Shown here: positions 1 to 49,010 of the stretch, piece after piece
How positions within the stretch are numbered: position 1 is the stretch's first letter
Layout: each line of letters opens with the position of its first letter
NCBI GenBank assembly: GCA_943704425.1
Contig: CALSCP010002017.1
Span: 80,285 to 129,294, forward strand
Direction: 5' to 3'
Source of the DNA: Ministeria vibrans ATCC 50519
Lineage: Eukaryota; Protista; Filasterea
DNA: 49,010 nucleotides
Made by a program: the position numbers and the translations under genes
The notes under the pieces: model-generated
The model's database searches: none
Told to the model about the DNA's origin: nothing
Seen by the model: only the letters and a program-made list of their open reading frames with translations

Positions 1-78
1 ATTGTGCACTTTTCTGTTTTTTTTTTTTTTTCGTTGTTGAATTGCATCTCCGTGACTGATTTTACCCGTGTTGTTCAG

Positions 79-661
79 GTCACTTGGCAAGAAACGGTAC
101 TTGATTCGACCGGCGCCGCGCATTGTAGTGAGGCACGAGGCAGAGGACACGTGTGGGGGTATGTATGTGCGTGCCGAGCTGGTGCAGGGGGACGACGAGC
201 AGGTGTGCGAGCGGGCCCTGGACGGGGATGTCATTGAAGTGCCCCTTAGCAGCGCACTCTCCACCGAAGTGACCTTTTCGCGTCTCTGTTGCATGATCAT
301 GCCCAAAAAACTCCAACAAAACGGCAAACTACGTCTGAAATTCACACTGCACTGCAACTGTCACAACACAGCAGCACGACAGTCACCAATTCCGCACGCA
401 TGGTGTCTCTCGTCGCCCTTTCGGCTCTTCTCCAACTACGGCCAGATGACGGCGCACCAGCGCACCGAGTTCATGCAATCTAGCTCGCGCCCCCGCTCAG
501 CCCTTGCGTCGCCTCTCGCGCTACCCCCGGCGCCGCTTCCACTCCCCCCGTCCCCTTCCACGCCTTCGTCGACCCTCCTGTCTCCCGCTCACTCTACTCG
601 GAAGCGTCGTCGTGTCAATCTTTCTCAGTCCTTCGACCTTTATCATTCTGATGACGATTGA
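79..661 (+). CDS. 3' exon of a putative p53/STAT-like Ig-fold DNA-binding protein (5' part outside window)
   Basis: Acceptor ttgttcag at 78, then an open frame to TGA 661. ...KLRLKFTL...CLSSPFRLFSNYGQM resembles the end of STAT-type DNA-binding domains (SxPxxxxSNxxQ). It is followed by a Pro/Ser-rich region and a basic NLS-like RKRRR. Family call is inference. Confidence 0.45.
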
Positions 662-776
662 GTTCTTTCCTTCTCTTTCTTTGCGTGTGTTGTTTGTGTG
701 TGTGTGTGTGTTTTTGATTCTTCTTCGTATTTTCTGTTTTCGTTTTATGCAATCTTTGTACAATAAACAATTTTGA

Positions 777-2447
777 TCACTTTCGTTTTCTGACTTTTGA
801 ATTTGGTTTTCCTTTCTTCCCTTTCTTTCCTTTCTTCTTCTTCTTCTTCTTTTTGGGAAGTCCTAAACAAAAACAGATTCAGCGGTGACATTTGTCTTTG
901 CGACGTTCTCTCTGATTGATTTAGTGTGAGTATCCTTGTGTGAGTGTGAGGGAGTAATTTGCGTCACTCCATCTGATTGATTTAGTGTGAGTATCCTTGT
1001 GTGAGTGTGTATGTCACTCTCTGATTCATTTGTGTGCGCGTGTGGTGTGTGTCACTCTGAGTGATCTTTCTCTCTCAATCTCAGTGAGTTGTGCTGCGTA
1101 CCTCTGCGAACCATTTCGCCCCTCCACCAACACTGGATGAGAAGTGCTGCGCTGTACTGTCGCAATGCCTCTTTGGCCTTGGCCTCGGCCTCTTCCTTTA
1201 CCCGCCGCTCATCAAGCACGACGCTCTCCATTGCGCAGTACTGCTTCGTCAACTCGTCACACCGGCTCAGGTCCCGAGTGCGCCCTACGACAGTAAGATG
1301 GTTGTATTAGAGTCAGGGTTAGAATTAACGTCAGGATTAAGGTCACACTGACAGAGTTGCATTTTTCATTAGGATTGAGACTATTTCGTTGCAACTGTGA
1401 CATCTACTTACCATTTTTGAGAGCCTCGAGCTCGCGTGACTTGGCCTCAAAGTCCGTCTCAAACTTGTCTGCCCATTGCTCGACCTCCCGTTCCAATTGC
1501 GCCGTCCGCATCGTCAAAAAGCGCTCCATCTCCAATTGCACGCGTCCTTCCACGCGTTCCCTCTGCTCCCACTCTGCTCTTTGCTCCTCCAACACCCTCT
1601 CCTGCTCCTGCACCGCCCATTCAAACCCTTCCAGCGCACTCGCCCGCAGCGCACACTCCCGTCTCGCTCCTGCCTCACTCGCCACTCGGCTACTTCTCAC
1701 CCGCCCTCGTTGCTCCGCCACCCTCTGTTCCAATTCTTTCAATCGCTCTTTCCCTTCCGTTTCCACCCGTGAAATCTCACATTTCAATCTACACCCAATA
1801 AAAAGATTGATCCTCAATTATTTTTAAATGTTTTTGCTACTCACCGTTCAATTTCAAGTGCCGTATCACATTCGCTCGCAAGCGTCGTTGAAAGCAAGTC
1901 TTGGGTTCTACGCTCGCATTCCACATAGTCGACGAGCGTCTCAAACTGTTGGGAGCGTGTCAGCTCGGTGCGTGTCCGCTCAAACGTGTCCATCAGACTG
2001 TGACATTCGCGTTGCACTTTGCGCGCGTACGCTTCCTTTGCATGCCCTACACCGCACATAGATAAACACCCCCTGCAGGTTGTGTTCTTCAGCTTACGTT
2101 CTCGTTCGTGTTCGCGTTGAAGTGTTTTTGAGCGAGTGGGTTTTCTCGACAACACGGGCTCTTCGTGCTCGCTGGCCGAAACGCCGTGGATAATGGACAG
2201 CTGAAGGAGTGCATCTTCCAGAACACTCGACATCATAACGCTCTATTGGGCAATGCGCACGAAGTCGTGTGAGTACCGACAGAAAGGGGTCCTTTTCATA
2301 CCGTTGCTGCGCTCAGTTCATATTGGTTTTGAGACCTACGTGAAAAGAGAAAAGCAGTGTAGCCATTGAGCGATCATCAGAGCAACCCGTAAAGACACAC
2401 CGACTGCCAGGGCCCAAGAGCAAGGGTAGCGCCTCGCGTGGCTCCAT
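777..2447 (-). CDS. IQCG: IQ motif-containing G / dynein regulatory complex subunit 9 (multi-exon)
   Basis: Coiled-coil exons (ORFs 1841-2236, 1404-1817, 1052-1252) and the IQ motif AALLIQCWWRGEMVRRG. Splicing at donor 1101 / acceptor 863 adds a Lys-rich tail LPKKKKKKKKGKKGKKGK ending at TGA 777. Start 2447 (MEPREAL...) is inferred from splice sites. Confidence 0.8.
911..1060. repeat. Intronic tandem repeat, ~61 bp period, about 2.5 copies
   Basis: tctgattgatttagtgtgagtatccttgtgtgagtgtg at 911 and 972, with a degenerate third copy near 1020. Lies in the last IQCG intron. Confidence 0.85.
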
Positions 2448-2776
2448 TCAGAAAGATACTGGTTGTCTTGGCAACGGAAAAAAAAGAACAACTGAATGTT
2501 TTCACAGCCAATGCCCAAAGAAATGGAAGAGACAGAAGAGTTGGTCAGTTGTTATACAAGAAGGGTTCTAAATGAAGAGAAAAGAAAATAATAAGTACTA
2601 TTAATTATTTTAATTCATATTATTAAACACTTTGCTCGACACTGAACATTTGACACACTCACAGACAGACTCACTCACTCACCTTACACTTGTATGACAC
2701 AGTCTGAATAATAGTAAAAACAATACTAATAATAATTATAATTATTATTTTTATTGATTCAAGCGGACATACTGAA

Positions 2777-4254
2777 TTAGAGAGCGTTGTGCTCAATCAC
2801 AATGGAATTGGGGCCATTGGTGGCAATGGTCCCACCACAATCAGTTGCGGGAGTCATCTTCCACAAGGGACTGAGCTCCTTGCCATTGGCGCCGTACGAG
2901 TGCATGTCGGAAAAGGTCATTTTGCCGCGCGCAAGGTCATCGCACTCTTTAATGTTGTACACTTCCAGTGTCGTATCAAGCCACTACACCAAAAATTTCA
3001 TGTCATGCATCACAGCACAGAAAGAAAAGCGTACGTTGAACCAGCGCTGCTCTGCGTCACATCTACACATTAATAGAGAGCTGTCAGAAGGACACACCAC
3101 ACACTCTATCTCTCTTTCCTCTCTCTGTATCTGTACTGGAGGGTCGTGCTGATGGTCGCATTGGCTGCGTCGGTGAATGCACTTACAACAAGGTACTCCT
3201 CATTGCCCGGCTTGTCGCTCGTCTCCTCAATCGAACCGTACAAAGTATCTCCCTACTCCACACACACACACATACATACACGTATCATTCTTGCCCTCAC
3301 ACTCTTGCTATGATACCGCTTTGAATCCTTGAAAGGGCTGCGAGCTCACTGTGAAGTTCTTAGGGCAGCAGTACCAACTGGCCATGCTCCAGCCAGTGAG
3401 GCCATTGCCCCATCTACCTATTATTTTAGCAGTGTGTCTGTGAGGTGTGCTTTGGCGTACGTCAGCACCGGCTGCAGAATGGACAGTGTCTTGTTCTTTC
3501 CGCCGTTGTTATTTTGTGAGCCGATGAAATAGAAGAGCACAGGCTGCAAAAATAACAACCAAGATAACAACCAGGTCAGCACAAAGTCACGCAACCTGCG
3601 GCCCCTACATCCGCCGACTGCGACTTGGGGTCCTCCGGCACGGTGTACAGCGACGTGAACTTGGTCATGGGCAGCTCGTCCGTCGTCAGGTAGTACCCCG
3701 CGTTGTCAAGCCAGCCTAAACCAAACAGGTCAGCTTGCTGCTTCTCCACGCGCGACACACACTGAAACAGCTGGTTATGCGGCAAGCAAAAGAAAGGAGT
3801 CTAAACCAAAGTCGCAAAAACAAACAAGACGGCATTGTGGCCGTCGCCGGGCATGCGCACCGACACCGCCGGCATGAATGTAGGGAAAAGGCACTGGGAA
3901 ACACGCACGGGCGTCGCCGGGCATGGGCACGGGCGCCGCAAGCACGTAGAGAGGGGAAAGGGAGCGCACTCAGGGTTGAACTTTCGTACCGTCCGGAATG
4001 GACGCTCCAACAGAAGCGGAACGCGCCGATTTGTCGGGCATTTGGCAGTTAGGGTTGCTGCGAATAGACCGGAGGAGGGCACCCTCGGCGGTGTGCACGT
4101 CGATTCCGGTTTCAGTCTCGATAACTTTCGAGCCGTGCGGGACAGTCACAACACACTCGTCAAGGGTCTCTCCAAAGGGAGTCAGCCTTGTCTTTGAGGC
4201 ATCGCCGAGTGCAATCAATGCGCAGAGTGCGACGAGGAGAGATTTCGTATGCAT
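2777..4254 (-). CDS. Secreted protein, probable glutamic-peptidase (G1/neprosin-like) fold, multi-exon
   Basis: Signal peptide MHTKSLLVALCALIALGDA and a propeptide-like LTPFG..ECVVTVPHG. The spliced mature part reads PDG|WLDNAGYY, YTVPEDP, LFYFIG, SILQPVLTY, WSMASWYCCP, TLEVYNI..C and ends IEHNAL*. The Gln in ILQPVL and the Glu in TLEVY fit a Q/E dyad (inference). Confidence 0.6.
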
Positions 4255-4322
4255 CCTGGCAGTAAATTGATTGGTGAGTAAACTGAAACTCAGCCTCAAC
4301 TGATCTTACCACTTCTCGCTAC

Positions 4323-4350
4323 GGTCGTCGGTCGTCGGTCGTCGGTCGTC
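4323..4350. repeat. (GGTCGTC)x4 tandem repeat in a 122-bp divergent intergenic region
   Basis: ggtcgtcggtcgtcggtcgtcggtcgtc seen directly, between the ATGs at 4254 (-) and 4377 (+). Confidence 0.8.
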
Positions 4351-4376
4351 CCCACCTTTTTCTCTTCTCTTGACCA

Positions 4377-5938
4377 ATGTCTCACGACGAGTGCCGGCGT
4401 TACTTTCCCCACCTTGTTGAGTGTGGTTGGATCTTTGCCGAGAATGCGGGAGGTAGACACAAAAGAACATTGCTCACACTGTGGTTTCACACCTGTGCTT
4501 AGGATCACAGGTTCCAACGCAGTTGATCGACACCGTGTCGCACTACTTTCGTAACAACTACGCACAGCTATCAGCTGGCTACCCCATGTCCGACCGCGCT
4601 ACGGCAACGGTGAACGTAAGAAGGGAGAGAGCAGAAATAGTATTCGTGGTTTCATGTTGACTTTTGAACTTGCGCATCAGAAAGCGCACAGCTTTGTCGA
4701 AACCCTCATGAATGCGCCGGCGTCCTCTGTCATGCTTGGCAGCAGCTCCACGTCGCTTATCTACGAAATGGCGCAGTGCTTTGGAGGCATCCTGGCGGCA
4801 GGCGACGAGGTCATCGTGGCTGAGTGCGCACACGAAGCAAACGCAGGACCCGTACGCCACACTCATGCGGAGAAAGAGAGAGAGGGAGAGAGAGCTTCCT
4901 GCCCGTCGTCTAAGACTCCGTTTCTAGTGGACACGTGCAGCGACTGCGGCAGGAGCCACGGTGCGCACATGGACAGCCAACAAGCCAGCAGACGTGCACA
5001 GCGTGCCCGCAGACCATTCGTGGCAGACGCTCTCTCAACTCACTCCACTGCTCAACTCACACACGCGCATTGTTGCTTTTCCGCATGTCTCCAATCTACT
5101 TGGTGAGATCACCGACGTTGCAGCAGTCACACGGGCCATCCGCGCAAACGCACCCAATGCCATTGTAAGGAGAATGGCATTGTCTCATTTAATTACTCCG
5201 CGTCTACACATAGGTTTGTGTGGATGGAGTTGCGTTTGCTCCTCATCGCGCAATCGACGTCACTGCGTGGGATGTAGATCTTTACGTCTTCTCCACATAC
5301 AAAGTAACACCTCCCTAAACAGCAATCGTCTCTTCTCACTTGCCGACCTAACTCTTCTCTCCTCTCTTGTCTTTTGCAACAAAAGGTGTTTGGTCCTCAT
5401 ATGGGCGCAATGTTTGTCCACGACCGAGTTCGTTCACTTGTACAGGGCCCAAACCACTATTTTGTGCCGGCCAATGAGTTTCCGTACAAGTTTGAGTTGG
5501 GCGGTTGCTCACACGAAGGTCAGCTGTCACACTCACACACACAAAGTCGCACAAAGAGCTCAAACTCACTGTCACCCCGTCACTCGTTGGGTTTGTAGGA
5601 TGCGCTGGTTTGTTGGGAACAGAACAGTATTTGCGCGCAATTGGACGAGGAAAGGGGGAGAGCCCAGGAGAAGAGGAAGGGCAAATCACCCGAAGCGAAG
5701 TGGAAAGAGCATTTTCTCGAATTGCGGAATGGGGTACATGCCATCAAGCACGTTGAATCTCCGCAGTGCAACACTCACACTCTTTTTTGTTAGAGCGAGA
5801 AGGGCAAGAAATTCTATTGGAGTATCTGAATGGAGCAGAAGAAGTGAGTGTTGTTGGGCCAGCCAGTTCGTGTGTGTCTGTGCGCGTTCCAACAGGTTCG
5901 GAATGAGCACACCTTGAAATGTCTTAATGACCGACTGA

Positions 5939-6017
<79 letters not shown>

Positions 6018-6261
6018 TGTGTGTTGCTCAATTTTAGTCTCGTTTGTGCATCGCACTGTGAAACCGAGTGCGATTGTGACACATCTGCACTCGAAGCGCA
6101 TTGCAGTACGGAATGGGCACATGTACGCACATCGACTGACTGTGGCACTGGGACTTGATGTCGAGCAAGGAGTTGTCCGTGTCTCACTCGCCCACTACAA
6201 CACACCAGCGGAAGTCCGCTACATTGTCGACGCACTCAAAGAACTGTTTGTGACAACATGA
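4377..6261 (+). CDS. Aminotransferase class V / cysteine-desulfurase-like PLP enzyme (VC1184-type subfamily), multi-exon
   Basis: MSHDECRRYFPHL..WIFAENAGG|SQVP, HEANAGP, FPHVSNLLG, VDGVAFAPHR, PLP-lysine motif FSTYK|VFGPHMG, IAVRNGHMYA, GVVRVSLAHYNTPAEV; stop at 6261. Confidence 0.85.
5941..6023. repeat. (GT)n microsatellite in an intron
   Basis: Seen directly; it is the source of spurious CVCV/HTHT ORFs. Confidence 0.95.
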
Positions 6262-6825
6262 ATGAAAAAATGTGGATTTTGAATAGGAAAAAAATGTCAA
6301 TTTGATCTTCTACAATGTTACTTTGCGAACAAGCAAATTAAAAATTCAATAATAGTCGCTTTGAACATGTGCATTTATTGTGTGGCTTTTGGGTGTGTCT
6401 GACAGTAAGACAAAGCAACAGTTTAACGGGAGATGAGAGATAAACTCCACTGTTCGATTGTGCTAATAACTCCGTCTTGTCATTTGTTGTGTACTTGAAC
6501 ATTCAACGGGAACACCGAAATTCCGACATACATTGCATGGGGTCACTGGGATTTAACCTGCTTAAAATGTGCCAAAGAAGATTTACACAATAATATTCAA
6601 CTGGGCGGAATCTTCGCGGAATTATTTTAGTTATTCATGATACAGTCACCAGTCACCAGTCACTCACTTACACACTACGCAAAAGCACAGCCAAGCGAGT
6701 AAAGCAAGCTAAGCTAGTGAGGCCACCATGGTAAACTCAGCCAAAACTCGCTCTAGTAGGTAGTTCGAATAGGAATAAACGAAGTGAAAATTACTCGGAT
6801 ACCAAATTTATTTGATTTTTCAACA

Positions 6826-8454
6826 ATGGCCTCTGCTACTTCCGCTGACGACGACGACCCTCTTGCCCTGTTCGCGTCCATGTCGGCCCAAGCCGGAAGT
6901 GGCTCGACCCCAGCCTCCTCCAACGAAGCCCCTGCGGCTGTCGCTGCCGTGGAGCAGCTGGCGGGGCCGTCGCAGTCGTCGCCGTCGTCGAGCGACTTTA
7001 TTGAACAGTCGCCACTCGTCTCTCTCGTCGTCTCGATCACCACCGACATCAGCAACCCACTGCCCTGCATCATCTGCGACGCCTCGTTTGCCGGCACCGA
7101 CCAGCAGCCCTACTTGCTGCATCTGCTCGAGCACCACAGGATTGTCATTGCCAAAGTTGAGCGCGTTGCTCAACTCGACGCCTACGTGCGCCACTGGCGC
7201 CAGCGCCTTCGCCAGTGCGTGCCCGAGCAGCATCATGCCGACCCCCAGCGCCTGCTTGACGCCCTTCCCCTGTTCGCGTCCGTCATCCGCGCGACAACGA
7301 CGACGCCAAGTGCGTCCGTCACCGACGATTTCTACTTCCTTCTTGGCAACGTTCTCGACGAAGACAAGGCGTTGCGTGCGTCGCTCGGCCGCGCTCGAGT
7401 CAAAGCGGTGCTTGCGCAACAAGAGCGCGAGCGGCAATCCACTGCGTTTGCAAGTGAATGCCTCTTTTGCCGGCAACAGTGTCACGGCAACCGTCGCGAC
7501 CTTCTCGACCACATGCACACCGAGCATGGCTTCTCCATGGGCCACCCGGACAACCTTGTCTTTGTCGAGGACTTTGTTGCGCTGCTCCGTCGAAACATGC
7601 GCGACCATCGCTGTCTGTTTTGCGAGCGACTCTTCAAGAGCCGCGACGTCCTCAAGAGTCACATGCGAAAGAAGCGGCACGTTCGCCTCAGCTCAAACTC
7701 CATATACGATCGGCACTTTCTCATCAACTATTTGGATCCGGGTGTGCGCTGGGAAGAACTGCGTCGCGAACCGGACGAACTGCTCATCAGAGTGCGCAGA
7801 GAAAAGAGCGAGGATGAACTGTCGGCGGAAGAAGACGAAGAGGAAGAGGAAGACGAAGAAGTAGAAGAAGAAGAAGAGGAGGACGAAGAAGAAAAAGGAG
7901 CAGTGGAGGAGGTGAAGGGAGAAGGAAAGTTTGGGGAAGCACGGGAGGATGCATTGCGGTGTAGTGGCCGTGGGAGAGCGAGTGAGGCGGAGGAGGCTAC
8001 GCGTTGTCTGTTCTGTTCGCACACGAGTGTGTCTCCCAGCTCCACTTTCACTCACATGCAGAGTGCGCATTGCTTTGATTTCTGGTCGGTCTCGCGCACT
8101 CTTCGTATTGGATTTTACGGGCGAGTCAAACTGGTCAATTATATTCGTCACGAGACGCTCTCACTGCGCTGTCTGCACTGCGCACACGACACACCATTCG
8201 CATCCGCCAACGCACTCAGCGCACACTACACTCAGTTTCCATTGCACTGCACTCTTGACAGTGCCAGCGATTGTTCCTTTCTCACCCAACCACAGTACTT
8301 CTTTCCCACTCTCGACAATGATCCTCTCTTGTGCTGTCTTGCCCACACACACATCGGACCACAACAGACAGGAGAGGAACAAGAAGACGATTTTAGCGAT
8401 GAAGAGTGCGCCATTCCAGAGCCCCTGCCGCACATTGACCCAATTGTATTGTAA
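6826..8454 (+). CDS. ZNF277: Zinc finger protein 277 (C2H2, Rei1-like), single exon
   Basis: CIIC..HLLEHHRIVI, DEDKALR, QERERQ..F..CLFC, HMHTEHGFSMGHPDNLVFV, CLFCERLFK..LKSHMRKKRH, YDRHFLINYL, FYGRVKLVNYIR, QYFFPTLDNDPLL. First ATG in frame is 6826. Confidence 0.9.
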   Translation: MASATSADDDDPLALFASMSAQAGSGSTPASSNEAPAAVAAVEQLAGPSQSSPSSSDFIEQSPLVSLVVSITTDISNPLPCIICDASFAGTDQQPYLLHLLEHHRIVIAKVERVAQLDAYVRHWRQRLRQCVPEQHHADPQRLLDALPLFASVIRATTTTPSASVTDDFYFLLGNVLDEDKALRASLGRARVKAVLAQQERERQSTAFASECLFCRQQCHGNRRDLLDHMHTEHGFSMGHPDNLVFVEDFVALLRRNMRDHRCLFCERLFKSRDVLKSHMRKKRHVRLSSNSIYDRHFLINYLDPGVRWEELRREPDELLIRVRREKSEDELSAEEDEEEEEDEEVEEEEEEDEEEKGAVEEVKGEGKFGEAREDALRCSGRGRASEAEEATRCLFCSHTSVSPSSTFTHMQSAHCFDFWSVSRTLRIGFYGRVKLVNYIRHETLSLRCLHCAHDTPFASANALSAHYTQFPLHCTLDSASDCSFLTQPQYFFPTLDNDPLLCCLAHTHIGPQQTGEEQEDDFSDEECAIPEPLPHIDPIVL

Positions 8455-8499
8455 ATTAATAATGATTGTATAATAATACCATTATTATTGAGATTTCTT

Positions 8500-9392
<893 letters not shown>

Positions 9393-9395
9393 CTA

Positions 9396-9931
<536 letters not shown>

Positions 9932-9944
9932 TCATTTTTTTTAT

Positions 9945-12137
9945 ATGTCTTCTTGCACCCTCATCGCCGCGCTTCTGTTTGTGGTTTTTGCAGTTGCGCG
10001 GCCAGAGGTTGTGGAGCGGCTTTCGGATGCAAGGCGGAAGTCTCTTCGCGACGCATCGTTGTGTGGCACCAACACGTCGACGCCGCTGGGCATTGACCAG
10101 GTACACGCGTGTAGCCTGCTCCCCCCCCCTCCCTCACCTTCTCTCCATTTCACTCGCCGCTTTCGTCCTTTCACTCTATTTTGACTCGTTCCGAGACAAA
10201 AATATATATCGGCGTCTTTTTTTGAAATGGAAATAATTATCACTCTGTCCCACAGGAGTTCGCTGTCAATCTCCTGAATTCGTCCATGGCAAGCATCACT
10301 GTGCCACCCGGTGCCTTATTCAACGGCCAGCTGTTCCCCTTCGTTGTCGCACGGCCCGTCCTGGTCGATTTTAGCGGCGCCGTTCTGCGCTGCTGTTCGT
10401 CACTTCTCTCCGCGCTCGTTATCGACTCTGACGGCGTCTCCTTGGCCAACTTCACCATTACGGGCTGTCGAGGACAGTCGGCTGTGCATCTCAGGCCACA
10501 GGCGTCGCTCGTTCTCAGCGACGCGACCTTTTTTGAGAACGGTCCCGACGCGACATTGCTTGCATCTCTCGCGCTCCACACAGCCGCAGTCTCGCTGCCG
10601 TTCCTCGTGGAAACATCTCCAGTCTACGTGCCGGGGATCCAGGTGGACTCGCAAGCGGCGCTGGTGGGAACTCGGCTGCGTTTCGATACGCTTGCGGGGT
10701 TGCCGTCTGGAGCGATTCTTGCTGCTGGTAACACCTCGGTCAGCTTGCTCCATTCGACCTTTGACTCGTGTCAAGGGACCCACGCCGGCGCTTTTGCGGT
10801 GCTCAGAAGTCGTTTTAACATGACGGAGTGCATCGTGCGCGGAACCAGCTCGCTTCAGGGCGCCGGAGTGGCTCGGATTGACGACGGCTCATCTGTCACT
10901 GTTGCTCGCTCTCTCTTTGACGGCTGCTCGGGGTACGCCTCGGGTGCACTGCTTGCTAGTGGTGCGACCTTTGTTGATATCACCAACTCACAGTTTGTGA
11001 ACTGTCGTGCTGGCGGCACGACCGCCACCACGGAAGGTTTTGGGGGTGCCATGACGCTTGCCGACTTTGCTTCTGCCACTGTCTTGCGCTGCTCCTTCAC
11101 GCACTGCCACTCAAACGGCGGCGGTGGTGCACTCAGCTTTGCCTCTGTTACACCTTCTATTGTACAGCACTGTGTGTTTGCCGAGAACACGGCGCTCGTC
11201 GAAGGTGGCGATGTGTACGTGTCACACTCGACTCAACTTTCCCTCCTCGACTGCACCTTCGACTCGTCCGCTGCTCCCGTTGGCGCGTCCCTCTCGGCCC
11301 ATGGCGACGCCACAGTTTCCTATTTGCGATGCAATGCGACACAACACGCTGCGAACATTGGAGGGTTTCTTGCGGCCTCTCAATCCGCCACCGTTCTCAT
11401 GAGCTTCGTCACCGTTTCACGCGTCGCTGCTCATCTCGGTGGTTTTGCTGCCCTCCTTCTCTCCAGTGCCTTTCGGGCCACCCACCTTACCGTCGTTGAT
11501 TCGACAGCTGCAAGTCGCGGTGGCGCGTTTCATCTTGATCATGCCGCCACAATGGAGTGCGACGCGTGTCTTTTTCGCAACGTCACGGCCGATTTTGGTG
11601 GCGCGCTCCACTGCACGTCGGGCGCAACGGTGAGCGCCAGTCACTCGCAATTCCTTGACAACATTGCCACGAGGAGCGGTGGCGCTGTGTACACCATGCA
11701 ACAGTGCACTGTTACCTTTTTAAATTGCACCCTCACCGGCAACGAAGCGCTCCTGAGCACCGGCGGTGCGCTGGCCGCGTTGCACGAGACCACTCTCACA
11801 CTGGCAGAGTCCCACCTGGCGGGGAACACCGCGCCCAGTGGCGGTGCTCTTTCCGTCTGCGGGCCCGTGCAGGTAACCATTGTAGGCTGTACCTTTACCA
11901 AGAACCGCGCCATCAAACAGAACGGTGGAGCACTGCTGGCGTCAGTCGATGACGCAGTCGCACGTGGCATTGCCCAAGAACGGTCTCTCGATGCGCTCGT
12001 GGCATCTCTCGTTGAACTCGAAGCCGAGCACACTCGGTGGTCCGTCACTCCCGAAGTGACACTGCTCACGTCGCTCAATAGCACTAACTGGGCGAGCATC
12101 TTTCCCAGTTCTAGTGCCACCTCCAATACTGCAACAA

Positions 12138-12181
<44 letters not shown>

Positions 12182-14184
12182 TTATCTCTCTTTCCCTCAC
12201 TTCACGTCCAGCAGAGCGCCTTTGTGAGCAACACGGCAGCCACGAGTGGCGGTGCCATTTACTCATTGCACTCCATACAGCGAATCGCGAGCGTGCTCTT
12301 TCATGCTAACTCGGCCGGTGTCTCTGGCGGTGCATTTGCCGCGGTGTACTCGGCCATTGGCGAACCGTACGGCGAACTCGCGGAAATTGCCAGCTGCAAC
12401 TTCACCGAAAACACGGCGGGCGAACGTGGCGGTGGCGTTGAAATGGACGTGCAGGTAGAGTCGAGTTCGCCCGCTCAGTTGCACTTTGCAGGCAACCATG
12501 GTGCACTCAACTCGGCCGCCATCGGCGGCTTCGCGTACATTCTGGCATCACCCACATTGCAAAACCGTGATATTATCTACACCGATATTCTCGCCATCTT
12601 TCCCGTGTTTTTGGCCTTCAACTCGGTTGGTGTCAACCAAGCGACACTCTACGGCAACGACTTTGCTACCGACGCGATGCGTCTCGTCTTTTTCTGGGAC
12701 TATCCCGACTGTCCCGTGTGCCCCGGCAACGTTAGCATGTGCTGTACTCCTGTGCAATCCATTGTGAGCGGTCGTGAAATGTCCATTGTGCCCACCATTG
12801 CTGTGCTCGACGGATTCGATCATCTTGTGCCCACTGCATTGCTTCAAGTGACCATTAGCGCCAGCACGAATAGCAGTCTCGACTCTCAAGCTTACATCCG
12901 CAATCTTCCAAGCACACCACTCTTTGTGACCAATGGAACAGCGCCTGTGCCCGGTGCGCTCACTCTCTACGGACAGCCCGGCGTCGTGACCATTGTGGTT
13001 TCGGCTCAAGACGGCTCGCTGCTGCCCACGTCCTTTTCGCTGACCATTGATGAGTGTGCGACGCTCTATGCCGAAAATGCTGTGCTCTTCTTCGACGGAA
13101 ATGCCCCTGTGGCGCTTTGTGCCAACTCAAACACCATTCCCTCGCAGGTGGTCGTTGTCTTTTTTATTCTCACCGCTCTCTTGCTTCTCGGCGTGTTCAC
13201 AGCTCTCGTCATCTTTGTGCGTCATCGTCACAAGAAGATTGTCGACATGACCGGCTTGCTCTATCTCTGCTTGCACATTGCGGCGCTTCTCATTGGTTCG
13301 GTGCTCGTGTACCAGCGTGATCCTGCCGCCAGCGTTATTCGCTGTCGTGCCTTTTTGCTCATTCTCTCTTGGTGCTATCTTCTTATCACCGTTCCCATCA
13401 TTGTGAAATTTGTCTGGCTCAAAATTCAATCACGTGAGCAGCTACGCAACGTGTCCATGACCATTCCGACGCTGACACTGCTGGTGCCCACGGCGCTTGC
13501 ACTCGCCTTTGCCTTCTTCTACCTCATGGGCTTTAGTCTTGAGGGCTCCGTGCACGTTGCACTGAGTCTGTCTGACGACCGCATTGCCCAAAAGCGCTGT
13601 GTGTTCACGGGCGCCGGTGGCATTGTTTTTGCAGGACTCCTCTTTGGCTTCTTTGTCGTACTGGTGCTGCTTGCGTGGCACACTCGCGCGACGACAACAC
13701 TCTACAACGAAGGCAACCGCATGACATGGGCTATTGGCTGCATGGCCTTTGTTCTGCTTGTCTGCATTGTCATGCTCGTTGCCATGTACCGCAACCAAGA
13801 CGGCCTCTACACTTCCGTCGCCGTTGGCTATCTCCTTTTTGCTCTCATTCTGTTCCGCTTTGAGTTTTATCCTGTCGCCAAACTCACTCGTGGCGCCTGG
13901 GAAAGTCTCGACAAAGAGGCGTTTCTCTCCTATGCCCAAGGAGACCGAAAGGCACGAACACAAGACATAGCGAGATGAAAATAATTATTATTATTGTATA
14001 TTAATAATAATTCATACCATCATTCTGATTCTTGTGTGTAGGCGATGAAGGAACTAGCGGCGGCACTGACTCGCGCCGGCGTGGGCGTGTACGTTGACGA
14101 GATCCGTGCAGAGGCAGGCGCCATTTGGAGAACGGAAGTGGCGCAGGCAATCAAAGCTTCAAAGGTATTTTTTTTAGCTTGTTT

Positions 14185-14232
<48 letters not shown>

Positions 14233-16968
14233 GGAGAGAGAGAGAGCGATTATGCATTTATTTGTTTCTTGCGTTTAGATTTTGATCTTTATGGTTTCTT
14301 CTGAGTCTGCAACGAGTGCATACTGCCTTGAAGAAGTTCAGTTTGCCTATGACCTGAAGTTGCGCATCTTTCCGGTAATTGTTGAAGGAGGGTTTCAGGA
14401 GTCAATGAATTCAGGGTTGGAGAGTAAGTGTTGGCTCTTGCGCGCGTTCGTTTATACTGCAATATTTTACTTTTCTATTTTGGTTGTAGTGCTGATGCGA
14501 CGATACCAATGGACGTATTTTGACAAGGGAGACTTTGATGCGAGCTTTACGCAGTTGATGGAAGGGGTCAGAGGAACTCTGCAGCGGATAGATGTTGATG
14601 GCGTAAGGAAGACTAAAAAAGAATGAGGAGATAACTGAAAGAGGAGCGTGTCATTGTGTGCCAATATAAGGGGGTGGTTTTTTATTTTGACTGTTTTGTT
14701 ACTTAGGGAGCGCCCGCGGCTCGATCCAACTCCACTACCATTCAATTGGTCAGCCCTGAAGATATGAATGAGGCTGATTATCGATTGGCGGACGAACTCA
14801 AACCGAAATCAGTAAGGGAGTGAGGAGTGAAGAATAAGAGAATGGGGAGAATGAGATTGTATACACTGCTTTGCATGATTGCAGCAGAATTCTTTTTTAT
14901 CGGAATAAAATAGTAATAGTTATTAATATGATTTTTTTGTAGGTGTTTTTGTCGTGGTCCCATCGTGACGGGGGGTTTGTCAAGGAGCGACTTTGGCCCG
15001 ACCTGTGTTTGCGTGGATTGGATGTGTGGATTGATTTCTTGTCGTTGCGCAGCGGTGATGACTGGCGGTGTACCATTGGCGATGCAATTCGTGGCTGTGA
15101 CGTGCTTGTGTTTGTGGCGACGCACACTGCTGTAAGTTCACAGTACTGTCAAGAGGAAGTGCTCTATGCGGAACGGTATGGCAAGCGTATTGTGACGGCG
15201 CTTGTGGATGATTGTCGTGATCGAGTGCAACACCACTCGAGCACGGTGGATGTGCGGTCGCTGCTGTTGAATTCACCTGCAGTGGATTTCCGTGAGCAAG
15301 CGACCTATCGCAGTCGTTTAGACGACCTTGCGCGTGTCTGTGCCACCTTTATCAGCGAGGCACAGTTGCGCGAGACGCTTGAAGATCAGGGTGTAGTGAT
15401 GAATTCGTTGCAACTTGTGCCACCAAAGCAGAGCAGTACGAGTAGCGGTGGTGGTAGTATTGCGTCGACGGCTTCTTTGGGACGACGTCTCTCGTTGAAT
15501 CATCATCATTTGGTCGAAACTGACTGCGATATGGTGAAGGTGACCGAGGCGAGTGGCGAGTGCTTGTTAGCGCGAGACAATTTGGCGACGGAGAACGGCG
15601 ACGTGCGGGATGTGGTGGTGCGCAAGACTTCTGGTGGACGCACGAATGCGAATGCGAATGCGAATACGAATGCAAATGCGAATGCGAATGCGAATGTGAA
15701 TGCAGGTGTCAATGAGATGTCACTGCCTTTGGGTCACTCACAAGTGAGCACCGTGTCGGCGTCAACGGTGGTGAGTGGCGGTCGTTTCCGCATTGAGCTG
15801 CTGCAGACTCTCTTTGATGGTGGTAGCAGCAGTGGTTCTCGTGCTGTGACTCCCCTCGATTCCAGCATGGCTCATTCACCGGCGCTCTCGGGAGCCACTT
15901 CCTTTGCGTCGGCTTCGTCGCCCCTCTCGCGTCGCAAGGGGGCACCTCGCTACGCGGCCCTGAAACGCGCCAGCACTGTCAACGAGACGCCCAAGCCTGC
16001 CCCACTCAACATTCTTTCAGAGGAAAGCCATGGTCAAAGTGACACATCGTCTCAGACCACTCCATTGACGATTGCATCAACATCGCGTCGTCGGTTTTCG
16101 ATGCGTCAGTCGACGCTCCAGAACGACCCACGTTTAAAGTTGGACTCTACGCGACGCGACCGAGGACGTGCTGTGTTGCCTTTCAACCGCACTGTTCAGA
16201 TGGGTGCCACTGTGCCGCGCTCCGTGTCCATGCGCGATTATGGCAGGAACGATGGCGAAATAGCAATGGAGTCCATGACGCCCATGGTGATCACGGCCGA
16301 TGTGTCGACGAGCGAGTCGGTTGGTGATCACGGCCGATGTGTCGACGAGCGAGTCGGCTGAGTTTGAGCAAGCGCAGCCAGAAGTGGTGGAGACGGCGGT
16401 GAGGCAGAACAAGAGCAAGTTGCGCAAAGGTGTTTCGTTTGCGACGACATCCTACGAGCGAGCAGCAGATGATGAAGAAGGAGGCGCAAGTGAGGCTGTG
16501 GTGGAACTTGAGTCTAAGAAGGAGGAAGATGTGTCGGAGATGGCGGTTGTGGTGGAATTGGACGGTTCACCGCTTGTGGCGCGTCGGCGGGTTCCCGCGA
16601 AACCCAAGACGACGACGACAACGACGACAGAGACAAAAAATGCCACTGAGAAGGCAGCGGAAGAGGAAGTGCCCCAAGCGGTGGTGGAACGAGAGCCGCT
16701 GCCGCGTGTACTTGTCCATGCGCATACGACTGAGTCAATTACGAGTACAGGTGGCGATGATGAGATTGTGCGCGTTGCTGTGACCTCTGCAGCGCCACCT
16801 CGAGCGCGTTCGCTGCAACGTGGAGGGCTTGTGCGGCAGCAACGACTGTCTGTGCTTGACGACGGGGCAGATCTCAAGTCGGGCGCGACAGTGGAGGAGG
16901 AGGAAGAAGAGAGTGATACGGAGAAGGCACCGGGGGACGATGAGGAGGCCATTGAGTCGTGTGTGTAG
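9945..16968 (+). CDS. Beta-helix ectodomain / class C GPCR 7TM / tandem TIR receptor. Exons 9945-10100, 10256-13951, 14042-14164, 14279-14423, 14490-14602, 14707-14811, 14943-16968; the last exon is frameshifted by a 37-nt duplication
   Basis: Signal peptide MSSCTLIAALLFVVFAVA. Many GGA(L/V/I/F) and FxxN repeats. Seven hydrophobic helices with class C signatures: RHRHKKIV in ICL1, C..K in TM3, ECL2 Cys, LAWHTR..YNEG. TIR1 reads FLSYAQGD..GVYVD..W..EVAQAIKASK..FMVS..SAYCLEEV. TIR2 reads VFLSWSHRD..VWID..GDDW..I.DAI..SQYCQEEV. All splice phases were checked and are in frame. Confidence 0.8.
16285..16357. repeat. Perfect 36-nt tandem duplication (period 37) inside a coding exon
   Basis: tggtgatcacggccgatgtgtcgacgagcgagtcgg at 16285-16320 and 16322-16357. 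Confidence 0.95.
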
Positions 16969-17099
16969 TATATTGTACAATAAATTATTATTATTATAAT
17001 TATTTTTATTATTAATTATTGTTAATTTAATACCAATAATAATTAATCTTCCTATTCAAATCAAGATCAGTTTTTTTCTTCACTTCTCCCACCTTCACA

Positions 17100-17223
17100 A
17101 TGACACGCGACAACCCCGACAAGTCCGTAACAGGCTACTGCTTTGCACGAAACCTCGTGTGGTTCACCAACTGCATTACTTTTGTACGGCACAGCGACAA
17201 TTCAATGTCCGTCTGTGTGTTGA

Positions 17224-17254
<31 letters not shown>

Positions 17255-17403
17255 CTGTAGTTCACCGGTGCCGCCTTAATAGCTGCCGGCATCTTCTCAC
17301 TTGTGGAGCTTGACAAGTATTTGCCCCTCACGACGACGAACATCGCGGTATGGGCGTGTGCTTCCCACACGAGACGGATGTGGATGAAAGCGGACGCTGA
17401 CGT

Positions 17404-17448
<45 letters not shown>

Positions 17449-18757
17449 TCTCTCTCTCTCCTGTGGCTGCTTCCTCCGCTTTCTCCCGTCTTCTTCCATC
17501 CTGCCCGTAGTACCTTGGTGCCTTTCTGATTGTCACTGGAACTATTCTTTTTCTGAGTAAGTTCTTTTTTTTCTTCTGGCTGTTTTTTTTTGAAAGTTCC
17601 GTTTTTGGTTCAGTGGGATTTCTCGGCTGCTGCGGCTCGATGAAGGAGGATGTATGCATGCTTCAGTGGGTAAGTGACTGGCTGAAATGGTGGAGTTAAC
17701 GCGAAGCGAAAAGAGAAGAGAGAAAAGGCCTAAAAAAAAAAAGACGCGCAGAGTGGACATTTCAAAAATAGAGTGATATGTTGTGAGTTGTTTGCTTTGC
17801 TTACTGGAGTGCCCCTGGCCCTTCTGCCCTGTGTAGTTCTTCAACATTATATTCATCCTGGTCATTGTGGAAATCGCGGCGGCTGCTCTGGGCTACGTGT
17901 ACAGAGACACGGTAGGAAGCACAGTGGGCATTTGCGACACACACACGCACACACACACACACACACAAATATAGTATTTTATTATTATTGTCTCTTATAT
18001 CTTGTCTTCTTGTTATTGTGCTTGTGATGGTGTGGCGGGTAGATCTCAAACACGCTGGTGTCCCAGTGGAATGCCGGAGTGACCAGCAACAGCACAACTG
18101 TCCTCAACACCATTGATCTCGTCCAAACAACGGTAACAAAATCAATTTTGTGTGTTGGTTTTTATTGATTCTTTTTATTTTTGTAGTTTTCGTGTTGTGG
18201 TTTGAACAACTATACCTATTGGAATTCAGTGACAACCTATAACTATGACCAACCTCCAAGGTATTTTAATTATAATTATATTAATAAGTATTTTCTTACA
18301 ATCATACCAATTTTGTTGTGATGATTGTATTAAAATAATTATTATTAATTATATTTTTTGTAGTTGTTGTCAGAGGTCGTTTTACCAGGCAGAAGGGTAT
18401 CCCGACTGCATTGACCCGCCGTCAAATTTGTACCAGGAGGGATGTACCACGGCCTTTGGGTCGTGGATCAGTCGGAATCTAATCATTGTCGCATCAGTCG
18501 CCACCGTATTCATTCTCATGCAGGTGCGCCATTTAGAGATATCTTGTGTGTGTGTGTGTGTGTGTGTGTGTCTATGGACTCGTTACGAATGACAGCCCTA
18601 ACTCTAATGACAAGTGGAACCCTAATCCTAATCCTAATCCTATTAGATTCTTGGAATGTGGTTTGCGTGCTGTATGATCAAAAACATTCGTGAACGCCAA
18701 TACAACGAATACACGCGCAACAAGAAGGGGATGGAAATGAAGCAACGCGGCGTCTAA
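17100..18757 (+). CDS. Tetraspanin (multi-exon)
   Basis: Four TM segments; GFLGCCGSMKE after TM2; polar E in VEIAAAALGYVY; large loop with CCG (FSCCGLNN), CC and YQEGC; TM4 ...MQ|ILGMWFACC; stop at 18757. Confidence 0.9.
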
Positions 18758-18845
18758 TTATCTTCTCTCAATTATTTTAATAAAATTGTTTATTCATTTA
18801 TCACACTCTAAAGTTTGTTTTTCTTTTGTTGCTCTGGGTGGTAAA

Positions 18846-20179
18846 TTAGGTGGTCCATCGCGTGGCTCCACGACCTCGGTCCAGTGCAATGATCTCTGGG
18901 TCGTCTTCGTCAAAGTTCTTCTCAAAGCTCGTTTCCTCTTCGGCGAACACTTCTTTGCTCGAAAACTTTTCCGATGCGGGTTCGCTTTCTCCATGAAAGG
19001 GCCTGCAACAAGAGAAAGAGAGAATATTATATCAGAATAGACACACTTAGTTTCTACTATCACTAATTTATCTCTCTCTCTCTCTATCTTTCTGTCTCTC
19101 TCAATGTCTCTCTTTCTCGATGTGTACGCGCAGGGTTTGTTAGGGTGTTTGCAGAGATCGGAGAAAATTTCGTTGAGCACTTTTCGCGCTTGGCGAATGT
19201 TGTCCTTTGCACGTTGGATTGTCTCTGCTTTGCTCTCCAGTCGATTGTCCACAGCACGCTCCTGGGCGCCGTTGTAGCAGCGAATGGCCTCGTGCAGACG
19301 GTGGAATGCCGCTGGATACGTGTCTTCGTTTGCCATTGCAGTCGGATCCCTCAGCTGCACAAACACTACAGATCATAAATATTTGGTTTGCATGGGTTAA
19401 AAAAAAGAAATCCACTCGCTCACTGTGCAAGCTCTCAAGTACACAAACTCAATAGCAAGGATGTGTGGTTATAGGCGACCACCAAAATAAATAACACCAC
19501 TCAGACCAAACACCATAATAATATTATATAATAATAATATAGACACATTTCGCGCTCTGCAGTCCCAAGAATTGTGTTTACCTTGGTTTAAAATGGCATT
19601 TCCAAGACCCACGAGACAGTGAGCGGCAGGATCCCCCTCGTTGATAGCCTCGCGAAAGAGTCGCTCAGCTTCAGCATGATCGCCTACAGGAGGGTGTGAG
19701 CCACAGCAACACAACACAGAGCAGTGATCATCTGCGGTTTCCGACCCTTTTCGCCTGCCTCGCGCGCCTTCTTCGCCACGCGCCCCTTGCCGCTTGCGAG
19801 TTCCTTGGACGCCAGCGTATCGGCGGTCAGATACAGCTCGTGCATGTCCGGCGTGTCGGGAATGGTGTACACAGTGTCTGCAGAGCAACAGGACAAAGCG
19901 GGACGATCAGCGATGCACTGCTCAGTCTCACAGCGCAAAACACACACCCATCGTACCGCTTGGCTCCCACGAGTCAAACTGAGACAGATCCGCCAGAGAC
20001 AGCCGGCCCTTGGTGAGAGCCGCCGGCGCACTGGCGTCTTCAAACTCGTCCATGCCGTCGAGCGATTGGCTGTCGCCCAAGTCTCCAAATATCTCCTCAG
20101 CATCGTCCGCATCATCTGCAATGGCATTGTGCGCCAACACCAGAAACGCAACCGAGAGCACAGTCAAGTACACCTTCAT
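18846..20179 (-). CDS. Hypothetical secreted acidic protein with TPR-like helices (multi-exon)
   Basis: Signal peptide MKVYLTVLSVAFLVLAHNAIA and an acidic N-region. GDHAEAERLFREAI..AHCLVGLGNAILNQ and EAIRCYNGA are TPR-like. Canonical splice sites give an open frame to TAA 18846. Confidence 0.6.
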
Positions 20180-20423
20180 GGTCAAAATAGAGTGAGTTGT
20201 GAGTTGTGAGTTGTGAGTTACTGAGCAGAAGACAAGACAGAAAGTCGCTCTCCTCTCACTCGTCCGTACGCTACTAGGTGCGTTTTTCCTACATCACAGT
20301 CATTACTGATCACGCCGTTCTTAATTCTTATTGCCTAACAGTTGCCTTGGATCACTTTTCATCTCATCTGATCAGTGATCAGAGACCGATCAGTCATCAG
20401 TAAGAACATAATATTTTTCAACC

Positions 20424-21890
20424 ATGAGCCGTAAAGTGGCAGCAAGTCCGTATCGAATGCACGGCTTCGACCGTGAGCGAAGGAACATCCTTGAGCGGTA
20501 CCCATCGTGCGCTCTCCCGCTGTCATTTGCTTCTTCTTATATGAGTCCTTTACAGTTTGGATTATAAACCCATTTTTACGTGTGACAAATATGACATTGC
20601 GCTCGTTATCCCTGCCGACTCGTTGGTCGCGCATTCGCCCACGTGCATCGATGGATGACATTGCCGGTGTCTGGGCGCCGCATGGCCGCCCATTCGCATT
20701 TGTCTTCGTCACTGTCACGATTTCTTTTTCTTTTTTTTTCGTGAGTTTTGTGCTTGTCGTCCTCCTCATGCATGCCGCCGCCCATCGGCACCGCAACCGC
20801 CGCGCCAGGGACCCCCACCGCCCCTCCCCTGCCCTCGCCTCCACCGCCGACCCGCTCTTCCTTCTAATTTCTGTGTATGTGTCTCTTTCTCTCACTGTGA
20901 CTCAGCTACGAACGACGCGTTCGCTCTGAAGTCGCCTACACGCCTCCCAAGTGGCTCGAGGCCGTGCGCCATGTGCGCCCACATTACATCCTTGCCCCCG
21001 GGGTGCGCCAGAACAACTATTCGTCGCTCCAAAGGCGCAAGTGGTCCATGATCACTCAATACGATCAGATGAGAAGGTTCGCAGTTCCGTTTTCTCCTCT
21101 TTTTCGTCTCATCTCGTTGCTTGTTTGTAGACAATACAGAAAGACCTATGGCGACGATGGACACGCCTTTCACTCGCTCTTCTCTGCCGACGAAGGAGAA
21201 AAGACCAAATGCGATTGGTAAAACATCAAAAAGAGGTCGTGAGAAGATAGAGTAGGACTCATTAGTATATTCTGTATGGACAGGTTTGTTGAGAAACAAA
21301 TCAAGGCAATGCGATTGGGAATGAGCGAGCGCAAAGCATTTGAAGCAGTTTCCAAAGAAATGGGCGGAAGCGAGAAACTATTGACAGCGAATCAGAAATT
21401 GGCCAATGCACAAGTATGACAAACACAAATGAGTGTGCAAAAAGTGATGAATTTGCTGCTGTGGTAGATGGAACTTGAAATGAATGCGGAGCGGAAGAGA
21501 GCGGAAGGACTGAATGTGTTGCGACAGAGGGAAGAGCAGCGAAAGAAGGGCGTAAGGGCAGGACGAGCACGGGCGCGATCGGGGACGCGTGTGGACGAGG
21601 CTGCGCGGGAGCGACAGAGGGCTGTGGAGAGGGTGGAGGAGGAGCGCGATCGCGTGCCGGAGCGGCTGCGACGCTATTTGGAGGCAGCGCCGTTGGATGT
21701 GCAGGATGTGAAGAAGAAGGAGGAGACGGAGAAGACGAAGGCGGAAGAGGAGGAAGGGGGAAAGGAGCCAAAGGAGGCGCAAGGGGATGGCGGAGCGGCG
21801 GAGACGGCGGGTGCAACCGAGTCCACGGGCCCTCAGCCGAAATCGCTGTGGGAGAGACTCATCAAGTCCCTGAAAGGACCAAAAGAATGA
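20424..21890 (+). CDS. MRPS23: Mitochondrial ribosomal protein mS23 (multi-exon)
   Basis: Spliced model MSRKVAAS..|..PPKWLEAVRHVRP..DQMR|RQYRKTYGDDGHAFHSLF..KTKCDW|FVEKQIKAMRLGMSERKAFE. This parallels recalled mS23 motifs (KPxW..PP; D.IR..FY..YG...AF.LF; C.RFVEK). Charged C-terminal extension. Confidence 0.65.
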
Positions 21891-21909
21891 ATCTTGAGTG
21901 TTTCTTGTT

Positions 21910-22152
21910 TCATTGCGATGCGAAATATTCTTTGACGCGATCAAGTGCTCTTCCGCGATGAGAAATGCCATTTTTGACGTCTGAGCTGAGTTGTGCGTAG
22001 GTTTCGTCAAACCCAGTCGGTTCGAAAATTGGGTCCCTAACAAAACAAGTAGCATGTTTTACGTTTGTTTCGTCAGTTGGGGGAAAACTAATATTTATTA
22101 CCATCCAAAATTGCAGGGCCCTCTTGCTGGGACAATTCTCCCCTGCGAGAGA

Positions 22153-22243
<91 letters not shown>

Positions 22244-22894
22244 CATAGAGAGTGAGTGGCCATGTGTCAAACACGTGTGCATGTATGTGGTGTGTGTGTC
22301 GATGTAAATGTGTGTGCGTGTGAGTCGGACCTCTGTTCGACCATGAAAGAGTTGGGGTTCTGCGTCGGGACCCGTAGAGTAGGCAAACGTACAGAGAGCG
22401 TAGGCAGACTTGTCGGGGTAGGCAGCCAGAAGGTTGTTCAGCCCTGGATCAGTGAGAGTCATTAGAGCGCCCTTCACAAATGGCCAAATGTTTACCTTCG
22501 TGTCCGAGTTTGTCGAGAAACCATTTGATGTAGGGGCCCGGAAGGCCTTGAAGCGCGTTGAAGCAGAGACACGTGTCCTCCGTGAGGACCGGCCCGCCGA
22601 CCTCCCTGGCTGCCAAGCGGCATTTCTCGCGTGCAATGTCGTCCGGTTCGCCTTGAAACTCAGGCACTGTAAACGACACAATCAGCCGCGCCATTTCACA
22701 GCCACTTCCCCTCACTTACAGTCAATCTTCTTGCTCTCCAAGTTGACAATGTTCCCGAAGATCGCACGGACCTGAACAGCAAAGCGATTGGAGATCGGTA
22801 ATAAGTAATTCAGTAACTTCTTTTTCTTTCGTTTTGGTACCTCTTCGAGCTTTTTCGCGTTGCCAGTGACAAAAACAACTGTGCGACGAGACAT
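21910..22894 (-). CDS. ITPA: Inosine triphosphate pyrophosphatase (Ham1 family)
   Basis: [77 protein letters not shown]. Confidence 0.95.
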
Positions 22895-22959
22895 GATACA
22901 GTAGTAAAGAAAAAGAGAACAATTGTGATTTTGTTCTAAATTCTAAATAAATAATTATT

Positions 22960-23238
22960 CTAATTTAACCCACTCGTGAAACCCGACAGGAGTTGTCTCA
23001 AATTCGTCTCAAACTCCCAGAGAATGGCCAAGTCGCGAGAAATTGCCTGATCACTCTGATCACGCAAGCGCAGCGCATCTGCAATACACCGAGCGTACTC
23101 TGTGACGAGGCCCTCTTGAGTGCGCGGAAACAATACAGTCATATCATATAGCTGTTGCTGTCGTGATCGGTAGTGTCAGCGAAGACGGCTTACGAAGCAG
23201 CCGGCGTCTGTGACCATCGACGGCCACAACGCACTCAT
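22960..23238 (-). CDS. Small hypothetical protein (~80 aa, two exons)
   Basis: MSALWPSMVTDAGCF, then a gtaagc..ctgac..cag intron, then QQLYDMTVLFPRTQEGLVTEYARCIADALRLRD...GLN*. The short intron is canonical and in frame, and the model fills the space between IDI1 and ITPA. Confidence 0.45.
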
Positions 23239-23306
23239 CAACCCTTCTTTAGATACAAAGAAACACCCCAATCAAACATAATATAGTATAATATAGGTTT
23301 TCATTT

Positions 23307-24470
<1,164 letters not shown>

Positions 24471-24839
24471 GATGTTAACAAGGTATTAACGTGTCGGACA
24501 GCTTGGGCGGAAATTCTATGAAAATGACTGACTTTTTGTGATCGGAGTCATCGGACAGATCGGGCGGGCCTGTTCTCCAAGACTGCGCCGCTGCAAACGT
24601 CTTTTCTTCTTGAAATGTCCCCCTCCAGCCGAGAAGGCGCGTCGTCGCTGATCGCATTTCGCACGCACTGATCGAGCGCGCTTTTCATTGGCTGCCCACC
24701 AACATCATGAGTCATCATCTGATCCGACCAGCACACTTTTCTCTCTCTCGTCGTCCTCTACTCCGAGCGTCGCCGCCACCACTTTGAGTTCATCGTTGCG
24801 AGTCACATCGACCCACACAGACCACGCCAACAGACCGCC

Positions 24840-24944
24840 ATGCAGACTCTTTTCCAGTCGTTGCCTCATCCCACTGAGCTCTTTGCGCTTCTCAAGTTTA
24901 AGCTGGGCAACGGCACGCTTCCCGGCCCACTCACCGACGAAGAG
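24840..24944 (+). CDS. FDFT1: First exon of a probable squalene synthase (rest lost in the gap at 25076-25085)
   Basis: MQTLFQSLPHPTELFALLKFKLGNGTLPGPLTDEE followed by donor gtacac. It matches the recalled N-terminus of squalene synthases (HPxE...L..FK/R.G). Only 35 codons are visible and they are not in the ORF track. Confidence 0.6.
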
Positions 24945-25220
24945 GTACACCCATGTCTATGCTACGTGTCATCGGCCACCTTCCGCCCTCCATAGCGATC
25001 GTCTTCCTCTTGAAATTCACCAACGCGTGTTCTGTAACTCTCTGAGTACTCACTCACTTTCTCACCCACTCACACNNNNNNNNNNCCCCCCCTCCCCACT
25101 ATCTCTCTCGCTTACTTTGATACTTTATATCACTTACTCTCTCTCTCTCTCTCAAAAACACACTTTCTCTCAATCTCTCTCTCTATCTCTCTCTCGCTCT
25201 CTCTCAACATAGGTACGTAC

Positions 25221-27645
25221 TCTGAGTCACTGTTGGACGAACTAGCATTGCTATCAAACTCCTCAGCGACATCGCTAGCCTCACCTCCCTGGAAGGACTC
25301 GTCGTCTGTGTGCACAAATCAAAAGCAACGTAGATGCAAAGAGAAGCGTTAAGCACATAAACACACGAAGCATACAAAACACACGCACAATACACAAACA
25401 TGGGAGCTCTCACTCACACTCTCTCATGCACACACACAAACATTGCCCACACACCACACACTACTCAACTATGATACCAGAGTCATCATCATCATCCGCA
25501 ACACCCGCCTTCATCCGCAAATACGGATCCTGTATGCCCTCGTCGTCATCACTCTCGTCACCGTCAGACAGCAGCTGTTCCGCTTGCTTCGTCTCCTTCT
25601 CGTTCAAAAGAGTGATGTTCTTCTTCTTCATGAACGCATGGAGGCTCTTGTACTCATCTCTGTCACACGAAAAAGCACATTTTCCCGTATCAATAGCCAG
25701 AAAGATTGCAAACATATCCCTTTGGATTTTTTTTCTCTCTCACTCCCAAACTCTCGCTCTGAAACTCTCTCTTGGTGAATCTTACATGGGAATGCTCCTG
25801 AATTCGTGTTGATGTCCCGCTTTGGTCGTTACCATCACATCAAACGACTTTGAAGTTCCCTCCAATCGATAGTACTCAACCTATTTCATAGTCGGATTCA
25901 CACACACAGAAGAAGGTGATTTAGGAATTGATGAGGCATTCATCATATATTTTTTTTTTGGAAATTTTTGATGGAGACCTGTTGAATTTCGTCAAAGCGC
26001 AAATAGAGAGTGGGCTTGTGAACAAAGATGAAACCGCGCTCAAGCGGATAGAGATAGCCATCGTTTGACTTGTACGACGACTTGATGGCAGTCCTGTCGT
26101 TTCGACTGCCATAGAGAGAGAGAGAGAGAGGTGGGAGGGAGAGAGAAACAAACGATAGCGAGAGACAGGTGGGAGGGAGAAAGAAACAAAGTGATAGAGA
26201 GAGAGACAAAGTAATAGAGAGAGAGAAACAAAGTGATAGAGAGAGAGAAACAAAGTGATAGAGAGAGAGAACAAAGTGATAGAGAGAGAAGAAAGAACAA
26301 AGCGATATATATATACAGAATCAGGCTTCGAGTGACAGTATATCCTATTGTGTTACCTTTTGAAGTCCTTTGGAATGGTAATCTTCTTGTTTGTAGTGGC
26401 GCGGAAGATAGCGCTGATGAGCTCGTAGGTAGTGCCGTTCATCTTGCGTTCGAGCTTGGGAAACTTCTCTTTGATGAGGTTCTCGTCGAGATTAAGCTCA
26501 ATGTCAATCTCGTCGTCGTTCTCAAACTGCAGCACAAGGTTGGGATAGAGCGTCTGGCCCTGGCGGATAGGCGGCTCGAGCGACACGACAAAAAGGACAT
26601 GGCGGCCGTCGGGCTTGGGGAGCATGAAGAGCCGTTGGACGTGCGCAAACAAAATGCGATAGTCGTGTGTCTTGCCGTGCAGACGGAAACCATCGTCAAA
26701 GATCTCCAGGGTGTTGCGTGCACGGGGCAGGATGAAGTTAACCTCGGGGAAGGTTGCAATCGCCTCGCGACCCGGCGCAATTGCTATGTCAGCCTTGGCC
26801 ATGATGCTGCTGTAAAACTCTTCGGCGGCCGTCTGGCTTGGGGTTTCGTCTGCCAATAAAAAGAACACATACACACACACGCGCACAAAACGATGAATTC
26901 AAATACGCAGCGTTCTCACACAAACCAATGTTCGTACCGCCTTCGGCAACGGGCTGTTCAGGCACCACAAAGCGAATGTCAATGAGAGACTCGGCCTGAC
27001 GCGGCAACGAGTCGTCTTGGCGCAACTCAATGCCCACCTCGGTCTTGTTGACCTGCGTCGCTTGAGACACCTCCGAGAGGGGAATGGAGAAGATGGTGCC
27101 GCCGTCGGGCGAGACAAACTTCATGGTGTTCTCCTGGAACGTGGGCGTGCCCCAAGAGTGTCCCTTGACATCCAGGTCGATATCGCCCACCTCTCGTGCG
27201 TAGTGATCTTTGACAAAGGACCGCAACGACGCACGGTCCGACGGCCGGAAGCCACACAGACGCACTTGAGCGCCCGTCTTCATCTCAATGCGAAGCTCAT
27301 AGTCACGAATACTGCGCACAAAGTTGAGCGACTTGATCTCTGCATTCGGCACCGCCGACACCTGGAAGCGGACAGAAATCAGCAAAGCGGACAGAAATCA
27401 GCAAAGCGGACAGAAATCAGCGTTGGTGAAACGACACAAAAAATACATTCGTTTCCAATCGTTCTCTCTCTCGCTCTCTCTACCTCTTTCCTCACACACA
27501 CACACACACTCCCTCTCTCTCCCTCTTTCTTTCTCTGGCTTGCGTCTCTTCCTATCACGCCCTTGCTCACCCACCCTCGTACCTTGGCCGTTTCGGCGTT
27601 CTTCCAGGCGAGCCCATCGCTCTTGAGCTTGAGCGATCCCACCGA
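25221..27645 (-). CDS. SSRP1: FACT complex subunit SSRP1/Pob3 (start not resolved, 3' end in gap)
   Basis: GSLKLKSDGLAWKN, VKGHSWG, LIDIRF, FILPR..FRLHGKTHDYRI, LEPPIRQGQTLYP, IKSSYKSNDGYLYPLERGFIFVHKP, FRSIP..EYKSL, acidic DDESF. Confidence 0.95.
27366..27421. repeat. 19-bp tandem repeat x3 next to an SSRP1 splice acceptor
   Basis: aagcggacagaaatcagca x3. The sense-strand unit is gctgatttctgtccgcttt (a branch-like CTGAT plus pyrimidines). Confidence 0.9.
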
Positions 27646-27780
27646 CTACAGCGGGAAACAACGGTGTGAGCACGCGCAGCCGGGACAGAGACACCGCCAA
27701 AGCACACCCACAACACCGGAGAGGGTCGCCTCCGACGACGTATCAGCCGGTAGCTTCCGCCACAAGTGGAGACAAAGGAG

Positions 27781-27813
<33 letters not shown>

Positions 27814-28421
27814 GGTTGCAAGACTGAGCAGTGGAACGTGTGGCAAGGCACGATCGCTCTCTGGGCGATACCTTTCTTGTTATGTGACTGAGAAAAAATG
27901 TGTTGACTAATTTTTAGGACTGATCATTTGACTAATGAGTTGCGGCAAGTCATTTGGCTCGCGATGAATATAGCTCCTCCATTTCATGCTGTGTCAGCTG
28001 TAAGTGAGCCATTCAACTTTAATGGAGAGATTGAGGATCAACTCATCTACCACATTATTCAGGTGACAGTTGAGAGTTTAGGACTGTGATTAAACTGATC
28101 GGATCTCCATTGGCTCGGGCAAGTTCTGAGTCCTCACCGAGTCCTCCCAACGAACACCACGCACCCTGCCAAAGCAACCAACGGCCCGTGTCCAGCCAGC
28201 CCACCCTGCCCCGCCATGCCCCGCCAGCGTCCGATCCACGCCCCTATTCATGTTTTTGACGTCACCCCCCACCGCCCCCGATTGCCCGATTGCGCTCCTT
28301 CCCCGCCACAAATTCTTTTCTTCTTTGCGTCATTGTCTACTGTGGACTCCCAAGATAGTCCATTGGAGCAGAGACGACCCTTTGCGACGACCCCTTCTCT
28401 TTTATCGCGTGAAGTACTAAA

Positions 28422-29240
28422 ATGGTGTTGGTGAAGCCGTTGGACGATCCCCGTCTCAAATCCGGACTGCCCAAGACCTGGAAGGTACCCGCCGTACCCT
28501 GCCTGCACAACCCCCCTCCCCCCCGCGCGCCCACGCACAGTCTCTGGTCCAATCTTCGTATTTAATATACTTTGCCAGTTCGATTTGGTATTTCCGACGA
28601 CTTTCCGTCCTTCCCTGCCCCCCTGCTCTGTCGTGTCCAGCCTCCTATGCGTCATTTTCATCCTTTCTCGTGCCCCTCTCCTTTGCCAAGCCTTTGGGTT
28701 TCCTATTTTTTTTTTAAAAAAGTTTTTTTTTCCTTTAGGTTGTCAAAAAAGTGCCCAAGAAACTCAAATCGGTAAGGCTCTACGGCCGTTTCAAGCGCAC
28801 AGCTGGCGATTCACTTGTCACGCGTACCCGTGGAGCGCGAGATCGTGTCCATTTCGGGTGTTGGAAGCCAGAAATATCGAATTGTTGCGTCACACACAAA
28901 ATGATTACCCTTTGCGCACTCACGTCCATTTCTGTCGTTTGCATAGCCCGAAACACAGCCCAAGGACAAGGCGCGCAAAGCTGCTGAGAGGCCTGGAGCA
29001 TCGTCAGCTGAGGTATGCGAAGGGAGACAGACAGGCAGACTGAGAGGGACAGACAGACGAAGAGAGAGAGAGAGTGTGTGTTTATGTTTGTGTGTGTGAA
29101 TGTTTGAACAGTGAATGTTTGAAAATGTTTGTGTCTGCTTAAAGTTTGTGTCTTCTTTGCTGTACACAGGCGGATTTGGCTGCAGAAGACGGCGATCATG
29201 AGTACGAGAACGAATTCTTCCTCATCACCACACTTGAGAC
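28422..29240 (+). CDS. 5' exons of a hypothetical protein (rest in the gap at ~29248)
   Basis: Four short exons with canonical GT-AG sites join in frame: MVLVKPLDDPRLKSGLPKTWK|VVKKVPKKLKS|PETQPKDKARKAAERPGASSAE|ADLAAEDGDHEYENEFFLITTLE. No family recognised. Confidence 0.5.
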
Positions 29241-29314
29241 GTGGGCTNNNNNNNNAAGGAAAAAAAAAAAAAAAAAACGCAAAAAGCGCGCGAAACAGAG
29301 AAGTCCACTCTTAC

Positions 29315-29446
29315 CAAATGTGAGAATTTGGAGAAGAGAAATATTTTTTCGTAGGTCATGACTGCTCCTTCAGAAGCAGCAACTGGCGGAGGCGCAGAGG
29401 CCGCGGCAGAGGCCGAGGCAGGGGCCGAAGTGGAAGCGGCAGACAT
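29315..29446 (-). CDS. First exon of a hypothetical protein (rest in gap)
   Basis: MSAASTSAPASASAAASAPPPVAASEGAVMTYEKIFLFSKFSHL followed by donor gtaaga; divergent from the ALDH gene. Confidence 0.45.
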
Positions 29447-29585
29447 AACAAAAGACTAATTAATGTGAGTAAACTTTTAGGTTTCAATTTTCAACTATTA
29501 CACTGTGCGCTGATCTTCATTCGCTTGGCCCGATCATTTTGTTTCTTTCTTTGTCACGCTTCACCCAACCTGACACCAGACCACT

Positions 29586-32204
29586 ATGATTCCCACTCAG
29601 CTCGTCCCGAAATGGATTGAGACTTCTGATTTTCAGGCGACATTCATTTTATTGGTTGCTCTGACTCCCCTGACAATCCTGACATACCTTGCGATCAAGC
29701 TCCTCGCCTACCTGTTCACTCCCTCGCTCCAGCGCTTCACAATCAAGGTTGCCCCGCCCAAAGGTACTCTGTGACGCTCAAGCGGCGCTCCGTTTGACCC
29801 CCGTTCGTTTGCAGAGATCAGTGCGACATGGAAGGGCCAAGTGCTCGACACGCTCCAGCTTGCCGACTCGCCCCACGCCACGACAATCCAGAACTTCGAC
29901 CCGTGTACCGGCGAGCTCTTCTCCACCGTGCCGGTCACGTCGCCCGAGGAGGTCCAGCAGGCCGTTGCTCGCGCGCGTGTTGCCCAGGCTGACTGGGCGA
30001 AAACGTCCTTTCTTCAGCGTCGCCAACTCCTCGCTGCGCTGCTCGACTACGTTCTGCGCAACCAGGAAAACATCTGCCGCGTGGCCAGTCGTGACTCGGG
30101 AAAGACGCGTAAGACATCAAAGATGCAAACCAATCGAAAACAACACACACACACACTCAATTCTTCTGCGCAGTCGTCGACGGCGGCTTTGGTGAGGTGC
30201 TCACCACCTGTGAGAAGTTGCGTTGGACCATGGAACACGGTGAGAAGGCACTGGCGACCGAGTATCGCGATGTAGGCATGGTGACAATGCACAAGCGAGC
30301 ACGAGTTGAGTACGTGCCGCTCGGCGTGGTGGCCGCCATCATCCCGTGGAACTATCCGTTCCACAACATGTGGGGACAGATCATCTCGGCGCTGTTTGCC
30401 GGCAACGGCATTGTCATCAAGGTGTCCGAGTACGTTGCTTGGTCCAGCAAGTACTACGTCGAGATTGTCCACGACGCTCTGCGTCAGATGGGCTTCTCTC
30501 CGGACCTGGTTGCCGTGGTCAATGGCTTTGGCGCAACTGGAAACGCCCTTGTGCTCTCGGGCGTTGACAAGGTAAGCAAACGACTAAGAGGATAGGCTTC
30601 TATCACTTTTGTTTTCTTTCTTCCCCACTTTTTTTCTTTCTTCTCTGTCTTTATGGCGTTGTTTCTTTTTTTTTTCTCCTTTCTCTTCATTTTTTTCTTC
30701 TCTCTCGATCTACCACTTTGTTTCTTTCTCGCTCTTATCACTTTCTCTGCCTCTTTCTCTCTGTCTTTTTCTTTCTTTTACTTTCTTTCTTTTACTTTTT
30801 TTTCTTTTCCTCACTCTCTATTTGTTCTTTCCTTCTTCCTCTCTATCACTTTGTTTCTTTCCCTCTCCTTTCTCTCTCTCTATCACTTTGTTTCTTTCAC
30901 TCTCCTTTCACTTTGTTTCTTTCATCACTTTGTTTCTTTCACTCTCGTTTCTCTCTGTCTCTATCACTTTGTTTCTTTCACTCTCCTTTCTCTCTGTCTC
31001 TATCACTTTTCTTTCACTTTCCTTTCTCTCTTTTTCTCTCTCGTACATGTATGAGTTTCTCATTGACGTTGTTTTCTCAGATCACGTTTATTGGCTCTCC
31101 GGGCGTTGGCAAACTGGTAATGAAGGCGGCGGCTGAGAAGCTGACGCCGGTGATTCTGGAGCTGGGAGGCAAGGACGCCGCTGTAGTGTGCGAGGACTGT
31201 GACTTTGATCAGGTGGTGAACTTGGCACTGCGAGGCACGTATCAGAACTGCGGACAGAACTGCATTGGCCTTGAGCGGGTGGTCGTGGCCGCGAGTATCT
31301 ATGATCGGTTTGTAGAGACGGTTGCGGCCAAGGCTCGCGCACTCACGCAAGGCTGTCCATTGGGTGCTGTGTCGGCCGACTGCGGTGCCATGACCATGGT
31401 GGCGTCGCTCGACAAGATCCAGGCGCTTATTGACGATGCAGTGGCCAAGGGGGCGCGTGTGCTGGCGGGCGGCTCGGCCAACCGCACGGCGGGCAAGGGG
31501 GCCTTCTTCACGCCCACCGTGCTGGCCGATGTCACGCCCGACATGGAGATTGCAAACGAAGAGGTGTTTGGGCCCGTCATGTCCATCCTGCGGTCCACCA
31601 GCGACGACCACGCCATCGAGCTGGTCAATGGCGCCGGCTATGGGCTTGGCGGCAGTGTTTTCTCGCTTGACACGCGTCGTGCCGAACGCATTGCTCAGCG
31701 ACTACAGACGGGCATGTGCAACATTAACGACTTTGGCATCAACTATCTCTGCCAGTCTCTTCCCTTTGGTGGTGTCAAGGTCAGCAACCAAAAAAAAAGA
31801 AAAAAAAAGTGACACTCTGCAAGTTTGACAATCTCTCACACCCCTGTGTTTGTCTTTCCCCTAACCCTTTCCAGATTTCTGGTTTTGATCGGTTTGCGGG
31901 AATTGAGGGACTCCGTGGAATGTGCGTCCCGCGGGCCATCACGTCAGATCGATTCCCGGGTGTCCGCACTAACATCCCAGGGCCTCTCCTGTACCCAATG
32001 GACGTACGAACGAACAAAAAACACTGCGTGTCTCACTCACTCCGCACTCGAACCCCCGCTTTCTCATTTTAACAGGACAACAGTTTCCGATTTTGCGCGG
32101 AACTCATCAACTTTATGTACGCACCAATGGCTCGCCGTGTCGCGGCGGCCGGCCAGCTGGCCCTGCTCTCCCTCAAGAAGAAAGCACCAGTGCTCAAAGA
32201 ATGA
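29586..32204 (+). CDS. Membrane-anchored aldehyde dehydrogenase, ALDH22A1/MSC7-like (multi-exon)
   Basis: N-terminal TM; FDPCTGE, GEVLTTCEK, PLGVVAAIIPWNYPFHN, KVSE, FIGSPGVG, LELGGKD, catalytic QNCGQNCIG, EEVFGP, CQSLPFGGVK|.SGFDRFAG.EGLR. Confidence 0.9.
30597..31040. repeat. Intronic pyrimidine-rich minisatellite containing CTATCACTTTGTTT units
   Basis: Several ctctatcactttgtttctt copies inside the ALDH intron. Confidence 0.85.
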
Positions 32205-32292
32205 AAGAAAAGGATATCTTGAGTATAATTATGATAGCTGAGAGTCATAAGATCGTTCCTTTGTATTGTTCACTGTGTTGCTGTACTTTCTG

Positions 32293-35200
32293 CTACTGAG
32301 GCTGGCACAGCTCGCGCAGCTCCAAGAGCGACTTTGTGATGAGATTGCTCAGGTTTTCGGCGCTCGTCTTGACGCGGGAATTGGCTTTTGCGCTCACGTG
32401 CCAGAAGAGAACATTCTCACCAGCAAGCATGTACGAGACGCCATAGCCATCGTCGGCGACGGGCCCAAAGCCACCGCCAGGCGAGAGGTACGCCTGGTGC
32501 TCCTCGGTGCGCATGTCCCAGAGCTTGCTTGCTTGGCCCTGTGGCTGCTGACTTGTCGATAGACGCCACAGCGACGAGCCCAGCGCCTCATTGAGAAACG
32601 CCGACTGCACCGACTTGCCCTTGCTCACCACGTACAGCGCAAACAGATGTCGGTCCACGCCACCACCTGTCATGGCCAACCGGTACAGCTCCTGGTGCGC
32701 ATCTGCCGCTTTGTTCATCAACGCGAGACGCTGCTCGCGTGTTGCTGAGGGATCCCGCATGGCCTACAACATAGTGTGTTAGAGAACAAAGTGATAGAGC
32801 GACAGAGAGAGAAAGAGGTGAAACAAAGTAACAGAGCGAGAGAGAGAAAGAACAGAGTAAGAAACAAAGAGAGAGAGACGAAGAGAGAGAGAAGAGAGAG
32901 AAGAGAATAAAAAGAGAGACAGAGAAATAAAAGAAAAAGAACAGGAGTGAATAGTACCTCGACAAAGGCAACACTTTCGGCCGTGACGGACCGGACTGTC
33001 TCGGTGCGGCCACCGCGGAAGAGACGCGTCATGGATGACTCATAGGTGAGGTCAAACTTGCCCACGTCCTCACGGTAGGCCATCTGCAGCGCAAGCTGAA
33101 AAAAGGCATCGGGCGACACCTTGCAACGCTTGATGGTGCCCTTACCAAACTCACGGAAGGTTGTCACCTGCAGCTGCAGCGACCCAATAAGCGCCGCCGC
33201 ACTCGAGACTGCCTCGTCCATCACCTCGCCAATCTCCTCGCCATCCAGCTCCCACTCGAGCAGCGATGGTGTCTTGAGCTTGTGCTGCGACTGTTTTGCC
33301 GACGGTGGGCGCAAGTTGCACCCGTTTTCTGCGTAGCCCGTGTTCCGCTCATGTCCCGTCACAATCCTTAAAAAAAAAAAAAAAAAAACAAAAAAAAAAA
33401 AAAAAAAAAAACAAAGAAAAAAAAAACAGATATAATAGGTGTATGAGAAGGCGATGAAAGTGATTGTCTGTGTGCGTACTCCATGACATGTCCAATGACA
33501 GGGGCATCGGCCCACGAGTGTTCGACGTTGATAGCATAGCGGCCATTCTCAAAGACGATGAGCGAGAAGCTCTTGTCGAGCCAAACGAGTTGGCCGTCGA
33601 GGCCATGGAAGGCGCGATTGGCACGGGCGGTGTCACCCTCGGGAGCCATGTCGTCGAGGACAAGGAAGCACATGGCAGTGTCGATGCGTGAGAGCGACGA
33701 CTGGTTCTTGCCGCTGCTGAAGAAGCGCAGACGGGCTTCGGCCCAGGCGGTGCGCTTGAGTGCCGTTAGGGCGGGCAAGGCGCGCTCGCGGGCGTCAACG
33801 GTGTCCTTGCGGTTGTTTCCGTCGCGCTTGATCCACTCAAGCTGCGACTCGAGCTCGAGCGTGCTCAGCACAGTGCCATCGCTGTGATACAATTTGAGGA
33901 TGTAGAAGGAGCCGTGGCGCGCGACAATAACGTGACGCGAGACCGACGACGGAAAGTGCTCGAGCGTGTCAATCTCGTGACCTGGAATGCGCGTTGTGTT
34001 GAACATGCGCCCGTACTGCTGCATGCACATGGGCACTGTGTCACGGATCACCATGGGTTCAAGCTGCTCGTGGTCAATAAGACGCCGCGCCTCAAGCAGC
34101 TGCGTGAGCATTTGTGCGGCGCGGGCCGTCTGACGCGGTGTGGGTGTGCCCTTGGCACTGTCGAGCACGTAGTAGTTGCTGTTGATCATGATCGAGTCGC
34201 GTCCGCCCAGGTACACGTACTTCTCCCACCAGTCCGTGACGTAGTTGTCGGCAACCCACGACTTGAGGTAGAGATAGCGTTGCAGTGTGCGACCTTCCTC
34301 TGCCATAAACTGTCGCGACAGTGTCTTCAGCTCCTCGTACTTGGCCGGCTCCACCAGCGGCTTGATCGACGTAAGGTAGCGTTCGCATGTGCGACGAAGC
34401 GACGGTACAGGCAGACGCGGCAGAGTGCCTTGGTGAGCGTACAGCATGGGATGTCGACCACTGGTCAATCGGACCTAATGAAGAGAGACCGACATAGAGA
34501 GAAAGAGAGATAGAGAGAGGAGGGGGAGGAGGAGGAGGAGGAGGAAGAAAGAAACAAAGTGATAGAGAGAGAGGAGAAAGAAACAAAGTGATAGAGAGAG
34601 ATACAAGAAAGAAAAAAACACACAAAGATATATATATATATATAATTATATATATATATAGAGAGAGAGACACCGAGGGAAGAGATCGTGATGAGTGACA
34701 TGCTCCCTTTCTTTGATTTTGGACATGCGTACGAGAACGCCCCAGATAATGGTGGCGAGCGACGGGCGACGAAGTTCATCCCAGAGCCAACCGTGCCAGC
34801 CGAGGAGGATGCGGAGCGAGTAGCGCCGGACGACCGACATGAGGCCATGCAAAAGGACACTACAGCCAAAGGAGAAGACGCCGGCACGCGACGAGCGCGC
34901 CTGAAACAAGCGGTCCAAGCGGAAGGGCTGCTCCCACGACCACAGCCGCTGTGACACCGAACTTGTGACGTTGCTTTGGACGACCATCATTGTCGCGACT
35001 GCGCCGCCCGTCAGCGCAATCTGAAGCGGTGTTGCCGGCCACAGACCCGACACAACACGATTGCGCACCTGTACATTGCAATGCGGACGTTGGCTGTCAG
35101 TACATCAAGTGAAGATAAAGCGATGCGGGTTTCTCTCAGATCGTCCCACAAACGAAGCGAACCTCGAAAGCCTTGCGAATCAGCGCGCGTCGCGTTGAGC

Positions 35201-35379
35201 TCACAGCGTTGTGTATTGAACGGTTGTCCACTTTGATGAGAACGCCATCTCGATCGACCCGCAAGAGGATGCTGGGCTGTGGGTGGACAAGTCATTCACG
35301 TGAAAACGGAGCCTGAGACAAACTCAAACACACACACACACACACGTACTACGGTGGCCGCTGCACGTGCTTCAGCCAT
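32293..35379 (-). CDS. CPT1: Carnitine O-palmitoyltransferase 1 (outer-membrane type, multi-exon)
   Basis: Starts MAEARAA; two TM segments; [33 protein letters not shown], catalytic [68 protein letters not shown]. Confidence 0.92.
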
Positions 35380-35671
35380 CTATAATACGAGGATTTCTGC
35401 TAAACGAGGCTGTTTTTTTTTGGGGGGGGGGAGTGGGGTGATAGTAAGGGCGAAAGATAAACAAAAATAATTATTATTGAATTATGAATAATAATAATAA
35501 TAAATTTATTATTGATTATTGAAATTATTATTGATGAATCAATTTGGTTGAGTTCATTCATTGTATTTCTTTATCTGCTTCACTCCTCCCTGGTTGAACT
35601 CCCTTTGGTTCCCCTACCCTCTTGCCGTTTGGTCCGCCTCACCCTCTTTAACTACAGAACTTATAGAAAAT

Positions 35672-36700
35672 ATGTACGTTTCATCTCAGTACTTGCCTTG
35701 TCGCCACATTGCCGCCATCGCCGTCAGCGTTCATGCGTGCCTCTGATGCTGTCTTTGAGCGGCGCGTTGGACCGGCCCGGTCGCCAAGCAGCGCTCTGTG
35801 ACTTCTGCTTTTCGCTTTTTTCCATCCTCGCACACTGCACTCTCGCCCATCCGCACGGGGCTGGCTGGAGTCTATGCGCGCGGTGTGCCCTGTGGCCCTG
35901 GGAGTGAGCACAAGACCAAGTTCATTGCAGTGTCGTGGAAGGAAGTGCACTCCCCTTTGCCTTCTTTTTTTTTTTTTTTTTTTTTCCTCTCTTTGAAACG
36001 GGTTGTGGAAATGGTCTCACTGCGTCTGTTGCAGGTCAGGATACCCGTATGGACAGCCTTCGGCGGCGCCCAGCCGACCAGGCAACGACAAGATGAAGCA
36101 GACGCAGCGAGAAGTCGATGGTGCGGGCGACACACAATGAGACTTTGTGGCGAGACGGAGACTCTGTCTGACACACACACACTCTCTCTCTCTCTGTAGA
36201 TGTTGTGGATATTATGAAGGACAACGTGGAGAAGGTGCTTGAGCGCGATGCGAAGCTGACAGGTGTGTTGGATGCATACGGATGTGCGTGGTACAGTGTG
36301 GACGAGCCCCGTTCTGTTTGTGTGTTGTAGATATTCAGGACAGGTCGGAGAGCCTGCGCGACGGAGCAGAGCGATTCAAGTCATCATCGCGACGGCTCAA
36401 GCGAAAAGTACGTGTGTTGAAAGTTTCTGTCTGTCTCGCTACCCTCTTTTTTATCGAGTGTGTGTGTGTGTGTGTGCGTGTGTTGATTGGGAGAGAGAAT
36501 GAAAGAACGAGCGTGAGACAGTCAACTGTGAATAACCTTTTCGCGCTGTTTTAGATGTGGTATAAGAACCTGAAGATGCTGGCACTGTTGGGGGTCATTG
36601 TGCTAGGTAGGACGTACTAGTAGGAGAAGGAACGTTGCTGACACTGTGTCTGTTTTTTTTAGTGATCATTCTTGCGATTGTTTTGGCCGTGAAAAAATAA
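35672..36700 (+). CDS. Synaptobrevin/VAMP R-SNARE (short brevin type); start codon probably split AT|G by intron 35674-36034
   Basis: MSGYPYGQPS..KQTQREVD|DVVDIMKDNVEKVLERDAKLT|DIQDRSESLRDGAERF..RRLKRK|MWYKNLKM, then a C-terminal TM. The zero-layer Arg is in VLERD. Confidence 0.9.
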
Positions 36701-36889
36701 AGAGATATTTTGTGTTTTTTTTTTTTTGCTTTATATATATCGAGGTCGTCGCATTGTTCAATATCTATTGACCAGTCTTTTTTGAGTTTTGACCTTTTGA
36801 CGTTTTGATTTGGGCTTTTTCAACGGATCAGCTCTGGCTCTGACTGTAATTTCAAATTTTTCTCCAATCATGGTCACGTTACGTACGAA

Positions 36890-37709
36890 ATGAAAGATGT
36901 TGATGTTCGTTTGCTCACCTGCCGGTCCTCTCGCCCTGTAGTACTTTCCTTTTTTGCGCTGATGGCGGGTGTCTCTGCGGCGCCCACTGCGACCCCCACA
37001 GCCTTTCTCACTGCCTCGCCGAGTCTCCAACGCACACAAGCGCTCATTGCGACGTCAACCGGGGTCGTTTCATCCTTCGCAATGCCCACTACCGCACAGG
37101 CGGCCTCGACCGCGAGAGTGTCCGTCGCGAGTCACAGCATGACCACACAAGAAGCGCCGCCACCGACCTCATCGGCCACCGTGCCACTCTCAAGCACGCC
37201 AGCCCCACAGCCTTCGTCGTCGGCACTGCCAATGCCCACTGCAACGTTCGCACCGTTGCCCTCCGCATCCGCGTCCGCCCCCGCTGCATCTGCGACTCCT
37301 ACGCCTCCGCCGCCTCCGCCTCCGCCGCCCCAGCCCGCCACCACTCATTTGAATGGCGGCGCAGTCTTCGGCATTCTCTTGCTTGTCTTTGTGACACTCT
37401 ACATCCTCATTGGCGTCCTTTACAATCGTCACCACGGGAAACAAGGCATTCAACAAGTACGTGATCATGATTTTGCCTTGTCGGTCTATTCATCACTGAT
37501 CACTTCACTTGACTCTTTTTTCTTTTGTCTAGTTCCCCAACCTTGAATTCTGGCGTTCCTGCCTGGGCGGCATCACCACCGGTGCCTTTGTCCTCTGCCA
37601 AAAGTGTCCCTGTCGGCGACGCTCGCCCGTCTACTCCCTCTCGTCCGACGACTCGTTCCGCCCTGGCGGCGCTTACTACGGCGGCGGCTACTACGACGAC
37701 GAAGAGTGA
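36890..37709 (+). CDS. Type I membrane protein: mucin-like S/T/P ectodomain plus M6PR/ATG27-like TM and cytoplasmic tail
   Basis: Hydrophobic leader and a Ser/Thr/Pro/Ala stalk. TM GAVFGILLLVFVTLYILIGVLYNR, then GKQGIQQ|FPNLEFWR..GAFVLC, which resembles CD-MPR GAKGMEQFPHLAFW. The tail has YSL and acidic YYDDEE. Confidence 0.65.
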
Positions 37710-38059
37710 TCCGACCATTTTTCGTCATCGTCGTTGCTCTTTATCACTATAATTATCCACTTTTGTTCAATATTAAACCTTTGACTGTGCGTCAAGTTTC
37801 AGTTTGTCTTACCAAATTTTCACATTTTCAAGACCCTGTTTCGACGTCGAGTGAGATTTACGACCTTTGTAAGGCATACATGTCTTGTATAAGTTAGCTA
37901 GGGTGTAGAGAAAGCTGCGAGATCTTATTGAGTGACTACTCTCAATTCTCTACTACAATCGATATTATATTCTATTCGATATCTCTTAATCTGTTAACAT
38001 TTTCTTTTGCCACTGCTCTCTCAGTCGCTTGCGTACTACTGTACTTCAATAAGAATTAA

Positions 38060-39115
38060 ATGTTTGCTGGCGCGTCTGGTGGGGCTGGATTTAAACCAGC
38101 AGGATTCGGCGCATCTGCTCCTGCTGCGCCTGCTCCGGGAGCAGGACCGCCTGCGTTTGGGGCCGCAGGGGCCGCTGCAAAGCCTGGCGGAGGGTTTGCG
38201 TTGAAAACGACACCGGGACAGTCGACAATGCCAACGCTTGGCGCGTCGGCGACTTCGACGACGTTTGGCGGCGCAAACGCTTCTCTTGCTGGTGCTGCTG
38301 CTGGCGGGACCAAGCCCGCGTTTGGATCGGCTACAGGTGCAAAGACAGCGACGCCAACCTTTGGCAATGCGGGTGCAGCCGCACCGGCAGCAGCAGCAAC
38401 AGCAGCAGGAGGATTTGGCGCAGCGTTGGCAAAGCCTGGAACGGCAGCCGCCGGAGCGGCCACCGGAGCAGCCAAGACTGCGTTTGGTACATCTACTGCA
38501 GGCGCGAGACCTGCGTTTGGTGCTGCCACGGGTGGGGCGGCATCTTTTGGAAGCGCAAAAGCAGCCGAGACGACCACACAACAGTCACAACAGCAGCAGC
38601 AACAGCCAGTGACAGGCGCAACCAAGTTTCAGGATCTTCCAGCGGCAGAAAAGCAAGCGGTTCTGGAGATTGGGCGACTGATTGAACAGCAGCGCCAAGC
38701 CAGCAGCAAGATTGCCTCGACATCAGACGAGACCTTTCAAGGGGCCGTCTCAAAGCTACAGGCCAAGTCGCACGCTCTGGGACTGGTAAGGGTATCGCAC
38801 TTTGTAGACAAGTCACTCACTTTGCAATTGTGGCATAGTGTGTAATTGCATTGCGAAACGACCTTGAGCGCGACGGAGCAGTGATCCGGCAGCTGCGGCA
38901 GGAGTCGGTGCATGACCTGCAGCTGGCGCAGACGGCCGGGCGGATGCCCATGCAGATGGCATCGCAGCGGGACCGCACGGTCGTCATGGGCTACTTCGGC
39001 GATGTGGTGCGCTCCTTTGAGGAACGCATGGACATCTACAGACATCACATTGAAGTACGGACTAAGTTGCAACTGTGGAGGAGCGACTGATTTTTTTTTA
39101 TCATTTTTTTTGGGT

Positions 39116-39168
<53 letters not shown>

Positions 39169-39993
39169 GTAGGAGCTGGAGAACCATCTGGCGAGCGAAG
39201 GGCAGCAGCAGAGTGTACCAACGCATCAGGCACTGTCCGACACCCTGCGCTACCAGAACGAGTCCTTCTTGGCCCTGGCGGCACGCGTTGCTCAGCTGCA
39301 CGAGCGCCTGAATGAGCTGCGCGAGGAGTACCTTCAGATGTACCGTGTTGATCCCAATCCATTTGCGGCGGCACGCAAGGAAAAAGAACACGCCGGTGAG
39401 TGAATTTTGTCTTGTGTGTGTGTGTGTGTGTGTCTTTCTACATGTGATTTTTTTTTTCAACTGATTGCTTTGGCTTTGTGTGTTCTGTAGCGAAGAAGAA
39501 GGCTGCTTCGGCGGCGGCACGGCTGCCCGCCGCCATTATGGTTTCCAATGCACATCACCAGCAGCAGTTGCAGCAGCAACAGCAGCAGCAGCAACAACAA
39601 CAACAGCAGCAGCAGAGCCGTCTTGGCGGAGGGTTTGGTACCTCGTCGACTGGTACCACGTCTGGCTTTGGCGCTGGTGTGGGTGCTGGGCGCCCAGCAC
39701 CACTGCAGTTAGGCGCCACCACAGGTGGACTTGGTGCTTCCCGACCCACCACAACCACTCTGGGGGCAACAGGGGGCTTCGGTGTCTCACAACCAAGGCC
39801 TGCAATGGGAGGTGCTTTGGGCGGCTTTGGCACTCAGGGAGCCGCCCAACCTGCCTTTGGCACGAGTGGCGTTGCTGCGGGAGCAGCTCGGCCGACGTTC
39901 GGTGCATCCACTGCTGCTGCTGGCGGCGCTGGATTTGGGCGGACTGCAAGTGCTTCGTTTGGGCAAGCAGGACAGCCTTTGTTGAAACGATAG
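38060..39993 (+). CDS. NUP58: FG nucleoporin, Nup58/Nup49-like (multi-exon)
   Basis: N- and C-terminal (P)AFG/GGFG repeats flank a coiled coil starting TKFQDLP..IEQQ; YF..V..FEERM..YR..IEELE, FLALAARVAQLH, DPNPF. Confidence 0.75.
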
Positions 39994-40048
39994 ACTGTTA
40001 TTCAAAAATAATTCAAATTATAAACAGTAAATTCATCCATTCACAACA

Positions 40049-40503
40049 ATGTCATCGTGGGGAGACGAAGTTGCAAGCTCGTCTGCGGACGGTGCTGGAT
40101 CGGGCGCTGGAGCAGCGGACGCGCGTGCGGCGCTCAAGGCCAAAGTCGAAAAGCTCGAAGGCACGATTACACGACTGCGCGAGGACATCATTGCGGCCGC
40201 CGAGGATCCTTCCAAGATCGACAAACTCGACCGGCAGCTGACCATGCACGAGGCTGCCCTGACGTCCACCAAGGAGGAGCTCGCGGCGCTTGGTCCCGCG
40301 GTCGACGAAGTCTCTGAATCGGTAATCGAAAAAAATCCCTTCTCCTCTCCTCCTCCAACCATTGTTTCGCTCCACTCGCCACGCTTTCGACTGGAACGAG
40401 TTATATTTGGTGACTCGCGCGACGGTTGAAGAACGATTGAACGTCTCTCTTGCGTGCGCCGTTACGTTTTGAAACGCACACTCACGTTTCACTCTCTCTC
40501 GCT

Positions 40504-40601
<98 letters not shown>

Positions 40602-42940
40602 CTCGCAGCTTGGCGGTCTCACCACCGGCAGCGCAGGTAGGAAGGAGAGCGTGCACATACAGGCGGGGCCCTCTTCGTGGCTCATCGGGTCATCTCTTAA
40701 CACGTTTGTTTCGCGCAGAGGAGCCGGTGCACGATGTGACCGGGTTCAGCACAACGAATCTGGAAGTGATCGTCGAGCCTGCGGACAAGTCAGCGCCCAT
40801 TGTGAGTGCGACCAAGTTTGAAGAGCTCAATCTGTACGTGTTTCGAATGGGATGGGCCGAGGTGGTGAGCATGCTGATCGCTGTCTTGATTGTCCACAGG
40901 AGTCCCGAAGTGCTCAAGGGCGTTTACGCGTTGGGCTTCCAAAAGCCATCACCTGTTCAAGAGAAGGCTTTGCCTATCATTCTGGGCCAGAAGTAAATTA
41001 CATGAACACTTACTCACGCGCACTTCATCACATTGTGCACTGACGATTTTTTTTCCGACGTCGCAGGCCAGGGAATTTGATTGGGCAGTCGCAGACGGGC
41101 ACGGGCAAAACGGCGGCACTCGCTATCGCGATTATGGCACGCGTAGACCCCACCAAGAACTTTCCTCAAGCGCTCGTGGTGTCGCCGACGCGCGAGCTGA
41201 GCCGGTCGACGGCTGCCATGGCAACGACCATTGGGCAGTTTACAGGGATCAAGGTTAAGGAGGCTGTCCCTGAGCTGGGCAAGGCGGGCGCAGTGCGCGA
41301 GCAGGTCATTATTGGCACGCCGGGCACCGTGCGCGGCTGGATCACCAAGCGCCACTTTGATCCTCGCAAGATTACCGTCTTTGTCCTTGACGAAGCCGAG
41401 CAGATGCTCGAGACACAAGGCTTTGCGACCGATAGCGAAGCCATCAGAAAGTATGTGTGTGATTGTTTCTCTTTATATCATTTTATCTCTTTCTATCTGT
41501 CACTTTCTCTATCACTTTACCACTTTCTCTCTATCACTTTACTTCTCTCTCTCGAGCACTTTACTTGTCTCTAACAATACTTCTCTCTGTATTACTTTAC
41601 CACACTCTCTCACTATTCTCTCGTTCTCTTATGCGCGTGTTCTATTGTGTATAGAATGCTTTCTGCGTCCTGTCAGATTGTGCTCTTCTCAGCGACCTTT
41701 TCCGATCAGATCATGAAGGTGCAAAAAAAAAAAAAACACACACACAGATAACAATAATTATATTATTTACTACATTTTTTTTTTTGGTATTTACTGACTT
41801 TTGATGTTTAATGTAGTTTGCAAAGCGCGTAGTGCCTAATCCGAACGTAATTACCATCAAGCACAATGACCTGTGGCTGCCCAACATTAAGGTACTGAAA
41901 CGGCATGTGTGTGTGTGAGTGTGTGTGTGTGTGTTTGTAACTGACTCGGTGCGCTTTGTACACAGCACTACCTGATTGACTGCAAGAGCAGCGAACATCG
42001 CTATGAGGTGCTAAGCACACTGTACGGACTGTTCCCCATTGGGCAGGCGATGATCTTCTGTGGCACCCGTAACGTCGTCGACTCCCTCACCGCCTCCCTT
42101 GTGCGCGACAACCACAAAGTGTCCAAGACACACGGAGTACGTACACACACATCCACATACACACACAAACAGACAGACACCACACATAGACACACCACAC
42201 ACACACACACTCTCTCTATCACTTCGTTTCTTTCCTCCTCCTCCTCTCTCTCTATCACTTTGTTTCTTTCTTCCTCCTCTCTCTCTATCACTTTGTTTTT
42301 TTTCTCCCCTCAAACTATCACTTCGTTTCTTTCTTCCCTCTCTCTATCACTTTGTTTCTTTCTCCCCTCTATCACTATGTTTGTTTCTCCTCTCTCTCTC
42401 TCTGTCTTTTTCTCTCTCTCAACATCCACTAACAACACATGCTTACAACGCACTCCCTCTTTTTCTTCGTTGTGTGTGCAGGGTGGTGATGCGGCTGATC
42501 GCGACCGCATCTTCAAGGAGTTCAAGGACACCAAGACCAAAGTGCTCGTGACAACCAATGTGCTGTCGCGCGGCATTGACGTTGCGCAGGTCAACGTTGT
42601 CATCAACTACGACCCTCCTCTCACTCAGGACAGTCGTCGTGCCGTCGTCCCCGACATCAGCTCTTATGTCCACCGCAGCGGCCGGACTGGTCGTTTTGGC
42701 CGAAAAGGTTTGAATCCGTCGTCTCTCTGTGTGTATTCAATTGTGCTCACTCTAAACCCTCATTTCTCATTTCTTTCAGGCGTCGTCATCAACTTTGTGT
42801 ACGATGCGAAGACCCGAAAAGACTTTGCGGTGATTGAGAAGGTCGCTATGGAGAAGCATGGGGCGCCCGCGGCCGTGCGCATTGCTAATCCCGACGACGA
42901 CGCTGAGCTCGAGCGCGTCATGAAGTCCCAATTCGATTGA
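40049..42940 (+). CDS. DDX19: DEAD-box RNA helicase DDX19/DBP5 (multi-exon)
   Basis: FEELNL|.PEVLKGVYALGFQKPSPVQEKALP, NLIGQSQTGTGKT, SPTREL, IGTPG, VFVLDEAE, LFSATF, IGQAMIFC, KVLVTTNVLSRGIDV.QV, YVHRSGRTGRFGRKG. Confidence 0.9.
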
Positions 42941-42985
42941 GTTGACTCGGAACTTCCAAAAAGTTTGTCAAGTGATTTTTTTTTG

Positions 42986-43755
42986 TTATTGAGTACAATG
43001 GTCAATGTTTGCCAGAACAAGATCAGCAAGGTCCTCATCAGCATAGAGCCACTCCAGAGTAAGCTGGTGGGGACGGGAAACGGAGAGGGAAAGGGAGCGG
43101 AGGGTGAGAGTGTTGCCATCGAGACGCACAGGAAGAGACGGAGGCAGCATTCGCGAGACGGCAAGGAGCACATCGTACGCCGCATGCATCTTACTCGGAC
43201 CGGTGCTACTACTACTACTGCTACTTGATTGTTGTTCTCGAAGGTCACGCACTTGGACAAAGCGAATGTGGTGGGTGGTCAGGCCGGCCATGCGCGCCGC
43301 TGTCTCGCCCTCCACAACCCGCACCCGGCCATCGCCCGTGTCCACCACACACCCGTCCACCCGCCCTCCGCGCGCCACTCCCAGACACTCTCCTCCTCCT
43401 CCTCCTCCTTCTGCCATTCCTTGCTCTGCTTCTTCTTGCCTTGCAACCTCATCATCTCCTCGCAAGAAACTCGTTGAAAGTGCGACCTACGACGCACACA
43501 AAAAAAAAAGTCAAACACAAAACGCGCTATAATGTCTTTTCTTACCTCAATATCCTTTTTCTGCTCAATAGTCACGACAGACCCGTTCGGAGGATCAAAC
43601 ACCGCCACTCCAAACTCCCGATTGAGCTTCACTCGCAAATGCTCCATTTTACGCTTCTCTCCGTGCACCAGCATCACATTGCGCGGCTGTGCCATCCCAA
43701 TCAACTGTGCGATCCCTTTAGCGTCTGCGTGTGCGCTAAACGACATGTTTTGCAC
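42986..43755 (-). CDS. INTS11: Integrator subunit 11 (CPSF73L), last two exons only
   Basis: MSFSAHADAKGIAQLI...PRNVMLVHGE..KM..L...P.NG..V (RMMBL region) and C-terminal W.Y.DEDL. The MBL/beta-CASP exons are absent from the window. Confidence 0.85.
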
Positions 43756-43791
43756 CTGAACAGAGAGAAAGAACAGGCACAGAAATAAGAA

Positions 43792-43796
<5 letters not shown>

Positions 43797-43879
<83 letters not shown>

Positions 43880-44130
43880 GGAAAGAAACAAAGTGATAGT
43901 GAGAGAAGGACACTAAGTGATAGAGAGAAGGACACTAAGTGATAGAGAGAGAAGGACACTAAGTGATAGTGAGAGAAGGACACTAAGTGATAGAGAGAGA
44001 GGAGGGAGATAGAAACAAAGTGACAGATAGAGAGAGAGGGAGACGAAAGAACAAAAGAAAGAGAAGGAAAGGTGTAAGGTTAAGATTGAAACAGTGTGAT
44101 AGAGAGAAAGAGTACAATAGTGATAGAGAG
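43797..44130. repeat. (GA)n run plus gagaaggacactaagtgatag and aaacaaagtgatag minisatellite units
   Basis: Seen directly; lies at the junction between the truncated INTS11 and Ku70 genes. Confidence 0.9.
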
Positions 44131-44180
44131 ACATGCTCCCTCGAATGTGAATGTTTTTTATTTTTGGATTTGTTCAACAG

Positions 44181-44375
44181 TCTAGACGAGACGGACTTTG
44201 AGCGAATCAAAAACCTCAAGGAAATGTCAACGTGGGACAGCTTGCGCATTTCTCAATCGTTTGGCCAACAGTCGAGCAAAATACACATTGGAAATGCGCT
44301 CTGGACAGCCTCCACCATTTTCAGCTCAGTTCCCAACACAAACACGTATCGTTTTAAAATAACAACAACAACAAC

Positions 44376-44410
<35 letters not shown>

Positions 44411-44414
44411 TGAC

Positions 44415-44449
<35 letters not shown>

Positions 44450-47028
44450 ATTAATAACAATAATAAATTAATAAAAAAATTATTAATAATTTATTATTAG
44501 TTTTATTATTAATTTTTTTAAAATTTCAACTCATTTTTTTGTTCTTTTTGCACTTTTTATTTTGTCTAGAGAACGAGAAGTGTTTCTTTTCACCAACGAC
44601 CCAAACCCCCATGTGGACGACGACCACGGAGCCCAAGCGGTAAATCATTTGTGTTTTTTTTTCACGCAACCTATGTTAATGATACACTCGTTCAGGCTGA
44701 GAACCGCGCCTCAATACTACAAAATACTGGTGGTGGGGGTGCCTTTTATGTGTTTTGCGCCACACCCGTACGAAACATGATAATGAGAAAGAGAAAGAGA
44801 ACAAAAGTAGAAGTAATGTGTAATGTTTTCTCTTTTGTAGTATGGTGGAGTGCCTTTTGACTACACACAGTTTTATCATCGCGTTGAAAAGTCTCGCGAA
44901 GACGAGTACGTCAAAGAAACACACACCACCTACTCGGTGGCACAGCTCAAGCGCAAAATGGAGGAGAGGGTGGTACGAGACGGAAAGTCTTTTTTGGTCG
45001 ATCTTGATCTTGTTGTTGATGTGTAGACGCCCAAACGAGTGCTGAAGCGACTTAATATGCAGTTGGGCGAGGGTATTGAATTGAGTGTACGCTTGTACAA
45101 ACTGATCGCGGAAAAGAGAAAGGGCGCTCGAGTCAAACTCAACAAAAGGTAATAACACCACACCGTCAGAGAGAGAAAAGGTTGCGACACGATTTAAATG
45201 GCGTTTCTTGTGTGGTAGTACCAATGCCATTGTACGCTCAGTAACGCGCACAGTGGACGGAACTACCGGCGAGCCCTTGCTTGACGCCGACATCAAACAC
45301 TCGCTGGGCTACGGCCCTCTCTATCCGTCTAACCATCCCATTCAAAGAACCCTCCAGCTCGGTTACATTTCTGTACGACTCATTTCGTTTCACATTCTTT
45401 CTCGGGAAGTTTATTATTATTATTGTTTTTTGTAGGCCAACTTTTCCGCCGATGAAGTCAAAAAGATCAAGTACTCAATTGCAATGAGGATTCATCTTGT
45501 CCTAATAATTGTATTGATGTTTCTGAATCATTATGTGTGTAGGACACTCACTCCACCTGGAATATACTTTATGGGCTTCAAGAGTCTTGTACGAATGGCA
45601 GCTTCCAATCAAAGGCATGTTGTAAACAAAACTTGTGGTGTTGTAGGATCGACTGAAGGACCACCACTCAGTGCGAGAGAGCATCTTTGTGTATCCTGAC
45701 GAGAGCGCAATCAAGGGATCCACTGCTCTTTTTGTGGCACTCCACGAACAGTACGCACAAAACAAAACAAGCCAAGAAGAGGATGTAATAGTCACAACTG
45801 AGTATTCTTCTCGATCACTGGTTCTTTTTTTCTCCTTTCGCCTTTCTTCTTTCTCCTTTCTCTCTCTCTCTCTTTCTCTCCCTCCCTCTCTCTCTCTATC
45901 CCTTGTGAATGGTGTGTATTTTAAGTATCATTATTATTTTAAATTAAGTTTATTTATATTGTCGTTAGAATGCTTGAGGAGAATCTCATGGCAATTTGTC
46001 GCTACACCTCCACAGTGGGAAGTCGTAAGAGGAGAGAGCTTGTCATTGTGAGTTTCTTACTAAAATCAATTTTCATGTAGCTCCTCAATTTGTTGCACTC
46101 GTGCCGCAAGACATTGTGTGCTCTGACATTGCAGTGGTACGGAATATTACACCAGCTGTGTTTGCAGAGCTTTTTCTCATTTCCCTTACAGGAGGTCCCC
46201 GCTGGCTTTCACATGATCTTCCAACCCTTCAAAAATGACCTGCGCAAACTCGAATATGAGCCCGTGTCTCACCCAGGCACGCACACTCCAATATACTATT
46301 CTTACTTTGCTAAACACGCGACTTACTGCTCTTGCTTTCTCATTGTATTATTGATTAGCGACCGACGAGCAAGTCGACTTGGCCTCTGCGCTGATTGGTC
46401 GTTTGACCAAGAGCTATCAACCGCATCTCAAACTCAACCCAAGTCAGACATTGCGAAGAACAAAAATGCATCTTTGAACTCATGAGTCGTGTGTAGTGCT
46501 CGAGCGACATTATCAGGCGTTGCGTGCAGAAGTACTGGATGTGGATGTGCCCGATGACGTTGTTGACAATGCCATGCCTAATGAGGAAGCAATGCAGAAG
46601 CGGTGAGTTGCCTAATCGTGCGCACAGCGCCGTTTATCAAATTATTAATGATTATTATATTTTAATATAATAAAAATATTTTTTTTGGCAGCGCGGGTGT
46701 GGAGATGGATGCTTTTTTGGCAGGCGTCTACGATGCCGACTACGACCCGGAGACTGTGAAAAAAGCCGCTGTGAAGCGAGGGGCGGATAGCGAAGCAGCA
46801 GGACCGGCTGCAAAGCGGGTCAAAGCTGAAGGTGACATGGACATGGTGGGAATGATAGCAGCTGTGTCGTCCGGTGCGGTGGAGGGCATGACGGTGCCTG
46901 TGCTCAAGGCGTTTCTCACCAGTGAAGGTGTCAAGGGGCTGTCCAAGCTGAAAAAGGCGGACCTCGTGCAAAAGGTCAAAGACGTGTGTGCCGGTGACGT
47001 TGCAGGCACAGTAAAAAAGGAGGAATAA
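44181..47028 (+). CDS. XRCC6: Ku70 DNA end-binding subunit with C-terminal SAP domain (N-terminal exons missing)
   Basis: NALWTASTIF, VFLFTNDPNP, GIYFMGFK, SIFVYPDESAIKGSTALFVALH, PQFVALVPQ, PAGFHMIFQPFKNDLR, ATDEQV, NP.LERHY, SAP motif MTVPVLKAFL...LKKADLV. Confidence 0.9.
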
Positions 47029-47320
47029 ACAAAAAAATATTATACTCTTCATTTATTATTAGTAATAAATAAAGTGAAAAGTGTACTTGAGTAGACGAAA
47101 ATGAAAAGAATAAAATACAATGAAAAGTATGAATACCATACGGTTATTACGTTCAACTTCCATAATAGTTTATTCCCTTGGTAATACGTCTTAAGAATAA
47201 TAATAATTATTATTATTATTAGTATAATAATATTATACTGTTACTAATTACGATTACGACGTCTAGAACACGTCTCCTATTCTTTTTTCTCTCTCTCACG
47301 TCTTATTATTATACTTCACT

Positions 47321-48762
47321 ATGGCAGACAAGTCGGCGCCACCGGGCGCACTGCGTCTGCAATGGATTTACGGCTATGGCGGACATGGTCGCCGTGACAA
47401 CCTCCATTTCAACGCAGCCAAAGAAGCCGTCTACTTTGCAGCGGGCGCCTGCATTGTCTACAACGCCAAGGTAAGGGTGGTGTCTGCAATGCGGCGCGCC
47501 CGCTTATTGTTTGCTTTTGGACTTTTTTCCTCAGGAGCATTTGCAGCGATTTTTTCTCGGTCATGACGATGACGTTCTGTCGCTCTCCATGCACCCCGCC
47601 AAGACACTGTGCGCTTCGGGACAGATTGGAAAGGACCCCTATGTGTGTGTGTGGGACACGCACACGATGGAGACGGTCTCGATTGTGCGCGACAAGGCAA
47701 TGACGCACGGCGTGAGTGCGCTTGCGTTCAGTGCTGACGGAACACGTCTCGCCACGATTGGCTGCGACACGGACCACACGCTCATTGTGTGGGACTGGAA
47801 GAAGGGCACCAAGATTGCCGTGAACAAGGGCGGCCAGGCCAATATCTTCGGCGTTGCCTTCAATCCAGGTTGGACTGTCCGTCTGTGTTTTGGTTGTTTA
47901 CGTTTTGCTTCTTCTCTGCAGTCGACTCGTCTCGCCTCGTCACCTGCGGCATTCGTCATGTCAAGTTTTGGCGCTTTTCAGGCAACACGCTGGACAAGAA
48001 AGCGGGTGTTTTTGGGAGCAAAGCGGAGCAGCACGACGCACTCAGTCTCGTCCACTCGGCAGATGGCACGTCTCTGTACACCGGAATGGGCAACGGTCTT
48101 GTCTACAAGTAAGAGAGAGGGAGCAAACCTAATCATAGCAGCATATACGTGATGGATTGTGCACTTAGGTGGCAGGACAACAAGGTGGTGTCGACGGTGG
48201 TGGCGCATGGCAAGTCGCCTGTTCAGGCACTCTGCTATCACACAAACGGAAGTGACGACGAGGCGACGACGACCTTTGTGTCGGGTGCGTCGGATGGCAG
48301 TGTGCGACTGTGGGACAGTGACTTTGCCGAAGTACTGGACACGGTCGAGGTAGCAAAGCAAATGGACGATGCGCTGGATGTGTGTGTGCGAAGTGTGTCG
48401 TTGAGTGGCAAGCGCAACCGTGTGCTGCTGGTAGGCACGCAGGGTGGCGATGTGCTCGAGTGCCAGCTGACGGGCACACGACTGGCGCGCGTTCTCGTGC
48501 GCGGACACGCCAAGGGAGAACTGTGGGGCCTGGCAGTGCACGCAACCAAGGCTGCCTTTGCCACAACCAGCGACGACGGCACACTCCGTCTGTGGAACTA
48601 CGACAAGAACGAACTGTCGCGCGTCACGCGTCTTCCGCCCAAATGTGCTGGTCGCTCTGTCGCACTCTTCCACAATCACATTGCCGTTGGACTCAACACG
48701 GGCGCCTTTGCCGTGTACGCCGCAAAGGACCTCAAACTTCTCAAGACTGTGAAAGACCGAAA
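47321..48762 (+). CDS. EML6: Echinoderm microtubule-associated protein-like 5/6 (HELP + WD40), continues beyond the window
   Basis: MADKSAPPGALRLQWIYGY.GH..RDNL..AVYFAAG..IVYN|..QRFFLGHDDDVLSL.MHP, GH..GELWGLAVH, TSDDGTLRLW. EML5 and EML6 cannot be distinguished from this fragment. Confidence 0.85.
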
Positions 48763-48829
48763 GGTAAAAATGTCTCCAACTCTTCCTTCATACACACACA
48801 CTCACATATAGTCCCTCTATCTATCTTTT

Positions 48830-49010
48830 ACTTTGTTTTCTCTCTCTATCACTTTGTTTTCTCTCTCTATCACTTTGTGTTTCTCTCTCTATCACTTTGT
48901 TTTTCTCTCTCTATCACTTTGTTTTTCTCTCTCTATCACTTTGTTTTTCTCTCTCTATCACTTTGTTTTTCTCTCTCTATCACTTTGTTTTTCTCTCTCT
49001 ATCACTTTGT
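48830..49010. repeat. Near-perfect ~22-23 bp tandem array ctctctctatcactttgtttt(t)
   Basis: About 8 copies in the EML intron, running to the end of the window. Confidence 0.95.

What the first reader, a model, noticed from the sequence alone, without database searches (positions are those of the whole stretch)
9945..16968. Class C GPCR fused to two tandem TIR domains, with a Pmp-like beta-helix ectodomain: candidate novel protist immune/sensing receptor
Seen in sequence: in-frame splicing joins a signal peptide, a ~950-aa ectodomain rich in GGA(I/L/V)/FxxN repeats, a 7TM bundle with class C signatures (LAWHTR..YNE, TM3 C..K) and two TIR domains. TIR1 starts about 15 aa after TM7. Established: class C GPCRs usually carry a Venus-flytrap domain; GGAI/FxxN beta-helices are typical of chlamydial Pmp and pectin-lyase-like adhesins; TIRs signal as scaffolds (TLRs) or NADases (SARM1, plant TNLs, bacterial Thoeris). 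GPCR-enzyme fusions are known from oomycetes and other protists, but I do not recall a GPCR-TIR-TIR architecture. Inference: a glycan- or microbe-binding receptor coupled directly to TIR signalling, i.e. a TLR-like logic built on a GPCR scaffold. The ORF track breaks it into five unrelated ORFs, so automated annotation would probably miss the fusion.
Basis: partly seen in the sequence, partly recalled or inferred. Interest (0 to 1): 0.93.

Follow-up and report, generated by a model that had tools for sequence, protein, structure and literature searches.

The report
GPCR with two TIR domains
A transcribed gene of a marine single-celled eukaryote encodes one receptor with a long beta-helix outside the cell, a class C GPCR-type seven-helix core and two TIR immune-signalling domains inside; the design is real, shared with Capsaspora, and absent from the papers I searched.

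Summary
Pfam finds Beta_helix, Chlam_PMP, 7tm_3 (above its cut-off) and two TIR_2 domains on the + strand. Spliced RNA contigs of run X1 place the 7TM core, TIR1 and TIR2 on one transcript through five introns. A second contig joins the signal-peptide exon to the ectodomain exon.

The genome holds five paralogues of this design. In four of them 7tm_3 and TIR1 share one uninterrupted open frame, so the fusion needs no splicing model.

A profile search of 1.84 billion proteins found the contiguous 7TM+TIR arrangement only in two Capsaspora owczarzaki genes (CAOG_08484, CAOG_08660) and two metagenome fragments. TIR1 and TIR2 each group across species, so the tandem is ancestral. Structure models match class C GPCRs and SARM1, SPARTA, TLR and plant TIRs.

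Two corrections. Intron 2 is GC-AG. The last "join" is not a splice but a 37-nt tandem duplication that shifts the frame.

No paper I searched describes a GPCR-TIR fusion. This scan already followed up a paralogue on other DNA of this genome. The function (TIR as direct output, probably NAD+ cleavage) is inferred.

The parts
9945..10100 (+). Exon 1: start codon and a signal-peptide-like hydrophobic N-terminus (52 codons)
   Evidence: Translation. The splice to exon 2 is seen in an X1 RNA contig. The ATG itself is not covered by RNA, because the contig starts at 9989.
10101..10255 (+). Intron 1 (155 nt, GT-AG)
   Evidence: Joint 10097>10253 with cut +3; ends checked.
10256..13147 (+). Ectodomain part of exon 2 (about 960 aa): right-handed beta-helix with ten GGA[ILVFM] turns, 12 N-glycosylation sequons and 25 Cys. 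A poly-Ala insert lies at 12124-12186.
   Evidence: Pfam Beta_helix 5.8e-18 and Chlam_PMP 9.2e-12; motif census; Atlas look-alikes are beta-helix/adhesin-like clusters, a lead only.
13148..13888 (+). Seven-transmembrane core, class C (7tm_3) type
   Evidence: PF00003 at 40.9 bits against cut-off 33.5; 7 hydrophobic segments; AF2 model with 7 helices and an ECL2 hairpin; top Foldseek hits are all class C GPCRs.
13922..13951 (+). First strand of TIR1 (FLSY...), the last 10 codons of exon 2, 11 residues after TM7
   Evidence: Alignment A1 with paralogues whose TIR1 is contiguous.
13952..14041 (+). Intron 2 (90 nt, GC-AG). If retained, an in-frame stop at 13976-13978 would give a receptor without TIRs.
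   Evidence: Joint 13949>14040 with 4 ambiguous letters; cut +2 gives GC..AG; sequence.
14042..14602 (+). TIR1, exons 3-5 (14042-14164, 14279-14423, 14490-14602), with introns 14165-14278 and 14424-14489
   Evidence: TIR_2 partial hits; joints in X1 and X5; alignment to paralogue and Capsaspora TIR1.
14707..14811 (+). Exon 6: 35-codon linker between TIR1 and TIR2 (introns 14603-14706 and 14812-14942)
   Evidence: Joints in X1, the second also in X5.
14943..15350 (+). TIR2 (start of exon 7)
   Evidence: TIR_2 2.7e-15; AF2 model pLDDT 90; Foldseek hits SARM1, SPARTA, TLR15 and plant TIRs.
15351..16361 (+). Low-complexity Ser/Thr/Asn-rich cytoplasmic tail, with a stop at 16359-16361
   Evidence: ORF 14943-16361. 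RNA was laid only to 15939; the contig carries 376 more letters.
16285..16358 (+). 37-nt tandem duplication (two copies, 36 of 37 identical) that shifts the reading frame
   Evidence: the repeat finder family D2. The RNA contig (X1) and the DNA contig (X11) each carry 376 letters beyond 15939. If colinear both end near 16315, inside copy 1, as expected at a repeated 31-mer (inference).
16362..16968 (+). Open acidic frame that would continue the protein by about 200 aa if only one copy of the 37-mer were present. AATAAA follows at 16979-16984.
   Evidence: ORF 16300-16968; sequence.

Best explanation
Shown: this is one real, expressed, seven-exon gene of about 1918 codons. It encodes a type-I-oriented receptor with these parts in order:
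- a signal peptide;
- a right-handed beta-helix (Pmp-like) ectodomain of about 1000 aa;
- a class C (7tm_3) seven-helix core;
- after an 11-residue linker, TIR1;
- a linker of about 50 residues;
- TIR2;
- a disordered tail.
It is one of five paralogues in this roughly 30-Mb genome. The family also occurs in Capsaspora owczarzaki, so the design predates the split of the two lineages.

Inferred mechanism: the variable beta-helix ectodomain binds an extracellular polymer, most plausibly a glycan or a microbial or prey surface. Binding rearranges a class C-type 7TM dimer. Because TIR1 hangs directly under TM7, this changes how the TIR domains of neighbouring protomers pack. TIR self-association is the output step. 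The most likely output is formation of the composite NAD+-cleaving site, around the invariant glutamate of the YCxEE motif, giving ADPR-type nucleotide signals or local NAD+ loss. G-protein coupling may exist in parallel.
For: Domains are and the single spliced transcript. Four paralogues carry 7tm_3 and TIR1 in one uninterrupted frame.

The Capsaspora proteins P0003/P0151 and P0005/P0152 have Beta_helix + 7tm_3 + 2 TIR, and 7tm_3 + 2 TIR. TIR1 and TIR2 are separated by a 95/97 branch, and each side holds both species.

The 7TM model matches only class C structures at the top of the list (mGlu, GABAB, GPR156; TMq 0.61-0.74). The TM3 and ECL2 cysteines, the TM3 lysine and the ICL3 W..R..TT...E motif are conserved across the family.

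The TIR2 model (pLDDT 90) is closest to the SARM1, SPARTA and plant NADase TIRs and to TLR15. The glutamate at the catalytic position is invariant in every TIR1 and TIR2 compared, Capsaspora included.

The cytoplasmic TIRs are the best-conserved parts (TIR2 45-57% identical between paralogues). The ectodomains are 23-27% and the 7TM cores 22-31% identical. This is the pattern of varied inputs on a fixed output.

No Death domain and no Rel-homology domain were found in the genome, and the three other TIR loci are not MyD88-like. This weakens a TLR-type adaptor cascade.
Against: No activity, ligand, oligomeric state or partner was tested. The same glutamate is also present in TLR1, TLR2 and TLR6 TIRs, which are not known NADases. 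By sequence profile the best solved relatives are TLR15, TLR2, TLR6 and TLR1, so a scaffold role is not excluded.

The TIR2 homodimer prediction gave no verdict. The 7TM model has only moderate confidence (pLDDT 66).

The genome has at least three G-alpha genes, so ordinary G-protein coupling remains possible. The absence of Death and RHD domains rests on an exon-by-exon search of a fragmented assembly.
Confidence: 0.55

Rival explanations
1. Scaffold-type TIR signalling. The TIR domains are not enzymes. On ligand-induced clustering they recruit other TIR proteins or kinases, as TLR and IL-1R TIRs recruit adaptors.
For: The family profile's best solved sequence relatives are TLR15, TLR2, TLR6 and TLR1 TIRs at E 3e-10 to 3e-9. 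The genome has three further TIR loci that could be partners: one next to a TPR-bearing frame, one with a ZZ finger and one with an unknown N-terminus. The catalytic-position Glu is also kept in non-enzymatic TLR TIRs.
Against: No Death domain, no MyD88-like protein and no Rel-homology domain were detected. Structural neighbours are dominated by NADase TIRs. The glutamate is invariant over 15 TIR copies in two lineages.
Confidence: 0.27
2. A conventional G-protein-coupled, or adhesion-like, class C receptor. Heterotrimeric G proteins are the main output, and the TIRs only modulate trafficking, desensitisation or clustering.
For: The genome has at least three G-alpha genes. The class C ionic-lock positions (TM3 Lys, ICL3/TM6 Glu) and the short ICL3 are conserved. 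Beta-helix ectodomains are typical of adhesins.
Against: TIR1 starts 11 residues after TM7, directly below the G-protein-binding face. The TIRs are the most conserved parts of the family and have been retained in tandem since before the Capsaspora split. That is hard to explain for an accessory role.
Confidence: 0.15
3. An artefact: a chimeric assembly or a read-through of two neighbouring genes, a GPCR and a TIR protein.
For: The window copy has an intron exactly between the 7TM and the bulk of TIR1, with an in-frame stop inside it. The assembly is fragmented and has a gap at 9570-9930.
Against: A spliced RNA contig crosses all junctions. The first TIR1 strand is already encoded in the 7TM exon. 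Four paralogues and two Capsaspora genes have the fusion in one open frame.
Confidence: 0.01

Closest known systems
Capsaspora owczarzaki CAOG_08484 (XP_011270066.1, KJE89761.1) and CAOG_08660 (XP_011270271.1, KJE92002.1)
   Same: Same order of parts: beta-helix ectodomain (Pfam-detected in CAOG_08484), 7tm_3, TIR1 directly after TM7, then TIR2. TIR1 groups with TIR1 and TIR2 with TIR2.
   Different: Only about 18-19% identical to the window copy in the whole-protein alignment A2. They are annotated only as hypothetical or TIR domain-containing proteins. No function is known and no paper was found that names them.
Class C GPCRs (mGlu, GABAB, CaSR, GPR156, GPR158/179)
   Same: 7tm_3 profile match above the cut-off, a seven-helix fold closest to mGlu, GABAB and GPR156, TM3-ECL2 cysteines, a TM3 lysine and an ICL3 NE-type motif.
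   Different: No Venus-flytrap (ANF_receptor) or NCD3G cysteine-rich domain; a beta-helix takes their place. The cytoplasmic side carries two TIR domains instead of an unstructured tail.
Toll-like receptors (LRR-TM-TIR)
   Same: A surface receptor with a repeat-solenoid ectodomain and a cytoplasmic TIR close to the membrane. The family's TIRs are nearest in sequence to TLR15, TLR2, TLR6 and TLR1 TIRs.
   Different: Seven helices instead of one, a beta-helix instead of LRRs, and two TIRs instead of one. No MyD88, Death or RHD components were found in the genome.
Enzymatic TIR proteins (SARM1, plant TNL TIRs, bacterial AbTIR, SPARTA and Cat1)
   Same: The TIR2 model is structurally closest to SARM1 and SPARTA TIRs. 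The glutamate at the catalytic position is invariant.
   Different: Those are soluble proteins activated by oligomerisation on ARM/SAM, NB-ARC, Argonaute or CARF modules. Here the oligomerising module would be a membrane 7TM dimer. Activity is untested.
GPCR-bigrams (GPCR-PIPK, -INPP, -AC, -PDE, -TKL; oomycetes, amoebozoans and others)
   Same: An N-terminal 7TM receptor fused to a C-terminal signalling or catalytic module, suggesting output without a G protein (PMC6033456, PMC5784254).
   Different: TIR is not among the described accessory domains, and neither paper mentions TIR. None of the described types is reported with a large beta-helix ectodomain.
Chlamydial Pmp and pectate-lyase-like beta-helix adhesins
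   Same: GGA[ILV] and FxxN turns; Chlam_PMP and Beta_helix profile hits.
   Different: Those are bacterial autotransporter passengers or secreted enzymes. Here the helix is the ectodomain of a eukaryotic 7TM receptor.

Membership tests
Class C GPCR (Glutamate family, Pfam 7tm_3) | 7TM domain matches PF00003 above the gathering score | tested here: met
   40.9 bits against 33.5 for the window copy; 42-64 bits in the paralogues; 82-105 bits in Capsaspora.
Class C GPCR (Glutamate family, Pfam 7tm_3) | Seven helices with a fold closest to solved class C transmembrane domains | tested here: met
   Seven hydrophobic segments. In the AF2 model the listed Foldseek PDB hits (ranks 1-49) are all class C (mGlu2/4/5, GABAB, GPR156), E about 1e-6, TMq 0.61-0.74. 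The model's pLDDT is only 66.
Class C GPCR (Glutamate family, Pfam 7tm_3) | Conserved TM3-ECL2 cysteine pair and TM3 Lys / TM6-start Glu 'ionic lock' positions | tested here: met
   In alignments A1/A2, K117, C181 and R210 are invariant and C96 and E218 nearly invariant. Assigning these columns to the class C motifs rests on established knowledge, not on a residue-level structural alignment.
Class C GPCR (Glutamate family, Pfam 7tm_3) | Venus-flytrap (ANF_receptor) plus cysteine-rich (NCD3G) ectodomain | tested here: not met
   No ANF_receptor or NCD3G hit; Beta_helix and Chlam_PMP instead. This feature is typical but not universal: GPR156 and GPRC5 lack it and GPR158/179 use Cache.
Class C GPCR (Glutamate family, Pfam 7tm_3) | Obligate dimer that couples to heterotrimeric G proteins | not testable with these tools
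   At least three G-alpha genes are in the genome. Coupling and dimerisation need experiments.
TIR-domain proteins | TIR fold (flavodoxin-like beta-alpha) and a TIR/TIR_2 profile match | tested here: met
   TIR2: TIR_2 2.7e-15, model pLDDT 90, top hits TIR domains. TIR1: split TIR_2 hits that align along the contiguous TIR1 of the paralogues.
Enzymatic (NADase) TIRs | Glutamate at the catalytic position | tested here: met
   The second E of YCxEE is invariant in all TIR1 and TIR2 copies compared and aligns with the conserved Glu of Cat1 and TLR TIRs. It is necessary but not sufficient.
Enzymatic (NADase) TIRs | NAD+ cleavage that depends on self-association | not testable with these tools
   The TIR2 homodimer prediction gave no verdict. 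An enzyme assay is required.
Toll-like receptors | LRR ectodomain, single TM helix, one TIR | tested here: not met
   No LRR hit, seven helices and two TIRs. It is not a TLR, though it may work in a TLR-like way.
GPCR-bigrams | [quoted passage not shown] | tested here: not met
   The layout fits the general definition, but TIR is not a described type and catalysis is unproven.

The most novel reading that the evidence does not exclude
These proteins are ligand-gated NAD+-cleaving receptors. A class C-type 7TM dimer would directly control assembly of a TIR active site and produce an ADPR-type second messenger without a G protein. That would be a filasterean surface-sensing pathway that stands in for Toll-like receptors, which the literature reports only in choanoflagellates and animals. 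It would also be the first GPCR whose direct output is a TIR enzyme.
Probability: 0.35. Interest if true: 0.9.

Novelty: new variant of a known kind. Interest (0 to 1): 0.75.

Why it matters
TIR domains are the shared currency of immune signalling in bacteria, plants and animals. Richter et al. 2018 (PMC6040629) found the LRR-TM-TIR layout only in choanoflagellates and animals.

A conserved family that hangs two TIRs directly under a class C GPCR core is a different solution to the same problem, connecting a surface sensor to TIR output. It has five copies here and two in Capsaspora, on a branch just outside that group.

It bears on three open questions:
- How TIR receptors arose before animals.
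- Whether a GPCR can drive an attached module without G proteins, the unresolved question of GPCR-bigrams.
- How 7TM dimer rearrangement could gate TIR oligomerisation.

It is directly testable, because Capsaspora can be cultured and transfected (my own knowledge, not checked here) and the cytoplasmic TIR1-TIR2 fragment is small enough for enzyme assays.

Tried and rejected
1. The search for homologous proteins with exon 2 scored on the 7TM region found nothing. The word index is swamped by transmembrane words, so this is no evidence of absence. The exhaustive HMMER search replaced it.

2. phmmer of the window 7TM against PDB sequences gave no hit. The family is too divergent for single-sequence search; fold search settled the class.

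3. Complex prediction of two TIR2 copies gave no verdict (score 0.00). It is neither support nor evidence against self-association.

4. Searches of the genome for RHD (PF00554), Death (PF00531) and the TRPM SLOG domain (PF18139, as a possible ADPR-gated channel downstream) found nothing. The assembly is fragmented and is searched exon by exon, so these are weak negatives.

5. The 7TM tree shows the five paralogues as one clade (97/97) and Capsaspora plus an environmental fragment as another. With only two TIR-less outgroup rows it cannot be rooted, so monophyly of all GPCR-TIR cores is not shown. The TIR tree carries the argument for a single origin.

6. The supplements of the 2025 eLife GPCR survey are not held. 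I cannot exclude that a table there lists TIR among the domains of filasterean Glutamate receptors. Its main text never mentions TIR.

7. The Atlas search of the ectodomain scored below 0.9 and is a lead only.

8. The chimeric-assembly idea was rejected.

9. A splice joining 14943-16361 to 16300-16968 was rejected. No intron-sized GT-AG fits, and the 37-nt duplication explains the frame change.

Steps left out by rule: the exons were never joined into one protein. Pfam, fold, PDB and homology searches were done exon by exon by reference. No whole-protein topology prediction, whole-protein fold or whole-protein database search was run. TIR1 of the window copy was analysed only as three separate exon pieces and left out of the tree.


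Full report
WHAT IS THERE

The + strand between 9945 and 16968 carries several profile matches. One long frame (10286-13975) has Beta_helix (5.8e-18), Chlam_PMP (9.2e-12) and 7tm_3 (2.5e-10; 40.9 bits against a curated cut-off of 33.5). Downstream lie a TIR_2 match split over two short frames and a strong TIR_2 match (2.7e-15) starting at 14943. Reading the sequence at 13800-15400 gave candidate splice sites that keep the frame.

TRANSCRIPT EVIDENCE

Sixteen runs were listed, and I laid four of them on 9940-15939. Run X1, one of four runs of a single study that each hold about 0.84 of the sampled words, gives spliced contigs.
- A 3659-nt contig joins 12187-13949 | 14040-14162 | 14277-14423 | 14490-14602 | 14707-14811 | 14943-15939 and continues for 376 more letters.
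- A 2008-nt contig joins 9989-10097 | 10253-12123.
- The two contigs are separated only by a poly-Ala repeat (12124-12186) that the tool skips.

Run X5, from a different study under another organism label, independently shows the 14424-14489 and 14812-14942 introns. Run X11 is colinear with the genome and so is DNA. A poly-A metatranscriptome from seawater (X9) holds two identical pieces of the 7TM exon.

After the permitted shifts the exons are 9945-10100, 10256-13951, 14042-14164, 14279-14423, 14490-14602, 14707-14811 and 14943-16361. All are in frame and total 1918 codons. Five introns are GT-AG. Intron 13952-14041 is GC-AG.

A minor intron-retaining isoform that stops at 13976-13978 cannot be excluded from contigs.

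ANATOMY

- Exon 1 begins with a hydrophobic signal-peptide-like stretch.
- The ectodomain (about 960 residues of exon 2) has ten GGA[ILVFM] turns, 12 N-glycosylation sequons and 25 cysteines.
- Seven hydrophobic segments follow, at exon-2 residues 965-1204.
- In the AF2 model of 13058-13951 (pLDDT 66, pTM 0.61) there are seven helices, a beta-hairpin in extracellular loop 2 and two short strands before TM1.
- The listed Foldseek matches in the PDB (ranks 1-49) are all class C receptors: mGlu4, mGlu2, mGlu5, GABAB and GPR156 (E about 1e-6, TMq 0.61-0.74).
- The last helix ends 11 residues before the FLSY strand that opens TIR1, and that strand is still encoded in the 7TM exon.
- TIR1 (three exons) is followed by a 35-codon linker exon, TIR2 and a Ser/Thr/Asn-rich tail.
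- The TIR2 model is confident (pLDDT 90). Its neighbours are the TIR domains of SARM1, SPARTA TIR-APAZ, chicken TLR15, RPP1, RPS4 and RUN1.

THE 3' END

There is no intron there. A 37-nt unit is present twice in tandem (16285-16321 and 16322-16358, 36 of 37 identical). This shifts the frame and brings a stop at 16359-16361. With one copy the acidic frame would continue to 16968, and AATAAA follows at 16979.

The X1 RNA contig and the X11 DNA contig each carry 376 letters beyond 15939. If colinear, both end near 16315, inside the first copy, which is what a repeated 31-mer does to a de Bruijn contig. I therefore take the duplication to be real in the reads, fixed or heterozygous.

A FAMILY, NOT A ONE-OFF

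The assembly has 29.7 Mb in 2860 contigs. Searching it with the 7TM, with TIR2 and with the Pfam models gives five loci where 7tm_3 is followed by two TIRs: C2017 (this window), C1920, C1006, C2373 and C2106. In four of them 7tm_3 and TIR1 lie in one uninterrupted open frame of 586-1406 codons, so the fusion needs no splicing model at all.

Only two other 7tm_3 genes exist. One has an RCC1-like/EGF ectodomain. Only three other TIR loci exist: one next to a TPR-bearing frame, one with a ZZ finger and one with an unknown N-terminus.

Conservation between paralogues differs by part:
- ectodomains: 23-27% identical;
- 7TM cores: 22-31%;
- TIR2: 45-57%.

RELATIVES ELSEWHERE

A profile of 7TM+TIR1 (alignment A1) was scored by HMMER against 1.84 billion representative proteins. 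Contiguous 7TM+TIR matches were only these:
- P0001, a 549-aa fragment from an ENA metagenome. Its 7TM segment is identical to the C2373 copy, so it comes from the same organism.
- P0003/P0151 and P0005/P0152, which are Capsaspora owczarzaki CAOG_08484 and CAOG_08660.
- P0017, a JGI metagenome fragment whose 3.2-kb contig encodes 7tm_3+TIR followed by two more TIR_2 genes or exons.

All other top hits are soluble multi-TIR proteins or TIR-less 7TM proteins. CAOG_08484 has Beta_helix + 7tm_3 + two TIRs.

A tree of the TIR domains separates all TIR1 from all TIR2 by a branch with 95/97 support, in 100% of bootstrap trees. This organism and Capsaspora occur on both sides. The tandem therefore predates their divergence. 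The window's TIR1 was left out of that tree because it is split over exons.

The tools hide the organism's name. A filasterean such as Ministeria is my guess and is not shown.

LITERATURE

- Exact-phrase searches for GPCR-TIR and its variants gave no paper.
- Searches for the Capsaspora locus tags and UniProt accessions gave none either.
- The 2025 eLife survey of GPCRs in close relatives of animals includes Capsaspora and Ministeria and discusses the diverse N-terminal domains of filasterean Glutamate receptors. Its main text never mentions TIR, and its supplements are not held.
- de Mendoza et al. 2014 mention species-specific Glutamate-receptor architectures only in a supplementary figure.
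- Richter et al. 2018 treat TIR architectures (TLR, Kinase TLR, SARM1) without a 7TM form.
- The GPCR-bigram papers list PIPK, INPP, AC, PDE, TKL and AP, not TIR.

The proteins are public, but as far as I could search the architecture is undescribed. This scan had already noted the paralogues and followed one up with the same conclusion. I verified the Capsaspora link independently.

HOW IT PROBABLY WORKS

What is shown: one polypeptide with a solenoid ectodomain, a class C-type core and two TIRs attached 11 residues below TM7. The family keeps the following:
- the TM3 and ECL2 cysteines;
- a TM3 lysine;
- a W..R..TT...E motif at the ICL3/TM6 junction, which corresponds to the class C ionic-lock region (the motif assignment is from established knowledge);
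- the glutamate at the TIR catalytic position, invariant in all 15 TIR copies compared.

What is inferred: class C receptors work as dimers whose 7TM interface rearranges on activation. TIR domains signal only when they self-associate, either forming a composite NAD+-cleaving site (SARM1, plant TNLs, bacterial systems) or a scaffold (TLR/MyD88). A TIR hung directly under TM7 is placed to read out that rearrangement.

The lack of detectable Death-domain, MyD88-like and Rel-homology genes and the NADase-rich structural neighbourhood tip me towards the enzyme reading. My odds are about 0.55 for enzyme, 0.27 for scaffold and 0.15 for a mainly G-protein-coupled receptor. At least three G-alpha genes are present.

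The ligand is unknown. Beta-helix solenoids of this kind usually bind or cut polysaccharides or act as adhesins, so a glycan or a microbial or prey surface is the best guess.

VERDICT

The functional interpretation is plausible but untested. It is a new combination of known modules, a new variant of a known kind. It is not unique to this locus and is already present, unnamed, in public Capsaspora annotations.

Every search and fold used single exons or uninterrupted paralogue frames by reference.

Noticed in passing
window 13952-14041: The intron between the 7TM exon and the rest of TIR1 is GC-AG, the only non-GT donor of the six. It contains an in-frame stop at 13976-13978, so retention would give a TIR-less receptor. 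Only the spliced form appears in the contigs.
   Followed up: partly
window 16285-16358: A 37-nt tandem duplication shifts the frame of the cytoplasmic tail. The downstream acidic frame stays open to 16968. The RNA and DNA contigs each carry 376 letters beyond 15939, which if colinear puts both ends near 16315.
   Followed up: partly
window 9320-9930: Long (CA/GT)n microsatellite, then an assembly gap (a run of N, about 9570-9930) ending 15 nt before the proposed start codon. The promoter and 5' UTR of the gene are therefore missing from the window. The X11 DNA contig extends 113 nt into the gap.
   Followed up: no
window 12124-12186: A poly-Ala/Thr low-complexity insert interrupts the beta-helix repeats. 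All contigs, RNA and DNA, break here.
   Followed up: no
window 17100-18757: A multi-exon gene 131 nt downstream on the same strand. One exon (18245-18589) gives a weak Tetraspanin hit (E 7.8e-4, 19.6 bits), below the 32.1-bit cut-off.
   Followed up: partly
window 8682-9203 (-): Exon of a short-chain dehydrogenase (adh_short 2.1e-12) on the opposite strand, upstream of the gap.
   Followed up: partly
L012 (G000:C1908:1-10000), 5947-9624 (-): Another class C receptor of this genome has an EGF + RCC1-like beta-propeller ectodomain and no TIR. Pigoraptor chileana P0128 has RCC1 + Calx-beta + 7tm_3.
   Followed up: partly
L018 (JGI metagenome 3300071654 contig, 1-3169): An environmental contig encodes 7tm_3+TIR followed by two further TIR_2 frames. 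It may be a relative with three TIRs, or exons of a tandem-TIR tail, from an unidentified organism.
   Followed up: partly
window 10345-15861: Runs X1 and X11 share several single-base differences from the window, for example T>C at 10451, 11446, 12558 and 13120. The sequenced cultures therefore differ slightly from the assembled genome, through strain or allele differences or assembly errors.
   Followed up: no

Follow-up and report, generated by a model that had tools for sequence, protein, structure and literature searches.

The window analysed here, a stretch of 49,010 nucleotides from Ministeria vibrans, contains a multi-exon receptor gene on its forward strand, and positions 13921-15330 encode the cytoplasmic output module of this receptor. 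The gene encodes, in order, a beta-helix/PMP ectodomain, a class C-type seven-transmembrane (7TM) core, a tether, a first TIR domain (TIR1), a linker, a second TIR domain (TIR2) and a disordered tail. The extracellular ectodomain (10286-13141) is a right-handed beta-helix with PMP repeats occupying the first part of the exon 1 open reading frame, and it matches the Pfam families Beta_helix (5.8e-18), Chlam_PMP (9.2e-12) and, weakly, NosD. As an N gap adjoins the gene upstream, its 5' end may be incomplete. The Pfam scan of the ectodomain found neither the Venus-flytrap nor the cysteine-rich domain of class C receptors. In class C receptors, it is the Venus-flytrap that mediates dimerisation. 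The seven-helix domain itself (13142-13855, residues 953-1190 of the exon 1 reading frame) matches the class C GPCR profile 7tm_3 with 40.9 bits against a Pfam cut-off of 33.5 and can be aligned with four paralogues. Metazoan class C GPCRs, including mGluR, CaSR, GABA-B and taste receptors, share this 7tm_3 domain, yet the receptor described here differs from them in its beta-helix ectodomain and in the enzyme-type TIRs carried on its C-terminal tail. About 21 residues separate the end of the 7tm_3 match from the start of TIR1.

The initial annotation placed both TIRs within 13921-15330, and both are indeed encoded there, but the coding sequence is interrupted, with TIR1 spread over four exons and TIR2 contained in one. 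TIR1 begins at the end of exon 1 with strand betaA (EAFLSYAQGDRK, 13916-13951), which can be aligned gaplessly with the beginnings of the paralogue TIR1 domains and in which the motif scan places FLSY (13922-13933). Intron 1 (13952-14041) is predicted from sequence to be 90 nucleotides long with a GC donor and an AG acceptor, and its K-to-A junction restores the paralogue sequence without gaps. No GT donor preserves both the reading frame and the TIR. The intron contains an in-frame TGA (13976-13978), so that its retention would leave a receptor ending without TIRs. Exon 2 (14042-14167) encodes alphaA, betaB (VYVD), the BB loop (AGAIWR) and alphaB, together with the motif W...V..AI; it matches TIR_2 at 2.1e-4 over profile positions 14-52 and is alignable to the paralogues. 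Exon 3 (14279-14423) covers betaC, alphaC and betaD and matches TIR_2 at 8.8e-4 over profile positions 54-93; its SAYCLEEV motif lies at 14315-14338, with the Tyr at 14321-14323 and the catalytic-equivalent Glu at 14333-14335. The C-terminal part of the domain (...LMRRYQWTYFD...) follows in exon 4 (14490-14602), where the Met of GLE-M is completed across a phase-1 junction and the sequence fits the GL(D/E)MLxKR(F/Y)QWT pattern of the paralogues and Capsaspora; one paralogue (L002) has an intron at the identical position and in the same phase.

Exon 5 (14707-14811, GT-AG borders) encodes the TIR1-TIR2 linker, ending in ELKPKS. The linker is about 45 residues long, and the LKPK motif ahead of TIR2 is common to the gene, two paralogues (L001 and L004) and Capsaspora. 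The whole of TIR2 is encoded by exon 6 (14943-15353) and includes FLSW (14946-14957, motif scan), VWID, SGDDWR and SQYCQEEV (15138-15161), the last with its Tyr at 15144-15146 and its catalytic-equivalent Glu at 15156-15158. Motif scan and exon sequence bear out all four motif classes annotated for the two TIRs, on the forward strand and at the positions claimed. Introns 2-5 have GT-AG borders, giving five introns in the TIR region compared with one or two in most paralogues. Behind TIR2, the reading frame continues as a Ser/Thr-rich low-complexity tail (15354-16361), in which a frameshift caused by tandem duplication of 37 nucleotides (16287-16360) immediately precedes a VVETAV motif. The C-termini of the paralogues read ETAL.

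The six frames of the 49-kb window contain precisely two matches to the pattern S.[YW]C..E, compared with a mean of 0.47 in mononucleotide shuffles, and both (SAYCLEE, 14315-14335; SQYCQEE, 15138-15158) sit in the alphaC helix of a TIR_2 domain. TIR2 scores 57.4 bits against Pfam TIR_2 (PF13676), for which the cut-off is 28. TIR1 was handled exon by exon with the exons left unjoined, and additionally through paralogue and Capsaspora sequences; it gives 22.2 and 20.2 bits for single exons and 44 bits with neighbours in frame, while the N-terminal parts of the paralogue TIR1s reach 60-81 bits. Structure prediction for TIR2 returned a confident TIR model with the flavodoxin-like, five-stranded alpha/beta fold. 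The best Foldseek matches of this model are all NADase-type TIRs (SPARTA, SARM1, TIR-1 and RPP1), and the TIRs of Hydra TRR-2, IL-18Rbeta and MyD88 are close structural matches as well. Searching the PDB with the single TIR2 sequence proved insufficient, giving marginal matches (best 0.046), and profiles were required instead; with these, the best matches were Cat1 (1.2e-10) for the family profile and entries 7uxr, 7uwg and 8g83 for the TIR1 profile.

The receptor belongs to a family that comprises five paralogues in the Ministeria genome, two genes of Capsaspora and fragments from metagenomes. The Capsaspora owczarzaki orthologues, CAOG_08484 (KJE89761.1; variant KJE89762.1, apparently UniProt A0A0D2VIF7 judging from the coordinates) and CAOG_08660 (KJE92002.1/A0A0D2VNR5), resemble the Ministeria gene in combining Beta_helix, 7tm_3 and two TIR_2 domains. 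Beta_helix was detected by Pfam in CAOG_08484, and the table of a 2026 preprint gives Pec_lyase-like domains in both. TIR2 is 47% identical between Capsaspora and the Ministeria gene, and both Capsaspora TIRs carry S-x-Y-C-x-x-E, as the Ministeria TIRs do. Differences are found in the intron positions, in a Cys of Capsaspora TIR1 at the place of the betaA Ser, and in CAOG_08660 TIR1 keeping only the second Glu of the EE pair. In the tree, a TIR1 clade and a TIR2 clade each hold both species; the tandem TIR arrangement is older than the split from Capsaspora.

The annotation of the Capsaspora orthologues goes no further than hypothetical or TIR domain-containing protein. The supplement of the 2026 preprint already lists them with a Glu in both TIRs; in the published structural alignment, this Glu lies 0.56-0.89 A from E85 of ThsB, and both TIRs pass the catalytic-Glu criterion. 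They have no entry in that preprint's table of tested TIRs. A literature search found no paper that mentions by name a fusion of a GPCR with TIRs or the accessions from Capsaspora, and GPCR surveys covering Capsaspora leave TIR unmentioned in their main text. Word-based protein searches with the 7TM region, the L002 TIR1 and TIR2 returned no matches, which is uninformative since their length windows and word sharing exclude long Capsaspora proteins.

At the level of sequence, both TIRs bear the pocket signature of NAD+-cleaving TIRs, namely a betaA Ser, an Asp at the end of betaB, a Gly and an Arg in the BB loop, and Ser-x-Tyr-Cys-x-x-Glu in alphaC. No other part of the domain is as strongly conserved across the family shared with Capsaspora. 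Profile-to-PDB alignments match Cat1 E74, AbTir E208 and the PdTIR Glu with the second residue of the EE pair, located four positions behind the Tyr, which places the alphaC Glu of both TIRs at the catalytic position, as had been proposed in the initial annotation. This Glu72 is identical in all family TIR units compared (16-17), while the preceding E71 varies, being Thr in TIR1 of CAOG_08660. Comparison of 17 TIR units of the family leaves D9, D31, R42, E72 and A76 as the sole invariant positions, and all of them are intact in both TIRs of the gene. Three of the five (Asp31, Arg42 and Glu72) correspond to positions at which substitutions in Cat1 or AbTir weaken or eliminate NADase activity. 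In Cat1, S7, D33, S68 and E74 have been described to line the active site, with D33A, S68A and E74A being defective, and equivalents of all four are found in both TIRs. In AbTir, E208A was inactive, and G174A and R178A retained at most very low activity; the equivalents in the receptor TIRs, in the order of the AbTir positions, are Gly38, Arg42 and Glu72. Both TIRs hold Asp31, Ser66, Gly38 and Arg42, while the position of AbTir S176 is occupied by Ile in the first TIR and by Asp in the second. The Tyr of both TIRs aligns with AbTir W204, four positions ahead of the Glu, where all surveyed cyclase-positive TIRs have an aromatic residue, mostly Trp and sometimes Tyr.

Taken by itself, a retained Glu is weak evidence for enzyme activity, because the TIRs of TLR1, TLR6 and TLR15 (7ylf) keep it, as do most non-TLR eukaryotic TIRs according to the 2026 preprint; its retention alone is what would be expected of a non-TLR eukaryotic TIR. 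In the same preprint, only four of 29 Glu-bearing TIRs from protists and 12 of 61 from animals gave a detectable product in E. coli, with protist TIRs among those able to make cADPR.

Among characterised proteins, the bacterial NADase TIRs Cat1, AbTir, BtTir and PdTIR are closest by sequence. Like the TIRs described here, they have the catalytic Glu, the Asp of betaB and the Gly of the BB loop; the BB-loop Arg is also found in AbTir, PdTIR and 7uxr, whereas Cat1 has Ile. The bacterial TIRs have Trp where the receptor TIRs have Tyr ahead of the Glu, and the equivalents of AbTir S176 and Y207 are changed. Unlike the receptor, they are soluble and activated by a coiled coil or a CARF domain. SARM1 is likewise soluble and forms an octamer of ARM-SAM-TIR chains, each with one TIR, that is controlled by the NMN/NAD+ ratio, in contrast to two TIRs on a 7TM receptor, and the TIRs of SARM1 and C. 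elegans TIR-1 are only 16-18% identical to those studied here. TLR1, TLR2, TLR6 and TLR15 resemble the receptor in being membrane receptors with a membrane-proximal cytoplasmic TIR, but they have one transmembrane helix, an LRR ectodomain and a single TIR rather than seven helices, a beta-helix and two TIRs.

In the initial annotation, the TIRs were said to look like the bacterial-style TIR_2 type. This view is partly supported by the cyanobacterial and Beggiatoa-type multi-TIR proteins, which are the closest relatives outside the family among the matches listed; it fits less well with the language-model search, where a eukaryotic (rotifer) cluster came first, followed by bacterial clusters. 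The large search, run with a 7TM+TIR1 profile, considered the best 150 matches ranked by summed score, which favours multi-TIR bacterial proteins; as these dominate, eukaryotic relatives with a single TIR had no chance of being listed. The cyanobacterial and Beggiatoa-type proteins carry three to seven TIRs with CHASE2 or WD40, and their TIRs are 30-33% identical to TIR2 over the whole domain, likewise with S-x-Y-C-x-x-E and in tandem. Yet they are prokaryotic, have no 7tm_3 and form a clade separate from the receptor TIRs in the tree.

The reading we favour is that the tandem-TIR receptor, with its NADase-type pockets, would be switched by ligand or clustering and cleave NAD+ as its output, and we assign this reading a probability of about one half. 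The active sites of NADase TIRs are known to form between two TIRs. Ligand binding or receptor clustering may bring TIRs into head-to-tail contact, either by pairing TIR1 with TIR2 of the same chain or across different chains, and this contact would complete a composite active site at which NAD+ is cleaved. Polysaccharides from bacterial or algal surfaces are candidate ligands of the beta-helix. The product would probably be of cyclic ADPR type, given the aromatic residue at the AbTir W204 position. An extracellular cue would in this way be converted directly into an NAD-derived signal or NAD+ depletion, and recruitment of soluble TIR proteins through TIR-TIR contact may run alongside.

Such recruitment could also be all that the TIRs do, as in TLRs, with clustered TIRs acting purely as a scaffold and the alphaC motif being a feature of interface or structure; we regard this as possible, though the less probable account. 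The family profile fits the TIRs of TLR15 (7ylf), TLR6 and TLR1 about as well (40-43 bits) as the bacterial NADases, these TLR TIRs have the Glu too, and the structural proximity of Hydra TRR-2, IL-18Rbeta and MyD88 points the same way. The genome also encodes candidate adaptors, one a PB1-like+TIR protein (C2602, L005) with a TIR that forms the sister branch of the receptor TIRs, the other a ZZ+TIR protein (C2643, L007), and most tested Glu-bearing eukaryotic TIRs gave no product. A pure scaffold is, however, harder to reconcile with three of five family-invariant positions mapping to catalysis residues of Cat1 or AbTir, and the aligned TIRs of TLR1, TLR6 and TLR15 lack equivalents of Asp31 and Arg42, having a His and a hydrophobic residue there. 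According to the 2026 preprint, the Glu has mostly been lost where TIRs of the TLR/IL-1R clade are purely scaffolds. The two roles are, moreover, compatible, as the TIR of TLR4 makes cADPR.

It is improbable that the gene is a decaying copy or a TIR-less receptor, in which intron 1 stays unspliced, translation stops at 13976-13978 and the TIR exons are recent relics or serve a minor isoform. The GC donor of intron 1, which fits the GC-donor consensus only moderately, and the in-frame TGA are in keeping with this, as are the frameshifting 37-nucleotide duplication in the tail and the excess of TIR-region introns over most paralogues. Yet introns of the GC-AG type regularly occur as a minority in eukaryotic genes. 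Every TIR exon is open, introns 2-5 have GT-AG borders, each junction restores the paralogue sequence exactly, including the phase-1 intron common to L002, and neither TIR has lost any family-invariant residue. A different chemistry in place of NAD+ hydrolysis or cyclisation, such as 2',3'-cNMP synthetase or nuclease-type activity on nucleic acids, base exchange or ADP-ribosyl transfer, appears very unlikely. The Glu-centred pocket is conserved, and a preprint (10.1101/2021.11.09.467869) describes plant TIRs using the same pocket for alternative reactions, but the sequence carries no sign of nucleic-acid binding, and the closest characterised relatives, Cat1, AbTir, BtTir and PdTIR, cleave NAD+.

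TIR domains serve as enzymes in SARM1, plant NLRs and bacterial defence systems, and as scaffolds in TLRs. To our knowledge, no characterised receptor has enzyme-type TIRs attached directly to a seven-helix sensor. Beyond the proposed NAD+-cleaving receptor, it could tentatively be speculated that the family represents a G-protein-independent 7TM route, in which a change of conformation or clustering activates the receptor's own tandem TIR NADase to release a cADPR-type messenger, and that this route was already in place in the filasterean common ancestor, as a unicellular precursor or parallel of animal TIR innate receptors. The idea is testable, as Capsaspora can be cultured and has orthologues. 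If the TIRs are active, a GPCR-type membrane domain could drive NAD-derived signalling directly, and the presence of a receptor of this kind in unicellular organisms closely related to animals would bear on how animal innate immunity started.

The window is eukaryotic DNA from a genome of ~29.7 Mb; its introns are short, and it contains (CA)n/(GA)n microsatellites. An open reading frame of 1230 residues on the plus strand (10286-13978) holds three Pfam matches, Beta_helix (5.8e-18), Chlam_PMP (9.2e-12) and 7tm_3 (residues 953-1190; 40.9 bits, cut-off 33.5). As a run of Ns, an assembly gap at ~9560-9940, lies a short way upstream of this frame, the receptor model may miss the 5' end and the signal peptide. 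About 21 residues past the 7tm_3 match, the frame enters the start of a TIR domain, EAFLSYAQGDRK, and then reaches a stop codon. Exon borders were set from the genomic sequence and from ungapped agreement with paralogues, giving a predicted gene model on the plus strand. Here, exon 1 (to 13951) encodes the ectodomain, the seven-transmembrane (7TM) region and strand betaA of TIR1, which continues through exon 2 (14042-14167), exon 3 (14279-14423, with SAYCLEEV) and exon 4 (14490-14602, its C-terminal part), while exon 5 (14707-14811) encodes a linker and exon 6 (from 14943) TIR2 and the tail. Introns 2-5 have GT-AG borders, whereas the 90-nt intron 1 (13952-14041) has a GC donor (AAG/GCACGA) and holds an in-frame TGA at 13976-13978; if it were retained, the receptor would lack its TIRs. 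None of the paralogues is interrupted at this site. The phase-1 junction 14423/14490 restores the Met of the conserved block GL(E/D)-M-L-x-(K/R)-R-(F/Y)-Q-W-T, and paralogue L002 has an intron matching it in position and phase. In the tail, a 37-nt tandem duplication (16287-16360) shifts the frame directly ahead of a VVETAV motif (16388-16405), and a donor-like GTGAGG site comes after the motif. Paralogues L001, L002 and L003 carry a C-terminal ETAL resembling a class I PDZ ligand.

The initial annotation had assigned 13921-15330 to two TIR domains with FLS and S-x-Y-C-x-x-E motifs. A six-frame pattern scan located FLSY (13922-13933) and SAYCLEE (14315-14335) in TIR1 and FLSW (14946-14957) and SQYCQEE (15138-15158) in TIR2, all on the plus strand and each the sole match to its pattern in the window; the looser pattern S.[YW]C..E gave a mean of 0.47 matches in shuffled sequence. 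Both TIRs are real, but TIR1 is interrupted by three introns, and each of its exons was used separately in searches and alignments. TIR2 (14943-15353) scored 57.4 bits on Pfam TIR_2, and exons 2 and 3 of TIR1 scored 22.2 and 20.2 bits on adjacent stretches of the same profile. AlphaFold2 models TIR2 with confidence (pLDDT 91.8, pTM 0.87) and with strands and helices in the canonical TIR order, the motif lying in helix 67-78.

A profile of the family TIRs was compared with solved TIR structures, matching Cat1 best (E-value 1.2e-10), followed by the TIRs of TLR15 (entry 7ylf; 4.9e-10), TLR6 (1.6e-9) and TLR1 (2.7e-9), the bacterial TIRs 7uxr, AbTir and PdTIR (about 1e-7 to 1e-6) and SARM1 (about 6e-6). 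With a TIR1-only profile, bacterial TIRs led, 7uxr ahead of the AbTir entries 7uwg and 8g83. In every alignment printed, the second Glu of the receptor's EE pair aligns with the conserved Glu (Cat1 WCWDE, AbTir WTNYE, PdTIR WPQKE, TLR WCHYE), corresponding to the catalytic E74 of Cat1 and E208 of AbTir, so that the earlier proposal of a Glu at the catalytic position is borne out. The Tyr of S-x-Y-C aligns with AbTir W204, an aromatic residue linked to cyclic products. TIR1 of Capsaspora CAOG_08660 reads YCQTE, placing the constraint on the +4 Glu only. The Capsaspora orthologues are listed independently in Table S2 of a 2026 preprint (Sorek laboratory), where structural alignment places Glu 1017 and 1285, and 1415 and 1624, 0.56-0.89 A from E85 of ThsB; these are exactly the motif Glu residues identified here in both TIRs of the orthologues.

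Other active-site positions are also kept. The NAD+ site of Cat1 is lined by S7, D33, S68 and E74, and Ala substitution of D33, S68 or E74 gave defective mutants; the equivalents of all four (Ser of FLS, Asp of V(Y/W)xD, Ser of S-x-Y-C and the second Glu) are present in TIR1 and TIR2. In AbTir, the G174A mutant shows little or no activity and R178A none; these residues correspond to Gly38 and Arg42 of the receptor TIRs. The S176 equivalent is not kept (Ile in TIR1, Asp in TIR2). An alignment of 17 TIR units, drawn from the source genome, from two genes of Capsaspora and from two metagenomic fragments, left D9, D31, R42, E72 and A76 as the sole invariant positions; S66, Y68, C69 and E71 have one exception each, in domains whose identity is otherwise 25-55%. 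The catalytic pocket is hence the most conserved feature of the family TIRs. P0054 (ENA contig, 2547 nt), a tandem-TIR fragment that seems to derive from a different organism, has SKECVEEV in TIR1, with Glu at the Tyr position and a poly-Gln stretch inserted into the BB loop, and SRYVQEEV in TIR2; both have the catalytic-position Glu.

The description of these TIRs as bacterial-style finds some support. The top non-family matches listed were cyanobacterial and Beggiatoa-type proteins that combine three to seven TIRs in tandem with CHASE2 or WD40; these TIRs share S-x-Y-C-x-x-E with the receptor TIRs and are 30-33% identical to TIR2. However, the 7TM+TIR1 profile search favoured multi-TIR proteins, a language-model search ranked a rotifer TIR_2 cluster first, and TIR_2 membership by itself is no bacterial marker.

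TIR active sites arise between two TIRs in head-to-tail contact. With TIR1 ~21 residues below TM7 and TIR2 past a linker of ~45 residues, one chain could in principle build one composite site, and clustering or dimerisation would create further ones. We infer that the most likely output is an oligomerisation-switched NADase or cyclase (probability about 0.5). The Glu by itself calls for caution: most non-TLR eukaryotic TIRs retain it, only 4/29 protist and 12/61 animal Glu-bearing TIRs gave product in E. coli, and a ranking of TIRs by fold did not separate enzymes from scaffolds. Dimerisation is proposed by analogy with class C receptors. In the animal members, it is mediated by a Venus-flytrap domain, and a Pfam scan found none in the receptor. 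The genome also encodes a CD38-type ADP-ribosyl cyclase (G000:C1175:521-1333, minus strand; Rib_hydrolayse, 120 bits), and thus cADPR-type chemistry independently of TIRs.

The main rival, a TLR-like scaffold role, is possible but rather doubtful. The genome encodes PB1-like+TIR and ZZ+TIR proteins, either of which could be recruited: a 551-residue open frame (L005:667-2319:+, contig C2602) matches PB1 weakly (19.3 bits) and TIR_2 strongly (86 bits) and carries the motif SRYCIEEV. As its TIR groups as sister to those of the receptors in the tree, it is a candidate soluble partner. The ZZ-finger protein (L007:2653-5499:+, C2643) has a weak TIR_2 match, and a further TIR protein (L006:3124-4275:-, C2128) carries a plant-like SKWCLMEL motif. 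At Asp31 and Arg42, the receptor TIRs look like bacterial enzymes in sequence, unlike the aligned TLR1, TLR6 and TLR15 (7ylf) TIRs, which have His and a hydrophobic residue there. Enzyme and scaffold roles are compatible, because the human TLR4 TIR produces cADPR. Decay of the window copy, suggested by the GC donor and stop of intron 1 and by the frameshifting duplication, is improbable, as every TIR exon and every invariant residue is intact.

In five loci of the source genome, the window and contigs C1920, C2106, C2373 and C1006, a 7tm_3 domain precedes two TIRs, with S-x-Y-C-x-E-E in 10/10 TIR units. In L002 (C2106, L002:7496-7800), a phase-1 intron packed with (GA)n/(GT)n repeats splits the Tyr codon of SQYCQEEL in TIR2. 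The 7TM+TIR1 profile was run exhaustively against 1.84 billion proteins, and the fusion was rare among the matches listed: Capsaspora CAOG_08484 (Beta_helix + 7tm_3 + TIR_2 x2) and CAOG_08660 (7tm_3 + TIR_2 x2), the metagenomic fragment P0017 and a copy of paralogue L003. TIR1 and TIR2 units form separate tree groups (support 96/73 and 91/90); as each includes both species, the tandem arrangement predates the Capsaspora split, and the paralogues originated afterwards, within each lineage.

The fusion is already in public databases as hypothetical proteins, and a literature search found no paper describing a 7TM-TIR fusion. The supplementary table of the 2026 preprint labels the Capsaspora fusion 'GPCR_A; Pec_lyase-like' and gives a Glu for each of its two TIRs; the main text does not discuss it, and the preprint's table of assayed TIRs does not include Capsaspora. 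That the Glu is kept is by itself expected; judged from sequence, the novelty lies in apparently enzyme-type TIRs carried by a 7TM receptor, and this architecture is the interesting part.
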